In this document: positions 1 through 57,033 of the stretch, one piece after another
Position numbering within the stretch: position 1 is the stretch's first letter
Layout of the letters: the number at the start of each line of letters is the position of its first letter
IMG/VR virus record: IMGVR_UViG_3300031785_000002
Location: 1 to 57,033 of that record
DNA: 57,033 nt
Direction: 5' to 3' (one strand)
From: a virus
Lineage: Duplodnaviria > Caudoviricetes
Notes under the pieces: model-generated
What the model saw: only the letters and a program-made list of their open reading frames with translations
Told to the model about the DNA's origin: nothing
Database searches by the model: none
Translations under genes and position numbers: made by a program

Positions 1-2
1 AT

Positions 3-242
3 TGGGAAAAGGCGGGAATAACATGGGGTACGGTTAAAATAAAACTAGCCGACCTTAATGACAAAGAGCCTATAAAATTACTGCGTGAAGAACGAAATAG
101 ACTTATTGCTGAAACAGATTGGTGGGCGTCATCAGATTTAGATATGCCTTTGGAAAGAGCAACGTACAGACAGCAATTAAGGGATATAACTAAAACCTAC
201 ACATCGCTTGATGATGTCGTGTGGCCTGATAAACCGGAGTAA
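3..242 (+). CDS. 5'-truncated tail fibre assembly chaperone (Phage_tail_APC-like)
   Basis: Not in ORF track; frame 3 reads ...LLREERNRLIAETDWWASSD...YRQQLRDIT...VVWPDKPE*, the typical LR.ERN.LL.ETDW...YRQ.LRD...WP motif. Confidence 0.75.
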   Translation, partial: WEKAGITWGTVKIKLADLNDKEPIKLLREERNRLIAETDWWASSDLDMPLERATYRQQLRDITKTYTSLDDVVWPDKPE

Positions 243-245
243 GCT

Positions 246-830
246 ATGAGTAATGCCCGTAATCTTGCTAATCTGTTAGGCACAAGCACTACAGTTCCGT
301 CATCCAGTATAAGTGGCGGGGGTATTGTTAAAGAGCAGCTTGCTATGATATGTGATGGTCAAAATTACACTGTTTCTAGCGGAACCTACACCCCCACAAA
401 TGTGACAGCCGCACAAGCATTAACAACTAGTTATGCCACAGTTACTGGTTCTGAACTTTCATATACTCCTCCATCAGGAACAACTTGCGTAGTATATGAT
501 TTTCTCCTTCAGTTTACTTTCTATGATGCTCAAGGTATTGGTCATTTTAAGTTTTTTATTGATTCAGATGAAGTGACAAATCAAAGACTTAATTTAAGTG
601 GGCAATATCCAGAAATAATATCAACTTTAAGATATGTGATACCCATTGGCGGTTCAGCAAACACTGCAACTGGCAGGCAGGCTACATGGACATCAGCAAA
701 AACTCTCAAAATTACGTGTAGGGAAAATAGTTCATCAAATGAGGCTTTTCTTCATTCTACTACATATTGGGATGACGGTAGCACGGACACATTTCATCAG
801 CCTAATTTAACTATCACGGCGTTGGGTTAG
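246..830 (+). CDS. tail fibre-associated structural protein
   Basis: S/T/G-rich beta protein in tail cluster; similar build to 54163-54762. Confidence 0.5.
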   Translation: MSNARNLANLLGTSTTVPSSSISGGGIVKEQLAMICDGQNYTVSSGTYTPTNVTAAQALTTSYATVTGSELSYTPPSGTTCVVYDFLLQFTFYDAQGIGHFKFFIDSDEVTNQRLNLSGQYPEIISTLRYVIPIGGSANTATGRQATWTSAKTLKITCRENSSSNEAFLHSTTYWDDGSTDTFHQPNLTITALG

Positions 831-835
831 AGATA

Positions 836-1558
836 GTGTTCGGCTCTCAGGGATTTTCTGTAGATAGTTTTTCAAGTCAAGGAATAGTATTTCTTGGCAG
901 TGTAGACCTTGACGCTAATTTTACACAAGAGACTTCACAAAACTTCATATCCCCAGCATCTGCTGAAATTACATCTATATTTAAACAGGCGGCTGCTGCC
1001 GCAGGATTGCTAATAACAGAAGCTGATATGTCTGCTAATTTTACGCAGACATCAACTCAAACTCTGGTTCACCAAACTCCAGCGCAAATTAGTTCTCAAT
1101 TTAACCAAACAGGAACGTCAAATATAATAGCTTCTCTAGAAGCAACTCTTGACGCTAACTTTACACAAACCAGTGCGGCATCTTTAGTTGCGTCAGGCGT
1201 GGCCGAGATAAGCTCTAATTTTATACAGACAGTAAACGCCTTGACTGTGCTTTATTTGGTTTCAGAAAAAGATATAAATTTTGAACAAACTTCTTTAGGC
1301 GGACTGTTGACATTTGGCGAGTCTAGTATGGACTCGCAGTTTGATATTACTAAATCTCTGGGTGGTCTTTTAAAGTTTGCCTCACAAGAAATGAACAGTG
1401 TGTTCTTAAAAACAGCAAATGGTGATATACTGTGGGTACAGGTGGATTCTAATGGAAGCCCAGAAAGCTGGACAGAGATAACAAGCACTGGTAGCGGAAG
1501 CTGGACAGAGATAGACGCGAATACATCAGTAGAAACATGGACTAATAAGGTGGTATAA
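836..1558 (+). CDS. virion structural protein with ~19-aa internal repeats
   Basis: Repeats LDANFTQ/MSANFTQ/ISSQFNQ/ISSNFIQ; WTEI repeats at C-terminus; GTG start. Confidence 0.5.
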   Translation: MFGSQGFSVDSFSSQGIVFLGSVDLDANFTQETSQNFISPASAEITSIFKQAAAAAGLLITEADMSANFTQTSTQTLVHQTPAQISSQFNQTGTSNIIASLEATLDANFTQTSAASLVASGVAEISSNFIQTVNALTVLYLVSEKDINFEQTSLGGLLTFGESSMDSQFDITKSLGGLLKFASQEMNSVFLKTANGDILWVQVDSNGSPESWTEITSTGSGSWTEIDANTSVETWTNKVV

Positions 1559-2533
1559 ATGGCAAGTACCTATACAACTAATACAGGGATTGAGAAGCCG
1601 GGTACTGGTGACCAAGCGGGTACTTGGGGTACAACGACCAATACCAACTTTGACATCATTGACGCGGCTCTGCATGGACAGGCGGCTATAACCATAACTG
1701 GTAGCCAAGACCTAACAACAAATGATGGCTCTGTTTCAGATGGTCAAAAGACTGTTTTGGTTCTTTCTGGAACACCGGGGTCTACATTTGAACTTAGAGT
1801 AACCCCGACAGACCAGAAAAAGTTTTACACAATTAGAAACGAAACCGATGCGGCCTGTAGAATAATTTATAAAGGTAACACATACTCTACATCTAATGGC
1901 GTGGAGATTGCGTCTGGGGCAACTCAAGCTGTAACTGGAGATGGTGGGGGCGCTTCTAGCGGTAAATTTAAATCACTAACACCGCCAACAGACTTGGTTA
2001 ATGATGCAAGTCCACAGCTATCAGCAAACTTAGATGTAAATGGCAACAGCATTACATCAACCAGCAATGGCAATGTGGTAATATCTCCAAACGGAACAGG
2101 TGATGTTCAACTTGACGCTGACACAGTTAGGGTTGGGGATAACAATGCAGATGCTACAATAACAACAAACGGCACAGGCGACCTAACACTAAGCACAAAC
2201 AGTGGGACCAACTCTGGGACTATTGCCATAGCCGATGGTACAAATGGAAATATCAGTGTCACTCCTAATGGCACAGGCTCGGTTGTTCTTGACGGCTTAT
2301 CTTATCCGCAAGCAGACGGCACAAATGGTCAGTACTTACAAACAGACGGCTCCGGCAATTTAAGTTTTTCTACTGTACCGATTAGTGGCAGTACATTTAC
2401 GCTTGGTAGCTGGACTTTAAGTGTGGTTAGTAATGAGTTAGTTTTTAGTTACAATGGCACAGGAGTGGCTAAAATAAAAACTACAGGTGAAATTGTTTCT
2501 GCGGATGACATTACCGCTGAGGGAACTATTTAA
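1559..2533 (+). CDS. tail fibre/baseplate-like structural protein
   Basis: MASTYT...GTWGTTTNTNF N-terminus, PNGTG repeats, YPQADGTNGQYLQTDGSGNLSF fibre motif. Confidence 0.65.
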   Translation: MASTYTTNTGIEKPGTGDQAGTWGTTTNTNFDIIDAALHGQAAITITGSQDLTTNDGSVSDGQKTVLVLSGTPGSTFELRVTPTDQKKFYTIRNETDAACRIIYKGNTYSTSNGVEIASGATQAVTGDGGGASSGKFKSLTPPTDLVNDASPQLSANLDVNGNSITSTSNGNVVISPNGTGDVQLDADTVRVGDNNADATITTNGTGDLTLSTNSGTNSGTIAIADGTNGNISVTPNGTGSVVLDGLSYPQADGTNGQYLQTDGSGNLSFSTVPISGSTFTLGSWTLSVVSNELVFSYNGTGVAKIKTTGEIVSADDITAEGTI

Positions 2534-2535
2534 TT

Positions 2536-3276
2536 ATGGCACTACCTGATTCCGGTGAAATTAAATTAAGCCAACTGGCTACAAATTTTGGTGGCTCTGC
2601 ACCTCATGGCCTTAAAGAATACTATCGAGGCGGGGGTAGTGTGTCTGACAATGCTGTCAACAGTACCGTCCCACAGTCCGGGGAGCTTAGCCTTAAAGAC
2701 TTCTACTCTTCAGCAGGAACCTCATCGAGGGACTTAAGAGTTTGGATGGCTTATCAATTTGCGGCGGGGGGCTACACTTCTGGATTTGGAGTTACCTCAC
2801 AAAGCAGCACAGCCGCCCCCTCTACCATTTCTAATGGTGCAAATGCTGTGGCTTGGCAACCTGTGTTTCATGCAGGAAGCGGCTTTATTACTAGCGCAAG
2901 CATCACAATTTCACAAAACGAAGACGTAACAGCATACAATAACAATGTGGTTTTGTACGGTGGTACAACTAGCAGCACTGTAACTAATGTTGTGGCTGCA
3001 TGGAATGCTGGGTATAACGGAAGCACTGGTGGGGCAAGAGGATACAGTATTTCTTGGAACGCTGATGGAACTATAAATTCCATTACCAATACATCTAACA
3101 CTTACAATTATGCTATTATTACATGGGCCACAGATAATGTAAGTGCCGCAAACAGCGCTGGCTATAAGTGGTTTGGATTTAAAGCCACTAATCCACCCAG
3201 TTGGAGTAAGGGCGCTCTCGTTTTGGGCGGAACTTTTACCGCAAGTAGCTCAGCATCCATAACACAACCATCGTAG
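2536..3276 (+). CDS. putative distal tail fibre / receptor-binding protein
   Basis: MALPDSGEIKLSQL...LKEYYRGG...VPQSGELSLKDFY adhesin-type N-terminus followed by variable S/T/G domain. Confidence 0.55.
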   Translation: MALPDSGEIKLSQLATNFGGSAPHGLKEYYRGGGSVSDNAVNSTVPQSGELSLKDFYSSAGTSSRDLRVWMAYQFAAGGYTSGFGVTSQSSTAAPSTISNGANAVAWQPVFHAGSGFITSASITISQNEDVTAYNNNVVLYGGTTSSTVTNVVAAWNAGYNGSTGGARGYSISWNADGTINSITNTSNTYNYAIITWATDNVSAANSAGYKWFGFKATNPPSWSKGALVLGGTFTASSSASITQPS

Positions 3277-3283
3277 GTGTGTC

Positions 3284-5194
3284 ATGCCGTTACAAAAACT
3301 ACAATTTAAAGCTGGCATTAACAAAGATGTTACCCCTTACTCAAACGAGGGAGGTTGGGTTGATGGTGATAAAATTAGATTTCGCCTTGGCTACCCAGAA
3401 AAAATTGGTGGCTGGTTAAAGTATTCTGCAAATACTTTTCAGGGCGTTTGTCGTGCTTTACATAACTGGATAGCGCTGGACGGCTCTAACTTTCTTGGTC
3501 TAGGCACACATTTAAAATATTATATTGAGGAGGGCGGGGCGTTCAATGATATTACGCCACTTAGGGACACAACAGCCGCTGGTGATGTCACCTTTAGCGC
3601 AAGCAATGGGTCGTCTTCAATAACAGTGTCAGACACAAATCATGGCGCTAACATAAATGATTTTGTTACATTTAGCGGGGCCGCAACTCTTGGCGGTCTT
3701 ATTACAGCGGATGTGCTAAATCAAGAATATCAAATTGATTCAGTAACAAGCTCTGGCGTTTATGTGATAACAGCCAAAGACCCAACTACTGGAAATGCCG
3801 TAACTGCAAACTCATCAGATTCTGGCAACGGAGGCAGTTCTGTTGTTGGTGCGTATCAGATAAATGCGGGATTAAACTCGCAGGTTGGTGGCACGGGTTG
3901 GGGTGCTGGAACATGGGGGTCAGGAGGCTGGGGTTTGGCTTCTGCTATTACGACATCTACAGAGATAAGGCTATGGTCGCACGATAATTTTGGCGAAGAC
4001 CTTATTATAAACGCCAGAGATTCTAATTTGTACTATTGGGATAAATCCGGCGGTCTTAGCGCCAGAGCGGTAGAGGTTTCAACAAAGGCTGGAGCCAAGT
4101 CTGTTCCCACGGTGGCTAAACAGGTGCTTGTGTCTGACCAAGATAGACACGTTATAGCTTTTGGTTGTGATGCTATTAACTCAAGTTCATCTGCGGCTCA
4201 GGGCAATGGAACGCAAGACCCTTTATTAATTAGATTTTCATCTCAAGAAAACGCAGTGGATTGGTTTCCATCAACATCTAATACTGCTGGCGATTTGATT
4301 TTAGGTTCTGGCTCGGAGTTTGTTCAGGCTGTTGAGACAAAGCGTGAGATTTTAGTCTGGACAGATACATCACTTCACTCAATGAGGTTTATCGGACCGC
4401 CGTTTACATTTGGCTTACAGCAGTTGGCATCAAACATTACCATCATGGGTCCAAACGCCGCCGTTGCCACTGAAGACGTTGTGTACTGGATGGGTATAGA
4501 TAATTTCTATGTTTACTCAGGGCAAACACAGCAACTAGAATGCACTGTAAAAGACCATGTGTTTGCAGATTTTAATTTGAGCCAAACAGACAAAGTGTAC
4601 GGTGGTGTAAATTCAGAGTTCTCTGAAGTCATATGGCTATATTGCTCTGATACAAATTCAGTAGCCAATGGCGGTGACGGAGAAAACGACAGATACGTTA
4701 TATATAATTACAAAGACACCATATGGTATTACGGAACTCTTAGCCGCTCTGCTTGGCTGGATAGAGGGACCAGAGCATACCCGATAGCGGCACAGGGTGC
4801 GTATTTATACAATCATGAATACGAGTATGATGATGACGGCTCTGCTATGAATTCTTATATTGAGTCAGCGCCAATGGACATACAGGATGGTGATAATTTT
4901 AGCTTGGTGACAAAGGTAATACCTGACCTAACCTTTGTAGGTTCAACTTCTTTAGCAAGCCCACAAGCGACATTTACATTAAAATCTAGGACAGAGCCGG
5001 GGGCTGCCTATTCTAATACTTCGTCTGGCACTGCTGTTAGAACTGCGTCATCTCCTGTAGAAACATTTACAGAACAATTAAATCTAAGGACAAGAGGGCG
5101 CTCATTCTCTGTTCGAGTTGAGTCAGCCGCTTTGGGTACAAAATGGAAACTAGGTTCACCAAGGGTAAATATTAGGCCTGACGGGAAAAGATAA
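3284..5194 (+). CDS. podoviral tail hub / tail tubular protein B-like (P22 gp10-like position)
   Basis: 636 aa; GW.DGDKIRFR.GYPEKIGGW N-terminus, beta-propeller-like composition, LLIRFSSQE motif, precedes ejection genes. Confidence 0.65.
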   Translation: MPLQKLQFKAGINKDVTPYSNEGGWVDGDKIRFRLGYPEKIGGWLKYSANTFQGVCRALHNWIALDGSNFLGLGTHLKYYIEEGGAFNDITPLRDTTAAGDVTFSASNGSSSITVSDTNHGANINDFVTFSGAATLGGLITADVLNQEYQIDSVTSSGVYVITAKDPTTGNAVTANSSDSGNGGSSVVGAYQINAGLNSQVGGTGWGAGTWGSGGWGLASAITTSTEIRLWSHDNFGEDLIINARDSNLYYWDKSGGLSARAVEVSTKAGAKSVPTVAKQVLVSDQDRHVIAFGCDAINSSSSAAQGNGTQDPLLIRFSSQENAVDWFPSTSNTAGDLILGSGSEFVQAVETKREILVWTDTSLHSMRFIGPPFTFGLQQLASNITIMGPNAAVATEDVVYWMGIDNFYVYSGQTQQLECTVKDHVFADFNLSQTDKVYGGVNSEFSEVIWLYCSDTNSVANGGDGENDRYVIYNYKDTIWYYGTLSRSAWLDRGTRAYPIAAQGAYLYNHEYEYDDDGSAMNSYIESAPMDIQDGDNFSLVTKVIPDLTFVGSTSLASPQATFTLKSRTEPGAAYSNTSSGTAVRTASSPVETFTEQLNLRTRGRSFSVRVESAALGTKWKLGSPRVNIRPDGKR

Positions 5195-5424
5195 TGGCAT
5201 TAACCAATTTACCAGCACCTAGATTACCTGAGCCAACATCAGAATATTCTCTGACTTATATGCAAGATTTGCTTAGAGCATTAGAGATATTTATCGAGCA
5301 GGAAAGAACTGCTGGAGACATACGGGCGACAACAATTACTTTAACTGCATTGCCTACATCCGCAACAGGGCTTGAGTCCGGTGCGCTGTACAATGACTCA
5401 GGAACGGTAAAAATTGTACCGTAG
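5194..5424 (+). CDS. small tail-associated protein
   Basis: Coupled to upstream gene; LPTSATGLESGALYND motif. Confidence 0.45.
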   Translation: MALTNLPAPRLPEPTSEYSLTYMQDLLRALEIFIEQERTAGDIRATTITLTALPTSATGLESGALYNDSGTVKIVP

Positions 5425-5429
5425 TACAA

Positions 5430-5645
5430 ATGGACTATATAAAAAAAATAATCGAATATAACGCGGTCGCTCGCCTAACAATGATTTGCAGTATAGCTAT
5501 GTCTTGGCGTTGTGCAGAATGGTTTATGAATTTAGAAGACCCAACCATGCAACAAAGTGCGTTTGTATCTGTTATAATGGGTGTTATGACAGGTATATTC
5601 GGTATATGGATGGGGCAAGAGTCTAAGGGAAGAAGAAATGATTAG
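5430..5645 (+). CDS. small membrane protein (holin/antiholin-like)
   Basis: Two hydrophobic segments, in lysis region. Confidence 0.5.
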   Translation: MDYIKKIIEYNAVARLTMICSIAMSWRCAEWFMNLEDPTMQQSAFVSVIMGVMTGIFGIWMGQESKGRRND

Positions 5646-5733
5646 ATGGCTGTTAAAATTGTGGAGAGTAAGGCATGGGGATTTGTCCGGTCACAGACTT
5701 CACACAATCAAATATGACGATTTATGTATGTAG
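5638..5733 (+). CDS. 31-aa hypothetical protein
   Basis: Not in ORF track; MIRWLLKLWRVRHGDLSGHRLHTIKYDDLCM* fills the gap between two genes and overlaps the upstream stop. Confidence 0.45.
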   Translation: MIRWLLKLWRVRHGDLSGHRLHTIKYDDLCM

Positions 5734-5742
5734 GAGACAAAA

Positions 5743-6138
5743 GTGATACAGGCGCTTATAGGTCCGGTAACAGGGCTACTAGACAAATTTATTGAAGACA
5801 AAGACCAAAAAGCAAAGTTGGCTCACGAAATTGCCACTATGTCAGAGCGGCATATGCAAGAACAAATCATGGGTCAGTTAGAAATAAATAAAGCAGAAGC
5901 ACAACATAAGTCTATTTTTGTGGCTGGCTGGCGACCCTTTCTCGGCTGGTGTCTGTCTTTTGCCATGGCTTGGCACTTTGTTTTAGCGCCAGTGACCATG
6001 TTTGTGTGTTCCTATCTTGGAGTAGAAATACCAGAGCTACCTACGTTTGATATGGATTCTCTAATGACTGTTTTGCTGGGAATGCTTGGCTTAGGCGGAC
6101 TCAGAACCTTTGAAAAAGTTAAAAAGGTTACAAAATAG
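5743..6138 (+). CDS. holin, 3-TM GTA-type
   Basis: INKAEAQHKSIFVAGWRPFLGW...LLGMLGLGGLRTFEK signature; AGGAG RBS, GTG start. Confidence 0.85.
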   Translation: MIQALIGPVTGLLDKFIEDKDQKAKLAHEIATMSERHMQEQIMGQLEINKAEAQHKSIFVAGWRPFLGWCLSFAMAWHFVLAPVTMFVCSYLGVEIPELPTFDMDSLMTVLLGMLGLGGLRTFEKVKKVTK

Positions 6139-6184
6139 GCTTGTAAATGATATAATTCGCATAATGATTTAATTGAGGCGTATT

Positions 6185-7192
6185 ATGTCAAGACCCCCTT
6201 TAAGCGAAGAAAAAGCAAACGAAGTAGTCGTTGCTTTTCACAAACACTTCTGCAATGCAACTAAGGCCGCTAAAGATTTAGGTTTAACATACGCAACTTT
6301 TATATCTAGACTCGGCATAGCAAAGCGCAGAGGGCTTTTATCTAAGCCAAAAGTGGTAGAGTCAAAAGTAGTTGTAAAGCCTGTTTACAGAATACAGCAA
6401 AGAAAATCTAGGCCAGACGAAACAAAGCACGTTTTAGCCATAGGTGATTGCCACGATAGCCCTAGACTGCCTGATAAACGGCGGTTTTATGCCATGGGTA
6501 GATATGCCAAAGAAAACAAAGTGGACCAGATTGTACAGATAGGTGACTTTGCGAGCATAGAATCTCTTAATAGATTTGATGGCAATGAAACAACAAAGGG
6601 CAGAGAAAAGCCTACATTTAAAGAAGATATGCGTAGCTTCCAGCAGGCCATACGATATTTTCATAAGGGGTTGGCTGGGTATGACATTCCAAAACACGTT
6701 ACTCTTGGTAACCATGAAGACAGGATATGGTCTTTTACTAATAAAAATCCAGAGGTCATTGAATTGCTTGACCAAATATTGTTCGCAACTTTGGATGATT
6801 ATAACTGGACATACTCTCCATACGGAGACTTTTATTTTATAGGTGATGTGGGCTTTACACACTCGCCATTAAACACGATGGGTAAGCCATATGGCGGTAT
6901 GTATGCGGAAAATCAAATAGCGAGAGACTCGTTGCATGATGTGGTTTTTGGGCATACTCACAAACGAGTTGACAAGACGTATCCAAAAATGGGTAATCAG
7001 CTTTTAAATGTGATGAATTTGGGTACAAGTCTACCGCAAGGCCACTTAGAGGAGTATGCTAAACATACATTAACAGGATGGTCATATGGGGTCTACGACA
7101 TCCGAATAAAAGATGGTAAAATAGACGAAAGAACTTGGATACCTATTAATAACCTTATTGAGCGCTATGGTGATGGATATGCGGGAGATTAA
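6185..7192 (+). CDS. calcineurin-like metallophosphoesterase with N-terminal HTH
   Basis: GDCH, GDF, GNHE, FTH, GHTH motifs; NATKAAKDLGL HTH-like N-terminus. Confidence 0.85.
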   Translation: MSRPPLSEEKANEVVVAFHKHFCNATKAAKDLGLTYATFISRLGIAKRRGLLSKPKVVESKVVVKPVYRIQQRKSRPDETKHVLAIGDCHDSPRLPDKRRFYAMGRYAKENKVDQIVQIGDFASIESLNRFDGNETTKGREKPTFKEDMRSFQQAIRYFHKGLAGYDIPKHVTLGNHEDRIWSFTNKNPEVIELLDQILFATLDDYNWTYSPYGDFYFIGDVGFTHSPLNTMGKPYGGMYAENQIARDSLHDVVFGHTHKRVDKTYPKMGNQLLNVMNLGTSLPQGHLEEYAKHTLTGWSYGVYDIRIKDGKIDERTWIPINNLIERYGDGYAGD

Positions 7193-7589
7193 TAAAATAA
7201 TTGTACACTGCGCTGACACTCCCGAAGGAAGGGATGTCAAAACAGAGGAAATAAAGCGCTGGCACACTGAAGAGAGGGGCTGGAGCGATATTGGCTATCA
7301 CTGGGTTGTGGAACTTGATGGTTCGGTTCACGCTGGGCGTGATGAGTCTATCAATGGCGCTCACTGTAGGGGTCATAATAGCGACAGCATCGGTATCTGC
7401 TACGTTGGTGGGGCTGACTCTGAGGGAAATCCTAAAGACACACGAACCCAAGAACAGAAGGATTCTCTTGTCACACTTATCACAGAGATACTTGAAAGAC
7501 ATCAAGAGGCACAGGTCTACGGACACAGAGACTTTTCAGAAAAAGCCTGCCCATCATACGATGCAAAAACAGAATACGCAGGGCTATAA
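7179..7589 (+). CDS. endolysin, N-acetylmuramoyl-L-alanine amidase (T7 gp3.5-like)
   Basis: IIVHCAD...GWSDIGYH...GAHCRGHN..SIGICYVGG...GHRDF..KACPS. Confidence 0.92.
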   Translation: MREINKIIVHCADTPEGRDVKTEEIKRWHTEERGWSDIGYHWVVELDGSVHAGRDESINGAHCRGHNSDSIGICYVGGADSEGNPKDTRTQEQKDSLVTLITEILERHQEAQVYGHRDFSEKACPSYDAKTEYAGL

Positions 7590-7599
7590 GGAGTAAACT

Positions 7600-8649
7600 A
7601 TGTTACCACTTTTGTTTGGACTGGGGGGTTCTGCGCTAGCTGGCGCTGGATTGCTTGGTGGAATGGGTGCATTAACCGCTGGCGCTCTTGGCTCAGGCTT
7701 AGGCTCTCTGGCACAAGGTGATGACATAGGAACAGCTATCGGCACTGGCCTGATGTCTTATATGGGCGGTAAGGCTCTTGGTGGTTTAGGTGGTGCTGGA
7801 GCCGCTGGCGCTGGTGATGCGGCAAATTTAGCAAGCAATCTTCCAGCGGGAACTGCGCCTGCTGGTTATATGGGCGCTGGAACAGCGCAAAGTGCCGCAA
7901 ACTTCACTGATTTTATGCCAAGTCCTGCTGGCGGGTTAAGTGGCGCTGGCGCACAAGGCGCAATGAACGCACTCACCGGAAATCTAGGTCAGACTGCTGG
8001 CATAGCACTGCCCGGTTTAGCATCTCTTGGCGCACCTCAAGCAGGGGCGTTTGATTCAGAGTTTGATGAAGGTGGAGATATACCAGAGGCGGAATCGCCA
8101 AACAGAATTGCAAAAATGCCACCACTGGGATACAGGCCCGGATTTGACCCAGAGTTTAGATACTTTAATGAAGGCGGTATAGCGTCTTTGGCATATCAAG
8201 AGGGCGGAGATATGGATATGTCAGAAGCCCCCAACGACAAAGAGCTTATATCTAGGGCTGTAGAGGCGATTCAAGGCCGCTCAGATAACCCTGAGATAGT
8301 CTTGGGTCAGTTTGTAGCCAGATATGGAGAAGACGCATTACGCGACCTTGTGGGGCGTGTTCAGAGCGGTGAGTTTGATATGAATGCAATGGTCACCGAA
8401 GGTCAAGTCAATGGCATTGGTGACGGCATGGATGACATGATTCCAGCAACATTAGAAGGAGAGCAAGATGTGGTGCTATCCGATGGAGAGTTTATTGTAC
8501 CTGCGGATGTGGTTAGCGGGCTGGGCAACGGCTCGACTGACGCAGGCTCGAAGGCTCTATATGAAATGATGGACAGGGTTCGTGAGATGCGAACTGGCAT
8601 GACAAAACAACCTGAGCAAGTGCCGCAAGGAATGATGCTACCAGCATGA
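7600..8649 (+). CDS. internal virion / DNA ejection protein
   Basis: Gly/Ala-rich hydrophobic N-terminus; C-terminal G.GDG.DD.IPA...LSDGEFIVPADVV domain. Confidence 0.65.
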   Translation: MLPLLFGLGGSALAGAGLLGGMGALTAGALGSGLGSLAQGDDIGTAIGTGLMSYMGGKALGGLGGAGAAGAGDAANLASNLPAGTAPAGYMGAGTAQSAANFTDFMPSPAGGLSGAGAQGAMNALTGNLGQTAGIALPGLASLGAPQAGAFDSEFDEGGDIPEAESPNRIAKMPPLGYRPGFDPEFRYFNEGGIASLAYQEGGDMDMSEAPNDKELISRAVEAIQGRSDNPEIVLGQFVARYGEDALRDLVGRVQSGEFDMNAMVTEGQVNGIGDGMDDMIPATLEGEQDVVLSDGEFIVPADVVSGLGNGSTDAGSKALYEMMDRVREMRTGMTKQPEQVPQGMMLPA

Positions 8650-9077
8650 TGATTACAGCAGTTCCCAGAGAGGCTCTGGGTATCGTCTGGGGAGACGTAG
8701 CAAAAGTTTTAATTAAGTCAGTAGAAACATCAAAGGGCAAGTTTCATATTGACGATGTTTATAAAGACGTTGAGAGCGGTATGTACGGATTGTGGTTAAT
8801 AATTGACGATGAAAAAGAAGGTATGAATGTCATTGCCGCTATAACAACAAGAATAATTCAATATCCAAGTAGGAAAGCATTGGCTATGGATTGGCTTGGG
8901 GGAAGCAGAATGGGTGAGTGGTTGCCGATGGCACAGAAAACCCTTGAAGGATACGCTAAAGAGTGTGGATGTAGTCATTTAGAAAGCTACGGAAGAAAGG
9001 CTTGGAAGCGTTGGTTAGGCAAGTATGGCTGGGAGCCAGAGTACATTGCTTATAGAATGGAGTTAGGAAATGGGTAA
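8646..9077 (+). CDS. GNAT-fold virion assembly protein (T7 gp13-like position)
   Basis: LEGYAKECGCSHLESYGRKAW motif; position within ejection module. Confidence 0.55.
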   Translation: MMITAVPREALGIVWGDVAKVLIKSVETSKGKFHIDDVYKDVESGMYGLWLIIDDEKEGMNVIAAITTRIIQYPSRKALAMDWLGGSRMGEWLPMAQKTLEGYAKECGCSHLESYGRKAWKRWLGKYGWEPEYIAYRMELGNG

Positions 9078-9993
9078 AGGTTCTAAGCAACCGCAAGAAC
9101 AAACGGTTGTCCAGTCCAATCTTCCAAAGTATGTAAGACCATACTTTGAACGTCTTCTGCAACGCACGGAAGCAGAATCCAAACAGGAGTATAATCCCTA
9201 CACTGGTCAGCGTTTAGCCGATGAGGCCGCTGACACTTTGCAGGCTAGACAAGACATTAGAAATCTAGGACCGATTGCAGGCATAGGTGACGCACAAACT
9301 GCGACTAAAGATGCTATAGGCCGCGCACAGAGGGGCATGGGCTATGAGGCAGAGGCGTTTGGATTGGATTCCATACGCTCAAAAATGACTCCATTTATGC
9401 AACAGGTAGTAGATGTTCAAAAAGCAAAGGCCATTCAAGATTTTCAAGACCAAAACGCCGCTAGGTCGGCTCAGGCAGTTCAAGCTGGGGCATTCGGAGG
9501 CTCCCGTCAAGCAATCGCGCAAGGCATGGCTCAAAACGAACTTTCGCGCCAGCTTGCAGAGATACAGGCTCAGGGGCAACAGAAAGCATTTGAGCAGGCA
9601 TCAGGACAACTTACCGCTGATAGACAGGCGATGGCAGATGCAGAAAGAATAGGGCTTCGCGCTGGAGAAATGGCTGGCGCACAGGGTTCTCAATTAGCGC
9701 AACTTGGTCAATTAGCAAGAGAGGGCGATGTGCAAGCAGCAACTCTTCTAGAGCAAATTGGCAAAGACCAAATGGCCAGAGAGCAAGCTGGATTGGATAT
9801 GGCTTATGAAGATTTTGTTCGTCAAAGGGATTACCCGCGTGAACAGTTGCAGTTCTTGTCATCCATACTTAGAGGTGTCCCAGTACAACCATCTACGGAA
9901 ACGACTAAGTTCGGTACTTATAATCCTCTTCAACAACTCCTTGGAACTGGCGTTTCCGCGCTAGGGTTGTATAAAGGAATACAAGGTCTATGA
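9070..9993 (+). CDS. internal virion / ejection protein
   Basis: Q/A-rich helical; AGAFGGSRQ motif; Y.DF..Q..YP..QL motif. Confidence 0.65.
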   Translation: MGKGSKQPQEQTVVQSNLPKYVRPYFERLLQRTEAESKQEYNPYTGQRLADEAADTLQARQDIRNLGPIAGIGDAQTATKDAIGRAQRGMGYEAEAFGLDSIRSKMTPFMQQVVDVQKAKAIQDFQDQNAARSAQAVQAGAFGGSRQAIAQGMAQNELSRQLAEIQAQGQQKAFEQASGQLTADRQAMADAERIGLRAGEMAGAQGSQLAQLGQLAREGDVQAATLLEQIGKDQMAREQAGLDMAYEDFVRQRDYPREQLQFLSSILRGVPVQPSTETTKFGTYNPLQQLLGTGVSALGLYKGIQGL

Positions 9994-20900: not shown

Positions 20901-21052
20901 ATGCGAGAAACAGACTTCTGCGTAAGATGAGACAGGTCAAAGACAATCCAAGATTACCAGAAGAGCAAAAGGACAAAATTATCAAAAGACTTGGCGATCA
21001 GCTTCAGACTGTTATCACCAGAGCAAACAAGCTGATGAACGAAAACCTATAA
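11981..21052 (+). CDS. giant internal virion polyvalent protein (zincin metallopeptidase + effector domains + LPD38-like C-terminus)
   Basis: HEVIH at about 14087 with distal EEAVAE; G.YHI...H nuclease-like motif at about 17753; C-terminal ENAIRVATF/NVTVDFAKGG/FYNASLQG/IPMPYG motifs. Confidence 0.75.
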   Translation: MGQYYVQGSSGKYYSFNISGQSPNDAEQGKIQQILQQNNDSLIGGQPTSEEKGGFGAALSGGIDTLQLGFGSAIEGLGESTDIDFLKEYGKEVVETNKQQLADNEQYRTRIDDITGVGSALSFAGQAIVEQVPQIGSTLAGAYAGAKVGAALGPKGAIVGGIAGGVSANLPFFYGMNREAQKDVSPVVDEGIAALTAIPQSILDFIADRIVVGAIFTPKFINGGGIFSRIAKGAGAGAAAEVPTELGQQVLERLQAGKELASEEAIKEYRDVAITAGLVGGSIRGTSNLIAGDRNKKDHAEKTRQLDEDFRELQQEVHGNAALGLKKKNELAPDPSVKSEVIKQGNQVEAQQQAILKAQEAAVAGTSRLNLKRLSEEEQSTLGQYRQAIGSSQRPFTTVAELRDAGLTDRADSIQEQQLGVLNAKMEDRATVKHKFTQAQYDAAVERVKRDGVAEVANIRDAAKTEKGNKPAESVAESIRDEMIANRVIKKINNSEYVPLSEEDVAADPATELRALLSREQKKLESKRKAKEDMKERQRALLQSWDGSSPQESALEVTQKEDARIDSDIAVSEKTVKNIQRQIDSIDARSGAAGQLAKQTFTAEDSMLALRAAQEASKAKPRAEYETRKKEIAKKIESYAKKDLGLKGFKFSFEDELGGSRPGTVGQGYYDPKQKLIAIAVGIYDPNMSDADYIARLKGVMNHEVIHALRDARLFTDAEFQTLVNAANKRKVTVVRNGENVQRDYNFVDRALKLNRRRDGETDAQFTARVNEEAVAEMFRSYADGRLKVAGKPLSLFKRIINFFLGVKSAHIDTGFDSVDAIFEDIKTGKIGSRSQTDLEGRVRRRGDPVQEAVDELAIESAYTAFDADDPEDYVAMSVADRDFSEVGDVSILPDEALQNAQFIRANKQKSTDQKKIMGKLFANRDLDDGTIVSIRPNLNGFIEGDNGRLQMTQTVHEGRNYSTALGYDIFATVSNPEMLVSPAKRRDIYNGETPKGAKQDKVPMASGSGGYVNMTRGEAELIINNPDHVLSFNPGSKKREVVGHHLFVDEKGYAVEKVDGVGVHFGGKIFVKGKLVHYTSENAPQPLDGLPTSVKYIDNSEKDFSEVFSPELPMAQTDKVGVIAHKLPKELLVQGTGEKATIPVPQAFTPNNKGTVFNNIDRLKEKHPDAMSSAQAFMRMQQDAMGGEFVPLPPLNAINYANDPMRMAAKLRQLTPELKAGVDEGFSYVSQIKSLYDSGQATPEMTLKLFLWGILSRGAGPVQQEAAYIDIVEDATPLIKKAGRGFFTQDDIDTWKRTVKKYLPAGSPGRQVTMNVNAAGKLMFEMSKRSPQNNNITVGEEIHQLMLNNNVSGRAVRRAFLSLTNKAGIDNKVVSFVLLVGGKTDLLIMDRIQTSNMFDDGRFGGANLYDGIFLGTYNQKNGKPYNDGLAKLLIGPRGSLVTEFMEDGIRPNVELAYGIVGRPEDASLGRFHWESWVIEGEQVVNHSTLAAIAENNPVGHAVTEGKPFTFSSGMTYRRAPSGAVVEYPLSDGSPVFMTPTRFKAFTKRLSDKGVKDGIYPQGFKVSDATAQPWYTLPEVNRSKLDEIAKQFENARPNGSLRDGTERAGKDTVTIKRGDGRKPERTDGRDFSSVPAVEGLNTLKDFIRNNPDGYTLNSQGVLIPPGTPDSGIAVAPIKAAELIVGPDIPLEVLREYVENAKSVSEVLDQEVFLGGWLNEADNQYYLDNAILVRDKVEALYIAEAAEQEAIYDLTVPPYGQEIVTNEGIKQLQETGIYRDNIAERYRRGIDEASRLFRKSRLSNPEQGRVERARDADLLDIFSQDDAFTERLSQDDLQQLQEVQELFSSINESPRDFMEVPSNPSAPIANPVAVRARNRGETVANPYLFGVIEDGGRKYAVSLLAGQHAEGQSREERPVPTMGSFGLYHIHQRGHDKELTDNSKFPSVEEAIYATLRQWDRQGRSDGEVIVIPDGGDFNMDLRMEWKSPSHKSPPLVLSLQYIANRKNPFYTVRTFYPELSDTSYKGLMKEKKVGRFDEMSVPLAPETVRLGQQITENQHHIVYSKSYDVLSKAMKMIPLVSDQKAEDITKEFIMRFQDRMLPVGQIIDELRSKGANITDALDTYQKESLYHGITGERINTATDGLYKPTAELVSTLDVDADFDALDSEFAKYSFETTGSKKVAAIEAYLYALHAKERNEYIRTIDPSNDSGSGMDDAQADRILNWERSLNETERAKFFEIRSRVRDIIADTNKIRRDAGLIPENFEEDPAAIDEEGKEFKPPPVYSDYVPLRGILDPMGEANEDASFAGTGGASYSVRGREDKRALGRDTYPTNLLAGVFMQHQNSIIRSEKNEVAKSFLNLLKANRDGMADYAIELKTMPMKRGIVNGTVRVIPDLTASQDPSILQVKQNGNVTRIRLKDARLARALNGSVGVSPQTSNALTRSLGVLNRYLSNINTSFNPEFLVTNMFRDIQTAGVNVNQYERAGLTKEVMKNFKQAFKGVRDVVRTEGQASNITREMAEKADFDIDKISNADLFRLFQIYGGQNATNMMSDLADQVNNVNSLVGDIAESGARGQWNKIKNSFVGEKTGSLLKLLEDYNTVVENAIRVATFKALAPKIGFQKAAFAARNVTVDFAKGGEYKNAMNSAYLFYNASLQGSFALLNAATRSAKVRKIWAGLIVFGIVQDQLNAAFSEEDEDGELVYDKTPQYILEHNMIFPMFGLGPTERSELAIPMPYGLNMAVNFGRSLSRYARGAYTVGEAGSSIIGTAVDTINPLGGTNNFFNFVAPTIFDPFIDIYSNEEEFSGRPITKETSPFDPTPPPDSQLYWSTTSPSAKWIAANLNSLTGGNAIQSGIVDVSPDLLEYWVGFLTGGAGMFAQRSVDLATETIPTALTEGFEDEMVRQIPFARKVFYSVSEREDLSGFIENRNKVLQAQELLKSALEAGDPAQARSVRQRYATELRISGQVKALNNARNRLLRKMRQVKDNPRLPEEQKDKIIKRLGDQLQTVITRANKLMNENL

Positions 21053-21082
21053 AAAAGGGCGCTGTAAAGCGCCCCTTTATTT
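21051..21082. terminator. bidirectional intrinsic terminator
   Basis: A6-GGGCGCT-gtaa-AGCGCCC-c-TTTATTT between convergent genes. Confidence 0.85.
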
Positions 21083-21096
21083 GTACGATGGTACAA

Positions 21097-21279
21097 TTAC
21101 TCGCCCATCTTTTTCTGCAACCAGTCCTCTACCTCTTGCCGCTTCCATCTTTTTATTCTAGGCGAAAAAGAAATAGGTCTTGGAAACCTCTCGTCACTTT
21201 CCATTACATACTGGATTGACTTCGGCTTAATTGACAGCATATCAGCTATTGCCTTTGCGTCTATAAAATCTGTCTTCAT
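21097..21279 (-). CDS. AlpA/excisionase-like winged-HTH protein
   Basis: IDAKAIADMLSI...FPRPISF...KRWKRQEVEDW. Confidence 0.75.
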   Translation of the reverse strand: MKTDFIDAKAIADMLSIKPKSIQYVMESDERFPRPISFSPRIKRWKRQEVEDWLQKKMGE

Positions 21280-21749
21280 TGTGAACGCCCTTGCTTCCAT
21301 TTTGTAAACTCCTCAGATAGAGATTTAAATTTCTCCCTTGCTTGGGAGTTCGTTTTCATATCAGCCCTGCTGGTTACCTCCAAATAGTTTCGCAACGCTT
21401 CCGCAACACCATTTTCATCTGGAGTAAGTGTTGGGTATTTTCCTGTTGGGTCATACGTTGTGATATTCTTTGCATGAAGAAACTCAACAAAGCTGGGGTT
21501 TCTGCACAACATACCAGCACTGGCAATTAGCTTATCAACCTCACGTTGCTCAACAGATATCTCTGGTTCATCTTGCTCGTTTAGCTTTACCATAGCAACC
21601 ATATATCGAGAGCCTACCCAATCTGTGTGTAGATTAGCTGGAACTTCGTTAGGGTGTATAGCCAACCTAAGTATCGTGCCAGCCTTACTTTGTGACATTG
21701 ATGTTTTTACCGCCTCAAAATGCACTGCGGCATCTTTTATGTTATCCAT
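21276..21749 (-). CDS. hypothetical protein
   Basis: 157-aa ORF, GAGG RBS, coupled to neighbours. Confidence 0.6.
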   Translation of the reverse strand: MDNIKDAAVHFEAVKTSMSQSKAGTILRLAIHPNEVPANLHTDWVGSRYMVAMVKLNEQDEPEISVEQREVDKLIASAGMLCRNPSFVEFLHAKNITTYDPTGKYPTLTPDENGVAEALRNYLEVTSRADMKTNSQAREKFKSLSEEFTKWKQGRSQ

Positions 21750-21981
21750 GCTTACCTCTATGTATTCTAGACATTCTGTCTTTTTTAACCCTCACAGTAC
21801 GCAAGAAGTTACCGTTACCGTGAAAGTTGCCTCTCTTTTGATTGTTGTACCGCCTGTCCAGTTTTGTTCCCACAACAGAACCGCCGTACTCTTTAAAGTT
21901 TATGACCCTATCGTTCATCATCTTTAGATGGTCTTCAAACTCCTCAACCGTCATCCCAAGGGGGATTTTTTCTTTGCTCAT
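21742..21981 (-). CDS. hypothetical protein
   Basis: Coupled ORF in leftward operon. Confidence 0.55.
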   Translation of the reverse strand: MSKEKIPLGMTVEEFEDHLKMMNDRVINFKEYGGSVVGTKLDRRYNNQKRGNFHGNGNFLRTVRVKKDRMSRIHRGKHG

Positions 21982-22148
21982 TTTATGTCCTTTCCATGTG
22001 CCTCAAGAGCATGAACAACTATCGCCACTTTTGACATCATATCGTGGTCAGTCTCCGCTCCATCCACAATTTTGCTTCGCTTAACTTCATCAGGCAAACT
22101 TTCAATTTGATGCTTCAATTCATAAGCTATGCAAAGACTTTCATCCAT
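21978..22148 (-). CDS. 56-aa hypothetical protein
   Basis: Not in ORF track; MDESLCIAYELKHQ...HGKDIK* overlaps both neighbours. Confidence 0.5.
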   Translation of the reverse strand: MDESLCIAYELKHQIESLPDEVKRSKIVDGAETDHDMMSKVAIVVHALEAHGKDIK

Positions 22149-22419
22149 TGAACTTCTCCCAATTAACTCTAGCCCATTTCAGCGGGTCTATGCCTTGCAA
22201 ATCCCACCAAGTTCTTTCGTCACCGAATGCGTGTAGCTTCATGTGACAGGAGTGGCACAGAGGAACACACCAATTATCTCCCACTTTCATGCTCATGGCA
22301 TTTGGCTCCGCAAACATGATGTGGTGTGCCTCTGCGCCATACCCACAGACCAAGCAGGGCGAACCTCTTAAGGTCTGTAGATACTTCTTAGACCTAACCC
22401 GCTTAGAACGGTGGGTCAT
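22141..22419 (-). CDS. DUF968/HNH-like Zn-binding nuclease
   Basis: PCLVCG...AHHI...KVGD.WCVPLCHSCH..LH motif. Confidence 0.75.
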   Translation of the reverse strand: MTHRSKRVRSKKYLQTLRGSPCLVCGYGAEAHHIMFAEPNAMSMKVGDNWCVPLCHSCHMKLHAFGDERTWWDLQGIDPLKWARVNWEKFNG

Positions 22420-22717
22420 CTGCAACAGCCGCTTGCGCTCTAGGTGGTGCAAATCCGTCTGCGTTTTCTTTCTTCTGATTGCTTTCCTGATACATACTAC
22501 CAGTTAAAGAAACAAAAGTTGCGCCAGTCTTTTTGCTGGTTTTTTTCCAACCAGCTAGACGTAGCTTAGGCTTAGGGTTGCCTCTAGACATCTGTTCAAC
22601 AAGGTCATTGATGACCTCATCAGACAACTCCAAGTCACCTGTGTAGTCAGGCTGATTAGGTGTCTTTTTATTGTTATTTGTAAACAAGACTCCTGATGGT
22701 GGGTATTGATTGCTCAT
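22403..22717 (-). CDS. single-stranded DNA-binding protein
   Basis: G.LF.N..K....PDYTG...LAGW motif and acidic DDPPF tail. Confidence 0.7.
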   Translation of the reverse strand: MSNQYPPSGVLFTNNNKKTPNQPDYTGDLELSDEVINDLVEQMSRGNPKPKLRLAGWKKTSKKTGATFVSLTGSMYQESNQKKENADGFAPPRAQAAVADDPPF

Positions 22718-23367
22718 GCGGCTTCTCCCTTTTCGGATTCAAATTTCTTGGCATGGTTCTGGAAGTTATCTAAAACCTCTTCGTACAGCTTATTGTCACC
22801 CTTCTTTAAGGTTTCGATAGCACCCTTGTTGATGCCCCAAAAGCCGCGCAAAGTTTGCAAGTCTTTACACTCAGGAATGAAAGTATTGAATACAGCGGCA
22901 ACTGTATCCATTCCCTGTATATCCTTCTTCTCACCAGTAGAACTCTCTACGGTGACTGTTGGCTCTACACCCTCTGGCAAGTCTTCACCAGCATAGATGT
23001 AATGCCCAAGGCCATGCATTGCACAGCACTTAGCGAGACAGCGCTGAAGCGCAGTATTTACTTGAAAGCTGTCTGGCTGTGACACAGCATTGTTTGCGTG
23101 ATTGAGAACAGGCAGAACTTCAGTCTGGCTCTCCCCATCAATATCAACTGTAACCGATACAAACGCATACCCTGCTGGGTCAATCATGTACGGCAAGGTG
23201 CAATCATTATTTGCACTAGAGTACAAATTTTTAGTAAACGTGGCCTTGGGATAATGTTTTTTCACTATCCCCCAAGCCCAAGCCCAAGACAGGTAAACTA
23301 ATTCACCTTTCTTTTCGGTATGTTCTGACACATCAATGCCAGATAAAGTTTCCCATACACTACTCAT
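22714..23367 (-). CDS. Sak-like ssDNA annealing protein (DUF1071/Rad52-like)
   Basis: YLSWAWAW...VNTALQRCLAK..AMHGLG.YIYAGEDLP. Confidence 0.85.
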   Translation of the reverse strand: MSSVWETLSGIDVSEHTEKKGELVYLSWAWAWGIVKKHYPKATFTKNLYSSANNDCTLPYMIDPAGYAFVSVTVDIDGESQTEVLPVLNHANNAVSQPDSFQVNTALQRCLAKCCAMHGLGHYIYAGEDLPEGVEPTVTVESSTGEKKDIQGMDTVAAVFNTFIPECKDLQTLRGFWGINKGAIETLKKGDNKLYEEVLDNFQNHAKKFESEKGEAA

Positions 23368-23368
23368 C

Positions 23369-24235
23369 TCAATTTCCTTTATACTGTGAGCAAAATTCAG
23401 CGACACCGCAGTAGTCGCCATTACACCGCACATATTCACCAATGCGATGTTCTATCTCAGTTGACACGTCCTGTGCCTCAGAGAATTTCTTGGCCTCGTC
23501 TTCGTTATCAAAGACGCGCATGGCCCTCTTTAATCCCTTTTTCTTTACCGCCCATGCATCGTCACGCTTCCAGCGCTCTTCATCTGAGCATGGTGTAAAT
23601 GACCCTTCCATGTCGTACAGAACCTGTGCGTTCTGATGGTAGTTTATGCGGTCATGTATGTAGCGGATGCGTTTCATTTCATCCCACATTGGGATATCAA
23701 CAATTACGATAGGAGACTGGGGGTAATTAGGTTTGTTTTGTGCATCACGCCTGTTCCAGTCTCTAAGAACCGCACAAATGGACAGCTTCTTTACTTTCTT
23801 GCCTTTGTTCTTCTGAACCAAATAAGCATACACGTTTAGCTGTCTCTCCCAGTCTATCTTGCCATGAATGACAGACCATACACTGGTAACTTTGTAGTCT
23901 GTAATCTCTACCGTCTGACCCTTAATCACCTGATGGTCAACAGCACCAGACAAAACCCAGCCATTTATTTTTGTGAATAAACGCTCTTCAATAACCACGT
24001 CATCGGACGGCTCAGTGCTTTCTAAAACGTGATGCACAGCAGTGCCAAACAAAGCCCAGATGTTGTCAACGACATCCACTACACGCTCATTGTGGTAGTG
24101 GTCACGCATAACCCTGACCCTTGCGCTATCAATCAGCGTTGTAACTGAGATGTCTGCATGACCCTTGCTATATTTGTCGTTTCTGGCAAAATCAACAAAA
24201 GACTGTGGCAGATTGTGGTTGTTGGTAACTTTCAT
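23369..24235 (-). CDS. PD-(D/E)xK Cas4/RecB-like exonuclease
   Basis: GTAVH, LSGAVD...DYK, QLNVY, C-terminal C...YC.V.EFC. Confidence 0.85.
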   Translation of the reverse strand: MKVTNNHNLPQSFVDFARNDKYSKGHADISVTTLIDSARVRVMRDHYHNERVVDVVDNIWALFGTAVHHVLESTEPSDDVVIEERLFTKINGWVLSGAVDHQVIKGQTVEITDYKVTSVWSVIHGKIDWERQLNVYAYLVQKNKGKKVKKLSICAVLRDWNRRDAQNKPNYPQSPIVIVDIPMWDEMKRIRYIHDRINYHQNAQVLYDMEGSFTPCSDEERWKRDDAWAVKKKGLKRAMRVFDNEDEAKKFSEAQDVSTEIEHRIGEYVRCNGDYCGVAEFCSQYKGN

Positions 24236-24256
24236 TGCGTTCTCCCTTCACAGTTT

Positions 24257-24285
24257 GTTGTATCACTAGGGCATATACAAGTCAA
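24257..24285 (-). promoter_or_regulatory. sigma70-like promoter for recombination operon
   Basis: TTGACT-N17-TACAAC on minus strand upstream of 24235. Confidence 0.55.
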
Positions 24286-24299
24286 CAGGATATTTTAGT

Positions 24300-24692
24300 A
24301 TGAAAGAGCATATATTCCAGATACTTGGCGAACCAGCATCAAAGGCCAATAGTCGAAAGATAGTGATGATAAGGGGGCGTCCTGCCTCGATTAAATCGGA
24401 AAAGGCTCGTAACTATGCTGTGAGGTTTTTGGCACAGTGTCAAACTCTTGACCTGCTTTTTGAAAACGATGTAAAAGTTGAAATGTTAATTTACTATGCT
24501 TCTAGGAGGCCAGACCTTGATGAAAGTCTGATACTAGACCTAATGCAAGGGGTAATTTATAAAAATGACCGACAGGTTAAGCAGAAGAATATTTACTGGG
24601 GGCTTGATAGGGAAAGGCCTAGAACAATCATCAGAGTGTCACCTTTGGAGAGCGGTGATATCCCAAGCTATCTCAGATGCCTACCTGAATGA
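24300..24692 (+). CDS. rusA: RusA-like Holliday junction resolvase
   Basis: GEPASKANSR...RPDLD...LD.MQG.IY.NDRQV. Confidence 0.85.
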   Translation: MKEHIFQILGEPASKANSRKIVMIRGRPASIKSEKARNYAVRFLAQCQTLDLLFENDVKVEMLIYYASRRPDLDESLILDLMQGVIYKNDRQVKQKNIYWGLDRERPRTIIRVSPLESGDIPSYLRCLPE

Positions 24693-24873
24693 ACCCAAAG
24701 AACGCGAAATAATAGAGATGTGGATTCACACAGAGGACTTCATAACGGTGTGTGATTTAGCTGACATAGACTACGACAAAATGAAAAATAATTTTCTACA
24801 CATTCTACAATCCAAGCCAGCGATTGCCAGATACGAGGGTCGTAAATTAAAAGACTTGATAGACAGAAAATAG
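24565..24873 (+). CDS. hypothetical protein
   Basis: LWRAVISQAISDA...DF..VCDLA motif; start uncertain (overlaps rusA). Confidence 0.55.
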   Translation: MTDRLSRRIFTGGLIGKGLEQSSECHLWRAVISQAISDAYLNEPKEREIIEMWIHTEDFITVCDLADIDYDKMKNNFLHILQSKPAIARYEGRKLKDLIDRK

Positions 24874-24950
24874 CACCATAGTACAAATGTATTTTAATTG
24901 TATATATAATATATAATACATTATGTACTTTATAGTACATAGTGTACTTA
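24871..24950. repeat. AT-rich GTAC-palindrome element A (candidate origin/operator array)
   Basis: AT-rich, four GTAC; near-identical to reverse complement of 37111-37185. Confidence 0.6.
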
Positions 24951-24975
24951 TACCGAACTTACTCCAAAATTGATA

Positions 24976-25004
24976 TTGACAGTATTCGACCATCGGCATA
25001 TCGT
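24976..25004 (+). promoter_or_regulatory. sigma70-like promoter of primase-helicase
   Basis: TTGACA-N17-TATCGT; GGAG RBS at 25016, ATG 25027. Confidence 0.65.
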
Positions 25005-25026
25005 TATGGTGTCGTGGAGAAATACA

Positions 25027-26787
25027 ATGCAAACAGAACACCTAATTCGCGGAGAGGCACTCCGTAAGGGCGAGGGTCAGCACAAAGTCGTCTGCCCGAT
25101 ATGCTCACCCCAAAGAAAGAAAAAGAGGGAGCGCACACTTTCACTGAAGGTGAGCGAGGAAGGTATCTTGTACAACTGCTGGCACTGCAATGCCAACGGT
25201 GTCGTTGCCTTAGAAGAAAGATATATGCCAGCAAGGAGGAGCAATAAAGTGTCACTAGCCGTTCAACATAACTGGGATGACCTAAACGATAAAACAATAA
25301 ACTGGCTCAAAGGGCGCGGCATATCTGAGGACACAGCTAGAAAAGCAAAGGTAAAATCTGGTGTGCATTACATCGGTGCGGTACAGAACCAAACTGACTG
25401 CGTTGTCTTTCCCTATACTAACCAAGGCCAAACATATGCCGCAAAAATCAGAGCGATAACCGACAAGGGTTTTGCTTGTAACGGCTCACCAGCATCATTT
25501 TTTAATCTCGACTCCGTTGTGGCAGGAGATGACCTCTTTATCTGCGAGGGCGAGATGGACGTGCTGGCATTCATGGAAGCTGGCTTTGAAAGCTGTGTGT
25601 CTGTGCCGAATGGCGCGGTGATGAAGGTTGTGGATGGTAGAATTGACCCACAAGAGGACAGTAAGTTTAAGTTTCTGTGGGATGCAAAGAAGAAGATAGA
25701 GAAAGCAAACAGAATAATAATTGCGACAGACTCTGACAGCGCTGGTCAAGCTATGGCTGAGGAGATAGCGCGGAGAATTGGCAAGGACAAATGCTGGAAG
25801 GTTGAGTTCCCAGAAGACTGTAAAGATGCCAATGATGTTTTGCTGAAGCATGGAAGCAAAGGTCTGGATAAAGTTGTCTCAAAGATAATTCCGTGGCCTG
25901 TCGCTGGACTTTATGATGCCTCGCATTTTTATGATGAATTGGATGAGATTTATGAAAAGGGAATGGGTAGCGGTGCGTCCACTGGCTACGTCAATGTTGA
26001 TGAATACTACACGATTGTAGAGGGTCAGTTGACCGTTGTTACAGGTCACCCATCATCAGGCAAATCAGAATTTATTGACCAGATTATGGTTAACTTGGCA
26101 GAAGAAAAGGGCTGGAAGTTTGCTATTTGTTCTTTCGAGAATGAGCCTCGACTGCACATTGCCAAGTTAATTAGTAAGCACTTTGCCAAGCCGTTTTTTA
26201 CTGGTGTAACCCCACGTCTCACGCCTGATGAATTAGATAGAGGCAAGGACTTTGTGCGGGAACACTTCAGCTTTTTGTATCAGAACGATGGCTCACTAGC
26301 TACGATAGAAGGAATCATAGAGAGATTAAAGATAGCTGTGATGAGACACGGCATTCGTGGGGCTATCATCGACCCATACAATTACATTCAAAAAAATGGC
26401 GATATGAGCGAGACGGATTGGATTAGTGAGATGCTGACCCAGCTTCGGGTCTTCGCTCAGTCTCACGGCATTCACCTCTGGTTTGTCGCGCACCCAACAA
26501 AAATGATGCGCGGCACAGATGGGAAAGTGCCAGCGCCCAAGGGATATGATATTTCTGGGAGCGCGGCTTGGTTTGCAAAAGCGGATGTGGGGCTGTCTGT
26601 ACACAGGCCAGACCCAGTGGATAATGCAATTAGTGAGGTTCACGTTTGGAAATGTCGTTTTAGTTGGGTGGGCAAACAGGGCGTTGCTGAACTGTTTTTT
26701 AATCCAGTAACGTCTCGCTATTCGATTGGTGGTGAGGATAATTTTCCAGATGTACCATCGTACAATTTTGAAGACGTGCCATTTTAG
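25027..26787 (+). CDS. bifunctional DNA primase-helicase (T7 gp4/Twinkle-like)
   Basis: CPIC...CWHC Zn finger, TOPRIM EGEMD/DSD/KDAND, SF4 Walker A GHPSSGKS, VAHP.K, YDISGSA. Confidence 0.93.
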   Translation: MQTEHLIRGEALRKGEGQHKVVCPICSPQRKKKRERTLSLKVSEEGILYNCWHCNANGVVALEERYMPARRSNKVSLAVQHNWDDLNDKTINWLKGRGISEDTARKAKVKSGVHYIGAVQNQTDCVVFPYTNQGQTYAAKIRAITDKGFACNGSPASFFNLDSVVAGDDLFICEGEMDVLAFMEAGFESCVSVPNGAVMKVVDGRIDPQEDSKFKFLWDAKKKIEKANRIIIATDSDSAGQAMAEEIARRIGKDKCWKVEFPEDCKDANDVLLKHGSKGLDKVVSKIIPWPVAGLYDASHFYDELDEIYEKGMGSGASTGYVNVDEYYTIVEGQLTVVTGHPSSGKSEFIDQIMVNLAEEKGWKFAICSFENEPRLHIAKLISKHFAKPFFTGVTPRLTPDELDRGKDFVREHFSFLYQNDGSLATIEGIIERLKIAVMRHGIRGAIIDPYNYIQKNGDMSETDWISEMLTQLRVFAQSHGIHLWFVAHPTKMMRGTDGKVPAPKGYDISGSAAWFAKADVGLSVHRPDPVDNAISEVHVWKCRFSWVGKQGVAELFFNPVTSRYSIGGEDNFPDVPSYNFEDVPF

Positions 26788-26795
26788 GAAGAGAT

Positions 26796-27092
26796 ATGGA
26801 AAGAAAAGGTAAAATTTTATTGGAAGAGGCAAAGTCAATTATAGATGCGCGTGGTGACCATTACGGTTCGCCTTTAGAAAACTGGACACGCATTGCTAAT
26901 TTATGGACTGCTTACTTAGGTCACAAACTTAAAGATGGGGAAGAGATAACTCCGCTTGACCATGGCCTGATGATGGACTTGGTAAAGACAGCTAGACTTA
27001 TAGAAAGCCCTGAGCATTGGGATAGTTATCTTGATAAGGCAGGATATGCGGCGGCAGGGGTTGAGTGTTTTAATGTTGACCTTAAAGATTAG
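26796..27092 (+). CDS. DUF6378-like phage protein (nucleotide-metabolism associated)
   Basis: R...YG.P.EN..RIA.LW.AYL...M.LVK.AR......DS..D.AGYAA. Confidence 0.7.
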   Translation: MERKGKILLEEAKSIIDARGDHYGSPLENWTRIANLWTAYLGHKLKDGEEITPLDHGLMMDLVKTARLIESPEHWDSYLDKAGYAAAGVECFNVDLKD

Positions 27093-27188
27093 ATGGTCTA
27101 ACGTCATAAGTGTAGCGGTTTATTGCCTTAGCCGCTCATCCTCCCGACACTACAGGGGGCGGCGTGTAAACGCCGCTCCCTCTTTTTT
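27076..27188 (+). ncRNA. putative ~80-nt small RNA with own promoter and terminator
   Basis: TTGACC-N17-TAACGT, AGCGGTT/AGCCGCT hairpin, CATCCTCCC, terminator GGGGCGGCGT-gtaa-ACGCCGCTCCC-TCTTTTTT. Confidence 0.5.
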
Positions 27189-27204
27189 GGCATGAATTTT
27201 GCAA

Positions 27205-28110
27205 TTACATAGATGTATCGATTGGTAGGGTGTCATCGAGTGTCACTTTCATATCTGACACCTTTGACGCTCTGCCATGTAAGTAATTATTCCATGAACG
27301 TGCAAGCATAATTGCATACATATGGGTGGTAATCCTAGCAAACCTATCCATACGCAAGCGAGACACGGTTGAAAGCAAAAGACGGACAGGAGAACGAGGA
27401 CCGTTACCGTACCCTGCAATTAAGTCGTCCATAAACTTCTTAACCTTTTCAGAATGACCCTGCTTCCATGCAAAATACATCAAAGCAGTGACGTGTGGAT
27501 CAGGATAAGCAGTGTGCTTTTTTACGGCCTTGGCTTTTTTGATGCAAAGTTCAAGAACTGATTTATCGATTACGTTGTTGTATAATTCCAACATCTCACG
27601 CAAATCGATTTCCATTCCTCTTGCATCGGTATTGCCAGACTTCCATGCCATAATCATGCGAATACCCTTGCCAGTTTCAAGTGGATAAGGAACACCCTCT
27701 CCGTGAAACAAGTCGTGGTTATTACGCACTTTACCAACGTCCATATGCACACGACTTGAGGCTTCAATTCCAAATGCCACATGGGTGACAAAAGGAACGC
27801 CAGCCCTGACGCAAGCAAACAGGCGATTCTGACCATTCATCAAGACACCATTTTTTGAAAACTGAATTGTGTCTCCGGTCAAAGACCAATTTCCAGAAGA
27901 CATATCTTTAGCATAGCGTCTGATATTCTTTTTCTTTTTAGTCCTGTTATTGACGTTGAGGTTCTCAAGAACATACGATGCGAGTTTTGGTGAAAACTCA
28001 ATAATACGTGTGTTCTCAGGTGGGTTTGAAATTAACGAGGATAAACTAGATTTCTGCTCGTCAATATTCATGTCGGCACTTACGCGCCTCTTTTTTGATA
28101 CCTTATCCAT
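27205..28110 (-). CDS. ParB/Srx-like N-terminal domain protein
   Basis: N..NR.....I.RYAKDM..G.W..TGD.I.F...G.L.NGQNRL.A (DGQHRL-type motif). Confidence 0.7.
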   Translation of the reverse strand: MDKVSKKRRVSADMNIDEQKSSLSSLISNPPENTRIIEFSPKLASYVLENLNVNNRTKKKKNIRRYAKDMSSGNWSLTGDTIQFSKNGVLMNGQNRLFACVRAGVPFVTHVAFGIEASSRVHMDVGKVRNNHDLFHGEGVPYPLETGKGIRMIMAWKSGNTDARGMEIDLREMLELYNNVIDKSVLELCIKKAKAVKKHTAYPDPHVTALMYFAWKQGHSEKVKKFMDDLIAGYGNGPRSPVRLLLSTVSRLRMDRFARITTHMYAIMLARSWNNYLHGRASKVSDMKVTLDDTLPIDTSM

Positions 28111-28227
28111 AGGTATCACCTTGCCTTTCTCCCCAGTCCGTTTGTATGGGGGATTAGGTTGCCTTGCCCAAGGGCGTTCATGTCTCCCAGTGGTGGGCAA
28201 TCCACAGGAAATTTGTACTAATAGTAT

Positions 28228-28276
28228 AAATAAAAAATAAGTAGAGAGGGGCGGCACATGACAAACCGCCCCCCTC
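28228..28276 (-). terminator. intrinsic terminator
   Basis: GAGGGGGGCGG/CCGCCCCTCTC stem followed by T-rich tract on minus strand. Confidence 0.7.
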
Positions 28277-28278
28277 AA

Positions 28279-28391
28279 GTTGTTGTGGTGTGCTGTGAGG
28301 TCGGAGAACAGTCACCCTAGTGTGGTAACCTCACAACTTTCTCCAGACGCACCACGCGCCTGTCAACAACAACCCACACTAGGTAACTGTT
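28279..28391 (-). ncRNA. structured element with interleaved inverted repeats (pseudoknot or switch)
   Basis: A/A' ~18-bp pairing (28374-28391 with 28307-28325) crossing B/B' pairing (28327-28370 with 28279-28302). Confidence 0.5.
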
Positions 28392-28569
28392 ATCGTTTTT
28401 TCCTGACCAGTTGAATAGTTGCTACTATCATCATTCCACATCCAGTGTACATAACAACAACACCAGCAACCACATGACCATTTGGATTTTCTACTGCACC
28501 AGTGCCAGCCATCATTACAACAAGGCCAAGCACCCAAGTGTAGCACCACATCATAAACCTAGTCATCAT
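28390..28569 (-). CDS. small two-TM membrane protein
   Basis: Two hydrophobic helices, basic C-terminus. Confidence 0.55.
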   Translation of the reverse strand: MMTRFMMWCYTWVLGLVVMMAGTGAVENPNGHVVAGVVVMYTGCGMMIVATIQLVRKKR

Positions 28570-28813
28570 ATACATTCCCCCTCATCATATCCACATGATA
28601 AGTGAACTCATCATATGTTAGCCACCTGTAAGGTGATGCGTCAATAGTGAAATCAGGCAACACAGGGTGTTGGGCATCTTTGTTTGGGTCAATGTCCTCG
28701 ACCTTGTAAACATTGTGCCATGCCTTGCGTATACCCTCGTCATCCTCATCTATATCAGGAACATACCGATAGCCGTTATATCGGTAGTTTGGTGCATTAT
28801 GCCAACTAATCAT
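28559..28813 (-). CDS. hypothetical protein
   Basis: Coupled ORF in early operon. Confidence 0.55.
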   Translation of the reverse strand: MISWHNAPNYRYNGYRYVPDIDEDDEGIRKAWHNVYKVEDIDPNKDAQHPVLPDFTIDASPYRWLTYDEFTYHVDMMRGNVYDD

Positions 28814-29012
28814 TATGGTTCTCCACATACCACTGTTTGAATTTTTGATACGCTAGAAGTTGATACGCATGGAAATGTATAAGTTCCCAATCTGCTATAG
28901 GGTCAATGCGCTCTTCAAAAATTGTTTGCATCTCAGCGTCTAGCATTACCATAATAGCGTTAGCCTCTAATGGGGATAACTTTAACGGCGCTTTATTGTT
29001 ATTCATTTTCAT
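28806..29012 (-). CDS. hypothetical protein
   Basis: AGGAG RBS, coupled ORF. Confidence 0.55.
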   Translation of the reverse strand: MKMNNNKAPLKLSPLEANAIMVMLDAEMQTIFEERIDPIADWELIHFHAYQLLAYQKFKQWYVENHND

Positions 29013-29021
29013 CTCTCCTTA

Positions 29022-29834
29022 TCAAAGTTGCTTGGTTAGGTGTGCAACAGTACGCCGTTGCAACAGTTTGTGAGCCTTGCCCAGATTGACACCGAAAGCG
29101 TGTGGAATGTCCATGCTACCAGTATACTTGCAGACTAGTGGCAACTCAGCGCTATGGTCACTGGACTGATGGGTCACCAGCCAGCCGTTCATGTCGTAGC
29201 ACTTGCCATGCTTGAACCCGACAGCTTGAACTTCAAAGGCGTTCATGCCATCTTCGTCTACATACTTAACAGAACGAGGCTTGCACCTAAGAACAAACAG
29301 TGTACCCTCTGGCGCTTTTATCAGGCCAAAGCCACGCTTACCAACAGACTTGAACCACGCTACGCCGACTGTTACGTCATTGCGTAAATTCCATTTCGTG
29401 CTTGCGTCATTGTGTTCTGCCCCAACTTCATAACCAGCGCCAATATGCAGGTCTATGCTTGTGCGTGGAAATGCGTTAGATAGCAAGTCATCAGCACGTC
29501 TTTTAGCGTATTTCCCTGCACGTTTTACAGGGGCATACTCTTCAACGCCGCCTCGCAACTCACTTCGCACATGGGCTATGCTATTGCGTAGTTCTTTTAA
29601 ATAACAGGCAAGCCCATCCCAAACATCCCTGCTACCAGTTTCCTGTCGTAGCCTTTCTTCTACTTGTGACATTTTTTCCATGAGGCCATGCTTTGCGCGA
29701 GAACTGTATTGGCCTGTTTCGCAAATCTGCCCAGCCACATCTTTTGGCATTATATCTTTCCACTGACGCTGACACTCAGCAATCTGCTGTTTAATAAATT
29801 GCATACGTCTGTGCATTTCGATTGTGTATTTCAT
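29022..29834 (-). CDS. hypothetical protein
   Basis: 270-aa ORF, GGGAG RBS. Confidence 0.65.
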   Translation of the reverse strand: MKYTIEMHRRMQFIKQQIAECQRQWKDIMPKDVAGQICETGQYSSRAKHGLMEKMSQVEERLRQETGSRDVWDGLACYLKELRNSIAHVRSELRGGVEEYAPVKRAGKYAKRRADDLLSNAFPRTSIDLHIGAGYEVGAEHNDASTKWNLRNDVTVGVAWFKSVGKRGFGLIKAPEGTLFVLRCKPRSVKYVDEDGMNAFEVQAVGFKHGKCYDMNGWLVTHQSSDHSAELPLVCKYTGSMDIPHAFGVNLGKAHKLLQRRTVAHLTKQL

Positions 29835-29835
29835 A

Positions 29836-30174
29836 CTATTTCTCCCAGTCTGAAAATTTTGGATACAATGAAATCAAAAGTTCTCTAAATGATTTCATAG
29901 TCACTCCCTTGGGCAACCATTTTGGGCGGCGCTTTCGGAATATAAAAATATCTATTGCACCAAATAAAGGAATGACTTTGCCGTCTATAAAAACTCTTTC
30001 TCTAATATCGCCACCGTTATCAATCACACTTTCTCCCCAACCCATGGGAGTGCCATAGTCAAATGTCTCTACGGTAACTGTGTAATTTTTTATAGAGCCA
30101 GTGAATGTCTCTATTGTTGGCGCGGTTTTAATAACGTGCGCGGCAAGGCCGTGGTCAATGAAATACTGTGTCAT
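29836..30174 (-). CDS. hypothetical protein
   Basis: AGGAG RBS before ATG 30174. Confidence 0.55.
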   Translation of the reverse strand: MTQYFIDHGLAAHVIKTAPTIETFTGSIKNYTVTVETFDYGTPMGWGESVIDNGGDIRERVFIDGKVIPLFGAIDIFIFRKRRPKWLPKGVTMKSFRELLISLYPKFSDWEK

Positions 30175-30208
30175 ATTTTGTCTCCTATTAGATGAAAGGG
30201 TGACGGCA

Positions 30209-31339
30209 CTATGCCGCCACCTCAATGCGTGTTGTCTCACCAAAAGGTGCGTCACTACACTGTGGGTCTGTTGATACCCACAGCACAGGATAGTCGGGCG
30301 TGTTGTCTGGAAAATCCCAGATACCCATGTCTGTCAGGTAGACCATGTTGTCTACTGGTAAATCATTCTCGCGAATGTATCTGAAGACAGGCTCTACCCT
30401 AGTGCCGCCCCTGCCATTGCACTCAATAGTGTCGATGATATCGCCCTGTTCATAGCGAACAACAGACTTGATATCAGCGTCACAAGTGATGACAGTGACA
30501 GACCGTGGCTTGTGGTCATCGGTGATATTGTTCAACTCGCCAAGGAACTGCTGTAACTCAGCGGTGCTGACAGACCCCGATGTATCAACAGCAACTACGA
30601 CATCACCCACACCAATCTTGTCAATGCTGGGCGTGTATATGCCCTGCGTATACCAGACTTTTTTGTTGGGCTTGCGAAACGTGTAGTCATCAGGCTGGTC
30701 ACCGCCAATGAAGCGATTGAACACGTCACGCCAATCAACCTTAGAGCGCCGCATTTGCTCGACTAACTCAGCGATAGCGGCTGGCAGTTTACCCATACCC
30801 TTGGCACTGGCGGCGGCAAGCATAACCCTTTGGTCAATGGTAGCCTCTACCTGACTGGCCTGAGACTTAGACAACTTCTCACCGTCATCACCCAAGCAAT
30901 CCCTCACATCACCCCATGGGCATGGTGTGGGTTGCTCAGGCTGTTCTGCAGCCAGTTGGTCATAGATGCGCTCTGCCGTCATACCCTTGAACTGCGGGTC
31001 AAACAGACCACCTTCTGGCAACTCAAAGTTACCATCCAACAGTATGTGATTGATAGCGTGGTCACAGGCAATGTTCCAGCGCTCAGGGTCACGTTCACCG
31101 CGCCGTAACATATGCTTGAATGCAACGTGCAAAACCTCATGGGCAACAACGCCGATGATTTCTTTGTCGGTGTGCTGGTCAACAAAGTCACCGTTCCATT
31201 TGATGAAGCGACCGTCAGTACACATAGTCGGCACACTGTCATCACGGTGAATATTGAGGCCAAGTGCAAGTGAGCCAAAGAATGGATTGTCTAGCACAAG
31301 GCGTGTTCTGGCTCTCGCCATTTTGGTATCTGCGTCCAT
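30209..31339 (-). CDS. DUF2201-type metallopeptidase + vWA domain protein
   Basis: PFFG, T.CTDG, HEVLH, WNIACD..IN; MIDAS DTSGS and GRGGT, YLTD. Confidence 0.9.
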   Translation of the reverse strand: MDADTKMARARTRLVLDNPFFGSLALGLNIHRDDSVPTMCTDGRFIKWNGDFVDQHTDKEIIGVVAHEVLHVAFKHMLRRGERDPERWNIACDHAINHILLDGNFELPEGGLFDPQFKGMTAERIYDQLAAEQPEQPTPCPWGDVRDCLGDDGEKLSKSQASQVEATIDQRVMLAAASAKGMGKLPAAIAELVEQMRRSKVDWRDVFNRFIGGDQPDDYTFRKPNKKVWYTQGIYTPSIDKIGVGDVVVAVDTSGSVSTAELQQFLGELNNITDDHKPRSVTVITCDADIKSVVRYEQGDIIDTIECNGRGGTRVEPVFRYIRENDLPVDNMVYLTDMGIWDFPDNTPDYPVLWVSTDPQCSDAPFGETTRIEVAA

Positions 31340-31373
31340 GTTGGAACTCCAAAAAAATTTGTACGATGGTATA

Positions 31374-31399
31374 GGTGGGGCGGCGTGAACCGCCCCATC
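31374..31399 (-). other. intergenic GC-rich hairpin
   Basis: GGTGGGGCGG-cgtgaa-CCGCCCCATC between AAA and vWA genes. Confidence 0.6.
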
Positions 31400-31404
31400 A
31401 GATG

Positions 31405-32418
31405 TTAGAGCATCAACTCTTTGCCATGCGACAACAGGAACTGGCGAAACGCCTGTGTCTGTTTGATGGCAGGGTTGCGGTTGTATGCGTCTTTGACAGC
31501 GAACACCGCGAACTCTTTGTGCGGTAGGCGTGTCAGGTATTTAATGACGTTGCCAATGTTCTTGTCATTAGCCTTGTGAGCCAAGGCGGCAGACACTGCA
31601 TAACATACAGCAGGGTCTTCACTGATAGCCGCACCGTCAGGGTCAGCAATCACTGCGTCAATGTCAGGGCAAGTATCGTGTATCCCCTTGTACCCCATGA
31701 ACTCAGCGCAAGCGCCACGTCCAACCTGACCAGCGACAGCCTCTTGTTCGTTCATTGCATCCAGACCCCATTTCATCATGGTGTCCACACGCTCCCATGA
31801 GCGAGGTGATGGGCAGGAATTGGCATCACGGTCAAACTTGTGCAGCAACTCTGGGCGAAAGCGCAGGAAGCCAGTGACCAACGGTGATACGCCAACACTG
31901 TTCATATAAGCAACAGTGTCCTCTAGGTCAGCCTCGACCTCGACAAACAACAGCCTGTCTTTGAGGTGGCTTGGCATATTGTTAGTGCCAGCCCTGTCAC
32001 TGGTACGGTTGCCAGCGCATACGATTGACCAGCCGTCAGGCAAACGATGCTCACCGATACGGCGCTCATTGACCAACTGTGCGGCAATGTTCTGATTAGC
32101 TACAGGCGCTTGCGGCAACTCATCTAAAAACAGTATGCCCTCGCCATCGGCTGGCATCCAGTCAGGCCGTAGTCGCTTCATACTGTCACCGTCAGCGACA
32201 AGCCAGCCAGCCAACTCGCCAGCATCATATTGGGCAAGTGACAGAATGTTGAGGCCAACCTCGCGCTCATTAGCGATAGTCTGAACGACTGAAGTTTTAC
32301 CCAGACCAGCACCACCGACAAGGTAGGCGATAGGGCGTTGGGCATCACGTCCATTGACGTGCTGAAGTTGGCTGTCGATTGAAGCCTCGACAATAGCTTT
32401 TGCTTGTGAAATACGCAT
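31405..32418 (-). CDS. MoxR/dynein-related AAA+ ATPase
   Basis: GGAGLGKT, LFLDE, AGNR..DRAG, PRSW. Confidence 0.9.
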   Translation of the reverse strand: MRISQAKAIVEASIDSQLQHVNGRDAQRPIAYLVGGAGLGKTSVVQTIANEREVGLNILSLAQYDAGELAGWLVADGDSMKRLRPDWMPADGEGILFLDELPQAPVANQNIAAQLVNERRIGEHRLPDGWSIVCAGNRTSDRAGTNNMPSHLKDRLLFVEVEADLEDTVAYMNSVGVSPLVTGFLRFRPELLHKFDRDANSCPSPRSWERVDTMMKWGLDAMNEQEAVAGQVGRGACAEFMGYKGIHDTCPDIDAVIADPDGAAISEDPAVCYAVSAALAHKANDKNIGNVIKYLTRLPHKEFAVFAVKDAYNRNPAIKQTQAFRQFLLSHGKELML

Positions 32419-32465
32419 AATAAAACTCCCGATGCGTTGTTGAAAAAAGGGGGGGGTAGGCCGCA

Positions 32466-33149
32466 CTAAGCGGCCTGACCTTCAAGTTGGGCAGTCATCT
32501 CATTGACTGCATCATTCTCAGCCTGAGCCTTGTCTGCCGCCTCTTGTGCGGCGGCTTCAGCCTCACGCCTTACACGCAGTGCATCTTCAAGAGCATTCTT
32601 GAACTCTTCAAGTTGGGCTTCATCAAATTCATTGGTCTTTTTACCATCTGCGTTTGTCTTCACCAGACCGCCAATGTATGCTTTGCCAGTCTTTGACGGC
32701 TTACCGACAATTTGCTGAACCAGCTTTTGTATTTTGGTCTGCTTTTTCTGACCGCCAACCAGCTTAATCAGCTTGGCTTCTGATGTAATGCCAGCGCCAG
32801 CAAAAACTTCTGCCACCATTTCTGGGGTGACATTGTTGCCGCCAATCTCCAATTCACGTCTAGCGCCGACTGCATTCTTGTGCATTTTTTCAGCCATGCT
32901 GTCAGTAAGGCCAACGTAGTTGGTCAGCATTTCTTTTACACCCTTTGATATGGTGGTTGGCAGATGACCCTTGGCGGTAAGTTTGTGATGGGCAATGCCA
33001 GCAATTAACTGACAATAGCTGTCCATCTTCAGCGCTTGGCGCTGTTCGTTTATACCCTTTGCCTCACCAGTAAGGGCTTCGTTTTGCATTTCGTTGCTTG
33101 CCATTGCGTCAAGAACGGTATCGGAAACAGTTACGATTTGATTAGTCAT
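32466..33149 (-). CDS. hypothetical early protein
   Basis: GGAG RBS before ATG 33149; directly downstream of hammerhead; stop codon in GGCCGC hairpin. Confidence 0.65.
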   Translation of the reverse strand: MTNQIVTVSDTVLDAMASNEMQNEALTGEAKGINEQRQALKMDSYCQLIAGIAHHKLTAKGHLPTTISKGVKEMLTNYVGLTDSMAEKMHKNAVGARRELEIGGNNVTPEMVAEVFAGAGITSEAKLIKLVGGQKKQTKIQKLVQQIVGKPSKTGKAYIGGLVKTNADGKKTNEFDEAQLEEFKNALEDALRVRREAEAAAQEAADKAQAENDAVNEMTAQLEGQAA

Positions 33150-33181
33150 TTGGTACTCCAAAAGATTGTTGATAAAAAGTA

Positions 33182-33248
33182 GCAGGACGCTACGACACCG
33201 CAGGGCGCGGTGTTTCGGGCGTGTCCTACGCGCCCATCATCAGGTAGC
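33182..33248 (-). ncRNA. type I hammerhead ribozyme with loop II pseudoknot
   Basis: GCUAC-CUGAUGA-U-GGGCG-cguaggaca-CGCCC-GAAA-CACCGC-gcccu-GCGGUG-UC/GUAGC-GUCCUGC; all three stems and core present. Confidence 0.9.
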
Positions 33249-33256
33249 TTTAAAAA

Positions 33257-33544
33257 TCAGTCATCTGGAAACTCCTTATCCAAGTGATTGATAATATCGT
33301 TTGGCAGATAATTACGGGCATCGTCATAGCCGATTGAAAGGTCATCTCCTGCATAGACAGACTTGCCGTCCTTTTTGATGTCAAAGATCATGTAATTGTG
33401 ACAGCCCCAGCTATCCGTCTCGACCTCATAGCCAAGGCTCTCAATAGCATCCACAACTAAATGTGTGCCGTTCCAACCATCCCCATCATCAAAGCCAAAC
33501 TTGTCGAACGCCTCTTGCCACGTCCATTCTACAATCGTTTTCAT
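33257..33544 (-). CDS. acidic hypothetical early protein
   Basis: GGAG RBS; D/E-rich 95 aa. Confidence 0.65.
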   Translation of the reverse strand: MKTIVEWTWQEAFDKFGFDDGDGWNGTHLVVDAIESLGYEVETDSWGCHNYMIFDIKKDGKSVYAGDDLSIGYDDARNYLPNDIINHLDKEFPDD

Positions 33545-33546
33545 CT

Positions 33547-33747
33547 TTATATCTCCACTTGGCCGTAGCGTTCATCATCATACGATTGTGACATTGCCTC
33601 AAGTACGGCAGGGTCAAGCATATAAGACTTCATTACTGGCTTGTTGCCATCAGCCTTTAACTTGTCCATGACCTGTACGGCCTGAGATAAAACCAGCCCA
33701 ACATATGTCAGGCCGCCATTTACATAGATGTGGAAGTATTCAGTCAT
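33547..33747 (-). CDS. hypothetical early protein
   Basis: Coupled TAATG junction. Confidence 0.55.
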   Translation of the reverse strand: MTEYFHIYVNGGLTYVGLVLSQAVQVMDKLKADGNKPVMKSYMLDPAVLEAMSQSYDDERYGQVEI

Positions 33748-33929
33748 TATTTATTTCCCTTTTCTTTAAGCATTGCCTTAACCTCAAGTGCGTCACTGTG
33801 GTCAGGGTCATAGTAAGTTGAACTGATAAACTTGCCGTTATGCTTTACCAGCAAAGGATGTTCATCACCGTATGTTGGGTGTTCATAAAATGAAACGCCA
33901 GCAATTGAGTAAAGATAAGTGGGTTGCAT
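33747..33929 (-). CDS. 60-aa hypothetical early protein (FYEHP.YGDE motif)
   Basis: AGGAG RBS then ATG 33929; the longer ORF-track call runs through structured RNA and promoter. Confidence 0.6.
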   Translation of the reverse strand: MQPTYLYSIAGVSFYEHPTYGDEHPLLVKHNGKFISSTYYDPDHSDALEVKAMLKEKGNK

Positions 33930-33932
33930 CTG

Positions 33933-33997
33933 ATATTCTCCTGTTTCGTTTGGTGTCTCTTCATAACTGGCTACCAATGCCAGCGACAGGAAAACAC
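33933..33997 (-). ncRNA. type III hammerhead-like element with variant core
   Basis: UCCUGUC/GCUGGC-auuggua-GCCAGU-UAUGAAGA-G-acaccaaa-C-GAAA-CAGGA; loop-loop UUGGU/ACCAA. Confidence 0.6.
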
Positions 33998-34042
33998 TTG
34001 TCCCTCTTAACGCTACTGCGCCAGTGTTGGGGTTCGTGTTGA

Positions 34043-34176
34043 GAGCCTTGCCAGTCGTGCCGCGATAAATCGCGCTGTTCGCCAGAACAGGTGCTGGGAC
34101 GTTTAACCCTAGAGGGTACTCAATCCGTGCGTCCTGAAGGAGGGGCGGCAGAGCCGCGCTTGCTACCAGCAGGCTC
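34043..34176 (-). ncRNA. multibranch structured RNA of unknown family
   Basis: 12-bp closing stem plus five internal helices; starts at predicted TSS. Confidence 0.6.
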
Positions 34177-34180
34177 CTTT

Positions 34181-34209
34181 TAAATAAACCATCTAAAATG
34201 TATTGTAAA
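34181..34209 (-). promoter_or_regulatory. early sigma70-like promoter
   Basis: TTTACA-N17-TATTTA with AT-rich upstream region. Confidence 0.6.
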
Positions 34210-34422
34210 CCCCTAAATGTACTATTAGTACAAAATAATTTAAAATAATTATGGGGCTTATCGACACTATATATATGCAGAAAACCCTTTTTTGGGGGTG
34301 TCGGATTATTGACGCTTAAAATGCTTAAAAATGTTGACAAAACCTAAAACGCTCACTGAGCGCTATCAGCGGCTAACCGTGTATCATTCCAAGCAAAAAT
34401 ACCTAAAACCTCTCAGTGGGGC

Positions 34423-34437
34423 TTAAAACGCCATTAA
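34423..34437 (+). promoter_or_regulatory. CtrA-like box
   Basis: TTAA-AACGCCA-TTAA (TTAA-N7-TTAA). Confidence 0.4.
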
Positions 34438-34444
34438 ACGGCAT

Positions 34445-34459
34445 GAACAAAACAAGAAC
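34445..34459. promoter_or_regulatory. alphaproteobacterial LexA-type box 1
   Basis: GAAC-AAAACAA-GAAC. Confidence 0.6.
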
Positions 34460-34490
34460 ATTGCCTGTTTAACTAAAAATAGGTTAATGA

Positions 34491-34505
34491 GAACGAAACA
34501 GGAAC
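34491..34505. promoter_or_regulatory. alphaproteobacterial LexA-type box 2
   Basis: GAAC-GAAACAG-GAAC. Confidence 0.6.
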
Positions 34506-34617
34506 AAAGTGCTGGGTGGTGGTAGCGTGTCTGGGCTGTTATATTTGTACTGGTAGTACAATTTCAAAAAGCCCGACCAAGCGATAGCGCATAGTTGCGG
34601 CACATAGGGATAGAGAG

Positions 34618-35094
34618 ATGAGTAAAGATAAAGACAAACATCCACACCTGACAATAGTGTCAGATGAAGGTGACAAGTTAACGGCTAAACAGGAACACTT
34701 CTGTCAGCTAGTCGCACAAGGTCAGACACTGACTGATGCCTATAAAACGGCATATAACGTCAAGGAAGGCACAAAGCCTTCTACAGTATGGGTAAACGCC
34801 TCAAACCTAGCGACAAAGAACACTAAGGTTACAAGTAGGATAAAGGCCATTACTGAGGAAATCACCGCACGAAAGCGGACAGACGAGGACCGCCTCAGAA
34901 TATGGGTGACTGACAGGCTCAAGGAAGAGGCAGTGTCCGGCAGTGATACGTCACGGGTCTCAGCCCTCACCCAGTTGGGAAGGTCCATAGGTATGTTTTC
35001 AGATAATGTGGTGACAGATGAAAATTCAAACAGGTCAGCGTCTGAGATTGAGGCCGATTTGCAGAGGCGTTTGGCGTTGCTAATGGGCGAGTGA
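34618..35094 (+). CDS. terS: terminase small subunit
   Basis: LTAKQEHFCQLVAQG..LTDAY..AY HTH; RVSAL..LGR.IGMF. Confidence 0.75.
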   Translation: MSKDKDKHPHLTIVSDEGDKLTAKQEHFCQLVAQGQTLTDAYKTAYNVKEGTKPSTVWVNASNLATKNTKVTSRIKAITEEITARKRTDEDRLRIWVTDRLKEEAVSGSDTSRVSALTQLGRSIGMFSDNVVTDENSNRSASEIEADLQRRLALLMGE

Positions 35095-35207
35095 CCGCCC
35101 CCTGACGAATTTGTACGAGGGTGTGACCCCACCCTACCCCCACACCCGTGATAGATGCCTGTGCTAGGCTCGTTATATACATGATGTTTTACACAACCGA
35201 TTACACT

Positions 35208-35423
35208 ATGAATTACAAACCCTGCAAAGGGGAGTGCTACTACAGAGGCCCAAGGAAGCCCGAAGAGAGCCTTTGTCTAAAATGTGGTATGACGGAGCGT
35301 GAGAAGCAGGAATGGCGCTCTATGAGCCTTGAAGCGCGTCTAGCGCTGTCGTTTGAGGTCAATGATAGGATGAACTATGCGTGGATGATGTGGGAGATAA
35401 TGGAACAGCCCACAAAACACTGA
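35208..35423 (+). CDS. DUF1289-like Cys-rich protein
   Basis: PCKGEC...CLKCGMT..E..EW. Confidence 0.55.
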   Translation: MNYKPCKGECYYRGPRKPEESLCLKCGMTEREKQEWRSMSLEARLALSFEVNDRMNYAWMMWEIMEQPTKH

Positions 35424-35527
35424 CCCCCACCCCCTTAATTTGTACTAGGATACAATTTATCTGAAACTAGCCGGGTGTTTTTCAGGATAAGTTACCTAGG
35501 ATTCCTAACCCCGTACAAATTTTACTA

Positions 35528-36160
35528 CTATTTTTCGTAAAAGTACTCTTCTGTATCCCCTAGCCTGTACTTATTGCCAGATTCTACCTGATAATATTCG
35601 GTAGATACCTTGAAATCGGGCATTGATGGGTTCTCTGGCGTTAGGGAGTTGTCATATACCCGCATTCTGTTGTTCGGGTACAGTGCATATTGCCCGTTCT
35701 CTAGCTCTATCAGGTTAAATGACTTGTGTTCCTCTGGAATTTCGGAGGTTGAGTAGTCTATTTCGTCTGCCTGTGCGTGATAATTGTCTAACGTACAGAT
35801 ATATGTGCCGTAAAAGTTGCCCTCATCGCGTGTTCGGACCTCAAAATCCATAGAACCGATAAATTGCTTGTAAATAGACGTGACACCATAGTCCATACAG
35901 TTCCAGAATTGCAGATTGGGTAGGGACAGGTCGGGTTCTGGCGTTTTAGGCTCTGACACAAAGGCGCTAATCGGTAGTTTGTCGTACAGAGCGCCGTAAT
36001 GAGGTAGGTAAGTCTCAAAGTAAAAGGCTCTGCCGGGAATGGACTTCGCTGTTACCCAATGCCCCTCAACAAATTCACCATGTCCCTCTTGATGGTCCAT
36101 GAGATATTCTTTGCGAACATAGACTTTAGCGTTTGGAATATTGGTCAGTAGTGTTGACAT
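35528..36160 (-). CDS. conserved marine phage hypothetical protein
   Basis: VYVRKEYL.D...GHGEF...SIPGRAFYFE...YDKLPISAF...QFWNC. Confidence 0.7.
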   Translation of the reverse strand: MSTLLTNIPNAKVYVRKEYLMDHQEGHGEFVEGHWVTAKSIPGRAFYFETYLPHYGALYDKLPISAFVSEPKTPEPDLSLPNLQFWNCMDYGVTSIYKQFIGSMDFEVRTRDEGNFYGTYICTLDNYHAQADEIDYSTSEIPEEHKSFNLIELENGQYALYPNNRMRVYDNSLTPENPSMPDFKVSTEYYQVESGNKYRLGDTEEYFYEK

Positions 36161-36374
36161 TTGTAAATTCCATATCGTCTGGGTGTACACAGCTTGTTAG
36201 CTTAAATATCATGGGAACTTGTATCATTCTGAATACATCTATCGAATCTTCAATCATTTCCACAATACGAGTCTTGCATTCTTCCTCAGTATCATAAGGA
36301 CCACGATCATCACTTATGAGTATGCAGTCAGCGGGGTTTGCTATATGACAAGCTACAATGAAGGCTTTAAACAT
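36126..36374 (-). CDS. hypothetical protein
   Basis: MFKA.IVAC...C...D.RGPY.T.EEC..R motif; AGGAG RBS. Confidence 0.6.
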   Translation of the reverse strand: MFKAFIVACHIANPADCILISDDRGPYDTEEECKTRIVEMIEDSIDVFRMIQVPMIFKLTSCVHPDDMEFTNVNTTDQYSKR

Positions 36375-36587
36375 TCAACACATCTCCTTATCGGTACAGG
36401 AAACAGGATAGCATTGAATAGTTACATTTAGATACTTATTTCCGTTGTTTTTATCACTCACCTCTTCATAAGAAGAAAATTCGCAATGTTCATGATGATA
36501 ATCTTCTTTTAACACATCCTGTCTACTTAAAACCCATTCTGTGCCTGTGTGAGTCCACATACTTAATACAAGGGCAAACTCTTTCAT
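36375..36587 (-). CDS. hypothetical protein
   Basis: Coupled ORF. Confidence 0.5.
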   Translation of the reverse strand: MKEFALVLSMWTHTGTEWVLSRQDVLKEDYHHEHCEFSSYEEVSDKNNGNKYLNVTIQCYPVSCTDKEMC

Positions 36588-36805
36588 CAGAAAAGTATCC
36601 CATGCTTTTTAATTTTGTTCAGGTCTTTCAGATGCTCAAGTCCGTGTTTGGCACATAAAGTTTTGCCGTAAGTTTTAATAAGTGCTGGTTCGCCGCATCT
36701 AGTGGTACGATTCTCTTTAGTAACAAAGGCCTCACAAACTTCCTGCATTTGAGATACATTCTTCGATGATGCACTCTTCAAGGTCGATTTGTTCTGCGTC
36801 ATCAT
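36587..36805 (-). CDS. hypothetical Cys/His protein
   Basis: GGGAGAGG RBS; C...C...CAKH. Confidence 0.45.
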   Translation of the reverse strand: MMTQNKSTLKSASSKNVSQMQEVCEAFVTKENRTTRCGEPALIKTYGKTLCAKHGLEHLKDLNKIKKHGILF

Positions 36806-36925
36806 TGCCTCTCCCCTTTTTGTCAGAAGGGTTCTGCGGCTCTGGCCTTTCCGATTCATGATGACTATATGCTGTAGGTTTTTTTTCTACAATAAAAGCC
36901 AAAGCCGCTTTCCCCTACCATGCTT

Positions 36926-37097
36926 CCAGAGTTGTCTGGTCCGGTAAAACGCCTAGCCATCTCTAAATGCCCGAAAGCGGGATGGAGTGGTCCCCATCCG
37001 AATAGGATGCGCTAGGCCAATGCACCCGTCCTAGATCAGCGGCTCTATATACTGCGTGTGTCAAATGACTGCGCGGCGAGTTCCGGTCACTAGGACG
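36926..37097. ncRNA. two-domain structured non-coding element (RNA or ssDNA)
   Basis: GCCTAGC/GCTAGGC and CGTCCTAG/CTAGGACG outer stems enclosing further hairpins. Confidence 0.5.
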
Positions 37098-37104
37098 TTT
37101 GCTA

Positions 37105-37194
37105 ATGTACTATAGTACATATGTACTATATAGTACATACTAGTATTATATATTATATACATATCTAGTTAAAGTACATAATGTACTATATACT
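37105..37194. repeat. AT-rich GTAC-palindrome element B
   Basis: ATGTACTATAGTACAT, ATGTACTATATAGTACAT, AGTACATAATGTACT palindromes in tandem. Confidence 0.65.
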
Positions 37195-37201
37195 AAAATT
37201 T

Positions 37202-37271
37202 GAAGCGCAACGTCTCCCGGCGCTTCCGGTGGGGTAGAGCATCCTCCCTTGCTCCCCCACCGTCATTTTTT
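37202..37271 (+). ncRNA. two-hairpin sRNA/leader with CUCCC loops
   Basis: GAAGCGC-aacgtctcccg-GCGCTTC then CGGTGGGG..GAGC-atcctccct-TGCTC-CCCCACCG-tcaTTTTTT; TATACT at 37189. Confidence 0.5.
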
Positions 37272-37289
37272 AGGGAGAGGGAGTTTTTT

Positions 37290-37514
37290 ATGAGAGAAGA
37301 TATAATTCGTGCCTTGATTGCTCAAGCCCATGGTAATATCCAACTGCACAAAACAAACATAAAAGTCTATCTATCCAACCCAGCGGGAATAGGAGAGCAT
37401 TCTGATATTCTTGAGGCTATTCAGGGTGAACTTGATAAGATATCAATTCACAGAGACAGAATAGAGATATTGGAAGAAATTGACGATGACCAATATAATA
37501 CAGTTTCCGGGTAA
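37290..37514 (+). CDS. conserved hypothetical protein (NPAGIGEHSD motif)
   Basis: GGGAG RBS; N..VYL.NPAGIGEHSDI.EAI..EL. Confidence 0.65.
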   Translation: MREDIIRALIAQAHGNIQLHKTNIKVYLSNPAGIGEHSDILEAIQGELDKISIHRDRIEILEEIDDDQYNTVSG

Positions 37515-37725
37515 CCCATCTATACATGAAGACCCTGATTTAGACCCAAAAGAAATGTTAGGGGTTCTTCGAGAAGAAGTAACCATGACTGAGGCTATGG
37601 TTATTGGATGGACAGACGAAGGAAATCTGTTTATGGCTACATCTCATGGCAAGGCGGCTGATATGGTGTTTCTGTTAGAGCTTGCCAAATCAGTTTTACT
37701 AAACAGATGCGTGTCTGATGAATAA
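37486..37725 (+). CDS. hypothetical protein
   Basis: NIIQFP N-terminus; VIGW..EG.L...S motif. Confidence 0.6.
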   Translation: MTNIIQFPGNPSIHEDPDLDPKEMLGVLREEVTMTEAMVIGWTDEGNLFMATSHGKAADMVFLLELAKSVLLNRCVSDE

Positions 37726-39226
37726 CACTGCGTTAGTTATGAACAAGATATCTCAGTTGCCTGTGCAACAAAGGCAAGAGATTATTGGTCTATTAGAGGA
37801 ACTGGAAGAGGCAAAAGCCAAAGAGTCGTCCAGAACAGACTTCATAACCTTTGTCAAAAGAATGTGGCCCTCTTTTATTGCTGGGCGTCATCACAGCATT
37901 ATGTCTGATGCGTTTGAGCGTGTGGCAAACGGAGAGCTAAAGCGACTAATCATCAATATGCCGCCACGACATACCAAGTCAGAGTTCGCATCGTATCTGT
38001 TTCCCGCATGGTTTCTTGGCAGATATCCAGAAAAAAAGATTATTCAGACGGCACATACTGCGGAGCTTGCTGTAGGCTTTGGCCGTAAGGTAAGAAACCT
38101 AATCAATCAAGAGGACTTTCAGGAAGTGTTTCCCGGAATATCCCTTTCCGCAGACTCAAAGGCCGCTGGTCGTTGGAATACAAATAAAAAAGGAGACTAC
38201 TTTGCGATTGGTGTCGGCGGTGCAGTTACTGGTAAAGGTGCTGACGTTCTCATTATTGACGACCCACATTCGGAACAGGAAGCGGCACTGGGGGCTTACA
38301 ACCCAGATGTCTATGACAAAGTTTACGAGTGGTACACGTCAGGGCCAAGACAAAGACTCCAGCCCGGAGGAGCGATAATAATTGTTATGACCCGTTGGTC
38401 AACACGCGATTTGACAGGGCAGATAATTAAATCAGCTACACAAAGAGAGGGCGCGGACGAGTGGGAGGTAATTGAGCTTCCTGCAATCCTTCCGTCAGAA
38501 GAGCCACTATGGCCTGAGTTTTGGCCTTTGGACCAGTTACAGGCACTAAAGGCAGAATTGCCTATGTCGAAGTGGTCTGCACAGTATCAGCAAGACCCCA
38601 CAGCAGAAGAAGGAGCGTTGATTAAGCGAGAATGGTGGCAAGAATGGGAATATGATAGCCCGCCACCGTGCGAAGCAATTATACAAAGTTGGGACACAGC
38701 GTTTTTGAAAACGCAACGAGCGGACTACTCTGCCTGTACTACATGGGGTGTGTTTCATCATCCTAATGAAGATGGCGAAACAGTGCCTAATCTAATTTTG
38801 TTAGATGCTTATAAAGAAAAGCTAGAGTTTCCAGAATTAAAACGTGCCGCGTATGATAAATACTGGGAATACGAACCTGACCAAATGGTTGTAGAGAAAA
38901 AGGCCTCTGGTGCGCCTTTAATTTTTGAACTTAGGGCCATGGGCATTCCTGTTACAGAGTTTACACCATCCCGTGGACAGGATAAAATAGCAAGAGTTAA
39001 CGCCGTCAGTGACCTTTTTGCTTCTGGTGTAGTATGGTGTCCAGCCACAAGATGGGCCGAAGAAGTTATTGAGGAGTGCGCGGCGTTTCCTGCGGGAGAG
39101 AATGATGACTTGGTTGACTCTACAACACAAGCATTGCTGAGATTCCGTCAGGGTGGTTGGATTAGAAGCTCTATGGATGACTGGGATGACGAACCAACAT
39201 ACAGAAGACCAGTCGAATATTATTAA
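37718..39226 (+). CDS. terL: terminase large subunit
   Basis: IINMPPRHTKSE, TGKGADVLIIDDP, YQQDP, SWDTA, DDLVDSTTQAL. Confidence 0.95.
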   Translation: MNNTALVMNKISQLPVQQRQEIIGLLEELEEAKAKESSRTDFITFVKRMWPSFIAGRHHSIMSDAFERVANGELKRLIINMPPRHTKSEFASYLFPAWFLGRYPEKKIIQTAHTAELAVGFGRKVRNLINQEDFQEVFPGISLSADSKAAGRWNTNKKGDYFAIGVGGAVTGKGADVLIIDDPHSEQEAALGAYNPDVYDKVYEWYTSGPRQRLQPGGAIIIVMTRWSTRDLTGQIIKSATQREGADEWEVIELPAILPSEEPLWPEFWPLDQLQALKAELPMSKWSAQYQQDPTAEEGALIKREWWQEWEYDSPPPCEAIIQSWDTAFLKTQRADYSACTTWGVFHHPNEDGETVPNLILLDAYKEKLEFPELKRAAYDKYWEYEPDQMVVEKKASGAPLIFELRAMGIPVTEFTPSRGQDKIARVNAVSDLFASGVVWCPATRWAEEVIEECAAFPAGENDDLVDSTTQALLRFRQGGWIRSSMDDWDDEPTYRRPVEYY

Positions 39227-39356
39227 AAGCTGTACATTGAGATATGTTTCTCATAATGAGGTGAAAAAATATCAAGAAAAGGGCTGGAGGGTAGTCTCAG
39301 ACTTTGCAGGCTCCCATCACGCTAGGTATTCTGTTATTATGCAGAAGGACGACTAA
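39186..39356 (+). CDS. small hypothetical protein
   Basis: RYV.H..V..Y...GW.VV....SHH..YSVIM; start uncertain. Confidence 0.4.
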   Translation: MTNQHTEDQSNIIKSCTLRYVSHNEVKKYQEKGWRVVSDFAGSHHARYSVIMQKDD

Positions 39357-39370
39357 CTCAGGAATTTATT

Positions 39371-41818
39371 ATGGCTGTAGAAAAACAAATGTTTCCTGCT
39401 GAATTAGAGATGGCAGGCACAGGTGAGATTGAGGTTGAGGTTGTAAATCCAGACGCCGTTGGCATATCCACTGAGGGCGAGTCAATGGTTATCGACTTTA
39501 CTGGCGAAATGGCTGAAGAGATTATGGGGCCAGAGCATGACGGTAACCTAGCTGAATTTATTGAAGATGCTGACCTACAATCATTAGCGTCTGAAATGGT
39601 TGATGATTTTGTAGCAGATAGGCAGTCTCGTAAAGAGTGGGCGAGGTCTTATGTTAAGGGACTGGACCTACTTGGCATGAAAATAGAGGAGCGCACACAG
39701 CCTTGGGCTGGTGCGGCTGGTGTGTTTCACCCTGTTCTGACTGAAGCAGTTGTCCGTTTTCAGGCTCAGGCCATGGGAGAAATATTCCCTGCATCTGGAC
39801 CTGTAAGAACAAAGGTTGTTGGTAAACGCGACCCAGAAAAAATGGAGCAGGCCACTCGCGTTGAAAACGAAATGAATTATCTTCTGACTGAGGAGATGAG
39901 TGAGTATCGTGATGAAACAGAGCAAATGCTGTTTCGTCTGCCTTTAGCAGGCTCTGCTTTCAAAAAAGTTTACTATGACCCAATAAATGAGCGTCCTGCG
40001 GCAATGTTTGTCCCTGCGGAAGACTTTGTTGTTTCTTATGGTGCGGCTGATTTATCCACCGCCCCTCGTTACACTCACGTTATGAAGAAGACGCCAAATG
40101 AGATTATCGAGCTTCAGGTTAATGGTTTTTACCTTGATGTTGAATTACCTGACCCAGAGCCAGACTATTCAGACATCCAAGAAAAGTATGATGAGATTGA
40201 TGGCGAAACCGCCGTTTTGGAGGACGATGACAGACACACCATCCTTGAGGTTCACGCTGACTTAAACTTGCCAGAGCCTTTCGATGACCCAGATGGCATA
40301 GCTCGTCCGTATGTTGTAACTGTTGATAAATCCAGTTTGACAATTCTGTCCATAAGGAGGAACTGGTATGAAAAAGATATTAAGAAGCGTAAAAGAGCGC
40401 ACTTTGTTCACTACCGATACTTACCGGGACTTGGATTCTACGGAACAGGCCTTATTCATCTTATTGGTGGTCTTGCTAAAAGTGCCACAAGTATTTTGCG
40501 CCAACTTATTGATGCGGGTACACTCTCTAATCTCCCCGCTGGTCTTAAAGCTCGCGGATTGCGTATTAAAGGTGACGATTCGCCTCTCATGCCGGGTGAG
40601 TTCCGTGACGTGGACGTGCCGGGGGGTGCGATTAGGGACTCGATTGCATTCCTTCCTTACAAGGAGCCATCATCAGTATTATACCAACTTCTCGGAAATA
40701 TCGTGGAAGAGGGGAGAAGGATTGGCTCCGTTGCTGATGTACAAGTTGGAAACCTCAACCCGCAAGCTCCGGTCGGAACTACGCTCGCGCTGATGGAGCG
40801 CTCTATGAAGGTAATGTCTGGTGTACAGGCCCGCCTTCACGCCGCCCTCAAAAAAGAACTAAGAATATTGGGCAAAGTAATTAAAGACTACATGGGTCCA
40901 AAATACTCATATGAATTAGATGGTGACTTTAATCGTCAGGAGGATTTCGATGATAGGGTTGATATTATCCCGGTTTCAGACCCCAATGCCGCAACCATGT
41001 CGCAAAGAGTCGTGCAATATCAAGCGGCTATGCAACTTGCTCAACAGGCTCCCAATCTTTACAACATGGGTCAGCTACATCGTCAGATGCTCGAAGTGCT
41101 TGGAATCAAAGACGCCGACCAAATCGTAAAATTGCCAGAGGATGTTGCGCCGTCTGACCCAGTTACAGAAAACATGGCTATCTTAAAACAAGAGCCTGTA
41201 AAGGCATTTAAGTATCAGGACCATGAAGCACACATTCAGGTTCACATTGCCGCCGCACAAGACCCCAAGCTACAGGAAATTGTAGGGCAGTCTCCTTTTG
41301 CTGGCGCAATACAAGCCGCTCTTTCAGCGCATATAACAGAACACGTTGCGTTTCAGTATCGCAAAGAAATCGAGAAAAATCTTGGAGTTGGTATGCCTGA
41401 TGAGGACAAGCCTCTTCCAGAAGATGTTGAGATTGAAATTTCTCGCTTGGCGGCGCAGGCGGCAGACAAACTGCTTAATAAGAATCAGGCAGAGGCCGCA
41501 CAAGAACAGGCCATGCAACAACAGCAAGACCCACTTACACAAATTCAACAGCGTGAGATTGCTCTTAAAGAGGCTGAGTTCCAGCACAAACAACAGCTTG
41601 ACATAGCCAAGCTACAAGCAGATATGGATAAGTCAAAGGCAAATGTTGCTGTTCAAGAGGAAAGAATTGAATCTGAAGAGCGGCGTGATGGCGCAAGGCT
41701 TGGTGTTGATTTAGCTAAGACTCGCTATCAGGGACAGCGCGAAGATTTAAAATACGGCATTGAGCTTGGCAAAGAGCTAACAGAGGAGATTAATGATGCT
41801 GGAAGTGATAAAGGATAA
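39371..41818 (+). CDS. portal protein
   Basis: Follows TerL; HPVLTEAVVRFQAQA, LPLAGSAFKKVYYD, RQLIDAGTLSNLP; long C-terminal coiled coil. Confidence 0.9.
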   Translation: MAVEKQMFPAELEMAGTGEIEVEVVNPDAVGISTEGESMVIDFTGEMAEEIMGPEHDGNLAEFIEDADLQSLASEMVDDFVADRQSRKEWARSYVKGLDLLGMKIEERTQPWAGAAGVFHPVLTEAVVRFQAQAMGEIFPASGPVRTKVVGKRDPEKMEQATRVENEMNYLLTEEMSEYRDETEQMLFRLPLAGSAFKKVYYDPINERPAAMFVPAEDFVVSYGAADLSTAPRYTHVMKKTPNEIIELQVNGFYLDVELPDPEPDYSDIQEKYDEIDGETAVLEDDDRHTILEVHADLNLPEPFDDPDGIARPYVVTVDKSSLTILSIRRNWYEKDIKKRKRAHFVHYRYLPGLGFYGTGLIHLIGGLAKSATSILRQLIDAGTLSNLPAGLKARGLRIKGDDSPLMPGEFRDVDVPGGAIRDSIAFLPYKEPSSVLYQLLGNIVEEGRRIGSVADVQVGNLNPQAPVGTTLALMERSMKVMSGVQARLHAALKKELRILGKVIKDYMGPKYSYELDGDFNRQEDFDDRVDIIPVSDPNAATMSQRVVQYQAAMQLAQQAPNLYNMGQLHRQMLEVLGIKDADQIVKLPEDVAPSDPVTENMAILKQEPVKAFKYQDHEAHIQVHIAAAQDPKLQEIVGQSPFAGAIQAALSAHITEHVAFQYRKEIEKNLGVGMPDEDKPLPEDVEIEISRLAAQAADKLLNKNQAEAAQEQAMQQQQDPLTQIQQREIALKEAEFQHKQQLDIAKLQADMDKSKANVAVQEERIESEERRDGARLGVDLAKTRYQGQREDLKYGIELGKELTEEINDAGSDKG

Positions 41819-41972
41819 AATTCGAGTTTATATGAATGACATAGCTGACCACATGGCTGGTGGGGGATGTCAAGACCATGAAGAGTATATACGCCTTGTC
41901 GGCAAAGTTGAGGCTTTAGCCTTAATAGAGCGTGATATTCTTGATTTGGAAAAAAGACTAGAAGAGGCGTAA
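41793..41972 (+). CDS. 59-aa conserved hypothetical protein
   Basis: Not in ORF track; GAGGAG RBS; MMLEVIKDKIR...GGCQDHEEY..LVG... Confidence 0.65.
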   Translation: MMLEVIKDKIRVYMNDIADHMAGGGCQDHEEYIRLVGKVEALALIERDILDLEKRLEEA

Positions 41973-42072
41973 GGGTTCCGTAAAGCGATTTCTTACGCTA
42001 TATTGTTTTGTGGAGACTTTCAGGGATAACCTGCAAGGTACTGTGAACCTAAATCACTGCAAAGGAACAGAA

Positions 42073-42441
42073 ATGTATTCTGCTGAAAAAACGGTTGACG
42101 AAGATGTCGCCCGCAAGATACCAGAACCCACTGGTTACAAACTCTTAATAAAGCCACTTGAGGTTAAAGAAAAAACAGAAGCCGGTATTTATATGCCAGA
42201 CGCACTGAAGCAAGCGGAACAAACCGCATCAGTCATTGGTTTTGTGGTAAAGGCTGGGCCAGACGCATATAAGGACACAGATAAGTTCCCTAATGGCCCG
42301 TACTGTAAGGAAGGTGACTTCGTAATTTTTCGTTCGTATTCCGGCACACGGTTTAAGATTGAAAAACAGGAGTTCCGTCTGATTAATGATGACACCGTTG
42401 AGGCTGTTGTCGATGACCCAAGGGGATATACAAGAGCATGA
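42073..42441 (+). CDS. groES: GroES-like co-chaperonin
   Basis: PTGYKLLI...KTEAGIY.P...G.VVK.GP...GDFVIF..YSGT...RLINDD.V.AVV. Confidence 0.85.
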   Translation: MYSAEKTVDEDVARKIPEPTGYKLLIKPLEVKEKTEAGIYMPDALKQAEQTASVIGFVVKAGPDAYKDTDKFPNGPYCKEGDFVIFRSYSGTRFKIEKQEFRLINDDTVEAVVDDPRGYTRA

Positions 42442-43382
42442 ATAATAATATAGCCGAAAAACAAGAAGAAGATTTCACTGAGGTGGAGTTGGAATCAAAC
42501 AATGAGCTTGAGGTTGATGTCGTTGACGATACACCTGAAGCAGATAAGGGCAAGCCTCGCCGTGCGGAAGATGCTGAACCGCAAATTCCGGAAGATGATG
42601 AGATTGCAAACTACAGTGAAAATGTGCAGAAGCGCATTAAGCAACTGAAGTATGAGTTTCACGAAGAGCGCCGCCGCAAAGAAGAGGCGTCAAGACTTCA
42701 AGAAGAGGCCGTTAATTACGCCCGAAAAGTTTATGAGGAGAATCAAAAACTTCGTAAAACCCTTGAAGAGGGTGAGGGAGTTTTGGTTGAGCAAGCTAAG
42801 GACCGTGTTGCGGCACAGTTAGACCGTGCAAAATCTGAGTACAAGGAAGCCTATGAGACAGGTGACCCTGACAAGTTAATTGAGGCACAGGAAAAACTTA
42901 CTGCACTCCAGAATGAAAAATTTAGGGTTGAGTCTTACAAGCCAAAGCCTCAGCCAGAGGTTAAGGAAGCTCCAGAGCCACTGGCACAAAAGGCTAAAGT
43001 TCCAGAGCCAGACGCAAAAACAAAAGCGTGGGCCGCTAAGAATGAATGGTTTGGCAATGACACAGCCATGACAGGATTTGCTTTTGGGGTACACGAAAGC
43101 CTCGTAAAAGAGGGTATTAACCCCCAAACACAAGCAGATGAGTATTATGACCGTATTGATGCAGAGATGCGTCAACGGTTCCCAGACAAGTTTGGTGAAC
43201 AGATAATTGAGGAAGAAGCACCTGTTCGTCAAACTGGCCCCGTGGTGGCCCCCGCACAGCGGAGTGCAAAGAAACCACGCAGAGTGCAATTAACCTCAAC
43301 ACAAGTCGCTCTCGCCAAGCGCCTTGGCCTTACGGCAGAACAATATGCGGCGCAACTCTTGAAGGAGGTATCTAATGTCTGA
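42438..43382 (+). CDS. scaffolding protein
   Basis: Acidic coiled coil; YS..VQKRI..L; C-terminal LT..QVA.AKRLGL..EQYA. Confidence 0.75.
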   Translation: MNNNIAEKQEEDFTEVELESNNELEVDVVDDTPEADKGKPRRAEDAEPQIPEDDEIANYSENVQKRIKQLKYEFHEERRRKEEASRLQEEAVNYARKVYEENQKLRKTLEEGEGVLVEQAKDRVAAQLDRAKSEYKEAYETGDPDKLIEAQEKLTALQNEKFRVESYKPKPQPEVKEAPEPLAQKAKVPEPDAKTKAWAAKNEWFGNDTAMTGFAFGVHESLVKEGINPQTQADEYYDRIDAEMRQRFPDKFGEQIIEEEAPVRQTGPVVAPAQRSAKKPRRVQLTSTQVALAKRLGLTAEQYAAQLLKEVSNV

Positions 43383-43818
43383 CAGAACCCCACGCTCAAA
43401 CAAGTCTCGTGATAACGAGGCTCGTAAAAAAACTTGGCAAAGACCAACCATGTTACCTACCCCCGAACCCCGCGATGGTGTTGAATACCGCTGGGTACGC
43501 ACATCTACTTTAGGGCAGGCCGATAACACCAATGTGTCGTCTAAATTTCGTGAGGGCTGGACGCCAGTCAAGGCAGAGGACCATCCTGAATTACAAGTGT
43601 TGCCTGATATCGACTCTCGATTTGAAGGTAATGTTGAGGTTGGAGGCTTGCTACTCTGCGAGAACTCAACCGAATTTGCAGAATCTCGGCGTGAAGCGCA
43701 CGATGAGATGAATGCACAACAGATAGAATCTGTAGATAATAATTATCTACGTCAATCTGACCCTCGTATGCCTGTTCTACAACCAGAACGGTCTACGAAA
43801 ACTTCGTTTGGTAAGTAA
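43375..43818 (+). CDS. conserved head-module protein
   Basis: LP.P.P..G..YRWVR...EGW.PV...VGGLLL. Confidence 0.6.
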   Translation: MSDRTPRSNKSRDNEARKKTWQRPTMLPTPEPRDGVEYRWVRTSTLGQADNTNVSSKFREGWTPVKAEDHPELQVLPDIDSRFEGNVEVGGLLLCENSTEFAESRREAHDEMNAQQIESVDNNYLRQSDPRMPVLQPERSTKTSFGK

Positions 43819-43875
43819 CTTTAATTAGGCGCTTACCGTTATGTTAATGGCTAGATAGAAGAGAGGAATAAGCAA

Positions 43876-44478
43876 ATGTCTTCAACTGCCGCTCCCTTCG
43901 GTCTGCGCCCGATTGGCCGTCTCGACAGTGGTTCTCTTGAGGTTTTCCGTCAGTATCCAATAGCTTCTGGCTATGGCACTGCGATTGCCACAGGGGATAT
44001 TGTTCACCTAGTTGACGGTGGTACAGCCACCACAATCGAAAAGCAGTCCGCTACTGGCGATGATTCGACTGAAATCGATATCGTTGGTATCTTCATGGGG
44101 TGTTCGTACACAGACCCGAACACCAACCAAAAGACGTTCAGCCAGCTATATCCAGCAAGCACTGCCGCTTCTGATATTATGGCGTATGTTGTAGATGACC
44201 CGAATGTGTTGTTTACTATCCAAGCGGATGGTGCGCCAACAAACACAGGCGACATCTATGGCAAGAACACCCTTCTTGTTCAAACTGCTCCAAACACTTC
44301 ACTGAAAATTAGCCGTGTAGCGTTGGACATTTCCGAACTCAGCACAGATGCTCAAAACCCAATTCGGGTTATTGATTATCTTGGTGGTGATCAAGGCGAT
44401 GAGAAAGGTACGTCTTTCCCAATTCTGGTATGTAAGTTCAACTATCACCAGCACGCACTTGCGACTGGTTCAGCGTAA
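43876..44478 (+). CDS. capsid decoration/cement protein
   Basis: APFGLRP...Y.IASGY.TAI..GD.V; immediately upstream of MCP. Confidence 0.6.
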   Translation: MSSTAAPFGLRPIGRLDSGSLEVFRQYPIASGYGTAIATGDIVHLVDGGTATTIEKQSATGDDSTEIDIVGIFMGCSYTDPNTNQKTFSQLYPASTAASDIMAYVVDDPNVLFTIQADGAPTNTGDIYGKNTLLVQTAPNTSLKISRVALDISELSTDAQNPIRVIDYLGGDQGDEKGTSFPILVCKFNYHQHALATGSA

Positions 44479-44488
44479 GGAGTAGAAA

Positions 44489-45394
44489 ATGGCTATAACA
44501 CGCGCACAACTCCTGAAGGAACTGTTACCGGGTCTTAACGCACTGTTCGGTTTGGAATACGAAAAGTATGAAAATGAACACGCAGAAATCTATGAAACTG
44601 AAACATCAGAGCGTAGCTTCGAGGAAGAAGTAAAGCTGTCTGGTTTCGGAGCCGCTCCCGTAAAACCGGAGGGGTCAGCGATTTCGTTTGACAGCGCTCA
44701 GGAATCCTTCACAGCCCGTTACAACCACGAAACTGTGGCAATGGGCTTTTCTGTAACTGAAGAAGCAATGGAAGATAATTTGTATGATGCGCTTTCAGCA
44801 CGTTATACAAAGTCTCTTGCCCGTGCGATGGCATATACCAAGCAGGTAAAAGCCGCCGCGCTGCTAAACAATGGTTTCACCACCTTTCAATCAGGTGATG
44901 GGGTAACATTGTTTAATGCTTCTCACCCGACTGTACAGGGTGGAACTAACTCAAATCGTCCAAGCACAAATGCTGACTTGAACGAGACTTCTTTGGAAGA
45001 AGCAGTTATTAATATTGCCGCATTCGTTGATGAGCGTGGCCTGTTGATTGCCGCTCGTCCACGTAAGTTGGTTATTCCACCAGCATTGATGTTTGTTGCA
45101 ACTCGTCTACTACAGACAGATTTGCGTGTCGGCACAGCCGATAACGACATCAACGCTATTCGGTCAAACGGTTCGATTCCAGAAGGATTCCGTGTCAATC
45201 ACTACCTGACTGACAACGATGCGTTCTTCCTGACAACCGATGTGCCGAACGGCATGAAGCATTTTGTCCGTACACCAATGTCAACATCTATGGATGGTGA
45301 CTTTGACACAGGCAATGTTCGCTACAAGGCCCGTGAGCGTTACAGCTTCGGTGTGTCCGACCCATTAGGCATTTATGGCTCACCCGGAGCGTAA
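44489..45394 (+). CDS. major capsid protein
   Basis: MAITRAQLLKELLPGLNALFGLEY...GDFDTGNVRYKARERYSFG. Confidence 0.9.
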   Translation: MAITRAQLLKELLPGLNALFGLEYEKYENEHAEIYETETSERSFEEEVKLSGFGAAPVKPEGSAISFDSAQESFTARYNHETVAMGFSVTEEAMEDNLYDALSARYTKSLARAMAYTKQVKAAALLNNGFTTFQSGDGVTLFNASHPTVQGGTNSNRPSTNADLNETSLEEAVINIAAFVDERGLLIAARPRKLVIPPALMFVATRLLQTDLRVGTADNDINAIRSNGSIPEGFRVNHYLTDNDAFFLTTDVPNGMKHFVRTPMSTSMDGDFDTGNVRYKARERYSFGVSDPLGIYGSPGA

Positions 45395-45421
45395 TTGTAC
45401 TATGGTATAAACTTTTAGATT

Positions 45422-45450
45422 GGGCGGCTTCCGGGTCGCCCTTTCTTTTT
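45422..45450 (+). terminator. intrinsic terminator after MCP
   Basis: GGGCGGC-ttccgg-GTCGCCC-TTTCTTTTT. Confidence 0.85.
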
Positions 45451-45466
45451 GTATAATGATTATGAA

Positions 45467-45511
45467 CCTTGACAGTCGCATACTGCGGCTGACACTAGCC
45501 AAGACAAGGAG
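45467..45511 (+). promoter_or_regulatory. structured 5' leader masking the RBS
   Basis: TATAAT at 45452; CCTTG/CAAGG stem overlapping AAGGAG; inner CAGTCGC/GCGGCTG hairpin. Confidence 0.45.
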
Positions 45512-45516
45512 TTCCC

Positions 45517-45999
45517 ATGGCTAATACTACTTTTAGCGGTCCCGTCCGCTCAGAAAACGGTTTCAAGAATGTTATTAAAAGCGCGACAACTGGTGACCTT
45601 ACCAGTGAGATGACACTTTCTGTTTACACTGCTACTGTAACAGTTGCCAGTGGTGCTACTACAGGAAAAGAATCTGCTATTGGCATTCCATCAAACTTTA
45701 TTCCTCTGGCTGTTATGGTCGCCGTTACAGGCGCGGCGTCTAACAACGTAAACCTAGTTGATATCGGCACAGACGCAGACACAGATGGATTTGTTGACGG
45801 CATTGCCGCCGCAGTAAACTCAACTGGTTTCAAAGGCTTTTTCCCATGTAATGGTGTGTTGGGTATGTCTGGCGGCACAACAACAGCCGCTACAGAAACA
45901 GCAGATGAGGTTGAGATTGTTCTGTCCGGTGACCCCGGAGCAGACACAACTGTAGTTATGAAGTTTATGGGTATTTCTAGCTCATCAGACGCTTCGTAG
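45517..45999 (+). CDS. minor capsid/decoration protein
   Basis: MANTTFSGPVRSENGF N-terminus. Confidence 0.55.
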   Translation: MANTTFSGPVRSENGFKNVIKSATTGDLTSEMTLSVYTATVTVASGATTGKESAIGIPSNFIPLAVMVAVTGAASNNVNLVDIGTDADTDGFVDGIAAAVNSTGFKGFFPCNGVLGMSGGTTTAATETADEVEIVLSGDPGADTTVVMKFMGISSSSDAS

Positions 46000-46008
46000 G
46001 AGGCTAAT

Positions 46009-46287
46009 ATGAGTAGGTCCGATGTATTTGCAGTCACCAAGACAGCAGATGCCACCGTGTATGCTGGACGCGCAAGAGTGCGTCAAATACAGGTGGTGAC
46101 CGCTGGCTCTGGTAGTCCGCAGGTTGTTTTAAAGGATGGTGGTTCTAGTGGGACCACTCTACTAGATGTAGCTTTTGGCACATCTAGCACATTCTCTGTA
46201 AACATTCCAGACAACGGCATTTTGTTTGAAACAGATGTTTATCTGGATTTAACTGCGTGTTCTAGTGTAACGGTGTTTATGTCATAG
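46009..46287 (+). CDS. small beta-rich virion protein
   Basis: GR.RV..I...IPD.GILF...VY. Confidence 0.5.
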   Translation: MSRSDVFAVTKTADATVYAGRARVRQIQVVTAGSGSPQVVLKDGGSSGTTLLDVAFGTSSTFSVNIPDNGILFETDVYLDLTACSSVTVFMS

Positions 46288-46297
46288 GGGATGGGCT

Positions 46298-46588
46298 GTG
46301 CCTAGAAGAAAAGAAACCCCTATAAAAACATCTGTCAAGTCTGGTAATTTCCGTCCCACTAAAAGCGGGGCGGGGATGACCAAAAAAGGTGTTGCCGCTT
46401 ACAGAAAAGCAAATCCCGGAAGTAAGCTAAAGACTGCTGTAACTGGCAAAGTTAAGAAAGGAAGCAAGGACGCAAAGAGACGTAAGTCTTTCTGCGCTCG
46501 TTCTGCTGGTCAAATGAAGAAGTTTCCTAAAGCGGCAAAGAATCCAAACAGCCGTTTACGTCAAGCTAGAAGACGGTGGAAGTGTTAA
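46298..46588 (+). CDS. basic conserved protein (DUF6321-like)
   Basis: G.T.KGVAAYR.ANPGSKL...RRKSFCARS.G...SR.RQARRRWKC. Confidence 0.65.
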   Translation: MPRRKETPIKTSVKSGNFRPTKSGAGMTKKGVAAYRKANPGSKLKTAVTGKVKKGSKDAKRRKSFCARSAGQMKKFPKAAKNPNSRLRQARRRWKC

Positions 46589-47026
46589 ATGCCAATCTCA
46601 AGAGCCTCCATGAGGCAACAAATGAAAGGTAATAGGATGGCGAAGACAAGATTTATGCGCGATATGATGAAAGGAGTTAAGAAAATTCCTGAAGGCGCAA
46701 TAAAAACAAAGAAAAAACCAAAGCTAAAAAAGAAGGCTGGCGGCGGTAAAGTAATGAAAGCCAACATGGGTAAGCTGTTAGAGACAGTTTCTCCAGCGTA
46801 CAGCATTATGAAAGGCAAAGGCCCAATATCAGACGCTTTTAGCAGCGCTGGTGGAATGGGTTTAGGCGGTATTTTAGGTATGCTTGCCAAAGGTCAAAAG
46901 GGCAAAAGAAAAGGTATGCAAGCCGATCAAATGAAGCAAATGCAAAGAATGTATGGCGGCGGAGCCATGAAAAAACGGCGTGATGGCATTGCCTCCAAGG
47001 GCAAAACAAAAGGCACTATTAGGTAA
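46589..47026 (+). CDS. Lys/Met-rich basic protein
   Basis: K-rich; RDGIA.KGKTKG C-terminus. Confidence 0.6.
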   Translation: MPISRASMRQQMKGNRMAKTRFMRDMMKGVKKIPEGAIKTKKKPKLKKKAGGGKVMKANMGKLLETVSPAYSIMKGKGPISDAFSSAGGMGLGGILGMLAKGQKGKRKGMQADQMKQMQRMYGGGAMKKRRDGIASKGKTKGTIR

Positions 47027-47178
47027 TGGAAAGAAAAAGCGTTACAGCACCAAAGGGGTTTCATTGGATGAAGCACGGCTCTGGGTATAAGTTAATGAAA
47101 AATCCCAAGGGTGGTTTTAAGGCTCATAAAGGTGCTAGTGTAAAAGCTATTTTCCCCGTGCAAAAGGTGCATAAATGA
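47026..47178 (+). CDS. 50-aa basic protein
   Basis: Not in ORF track; MERKSVTAPKGFHWMK..GYKLMK...HKGAS; coupled on both sides. Confidence 0.6.
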   Translation: MERKSVTAPKGFHWMKHGSGYKLMKNPKGGFKAHKGASVKAIFPVQKVHK

Positions 47179-47432
47179 AACGCAATTACAAAGGTGAGTA
47201 CAAAAAATATCACTCATCTACAGAGCAAAAGAAACGCCGTGCCAGTAGAAATACAGCCCGTAGAAGACTGACTGCGGCAGGCAAGGTAAAAAGAGGCGAC
47301 AAAAAGGATGTTGCTCATAAAAATGGTAACCCTAAAGACAACCGTAAAAGCAATCTTAGGGTAGTTGCTAGAAATCTTAACAGGTCTTTTCCAAGGACTA
47401 GAACAGCAAAGAAGGTAAGCAAGAGGTCGTAA
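47175..47432 (+). CDS. basic HNH-motif protein
   Basis: KDVAHKNGNPKDNRKSNLRVV...NRS. Confidence 0.7.
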   Translation: MKRNYKGEYKKYHSSTEQKKRRASRNTARRRLTAAGKVKRGDKKDVAHKNGNPKDNRKSNLRVVARNLNRSFPRTRTAKKVSKRS

Positions 47433-47626
47433 TGTACGTTGGTAGCTCAAATGGATACGCTGTTCCTGTTTACAAAACTGGCGACAGCACAACTAGAACA
47501 AGGGTCCATTGCGGAAACTGCCCACGTTGTAACGAAAAACTTATCACTGTTTTTGTGCATGGACATGAACAGTGTTCTAAGTGTGGTTCTGTAATCCATG
47601 ATTGTTGCCAAGGAGAAAGAGGATGA
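47432..47626 (+). CDS. Zn-finger protein
   Basis: CPRC...VHGHEQC.KC.....CCQGE. Confidence 0.6.
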   Translation: MYVGSSNGYAVPVYKTGDSTTRTRVHCGNCPRCNEKLITVFVHGHEQCSKCGSVIHDCCQGERG

Positions 47627-47979
47627 GAGCGGCAAAGATGATGTGCGCCAAGCGCAAAAAGCCAATAGCCATGAAGAGAGGTGGTAACCCAGTGGCTAAA
47701 AAATTATCTGACCCCAAGTTCAAGCCAAAGGTTGTAAAGCCAAAGAAAGGTAAGGGTTCTTACTCACGGAAGGGCAAAGCCCTTCCTATGAAGTCTGGGG
47801 GTAAAACAAAGTCAAGGGTAAACGAGGCTGGAAACTACACAAAGCCGGGTTTGAGAAAACGTATTTTTAATAGGATTAAAGCAGGTGGAAAGGGCGGCGC
47901 TCCGGGACAGTGGTCAGCAAGAAAAGCGCAAATGATGGCCGCTGCTTATAAAAAAGCAGGGGGCGGCTATAAAGACTAA
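47623..47979 (+). CDS. basic protein
   Basis: KKGKGSYSRK; NYTKP.LRK.......GQWSARKAQ. Confidence 0.6.
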   Translation: MRAAKMMCAKRKKPIAMKRGGNPVAKKLSDPKFKPKVVKPKKGKGSYSRKGKALPMKSGGKTKSRVNEAGNYTKPGLRKRIFNRIKAGGKGGAPGQWSARKAQMMAAAYKKAGGGYKD

Positions 47980-48293
47980 TGGCAAAGAAACCAGACCCAA
48001 AAGTAGGAACAGGTAAAAAGCCAAAGGGAAGTGGTCGCAGGCTTTATACAGATGAGAATCCGAAAGATACTGTCGGTATAAAGTTTGCTACGCCTGCTGA
48101 TGCTAGGGCAACTGTAGCCAAAGTTAAAAAGGTTAATAAGCCTTACGCTAGAAAGATACAGATATTAACAGTTGGCGAACAAAGAGCCAAAGTTATGGGA
48201 AAGTCAGAGGTCGCCAGAATATTTAAACAGGGTAAAGAGGCGATTAGACGGTCTAATAAAAAGGGAACAGGGAGAGTTAAACGAACCAGATAA
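47979..48293 (+). CDS. basic conserved protein
   Basis: GKKPKGSGRRLYTDENPKDTV.IKF. Confidence 0.6.
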   Translation: MAKKPDPKVGTGKKPKGSGRRLYTDENPKDTVGIKFATPADARATVAKVKKVNKPYARKIQILTVGEQRAKVMGKSEVARIFKQGKEAIRRSNKKGTGRVKRTR

Positions 48294-48308
48294 TGAGGTT
48301 GCATAAAA

Positions 48309-48782
48309 ATGGTTGTCGCAGAAGCTCTCGCAGGAATTGCATTAGTTAAAAGCGCCGTTGATGGTATTAAGTCTGCCATCTCAACAACAAACGACATAGG
48401 TCAAATAGCTGGCTATGTAGATAAATTGTTACAAGGTCGCGATGAGGCAAACAAAGCGAAGCGTGAAGCATCAAGTGACTCGTTTAGCGTTAAGTCTATA
48501 GCTGAGGAAACCATTAATGCAAAGCTGGCAGAAGAACACCTTGATGAAATGCGTAGCCTTATTGACATGAGGTTTGGTCATGGTACTTGGGCTGGTATAA
48601 TAAACGAAAGAGCCAAAAGAATTAGAGAGGCAAAAGAAGCAGAAGAAGAAGCAAAAAGAGAAAAGATGAAAAAGAAATTAGAGTTTGAACAAATGGTGGA
48701 GACATCTGTAACAGCTTTTCTTGCATTGGGCTTTATGGCGGTGGCTCTGTTATCTGTGATATACTTCGCTACAAGGGGATAA
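48309..48782 (+). CDS. membrane-anchored coiled-coil protein
   Basis: C-terminal TM segment; RFG.GTW motif. Confidence 0.6.
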   Translation: MVVAEALAGIALVKSAVDGIKSAISTTNDIGQIAGYVDKLLQGRDEANKAKREASSDSFSVKSIAEETINAKLAEEHLDEMRSLIDMRFGHGTWAGIINERAKRIREAKEAEEEAKREKMKKKLEFEQMVETSVTAFLALGFMAVALLSVIYFATRG

Positions 48783-48784
48783 AT

Positions 48785-49045
48785 ATGCCGTTAAAGAAAT
48801 CGCAAAGAAGTTTAAAGGCTTGGACGAAACAAAAATGGAGAACTAAAAGTGGGAAACCATCGACACAGGGTCCAAAAGCAACCGGGGAGAGATATCTACC
48901 TTCAAGTGCCATCAAGTCCCTATCGCCCCAAGAGTACGCGGCAACAACCCGTGCTAAACGAAAAGCAACTAAGGCTGGTAAGCAATTCTCAAAACAGCCT
49001 AAAAAAATACGAGCTAAAGTGAAGCCGCACAGAAAGGTCAAATAA
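48785..49045 (+). CDS. basic conserved protein
   Basis: SQ.SLK.WT.QKWRTKSGKPS..TGERYLP. Confidence 0.6.
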   Translation: MPLKKSQRSLKAWTKQKWRTKSGKPSTQGPKATGERYLPSSAIKSLSPQEYAATTRAKRKATKAGKQFSKQPKKIRAKVKPHRKVK

Positions 49046-49722
49046 TGTCTGTAGTAACACCAGACCTACCAGAACTATTTGATGAAGCGTTTGAACGCGC
49101 AGGGCTTCAAATGACAACTGGCTATGACCTTAAAACAGTTAGACGTAGCCTTAACCTATTAACATTGGAGTGGCAGAACCGTGGGCTTAATCTCTGGACC
49201 ATTGACGGGGGTACTTTATCTCTTACGTCAGGCACAGCAACTTATGCTATGCCTACAGACACTATTGACCTCATTGAACATCAAATTAGAACGGGAACGG
49301 GTACGAGTCAGGTGGATACGAATTTGGACCGTATCAGCGTCTCAACGTATGCTCAACAATCTTCAAAAAACACTCAGGGACGCCCCTCTCAAATATTTAT
49401 TGACCGTCAAGCAACGGCTGTCAATGTTACTCTCTGGCCTGTTCCGGACGATAGCACATATACTCTCTCGTATTACCGCCTTCGTGGAATCTCTGGCGTC
49501 TCGTCTGGGATAGGAACAAGTGCAGATGTGCCGCCACGGTTTATTCCGTGTCTGGTATCAGGTTTGGCCTATTACATTGCTATGAAAAGGCCAGAAGTGG
49601 CGGCGCGTGTGGCTCCGCTTAAACAAGAGTATGAGTTTCAATTTGAGCTTGCCGCAGGGGAAGACTCGGACTCATCATCAATTAAGTTCGTGCCATACGA
49701 CACGTTTTACTTAGGAGGCTGA
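49045..49722 (+). CDS. head-tail adaptor / tail tubular protein A-like
   Basis: EAFERAG...RRSLNLL..EW.NRGLNLWT...GRP...LWPVPD...P.RF.PCLV.GLAYY. Confidence 0.7.
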   Translation: MSVVTPDLPELFDEAFERAGLQMTTGYDLKTVRRSLNLLTLEWQNRGLNLWTIDGGTLSLTSGTATYAMPTDTIDLIEHQIRTGTGTSQVDTNLDRISVSTYAQQSSKNTQGRPSQIFIDRQATAVNVTLWPVPDDSTYTLSYYRLRGISGVSSGIGTSADVPPRFIPCLVSGLAYYIAMKRPEVAARVAPLKQEYEFQFELAAGEDSDSSSIKFVPYDTFYLGG

Positions 49723-49723
49723 T

Positions 49724-50731
49724 ATGCCAATGAAATACAATCCAAAGAGTGAAAAGAAAAAGAAGAAGTTGCCGAAGGCTCCCCCTTCACGCCCTCGTCA
49801 CGCAAACCCAAAGCACCCAATGAACGCAGAGCGTACAGGCCCACTTCGCAAAAGAAGAGGTGGTACAGCAAAAAAGAAAGTGACGCCACCCAAGCCAAGG
49901 CCAACTAAAGCTCAAAGAGACAAGGCAAAAAGAACAAGCACTCTTATTGGGCAAATAGATGAGGTAATGAACCCCGGCGGTCGCGCACAGAGAACAAGAA
50001 GAGGGGAGGGTTCCAGAAATGTTCCCGCTCTTAGTGAGGTGCTTCAAGGCACATATAGATACGGAAAGAGAAAGGTGAAAGACATGGCCTCTCGGATGAA
50101 AAAAGGCGGCAAGCTAAAGATGGTGGAAAAGGACGGTAAGAAGGTTCCGTTCTTTGCCGCAGATGGTATTGGCAAGATGAATAAGGGTGGTCCTGTAGAA
50201 GTAAAGAAGGGCATGACCTTATCTCAAATTGCAAAGAACAATAACACCTCAATACAAGCTCTTCTTGCGGCCAATCCTAGCATTAAAAATGCTAATCAAA
50301 TTCGCATAGGCCAAAAGATTAAAATGCCTAAAGCAGGAAGCGTTCCGGGCAATACTAAAACTAAAAATCCATACGCCCGTATGTCTAAAACTCAAATGAA
50401 CATGATGAGGTCTAAGGACAAAGGACAGCAACGCGCAGTAACTAGCGCTATGCGTAATGAGGCTAAGAATACTGGCGCTCAAACTACTCCAACGCCTAAG
50501 AAGGCGGCAACGGTAAAAGACGCTCGTTCCGCTGTGCCAAAGGCAAAAAAGGACGCGTTAATTGCTCAAATGAAGGCAGCTAATAAGAAGAAGCCAACTA
50601 AGATTTCTCGGCGGGTCGGCAGAAAAGGAGCAGGCGGCATGATGAAAAAAGGACTAGGGTACAAATCTGGTGGTATGGTTCGTGGCGCTGGTGCGGCCAC
50701 AAAGGGCAAGCGATTTACTCGCGCAGGATAA
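49724..50731 (+). CDS. Lys-rich protein with LysM domain
   Basis: VKKGMTLSQIA......LL.ANP.I...N.I.IGQKI.MP at about 50195-50330. Confidence 0.75.
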   Translation: MPMKYNPKSEKKKKKLPKAPPSRPRHANPKHPMNAERTGPLRKRRGGTAKKKVTPPKPRPTKAQRDKAKRTSTLIGQIDEVMNPGGRAQRTRRGEGSRNVPALSEVLQGTYRYGKRKVKDMASRMKKGGKLKMVEKDGKKVPFFAADGIGKMNKGGPVEVKKGMTLSQIAKNNNTSIQALLAANPSIKNANQIRIGQKIKMPKAGSVPGNTKTKNPYARMSKTQMNMMRSKDKGQQRAVTSAMRNEAKNTGAQTTPTPKKAATVKDARSAVPKAKKDALIAQMKAANKKKPTKISRRVGRKGAGGMMKKGLGYKSGGMVRGAGAATKGKRFTRAG

Positions 50732-50734
50732 TAA

Positions 50735-51205
50735 ATGCCGTTAGCTAGAGGAAAATACGCGTTTGGCTTTTGCGATAAAACAGGGTTTAGGTATAAATTA
50801 TCAGACCTTGTTTTTGAGTTTCGTAATGGCGTTAAAACTGGTCTAAGGGTCGGCAATGATGTTGCTGACCCAGACCACCCCCAAAACTTTCTTGGGCGGA
50901 TTAGAATTAACGACCCTCAATCATTGTCCAATGCAAGGCCAGATAGATTCTCAGATTCGGTTACAGTTACGTTTCCGACATTTGATGTATCTACTTTAAC
51001 GCAAGTTAATGTTGGATTCGGCATTGGAAGGGTTGGCGAAGTAACAACAAGTGGAGCGCCCGTTCCTGCACAGAATGTTTCCTTGCAGCTTAGTGCAGTA
51101 TTTGGTGTGGGTAGTGCTGGTAATATGTCAATAGGCCCAGCATCGACCTATGACTCTACAAGTGTTACACTTGACTCTACAAACAAAACCTTTGACGAGG
51201 GGTAA
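50735..51205 (+). CDS. virion-associated protein
   Basis: A.GKYAFGFCD.TGFRY...D.DHPQ N-terminus. Confidence 0.55.
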   Translation: MPLARGKYAFGFCDKTGFRYKLSDLVFEFRNGVKTGLRVGNDVADPDHPQNFLGRIRINDPQSLSNARPDRFSDSVTVTFPTFDVSTLTQVNVGFGIGRVGEVTTSGAPVPAQNVSLQLSAVFGVGSAGNMSIGPASTYDSTSVTLDSTNKTFDEG

Positions 51206-51859
51206 ATGGCAAAGCAAACAGTAGGAATTGGCTCAAGCGCAAATGATGGAAGTGGCGATACACTTCGTGTTGGGGCAGATAAAATAAATGATAACTTCAA
51301 TGAGATTTATGCGGCATTGGGAAACAGTTCCAGTGTGCTAACTGATATTATAGATGCTAATGGCCTCTTTGATGTTAGCTCTGGCGCAAATAAGATTGTT
51401 TTCTATTATGCTGCTTTAAGTGACTTACCAAGCGCATCAACTTATCATGGGGCTGTAGCTCATGTTCACGCTACAGGGGGTTTGTACTTTGCTCATGGCG
51501 GTAATTGGATACGATTAAATGATGAAACTACTGGACCTGTAACAAAATATACAACGACAGCAGCAACAGGCTCTGCTTATCAGTTTTCTGGACCCGGCGC
51601 TACATCTGGAAACAATCCCAATTTTACCTTTTATAAAGGTCACACATATTTAATTGACAACACCTCGTATGTTGGCAGTCATCCTTTGCAGATACGAACA
51701 GCTGCTGGTGGGTCTGCTTTTACAACAGGGGTTACAGATAATTACAACAGCACTACTGGGCTAACTCAGTTTATTGTGCCGCATGAGCCAAGTGACACTT
51801 CCTTAGTGTACCAATGCACCGTTCACAGCAGTATGGTTGGTAACATAACAATAGTATGA
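51206..51859 (+). CDS. fibre/baseplate-like protein (T4 gp9/gp10-like N-terminus)
   Basis: KQ.VGIGS.ANDG.GD.LR.G..KIN.NF.EIY; C-terminal YQCT.H..M.G cupredoxin-like motif. Confidence 0.6.
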   Translation: MAKQTVGIGSSANDGSGDTLRVGADKINDNFNEIYAALGNSSSVLTDIIDANGLFDVSSGANKIVFYYAALSDLPSASTYHGAVAHVHATGGLYFAHGGNWIRLNDETTGPVTKYTTTAATGSAYQFSGPGATSGNNPNFTFYKGHTYLIDNTSYVGSHPLQIRTAAGGSAFTTGVTDNYNSTTGLTQFIVPHEPSDTSLVYQCTVHSSMVGNITIV

Positions 51860-51871
51860 TGAGATTTTAAA

Positions 51872-52291
51872 ATGGCTATAACTACAGCAATGTGTACAAG
51901 TTTTAAAAAAGAGCTTTTTGAAGCGACACATGATTTTACATCAGATACATTTAAGATTGCTCTGTTTACCAGCAGTGCGAGTCTAGGAGCCTCTACCACA
52001 GCTTACTCCACATCCAACGAGATTTCCGGTTCAGGGTATAGCGCTGGCGGGGTTGCGTTGACCGTAGTTGCGCCAACTACAGACGGAACATCTGCTTTTG
52101 TGGATTTTAATGACCCCTCTTGGACAAGCGCTTCATTTACTGCAAATGGCGCACTTATTTATAACTCTAGCAAATCAAACAAAGCAGTGGCAGCTTTTGC
52201 TTTTGGCGGCGACCAAACAGTATCATCTGGTACTTTTGCAATAACAATACCCGCAGCGGCGTCAGGAACAGCGGTAGTCAGGATTGATTAA
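51872..52291 (+). CDS. virion structural protein
   Basis: MAIT.AMCTSFK.EL...F.IALFT...Y.AGG..L. Confidence 0.6.
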   Translation: MAITTAMCTSFKKELFEATHDFTSDTFKIALFTSSASLGASTTAYSTSNEISGSGYSAGGVALTVVAPTTDGTSAFVDFNDPSWTSASFTANGALIYNSSKSNKAVAAFAFGGDQTVSSGTFAITIPAAASGTAVVRID

Positions 52292-52965
52292 TGTCTTATT
52301 CGTATTCAGAGCTAAAGCAGGCTATACAAGATTTTACTGAGAATGACGAAACAGGTTTTGTAACAAACCTGCCTGTGTTTATTCGCTCTGCCGAAGACCG
52401 CATTTTTTCAAATGTAGATTTAGAAAACTTTAGAAAGAACGCCACATCTGCACTTACACAAAACAACGAGTACCTTTCTACCCCAGCAGACTTTCTCGCT
52501 CCGTTTTCTTTATTCATAACCACTGCAAGCAGTGAAAACTTTTTAATAGAAAAAGACGTTAATTTTATTAGAGAGGCGTATCCCAACAGGGCCACAACAG
52601 GCGTTCCTAAATATTACGCTTTCTTTGATGCCACCGCGACATCTTCAGGTCAGGTTCAGGCAAACTTCATACTGGGTCCAACGCCGGACCAAGCATATAC
52701 TGTGGAGTTGCATTATTACTATCGACCAGCAAGCCTGACTGCTGGCGCAAACAGTGAGTATACATGGTTAAGCAAAAACGCTTCCAATGCCCTTCTTTAC
52801 GGTTCTTTGATAGAGGCGTATATTTACATGAAGGGTGAGCAGGATGTTATATCCATGTATGAGGGTCGTTTCCAAGAGGCAATGACAAGATTAAAAGACC
52901 TTGCTGAGGCAAGAGAAAATGATGACGCATATAGGCAGGGATTGCCAAAGCGTCCTCGCACATAA
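52291..52965 (+). CDS. second adaptor-like virion protein
   Basis: Y.ELK.AIQD.TEN.E...FI..AE.RI...PTPD..Y.VELHY...LLYG.L.EA. Confidence 0.6.
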   Translation: MSYSYSELKQAIQDFTENDETGFVTNLPVFIRSAEDRIFSNVDLENFRKNATSALTQNNEYLSTPADFLAPFSLFITTASSENFLIEKDVNFIREAYPNRATTGVPKYYAFFDATATSSGQVQANFILGPTPDQAYTVELHYYYRPASLTAGANSEYTWLSKNASNALLYGSLIEAYIYMKGEQDVISMYEGRFQEAMTRLKDLAEARENDDAYRQGLPKRPRT

Positions 52966-52975
52966 GGAGTAAGAA

Positions 52976-53449
52976 ATGGCAACGAGTAACGCGGCAACCA
53001 CGTTTCTTGAGAATAAGTTACTTAACTTTTTGTTCAAGAATAACGCTGGTTCCTTTTCAACCCCCGGTGACAGCATATATGTTGGGCTGGCAACAGCGGT
53101 ATCTAACTTTAATAATACCTCTGGTGAAACAGACGCTCCTGTAATTACAGAGGCCACCTTCACAAACTATGCCCGATTGCAAGTTACAGCGGCAAACTGG
53201 ACCGTAACGTCAGATACCACTGAAGCACAAAAAGCTACAAACACTAACAATATAGAGTTTGCAGCATCAGGCGGAACAAGCAATACGGTCACACACGCAT
53301 TTATAGCGACTCATGCAAGCGCCAGTTTGGTGACAGAAGGCAGTGGCGGCAATGTCCTGTTTATCGGTGCATTAGATGCGTCAAAAACTATCGCTACGGG
53401 CGATATCTTCCGTATCAACGCTGGGAATCTTGAAATTGAGTTAAAGTAA
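52976..53449 (+). CDS. virion structural protein
   Basis: LE.KLL...Y.GL...YAR...L..SKTI.TGD.F. Confidence 0.55.
   Translation: MATSNAATTFLENKLLNFLFKNNAGSFSTPGDSIYVGLATAVSNFNNTSGETDAPVITEATFTNYARLQVTAANWTVTSDTTEAQKATNTNNIEFAASGGTSNTVTHAFIATHASASLVTEGSGGNVLFIGALDASKTIATGDIFRINAGNLEIELK

Positions 53450-57033: not shown

Follow-up and report, generated by a model that had tools for sequence, protein, structure and literature searches.

The minus strand of the window (the whole 57-kb stretch of marine phage DNA analyzed here, from a viral record rated 96% complete) contains a single copy of a complete type I hammerhead at positions 33248 to 33179, a member of a family that numbers 85 distinct copies across marine viral and metagenome contigs. 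We consider it probable, at roughly 60%, that this element is a functional self-cleaving ribozyme in a polycistronic early-gene transcript, that it processes the mRNA in an insulator-like manner, and that its 3' product refolds into a 5'-terminal hairpin. This reading is built on sequence comparison, and from it we infer cleavage, the order of events, and the effects on mRNA stability and translation.

The elements of the ribozyme and the surrounding genes are listed in Table 1. Along the strand, the 5' arm of stem I is followed by the core, the stem II hairpin, GAAA, the stem III hairpin, the cleavage site, and the 3' arm of stem I, which is the order of a type I hammerhead. Stem I is open and stems II and III are closed by loops, a topology that also assigns the ribozyme to type I. 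The residue at the site (H17, non-G) is C33194, preceded by U33195. A preliminary description of this DNA had placed a type I hammerhead at 33179 to 33248, and each element and coordinate that it named is correct on the minus strand; compensatory changes in relatives back its hammerhead, its pseudoknot, and its competing hairpin. Its GUC cleavage position between 33194 and 33193 is where the hammerhead consensus puts the predicted site, and the distance from the cut to ATG 33149, given as about 45 nt, was counted as 44 nt.

Table 1. Features of the hammerhead element and its neighboring genes in the window
Feature	Position	Strand	Basis or remarks
Upstream 95-aa ORF	33257..33544	minus	TGA stop at 33259-33257, 8 nt ahead of stem I
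Stem I	GCUAC 33248-33244 / GUAGC 33193-33189	minus	Sequence; 5 bp
Core CUGAUGA (C3-A9)	33243-33237	minus	Sequence
Extra U at the A9/stem II junction	33236	minus	Sequence
Stem II	GGGCG 33235-33231 / CGCCC 33221-33217	minus	5 bp; 9-nt loop II at 33230-33222
Pseudoknot strand in loop II, GUAGGAC	33229-33223	minus	Complementary to 33188-33182
Core GAAA (G12, A13, A14, A15.1)	33216-33213	minus	Sequence
Stem III	ACACCGC 33213-33207 / GCGGUGU 33201-33195	minus	7 bp including A15.1-U16.1; loop GCCCU
Predicted cleavage site, GUC triplet	C17 33194 / G1.1 33193	minus	Position from the hammerhead consensus
Stem I 3' strand GUAGC, doubling as 5' arm of the alternative hairpin	33193-33189	minus	Sequence
Pseudoknot tail GUCCUGC	33188-33182	minus	First five bases form the loop of the alternative hairpin
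Downstream repeat GCUAC, 3' arm of the alternative hairpin	33183-33179	minus	Sequence
U5 run after the hairpin	33178-33174	minus	Sequence
A/U-rich leader with Shine-Dalgarno GGAG at 33159-33156	33178-33150	minus	Sequence
Downstream 227-aa gene	32466..33149	minus	ATG 33149, 44 nt after the cut
MoxR-like ATPase gene	31405-32466	minus	After the 227-aa gene
DUF2201 metallopeptidase/VWA gene	30209-31339	minus	After the MoxR-like ATPase gene

The ORF upstream of the element has no match in Pfam or PHROG, and no relative of the 227-aa protein encoded downstream was found in Pfam, PHROG, PDB, or among GenBank phages. An exonuclease and a Sak-like annealing protein are encoded further downstream in the same minus-strand block, with structural genes on the opposite strand, and the genes of the block look like early or replication genes. 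Across the family, a start codon with a Shine-Dalgarno sequence ahead of it follows the predicted cut by 35 to 47 nt in 84 of the 85 copies, with a median of 42 nt.

Our own hammerhead descriptor, consisting of the core, an optional extra nucleotide, and three stems of at least 4 bp each, matched the window once, at this site, and matched none of 100 dinucleotide-preserving shuffles, which makes it unlikely that the motif arose by chance. A covariance model of the family, run on the window with filters off, also found one copy, and its next-best match had an E value of 2.2. The hammerhead families of Rfam 15 (RF00163, RF00008, RF02276, RF02275, RF02277, and RF03152) gave no match in the window at the gathering score, none on positions 33000 to 33450 at E values up to 10, and none in the relatives L041, L056, L063, and L075 at E values up to 1. 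The sole Rfam match in the window is Mu-gpT-DE. Since no Rfam hammerhead matched, membership in the class rests on the defining features and on the comparative evidence. The core and the helices are shared with Hammerhead_1 (RF00163), Hammerhead_3 (RF00008), and Hammerhead_II (RF02276), but the family escapes the Rfam 15 models and marks a gap in them.

Relatives were collected by four routes: 5 loci came from protein relatives of the downstream gene, 19 and 23 from two pattern scans of viral contigs, 60 from a protein-profile search that was independent of the RNA, and 71, some of which have marine or TARA record names, from a single pattern scan of metagenomes. Of the 55 new loci derived from the protein, 30 were hit by a covariance model trained on 30 distinct copies, with 45 matches that all lie on the gene strand. 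The model also made 59 matches across 63 sources, and in the metagenome set it hit 60 of the 71 loci with a total of 81 matches. When duplicates and three incomplete rows were dropped, 86 distinct copies were left, of which 85 constitute the family; the copy excluded, L010, is a different type I hammerhead that lacks the pseudoknot and the hairpin. L018 was also rejected, being a chance pattern match that the covariance model did not find. Many of the copies are related or recombinant, and the cells of the alignments are thus not independent events. Beyond these contigs, the region from 32900 to 33600 has no DNA match among GenBank phages, and a blastn search with the ribozyme against 50,697 GenBank phage records returned only a chance match in the tape-measure gene of a Mycobacterium phage. 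The covariance model had no match in Roseobacter phage CRP-7, which is the nearest cultured phage by the ATPase (42% identity). In prokaryote genome contigs, one family pattern hit six places, none confirmed by the model, an absence that extends only to sequences with the part of stem I that the pattern fixes.

The copies were aligned in two sets, A1 with 30 viral-contig copies and A5 with 69 distinct metagenome rows. In A1, 97.9% of the cells are paired and 15 of 24 pairs show changes on both sides; the corresponding values for A5 are 96.8% and 16 of 24, and in neither alignment did any of 500 shuffles reach the score. The covarying pairs are found in stem I (2 of 5 pairs in A1 and 5 of 5 in A5), stem II (4 of 5 in both), the pseudoknot (4 of 7 and 2 of 7), and stem III (5 of 7 in both). 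As a control, shifting the partners by 1 to 3 columns brings pairing down to 24 to 52%. At the level of aligned sequences, these patterns show that all three stems and the pseudoknot are selectively maintained. In one copy, L159, the stem I pair beside the cut is a C.A mismatch, and the hairpin is intact.

The catalytic core is strictly conserved. CUGANGA is present in all 85 distinct copies, and the sole variable position is N7 (U in 61 copies, C in 23, and A in 1), which is the only position of the hammerhead core known to be free. GAAA is invariant in A1, and the triplet at the site is GUC in 76 of the family copies, UUC in 8, and GUA in 1. The column of the extra U contains U in 68 rows and G in 10, and the residue is absent in 15, so an additional nucleotide between A9 and stem II appears to be tolerated and dispensable in the relatives. 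The viroid literature describes natural hammerheads that have an additional residue in this position.

The pseudoknot between the loop II strand and the tail consists of six Watson-Crick pairs and one U.G pair in the window. Between 92% and 93% of its cells are paired in A1 and A5, and the helix is 6 to 7 bp long in 41 of 48 copies. The preliminary description had counted 7 bp, which holds for the window; among the relatives, however, 6 bp are conserved, and the seventh pair is a standard one in about half of the sequences (16 of 30 in A1 and 40 of 67 in A5). The helix has more than the 4 Watson-Crick base pairs between the sides of stem I and stem II that mark the pseudoknot-stabilized hammerheads of Perreault et al. 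(2011). A control in which pseudoknot strands were swapped between copies separates native from swapped pairs only modestly (means of 5.4 and 4.0 bp), and the pseudoknot claim is therefore based on the covariation in A1 and A5.

The same 3' strand of stem I has a second potential partner. In the sequence GUAGC-GUCCU-GCUAC at 33193 to 33179, GUAGC can form stem I with the upstream arm or, with the downstream arm, a hairpin at the very start of the predicted 3' product. A hairpin of this kind with at least 4 bp, beginning at position +1 of this product (+2 in one copy), is possible in all 85 copies. In A5, 99.1% of the hairpin cells are paired and 4 of 5 pairs show changes on both sides; A1 has a single variable pair in the hairpin. 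The 3' strand of stem I falls into 10 sequence classes, and the downstream arm matches it in every one. The arm GUAGC is accompanied by GCUAC, GCUAU, or GUUAC, AUAGC by GCUAU, GCAGC by GCUGU, GUGAC by GUCAC, and GCGGUA by UACCGU; in the low-GC phage L014, the arms GUAG, GUGA, and GUGG are accompanied by CUAC, UCAC, and CCAC. In one copy, L158:1698, the last hairpin pair is lost. Exchanging arms between copies and counting base pairs is a weak control, as G.U pairs are tolerated: a hairpin of at least 4 bp still forms in 546 of 908 swaps, and in 41 of 90 with one representative per class. With energies, native hairpins have a mean of -5.4 kcal/mol and between-class swaps one of -1.4 kcal/mol, and 3 of 90 swaps are equally stable. 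The hairpin that the preliminary description had proposed as a competitor of stem I is supported as a structure by this tracking of the stem I 3' strand. Since the pseudoknot tail supplies the hairpin loop, the hairpin and the active fold are mutually exclusive, and the comparison among classes shows selection on the predicted alternative hairpin as a second helix of this exclusive kind. Covariation fits a hairpin formed before or after cleavage alike; we infer that it forms after cleavage.

The main rival reading, which we judge unlikely, takes the same hairpin as an OFF state that precedes cleavage. The ribozyme would be ON when the 3' strand of stem I is paired to the 5' strand and OFF when it is paired to the downstream repeat. 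Perhaps a ribosome that terminates at an abutting stop codon masks the 5' strand, and cleavage then reports, or is set by, translation of the upstream gene. The covariation of the hairpin fits this reading equally well. Without the pseudoknot, the two secondary structures are nearly isoenergetic (-25.4 versus -26.4 kcal/mol), and the plain minimum-free-energy fold contains stems II and III and the hairpin in place of stem I. This choice is expected, as the program is blind to pseudoknots. Nearest-neighbor energies assign -12.3 kcal/mol to the 7-bp pseudoknot duplex and -4.8 to -6.0 kcal/mol to the hairpin. With the 5' strand of stem I made first and the pseudoknot adding its stability, the ON fold should win during transcription. 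By these energies, the active fold should prevail before cleavage, and the hairpin can trap the product once stem I opens; the pseudoknot duplex is the stronger of the two, so the hairpin alone would not force product release. An upstream ORF of 40 codons or more could be identified for 60 copies, and in 52 of these its stop codon is -1 to +2 nt away from stem I, as a coupling to translation would have it. However, the stop codon in the window is 8 nt away, tight gene packing could explain the closeness in the other copies, and no element that would bind a ligand or a protein is apparent.

The two GCUAC copies could also be a feature of the DNA: a small mobile cassette with the ribozyme might have left them as a target-site duplication or as a recombination joint. 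The two arms flank about 65 nt as direct repeats, and the genes upstream of the cassette differ between relatives, with the cassette and the leader remaining constant. In the comparison with L001, homology starts exactly at the 5' edge of the ribozyme, and the DNA downstream is about 98% identical. Within the ribozyme, the two sequences differ by three compensated pairs in stem II, two compensated pairs in the pseudoknot, and two loop changes. The comparison with L001 thus indicates that the cassette is a module boundary at which helices are kept and sequences are exchanged. As an explanation of the repeats themselves, an origin in the DNA is very unlikely. The downstream arm deviates from the 5' arm only where pairing with the 3' strand survives, as in the class with the 5' arm GCUGC, whose downstream arm is GCUGU. 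G.U wobbles are confined to the hairpin arm (18 of 67 cells at the closing pair), and the 5' arm stays Watson-Crick, which argues for an RNA helix and against a direct repeat at the DNA level. In addition, covariation of an internal strand with both copies is not what a duplication would produce. An origin as a mobile cassette and a role in the RNA are compatible.

Many of the contigs hold 2 to 4 copies about 0.6 to 1.3 kb apart, some of which share stem I and have compatible pseudoknots. For these relatives, paired ribozymes that flank a gene might excise its RNA and religate it to a circle or splice it, with the hairpin modulating ligation. Perreault et al. raised such a possibility, but according to their account no such products were detected (PMC3088659). 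The window has a single copy, in several contigs, L014 and L016 among them, the copies differ in stem I and pseudoknot, and the hairpin would oppose ligation, all of which leaves this explanation with a very slight chance.

The preliminary description also pointed to the U5 run after the hairpin. The run is present in the window, and a simple scan calls positions 33193 to 33179 together with TTTTT terminator-like, which could make the pair an intrinsic terminator of the upstream genes, with the hammerhead being incidental. The run is not conserved, however: at least five U residues within the next 8 nt are found in 7 of the 85 copies, and the terminator-like look of the window is therefore not a property of the family. 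The stem is only 5 to 6 bp long, the combination of a G+C-rich stem and a conserved U tract that characterizes intrinsic terminators is missing, and compensatory changes tie the hairpin to stem I of the ribozyme. The simple scan also found no promoter-like site for the 227-aa gene that follows. A terminator at this place is scarcely credible. That the motif is a decayed or chance look-alike without activity, as the missing Rfam match and the one extra nucleotide beside the core might suggest, is most improbable given the failure of all 100 shuffles, the strict conservation of the core, and the extensive compensatory change.

Other RNA devices occupy the same spot in some relatives of the downstream gene. 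In 16 of 27 scanned loci without the type I family, the Rfam type III model gave matches below threshold but clear (E values of 4e-6 to 0.06) at this position, and the stem I hairpin at these sites covaries. Inspection by eye shows a minimal type III hammerhead in L043, its stem II reduced to 1 bp and its loops joined by a pseudoknot. A GC-rich hairpin takes the place of a hammerhead in six loci, and these hairpins may be terminators. Counted together, some hammerhead lies directly 5' of the homolog of the 227-aa gene in 50 of 60 loci. In the type III copies, the 3' product opens with the stem I hairpin at +1, and the 5' product ends a few bases past a stable GC hairpin. In the type I family, the predicted 5' product ends in stem III, and the hairpin of the 3' product is supplied by the downstream repeat. 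The comparison of product ends indicates that both designs would leave hairpins at both new ends. The idea from RNAfold that type III sites capture the stem III strand in a mirror image of this arrangement was rejected, as shuffles of the upstream flank equal the pairing in 14 to 57% of cases.

The preferred reading, that of a self-cleaving ribozyme whose 3' product refolds, would proceed as follows. During transcription, stems II and III would fold and the 5-bp stem I would close, whereupon the 6 to 7 nt 3' of stem I would pair with loop II in a pseudoknot that keeps stems I and II parallel. The RNA would then cut itself after C33194. The upstream mRNA would terminate in the stem III hairpin and carry a 2',3'-cyclic phosphate, and the downstream mRNA would have G33193 as its first nucleotide, bearing a 5'-OH. 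Next, the 3' strand of stem I would switch to the repeat 10 nt downstream and form a hairpin from the first nucleotide, with the pseudoknot tail as its loop. This strand swap would undo both contacts that tie the product to the ribozyme, and we propose that it removes the 5'-OH from the active site, so that religation would be prevented and release favored. The new 5' end would be base-paired and followed by a standard A/U-rich leader of 42 to 44 nt with a free Shine-Dalgarno sequence, regardless of the gene upstream, and the element would thus act as a natural ribozyme insulator or transcript-boundary cassette. Irreversible cleavage, a paired 5' end, and a leader independent of the upstream gene are what the ligation equilibria of hammerheads and the 5'-end-dependent decay of bacterial mRNA lead one to expect.

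A competition between a transient active fold and another structure is also known from viroids and satellite RNAs, in which alternative folds switch hammerheads off. In those circular RNAs, the competing structure spans the genome as a rod or branched fold and favors ligation, whereas in the phage the competitor is a local hairpin of 5 bp within the leader of an mRNA. Type I hammerheads of RNA viruses with eukaryotic hosts have been described as having, like the one in the window, a long helix III and a position in UTRs before ORFs, with a proposed role in the expression of the downstream ORF. Those are reportedly without clear loop-loop contacts, whereas the phage element is encoded in DNA and has a strong pseudoknot.

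Among phage hammerheads, the closest known examples are in the survey of Perreault et al. (PMC3088659), which reports pseudoknots in all three hammerhead topologies and in about 40% of representatives, places several hammerheads beside genes in prophages, and proposes the processing of long phage transcripts into gene-length mRNAs. As characterized there, these ribozymes resemble that of the window in having the same core, a Watson-Crick pseudoknot in place of a loop-loop contact, and an intergenic location in phage DNA, often with several per locus. The comparison is one of text descriptions rather than alignments; these contain no mention of a competitor of stem I, and the pseudoknot ribozyme tested was of type II (PMC3088659). 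HHphage of the haloviruses HF1 and HF2 is likewise a phage hammerhead shortly before a start codon, with a mapped transcript 5' end at most 3 nt from the cleavage site. It differs in an insertion near C3/stem I, an adaptation to high salt, and a distance of 13 nt to the start codon, and its published account (PMC3088659) includes no design of pseudoknot and hairpin. Phage hammerheads with pseudoknots are thus already known, and the built-in, covarying competing hairpin looks like a new variant. Our literature search, mostly at the level of titles and abstracts, returned no description of a natural hammerhead with a conserved, covarying competitor of the substrate strand.

RiboJ is a synthetic insulator composed of the sTRSV hammerhead and a 23-nt hairpin, and it is reported to raise transcript and protein levels in Escherichia coli (PMC8794103; PMC6206723). 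As in the phage element, the ribozyme trims the upstream RNA and the hairpin gives a defined 5' end before the ribosome-binding site. The RiboJ hairpin is, as described, an engineered addition that shares no strand with the ribozyme, whereas the phage hairpin would reuse the stem I 3' strand and the pseudoknot tail and thereby exclude the active fold. The likeness is one of working principle and implies no family relationship. The insulator architecture of ribozyme, hairpin, and ribosome-binding site in a varied upstream context is present in the phage element, and the functional likeness is by analogy.

The function of genomic hammerheads in bacteria and phages has been open since their discovery in 2011 (PMC3088659; 2019 review, PMC6765202), in agreement with the preliminary description, in which phage hammerheads are said to have mostly undefined roles. 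Three different hammerhead architectures share one place upstream of one gene family. We tentatively suggest, as a proposal that may well prove too broad, that marine phages carry a natural modular ribozyme insulator in which the substrate strand and the pseudoknot tail are preset to swap after the cut, making cleavage irreversible and capping the 5'-OH mRNA, which would have a defined leader. The cassette of stop codon, ribozyme, hairpin, leader, and Shine-Dalgarno sequence would then mark module boundaries and, within one locus, be interchangeable with type III hammerheads and GC-rich hairpins. The 85 copies at a fixed distance from the start codon, together with the second selected helix, the shared place of the three architectures, and the mutants that covariation can guide, provide an unusually clear handle on the function of phage hammerheads. 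If the strand-swap model holds, a small ribozyme would have been made effectively irreversible in cis, and the element would be a natural counterpart of RiboJ and a source of compact insulator parts with varied stem I and pseudoknot sequences. The insulator reading, if true, would give phage hammerheads a concrete and testable function.

The place upstream of the gene that the type I hammerhead precedes in the window, which encodes a protein of 227 aa, is occupied in some relatives by ribozymes of another type. In these loci, type III hammerheads, and not members of the type I family, lie immediately 5' of the 227-aa gene homologs, and their RF00008 matches, all under the gathering score, have E values of 4e-6 to 0.06. 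Stem I of these ribozymes shows covariation, and each is preceded on its 5' side by a hairpin of the GGGGC-UUCG-GCCCC type. Both kinds are found at one gene in L079 and L080, with the type III hammerhead 5' and the type I ribozyme 3' of the gene. In another relative, L043, a candidate minimal type III hammerhead was recognized by eye, with a stem II of a single base pair and a 5-bp pseudoknot between loops I and II. The 3' strand of its stem III overlaps the Shine-Dalgarno sequence that belongs to the next gene, and, judging from this overlap, cleavage might free the Shine-Dalgarno sequence. Six further relatives are without a hammerhead and have at the same junction a strong GC-rich hairpin instead, with a possible role as terminator or processing hairpin.

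Coordinates of features in the window and in relative loci (L-numbers)
Feature	Location	Strand	Basis or remark
3023-aa ORF	window 11981-21052	+	single; in structural-gene block
95-aa ORF	window 33257-33544	-	extra relative to L003; between 66-aa ORF and ribozyme
66-aa ORF	window 33547-33747	-	homolog in L003
220-aa ORF	window 35528-36190	-	PHROG 3704, E 2.7e-105
Mu-gpT-DE RNA (RF03012)	window 45467-45519	+	Rfam, 59.1 bits, E 3.5e-11
Type III hammerhead	about 1140-1475 in each of L047-L049, L062, L071, L072, L077-L080, L085, L086, L088-L091		RF00008 match
Minimal type III hammerhead	L043:1440-1500		by eye
GC-rich hairpin	about 60-80 nt upstream of gene in L050-L052, L054, L055, L058

The gene content immediately upstream of the ribozyme cassette is variable. 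The homolog of the 66-aa ORF directly adjoins the ribozyme in L003 (1200-1405), and other small ORFs take the place of the 95-aa ORF in L001 and L004. On the downstream side, the Shine-Dalgarno region of the predicted 3' cleavage product (window 33165-33147, minus strand) can be folded into a small hairpin, UUUGG-AGUA-CCAAA, with its 3' end at the AUG; it is common to the closest relatives, because their leader is identical, and is missing from other relatives.

Elsewhere in the window, the Mu-gpT-DE RNA, the sole Rfam match at the gathering score, has the major head gene (44489-45394) on its 5' side and is followed by an ORF that starts at 45517. The PHROG matched by the 220-aa ORF is labeled "ferredoxin" and is categorized as a moron or auxiliary metabolic gene.

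Several ribozymes can also occur in one contig. In a low-GC phage contig (L014:800-3700, minus strand), a 3-kb stretch holds four type I hammerheads that are built like the one in the window but each have their own stem I sequence. The same stretch contains two pistol ribozymes, which score 69 and 60 bits, and a weak match to a type III/RAGATH-1 hammerhead. Four type I family copies lie within 2.8 kb in L016 (1128-3890, minus strand), which is the same contig as L117, and each differs in its stem I and pseudoknot sequence. In multicopy genomes, there appears to be a tendency for the ribozyme copies to differ in sequence, and such differences could limit cross-pairing or recombination among the copies in one genome.

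Follow-up and report, generated by a model that had tools for sequence, protein, structure and literature searches.

A conserved structured leader at the head of a marine phage's early operon, apparently exchangeable as a cassette and bounded by a hammerhead-like module

Introduction

The divergent control region of a marine phage genome carries, on the strand of its leftward genes, a G+C-rich stretch that a preliminary description read as a multibranch RNA at the very start of the early transcript, with a 197-aa open reading frame over the same bases as the competing reading. We ask here whether this stretch is an RNA, a coding sequence or a DNA element, where it begins and ends, and what it may do early in infection.

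The window analysed throughout is IMG/VR virus record IMGVR_UViG_3300031785_000002 (57,033 bases, estimated 96% complete). Its leftward genes run from about 33930 down to 27205 and comprise small ORFs, a conserved 231-aa protein, an AAA ATPase, a DUF2201/VWA protein and others, with a primase-helicase, a PD-(D/E)XK nuclease and a Sak annealing protein nearby; terS, terL and the virion genes are read rightward from 34618. The element under study, which we call the type A leader (34043-34176), sits on the minus strand of the divergent control region (690 bases), where the leftward replication/recombination (early) operon begins. The features needed below are as follows.

34546-34560, second palindrome TGTAC-N5-GTACA at the terS promoter, twin of that at 34218-34232
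34218-34232, unstranded, operator-like palindrome TGTAC-N5-GTACA upstream of the leftward promoter
34181-34209, minus strand, putative leftward promoter, TTTACA-17 nt-TATTTA, read from the sequence
34043-34176, minus strand, domain 1 of the type A leader, with closing stem P1, P2, P3/P3b, P4 and P5 (MFE fold, alignments and pair counts)
34043-34127, minus strand, conserved 85-nt core, from P3 to the 3' strand of P1 (alignment of six sequences)
33991-34042, minus strand, 3' extension of the leader: P6 (CCCC/GGGG) enclosing a small hairpin, then a U-rich tail into the hammerhead-like module (RNAalifold and alignment)
33938-33990, minus strand, type III hammerhead-like module (15 distinct homologues and fold)
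33747-33929, minus strand, first gene of the operon, 60 aa, MQPTYLYS..., PHROG 11770, with Shine-Dalgarno (SD) sequence and AUG read from the sequence
33177-33248, minus strand, canonical type I hammerhead with a loop II/3'-tail pseudoknot (17 distinct homologues)

Related loci, designated by L numbers, were collected by a terS search (16 in viral contigs and 14 in metagenome contigs) and with a 24-mer upstream of terS (20 loci). Neither blastn with 33700-34620 nor tblastn with terS matched any of 50,697 phage records, and the relatives of terL in phage records were all distant (at most 59% identity). Elsewhere in the window, a single ORF of 3023 aa occupies 11981-21052 (plus) among the virion genes, and the Rfam Mu-gpT-DE RNA is found at 45467-45519 (plus; 59.1 bits, above the gathering score), just after a capsid-like gene (44489-45394).

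Results

Non-coding status of the leader

The 197-aa ORF spans 33747-34340 (minus) and matches PHROG 11770 over residues 139-187 only. The matched residues belong to the 60-aa gene, which has its own AUG at 33929 behind AGGAG. In L007 a stop codon ends the frame of the long ORF within the hammerhead module, no minus-strand ORF across the L051 leader is longer than 38 aa, and indels of 1 nt and 8 nt set the homologues apart within the conserved block. These observations decide for the leader and against the rival ORF: as judged from the comparison of relatives, the 197-aa ORF is spurious and only the 60-aa first gene is its real coding part, a correction to the ORF call that stands even if the leader proves inert. 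Metatranscriptome assemblies (contigs only, from four RNA runs) contributed no contig on the leader and a single one, of 151 nt, over 33791-33941, which corresponds to the first gene; among the 24 runs listed, one RNA run carried about 6% of the sampled words of the stretch.

Promoter and operator-like sites

The hexamers TTTACA and TATTTA (34209-34181, minus) stop 4-7 nt short of G34176, with which the type A leader begins, and in the sequences of relatives every leader type is preceded, at this same spacing, by TTGACA-like and A+T-rich hexamers. Because a consensus promoter scan does not call the window's TTTACA/TATTTA site, we infer, rather than assign, a transcription start just after these hexamers. 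The palindrome TGTAC-N5-GTACA has exactly two matches in the 57-kb window against 0.02 expected, one for each divergent promoter, and the two copies are probably operators of one regulator.

On the rightward side, the terS 5' leader (34462-34506, plus) holds a conserved hairpin, GTTTAAC...GGTTAA, followed by GAACGAAACAGGAAC. A candidate hammerhead in this leader (CCUGUU-hairpin-AUGAGAACGAAACAGG) was rejected, as only GAACGAAACAGGAAC is conserved in relatives and the UGA-GA part is not. The terS leader also contains the 9-mer CGAAACAGG, the same as that of the hammerhead-like module on the opposite strand, so that the two copies form an inverted repeat spaced by about 550 bp; the window has 4 copies of CGAAACAGG where 0.39 are expected, the others being at 29713 and 52347.

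Conservation and covariation of the type A leader

The MFE fold of 34043-34176 (minus) reproduces the helices that had been proposed at first, namely the closing stem, GCGGC/GCCGC, ACCC/GGGU, CUGUUC/GAACAG and CGCGA/UCGCG. Domain 1 accordingly consists of the closing stem P1 (12 pairs with one bulge), P2 (GCGGC/GCCGC), P3/P3b (GGAU..ACCC-loop-GGGU..GUCC), P4 (CUGUUC/GAACAG) and P5 (CGCGA/UCGCG). The energy of this fold, -52.7 kcal/mol (z = -1.42), is equalled by 16 of 200 shuffles, and the plus strand folds equally well (z -1.66); as a single sequence, the window's leader folds no better than chance for such G+C-rich DNA, and the evidence for it comes from comparison with homologues instead. 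Rfam gave no match in 34043-34176 at E<=10, and the type A leaders of L050, L051, L054 and L056 were likewise without match apart from hammerheads. That the element is not tRNA-like was confirmed by ARAGORN, with 0 tRNA or tmRNA genes in the window and 0 in 14 related loci.

Six distinct type A sequences were compared (the window, the L007 group, L050, L051, L054 and L055/L056). In the core (34043-34127), 71 of the 85 positions are invariant, and four of the six helices are kept across the type with few compensatory changes, so that the RNA-like multibranch element of the preliminary description is indeed a conserved one. The window's core matches L050, L051 and L054 at 79/88, 83/97 and 77/88 positions (summary range 88-94%), as compared with 362/477, 349/477 and 170/213 for terS DNA (summary range 73-76%) and 71-72% identity for the promoter region; the flanks of the core are 71-76% identical overall. 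Since core identity exceeds that of terS and of the promoter, the core is more strongly constrained than adjacent coding DNA. The rest of the leader is far more variable, the 5' third matching these three relatives at 28/63 to 37/58 positions and the 3' part at 28/51 to 32/51 (together 44-64% identity).

Covariation within type A is thin, with four to five pairs in six sequences and most pairs invariant. When the helices first proposed are imposed on five sequences, 91.7% of 193 cells are paired with two compensatory pairs, and 137 of 500 shuffles reach this paired percentage. The RNAalifold structure of five sequences, itself derived from the same alignment, pairs 96.5% of 228 cells with five compensatory pairs (0-1 of 500 shuffles); it uses a GGAU/GUCC register and adds the 3' CCCC/GGGG helix with an inner hairpin. 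With L055 included (six sequences, still a small set), four compensatory pairs are counted. Compensatory changes are found in P2, P4 and P6b: the outer helix of P6 is kept in L055 despite a deleted inner hairpin, and the inner hairpin has two to three compensatory pairs. The 3' strand of P1, GGCAAGGCUC, is invariant, and its 5' partner varies (GAGCC, GGGUCUUGCC, or a displaced GCUUCCAG in L055) while remaining complementary; the one-sided exchanges in P1 (A-U/G-U and C-G/U-G) retain pairing in the minus-sense RNA only. Alignment-fold energies do not separate the strands (-39.8 vs -40.8 kcal/mol), so the strand assignment rests mainly on context.

Some details of the early reading are revised by the alignment. 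The GGACG/CGUCC helix is not conserved, having 72% of cells paired and forming in the window and L007 only, with the invariant GGAU/GUCC as the alternative register. The anti-SD-like CCCUCCUU said to be displayed at a junction is likewise confined to the window and L007 and absent from four of the six homologues. As for the GCAC noted three times at junctions, one copy (GGCACGACUGG) is kept, though as GGUACG in L054, while the other two belong to the window and L007 alone.

A covariance model of the type A core (R1) finds type A only in the 280,903 bases of the window and related loci, and searches of viral contigs with three further type A patterns added L055 and L056 only. Two type A patterns had 0 matches in 185,579 species genomes, and nothing points to a particular target in trans. 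Matches of the pattern CGCGATAAATCGCGCTGTTC in three large viral contigs (L038-L040) lie inside coding DNA and were discarded as chance.

Unrelated leaders in the same slot

Relatives have the promoter region and terS in common. What varies is the G+C-rich sequence separating the first gene from the leftward promoter, which falls into the following types.

Type A: window, L006/L007 group, L050, L051, L054, L055/L056 (the last two by pattern)
Type B: L002, L004/L005
Type C: L008, L010, L011, L019, L026, L027, L029-L031, L035, L043-L047, L049
Type D: L012-L014, L048

Blastn between types detects nothing significant among A, B/D and C, B and D having two blocks in common (E = 1e-9 and 8e-6), and model R1 retrieves no type B, C or D leader at E<=10. 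Type C has a conserved fold of its own, with 16 of 43 pairs compensatory in 10 sequences; from a joint alignment of B and D, which was poor, no structure was drawn. More specifically, the alignment of the window with L002 breaks off at 33990 and resumes at 34196, 205 bases in the window facing 316 unrelated bases in L002, and the window's 53-nt module is identical in L045 and L049, both of which carry it behind a type C leader. Given these alignment breaks and identical modules, the exchanged unit extends from the putative transcription start to the hammerhead site, and the cassette boundaries coincide with the predicted RNA ends. The leader body behaves as an exchangeable RNA cassette, with unrelated structured RNAs in the same slot of sister phages. 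An 8-nt complementarity between the leader (CCCAGCAC) and the terS 5' UTR (GUGCUGGG), with a seeming covariation in L007, was rejected because the same UTR variants occur with type B leaders.

The set of small genes between the leader and the 231-aa gene also varies from phage to phage. In the window, three small genes (60, 66 and 95 aa; 33257-33929, minus) are inserted between two hammerhead-type elements, ahead of the 231-aa gene; other sets are present in L007, L043, L050 and L054, and these variable genes, like their counterparts in the window, are bracketed by hammerhead-type elements. In L051, L055 and the type D loci, the 231-aa gene comes directly after leader and hammerhead. The contigs of L003, L007, L009-L013, L015-L017, L042, L044 and L049 end or start within a few hundred bases of terS, suggesting that assemblies of relatives break at the variable leader/accessory-gene region.

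Hammerhead-type elements

Every leader of type A, B or C closes with CCUGUC, after which come a covarying hairpin (loop of 6-8 nt), UGA-N(1-2)-(G/A)AG, a short loop, and CGAAACAGG(A/G)(A/G) leading into the SD. In the window the order is CCUGUC, stem I (GCUGGC-AUUGGUA-GCCAGU), UA-UGAAGAG, ACACCAAA and CGAAACAGGAG, with the SD (AGGAG) at 33938-33942 and the predicted scissile bond between 33985 and 33984. We read this layout as that of a type III hammerhead, comprising the GUC site, stem I, the core, G10.1...C11.1, GAAA and a stem III with A15.1-U16.1. The cleavage triplet GUC and the U16.1-A15.1 pair are present: CCUGUC forms five pairs with GAAACAGG, which do not vary in any of the 14 aligned or the 15 parsed modules. 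Stem I forms in 15 of 15 modules with covariation (GCUGGC/GCCAGU, GCUGGGC/GCCCAGC, GCAUGGG/CCCAUGC, UCUGGCG/CGCCAGA, ACUGGGC/GCCCAGU).

The core C3-U4-G5-A6-N7-G8-A9 is not found in the window, where UA-UGAAGA stands with C3 replaced. Six of the 15 distinct modules have C3 (three read CUGACGAG and three read CUGAAUGAG), and three of these six bear an extra base after A6; in the other nine, the window's included, UA, UU or UAU takes its place. L055 has a perfect core, CUGAUGAG, the type A leader of L007 is followed by a module with CUGACGAG, and L031, with U before U4 and A at position 8, fits the known U3-A8 covariation. In mutational work, changes of C3 cut hammerhead activity strongly. Because this defining feature is missing, we do not call the window's module an active ribozyme, and cleavage there is uncertain.

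Stem II has one or two pairs at most in these modules. G...CGAAA is invariant, and in the window only a single G-C pair can form around ACACCAAA as stem II; the loop (ACACCAAA) pairs with loop I instead (UUGGU/ACCAA). This complementarity between loops I and II covaries among the modules (GGU/ACC, CGU/ACG, UGU/ACA), with a mean run of 4.0 in cis vs 2.5 for 126 mismatched combinations.

Rfam RF00008 gave no match to the window's module at E<=10, and relatives remain below its gathering score of 48.5 (L002, 27.9 bits, E = 0.054; L051, 35.0; L054, 26.8; L010, 30.7). The L051 hit is a different, fully canonical type III hammerhead right after the type A leader (Hammerhead_3, 35.0 bits, E = 1.6e-4), and type D leaders are followed by a canonical type I hammerhead. 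From these sequence features we conclude that every leader type is bounded by a hammerhead or a derivative of one.

In most modules stem III (CCUGU/ACAGG) and the SD overlap, and in the window this stem extends to 12 pairs covering AGGAG and the spacer (MFE -20 kcal/mol, z -2.0). In L051 and L055 the ribozyme is not adjacent to the SD; masking of the SD would therefore not be its only role. Two relatives show further peculiarities. L050 (775-851, minus) has an extra hairpin, CCUGCA...UGCAGG, inserted after stem I and ahead of UGAAGAG, an unusual feature in a hammerhead. In L055 (11040-11125, minus) the core CUGAUGAG can pair with the downstream CUCAUCAG (8 pairs in the MFE fold), possibly an off-state or a post-cleavage fold. 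Complementarities of the P4 loop or J3/4 to hammerhead stem I were discarded as short, GC-rich and unconserved.

The block of three small genes that starts at the leader is closed by the type I hammerhead (33177-33248, minus), which precedes the conserved 231-aa gene. It has the core CUGAUGA(U)...GAAA...GUC, three stems and a GUC site, together with a six-pair pseudoknot between loop II (UAGGAC) and the 3' tail (GUCCUG). All 385 cells are paired across the 17 distinct homologues, and compensatory change is seen in 11 of 23 pairs, two of them in the pseudoknot, a score reached by 0 of 500 shuffles; Rfam gave no match to 33177-33248 at E<=10. The 3' part of this hammerhead can also form a terminator-like hairpin, GUAGCGUCCUGCUAC followed by U5 (33179-33193).

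Discussion

We favour, with middling confidence, the reading that the type A leader is a ribozyme-bounded early leader ncRNA, exchangeable as a cassette and acting in trans early in infection. A leader of about 190 nt would be transcribed leftward from the promoter, and since the -10 hexamer lies just upstream, its first bases would be locked in the closing stem. Its 3' boundary would be the type III hammerhead-type module that starts with CCUGUC, with CCUGU pairing in stem III with ACAGG at the ribosome-binding site of the first gene. Where relatives have a canonical core, self-cleavage after GUC would set the leader free as a separate RNA ending in a 2',3'-cyclic phosphate, leave an mRNA starting with a 5'-OH hairpin and expose the SD of the first gene. 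The released RNA would then play its part in trans, most likely by binding or decoying a host or phage factor. In the window itself, whose module has neither C3 nor a true stem II and has a longer stem III of 12 pairs, cleavage may proceed slowly or not at all, and the main effect of the leader may be to mask the SD of the first gene in cis.

The main rival to a trans decoy or regulator is a sensor acting in cis, which we hold to be unlikely but worth weighing. Here the multibranch domain, aptamer-like or sensitive to temperature or Mg, would gate CCUGUC and so control cleavage, SD access or both, as a riboswitch-ribozyme or riboswitch-SD device. Its position within a 5' leader, a multi-helix junction with invariant junction nucleotides as in riboswitch aptamers, the overlap of stem III with the SD, and alternative folds such as that of CUGAUGAG with CUCAUCAG in L055 all speak for such a device. 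However, no Rfam riboswitch matches the leader, and no conserved mutually exclusive pairing of the core with CCUGUC or the SD was found, the complementarities inspected by eye being short and unconserved. Replacement by unrelated RNAs in near-identical phages would moreover be unusual for a sensor of one ligand, and the ribozyme is uncoupled from the SD in L051 and L055.

Considerably less probable is a put-like processive antiterminator, in which the nascent leader would bind RNA polymerase and carry it through the terminator-like hairpins of the operon. The leader does come right after the promoter, hairpins of this kind exist downstream (e.g. GUAGCGUCCUGCUAC + U5 at 33179-33193), and the strong sequence conservation is what a protein-contacting RNA should have. 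Yet the hairpin at 33179-33193 is part of the type I hammerhead, unrelated RNAs fill the slot in sister phages with the same operon, and, where relatives have a canonical core, a self-cleaving motif just 3' of the RNA would cut it loose from the polymerase.

We give as little credence to a role at the DNA level, be it in a replication origin, in packaging from a site beside terS or in protein binding, with hairpins that are incidental or cruciform. The divergent control region beside terS, with its AT-rich stretch with repeats and two operator-like palindromes, would suit this reading, as would the equal folding of both strands and the many contigs of relatives that break near terS. Against it, phages with 86-88% identity in terS have unrelated sequence in place of the segment, the segment's boundaries match a promoter and a ribozyme motif on one strand, several conserved minus-strand G-U pairs become A-C mismatches on the plus strand, and loop-length indels spare the stems. 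An anti-Shine-Dalgarno decoy, in which a displayed CCCUCCUU would sequester SDs or mimic 16S rRNA, is barely credible: CCUCC could pair with AGGAG in the window and L007, but the motif is missing from L050, L051, L054 and L055 and lies in the least conserved part of the RNA, so that the alignment contradicts it.

The ribozyme-bounded leader ncRNA, which we prefer, can be extended to a bolder proposal that we advance only tentatively and consider improbable as a whole. The first transcribed position of these operons would be an RNA cassette slot, in which at least three unrelated ncRNA families of 190-330 nt are swapped between near-identical phages, with promoter and hammerhead as bounds; cleavage would both release the RNA and unmask the ribosome-binding site. 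The RNAs would be effectors of counter-defence or host takeover that diversify like anti-defence protein genes, and the modules lacking C3 and stem II would be a functional variant held by the loop-loop pseudoknot. Literature searches turned up no account of the type A leader, nor of cassettes that precede phage hammerheads as leaders; the supplements of Perreault et al. (2011) may list related metagenomic hammerheads.

If the proposal is true, phages can deliver a structured ncRNA as their first gene product, with a ribozyme as 3'-end maker and translational gate, and can exchange such RNAs as modules. It would add three or more RNA families with defined start and end, a natural example of a hammerhead coupled to SD unmasking, and a natural set of core variants (no C3, no stem II, a pseudoknot instead) for the study of catalysis. 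Even with an inert leader, two hammerhead-type elements that Rfam does not report, one canonical and one variant, are placed in the window.

The locus can be compared with several known systems. Riboswitch-ribozyme arrangements include glmS and the c-di-GMP-II riboswitch with a group I intron, and as in these, a structured 5' domain stands next to a catalytic RNA in a leader; unlike them, the present leader came with no ligand, known aptamer class or conserved switching helix in our analysis. The put RNAs of HK022 are structured RNAs formed from the first bases of phage early transcripts, independent of translation. The likeness lies in a structured RNA at the start of an early transcript; put, however, has two stem-loops in about 70 nt and stays tethered to the polymerase, whereas by its description the type A leader is a five-helix domain followed by a self-cleaving motif.

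Phage decoy RNAs, as reported for RNA anti-CRISPRs (PMC10651486) and for pseudo-ToxI of phage PhiTE (PMC3475682), are also small phage ncRNAs that vary between related phages, as counter-defence loci do. They mimic repeats of a known host system, whereas no mimicry target was found for our leader, which is also larger, multibranched and bounded by a ribozyme-type motif.

The closest parallel is with the hammerheads of phages and prophages. In the account of Perreault et al. (2011; PMC3088659), stem II may have two pairs, which is common, or even one; pseudoknots are a common tertiary contact, U3-A8 covariation is known, an A6a insertion marks a weakly active variant, and hammerheads flank genes in prophages. 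The elements described here resemble these in their pseudoknot contacts, very short stem II, core variants (A6a insertion, U3-A8) and a ribozyme at the transcript head. Types I and III lie between small genes of a phage operon, and the window's three small genes between two hammerhead-type elements recall the gene-flanking arrangement. Set against those hammerheads, stem III here contains the SD and the window's copy has no C3. Above all, the ribozyme-type module follows a conserved structured leader of about 190 nt that is itself under selection and exchanged as a cassette.
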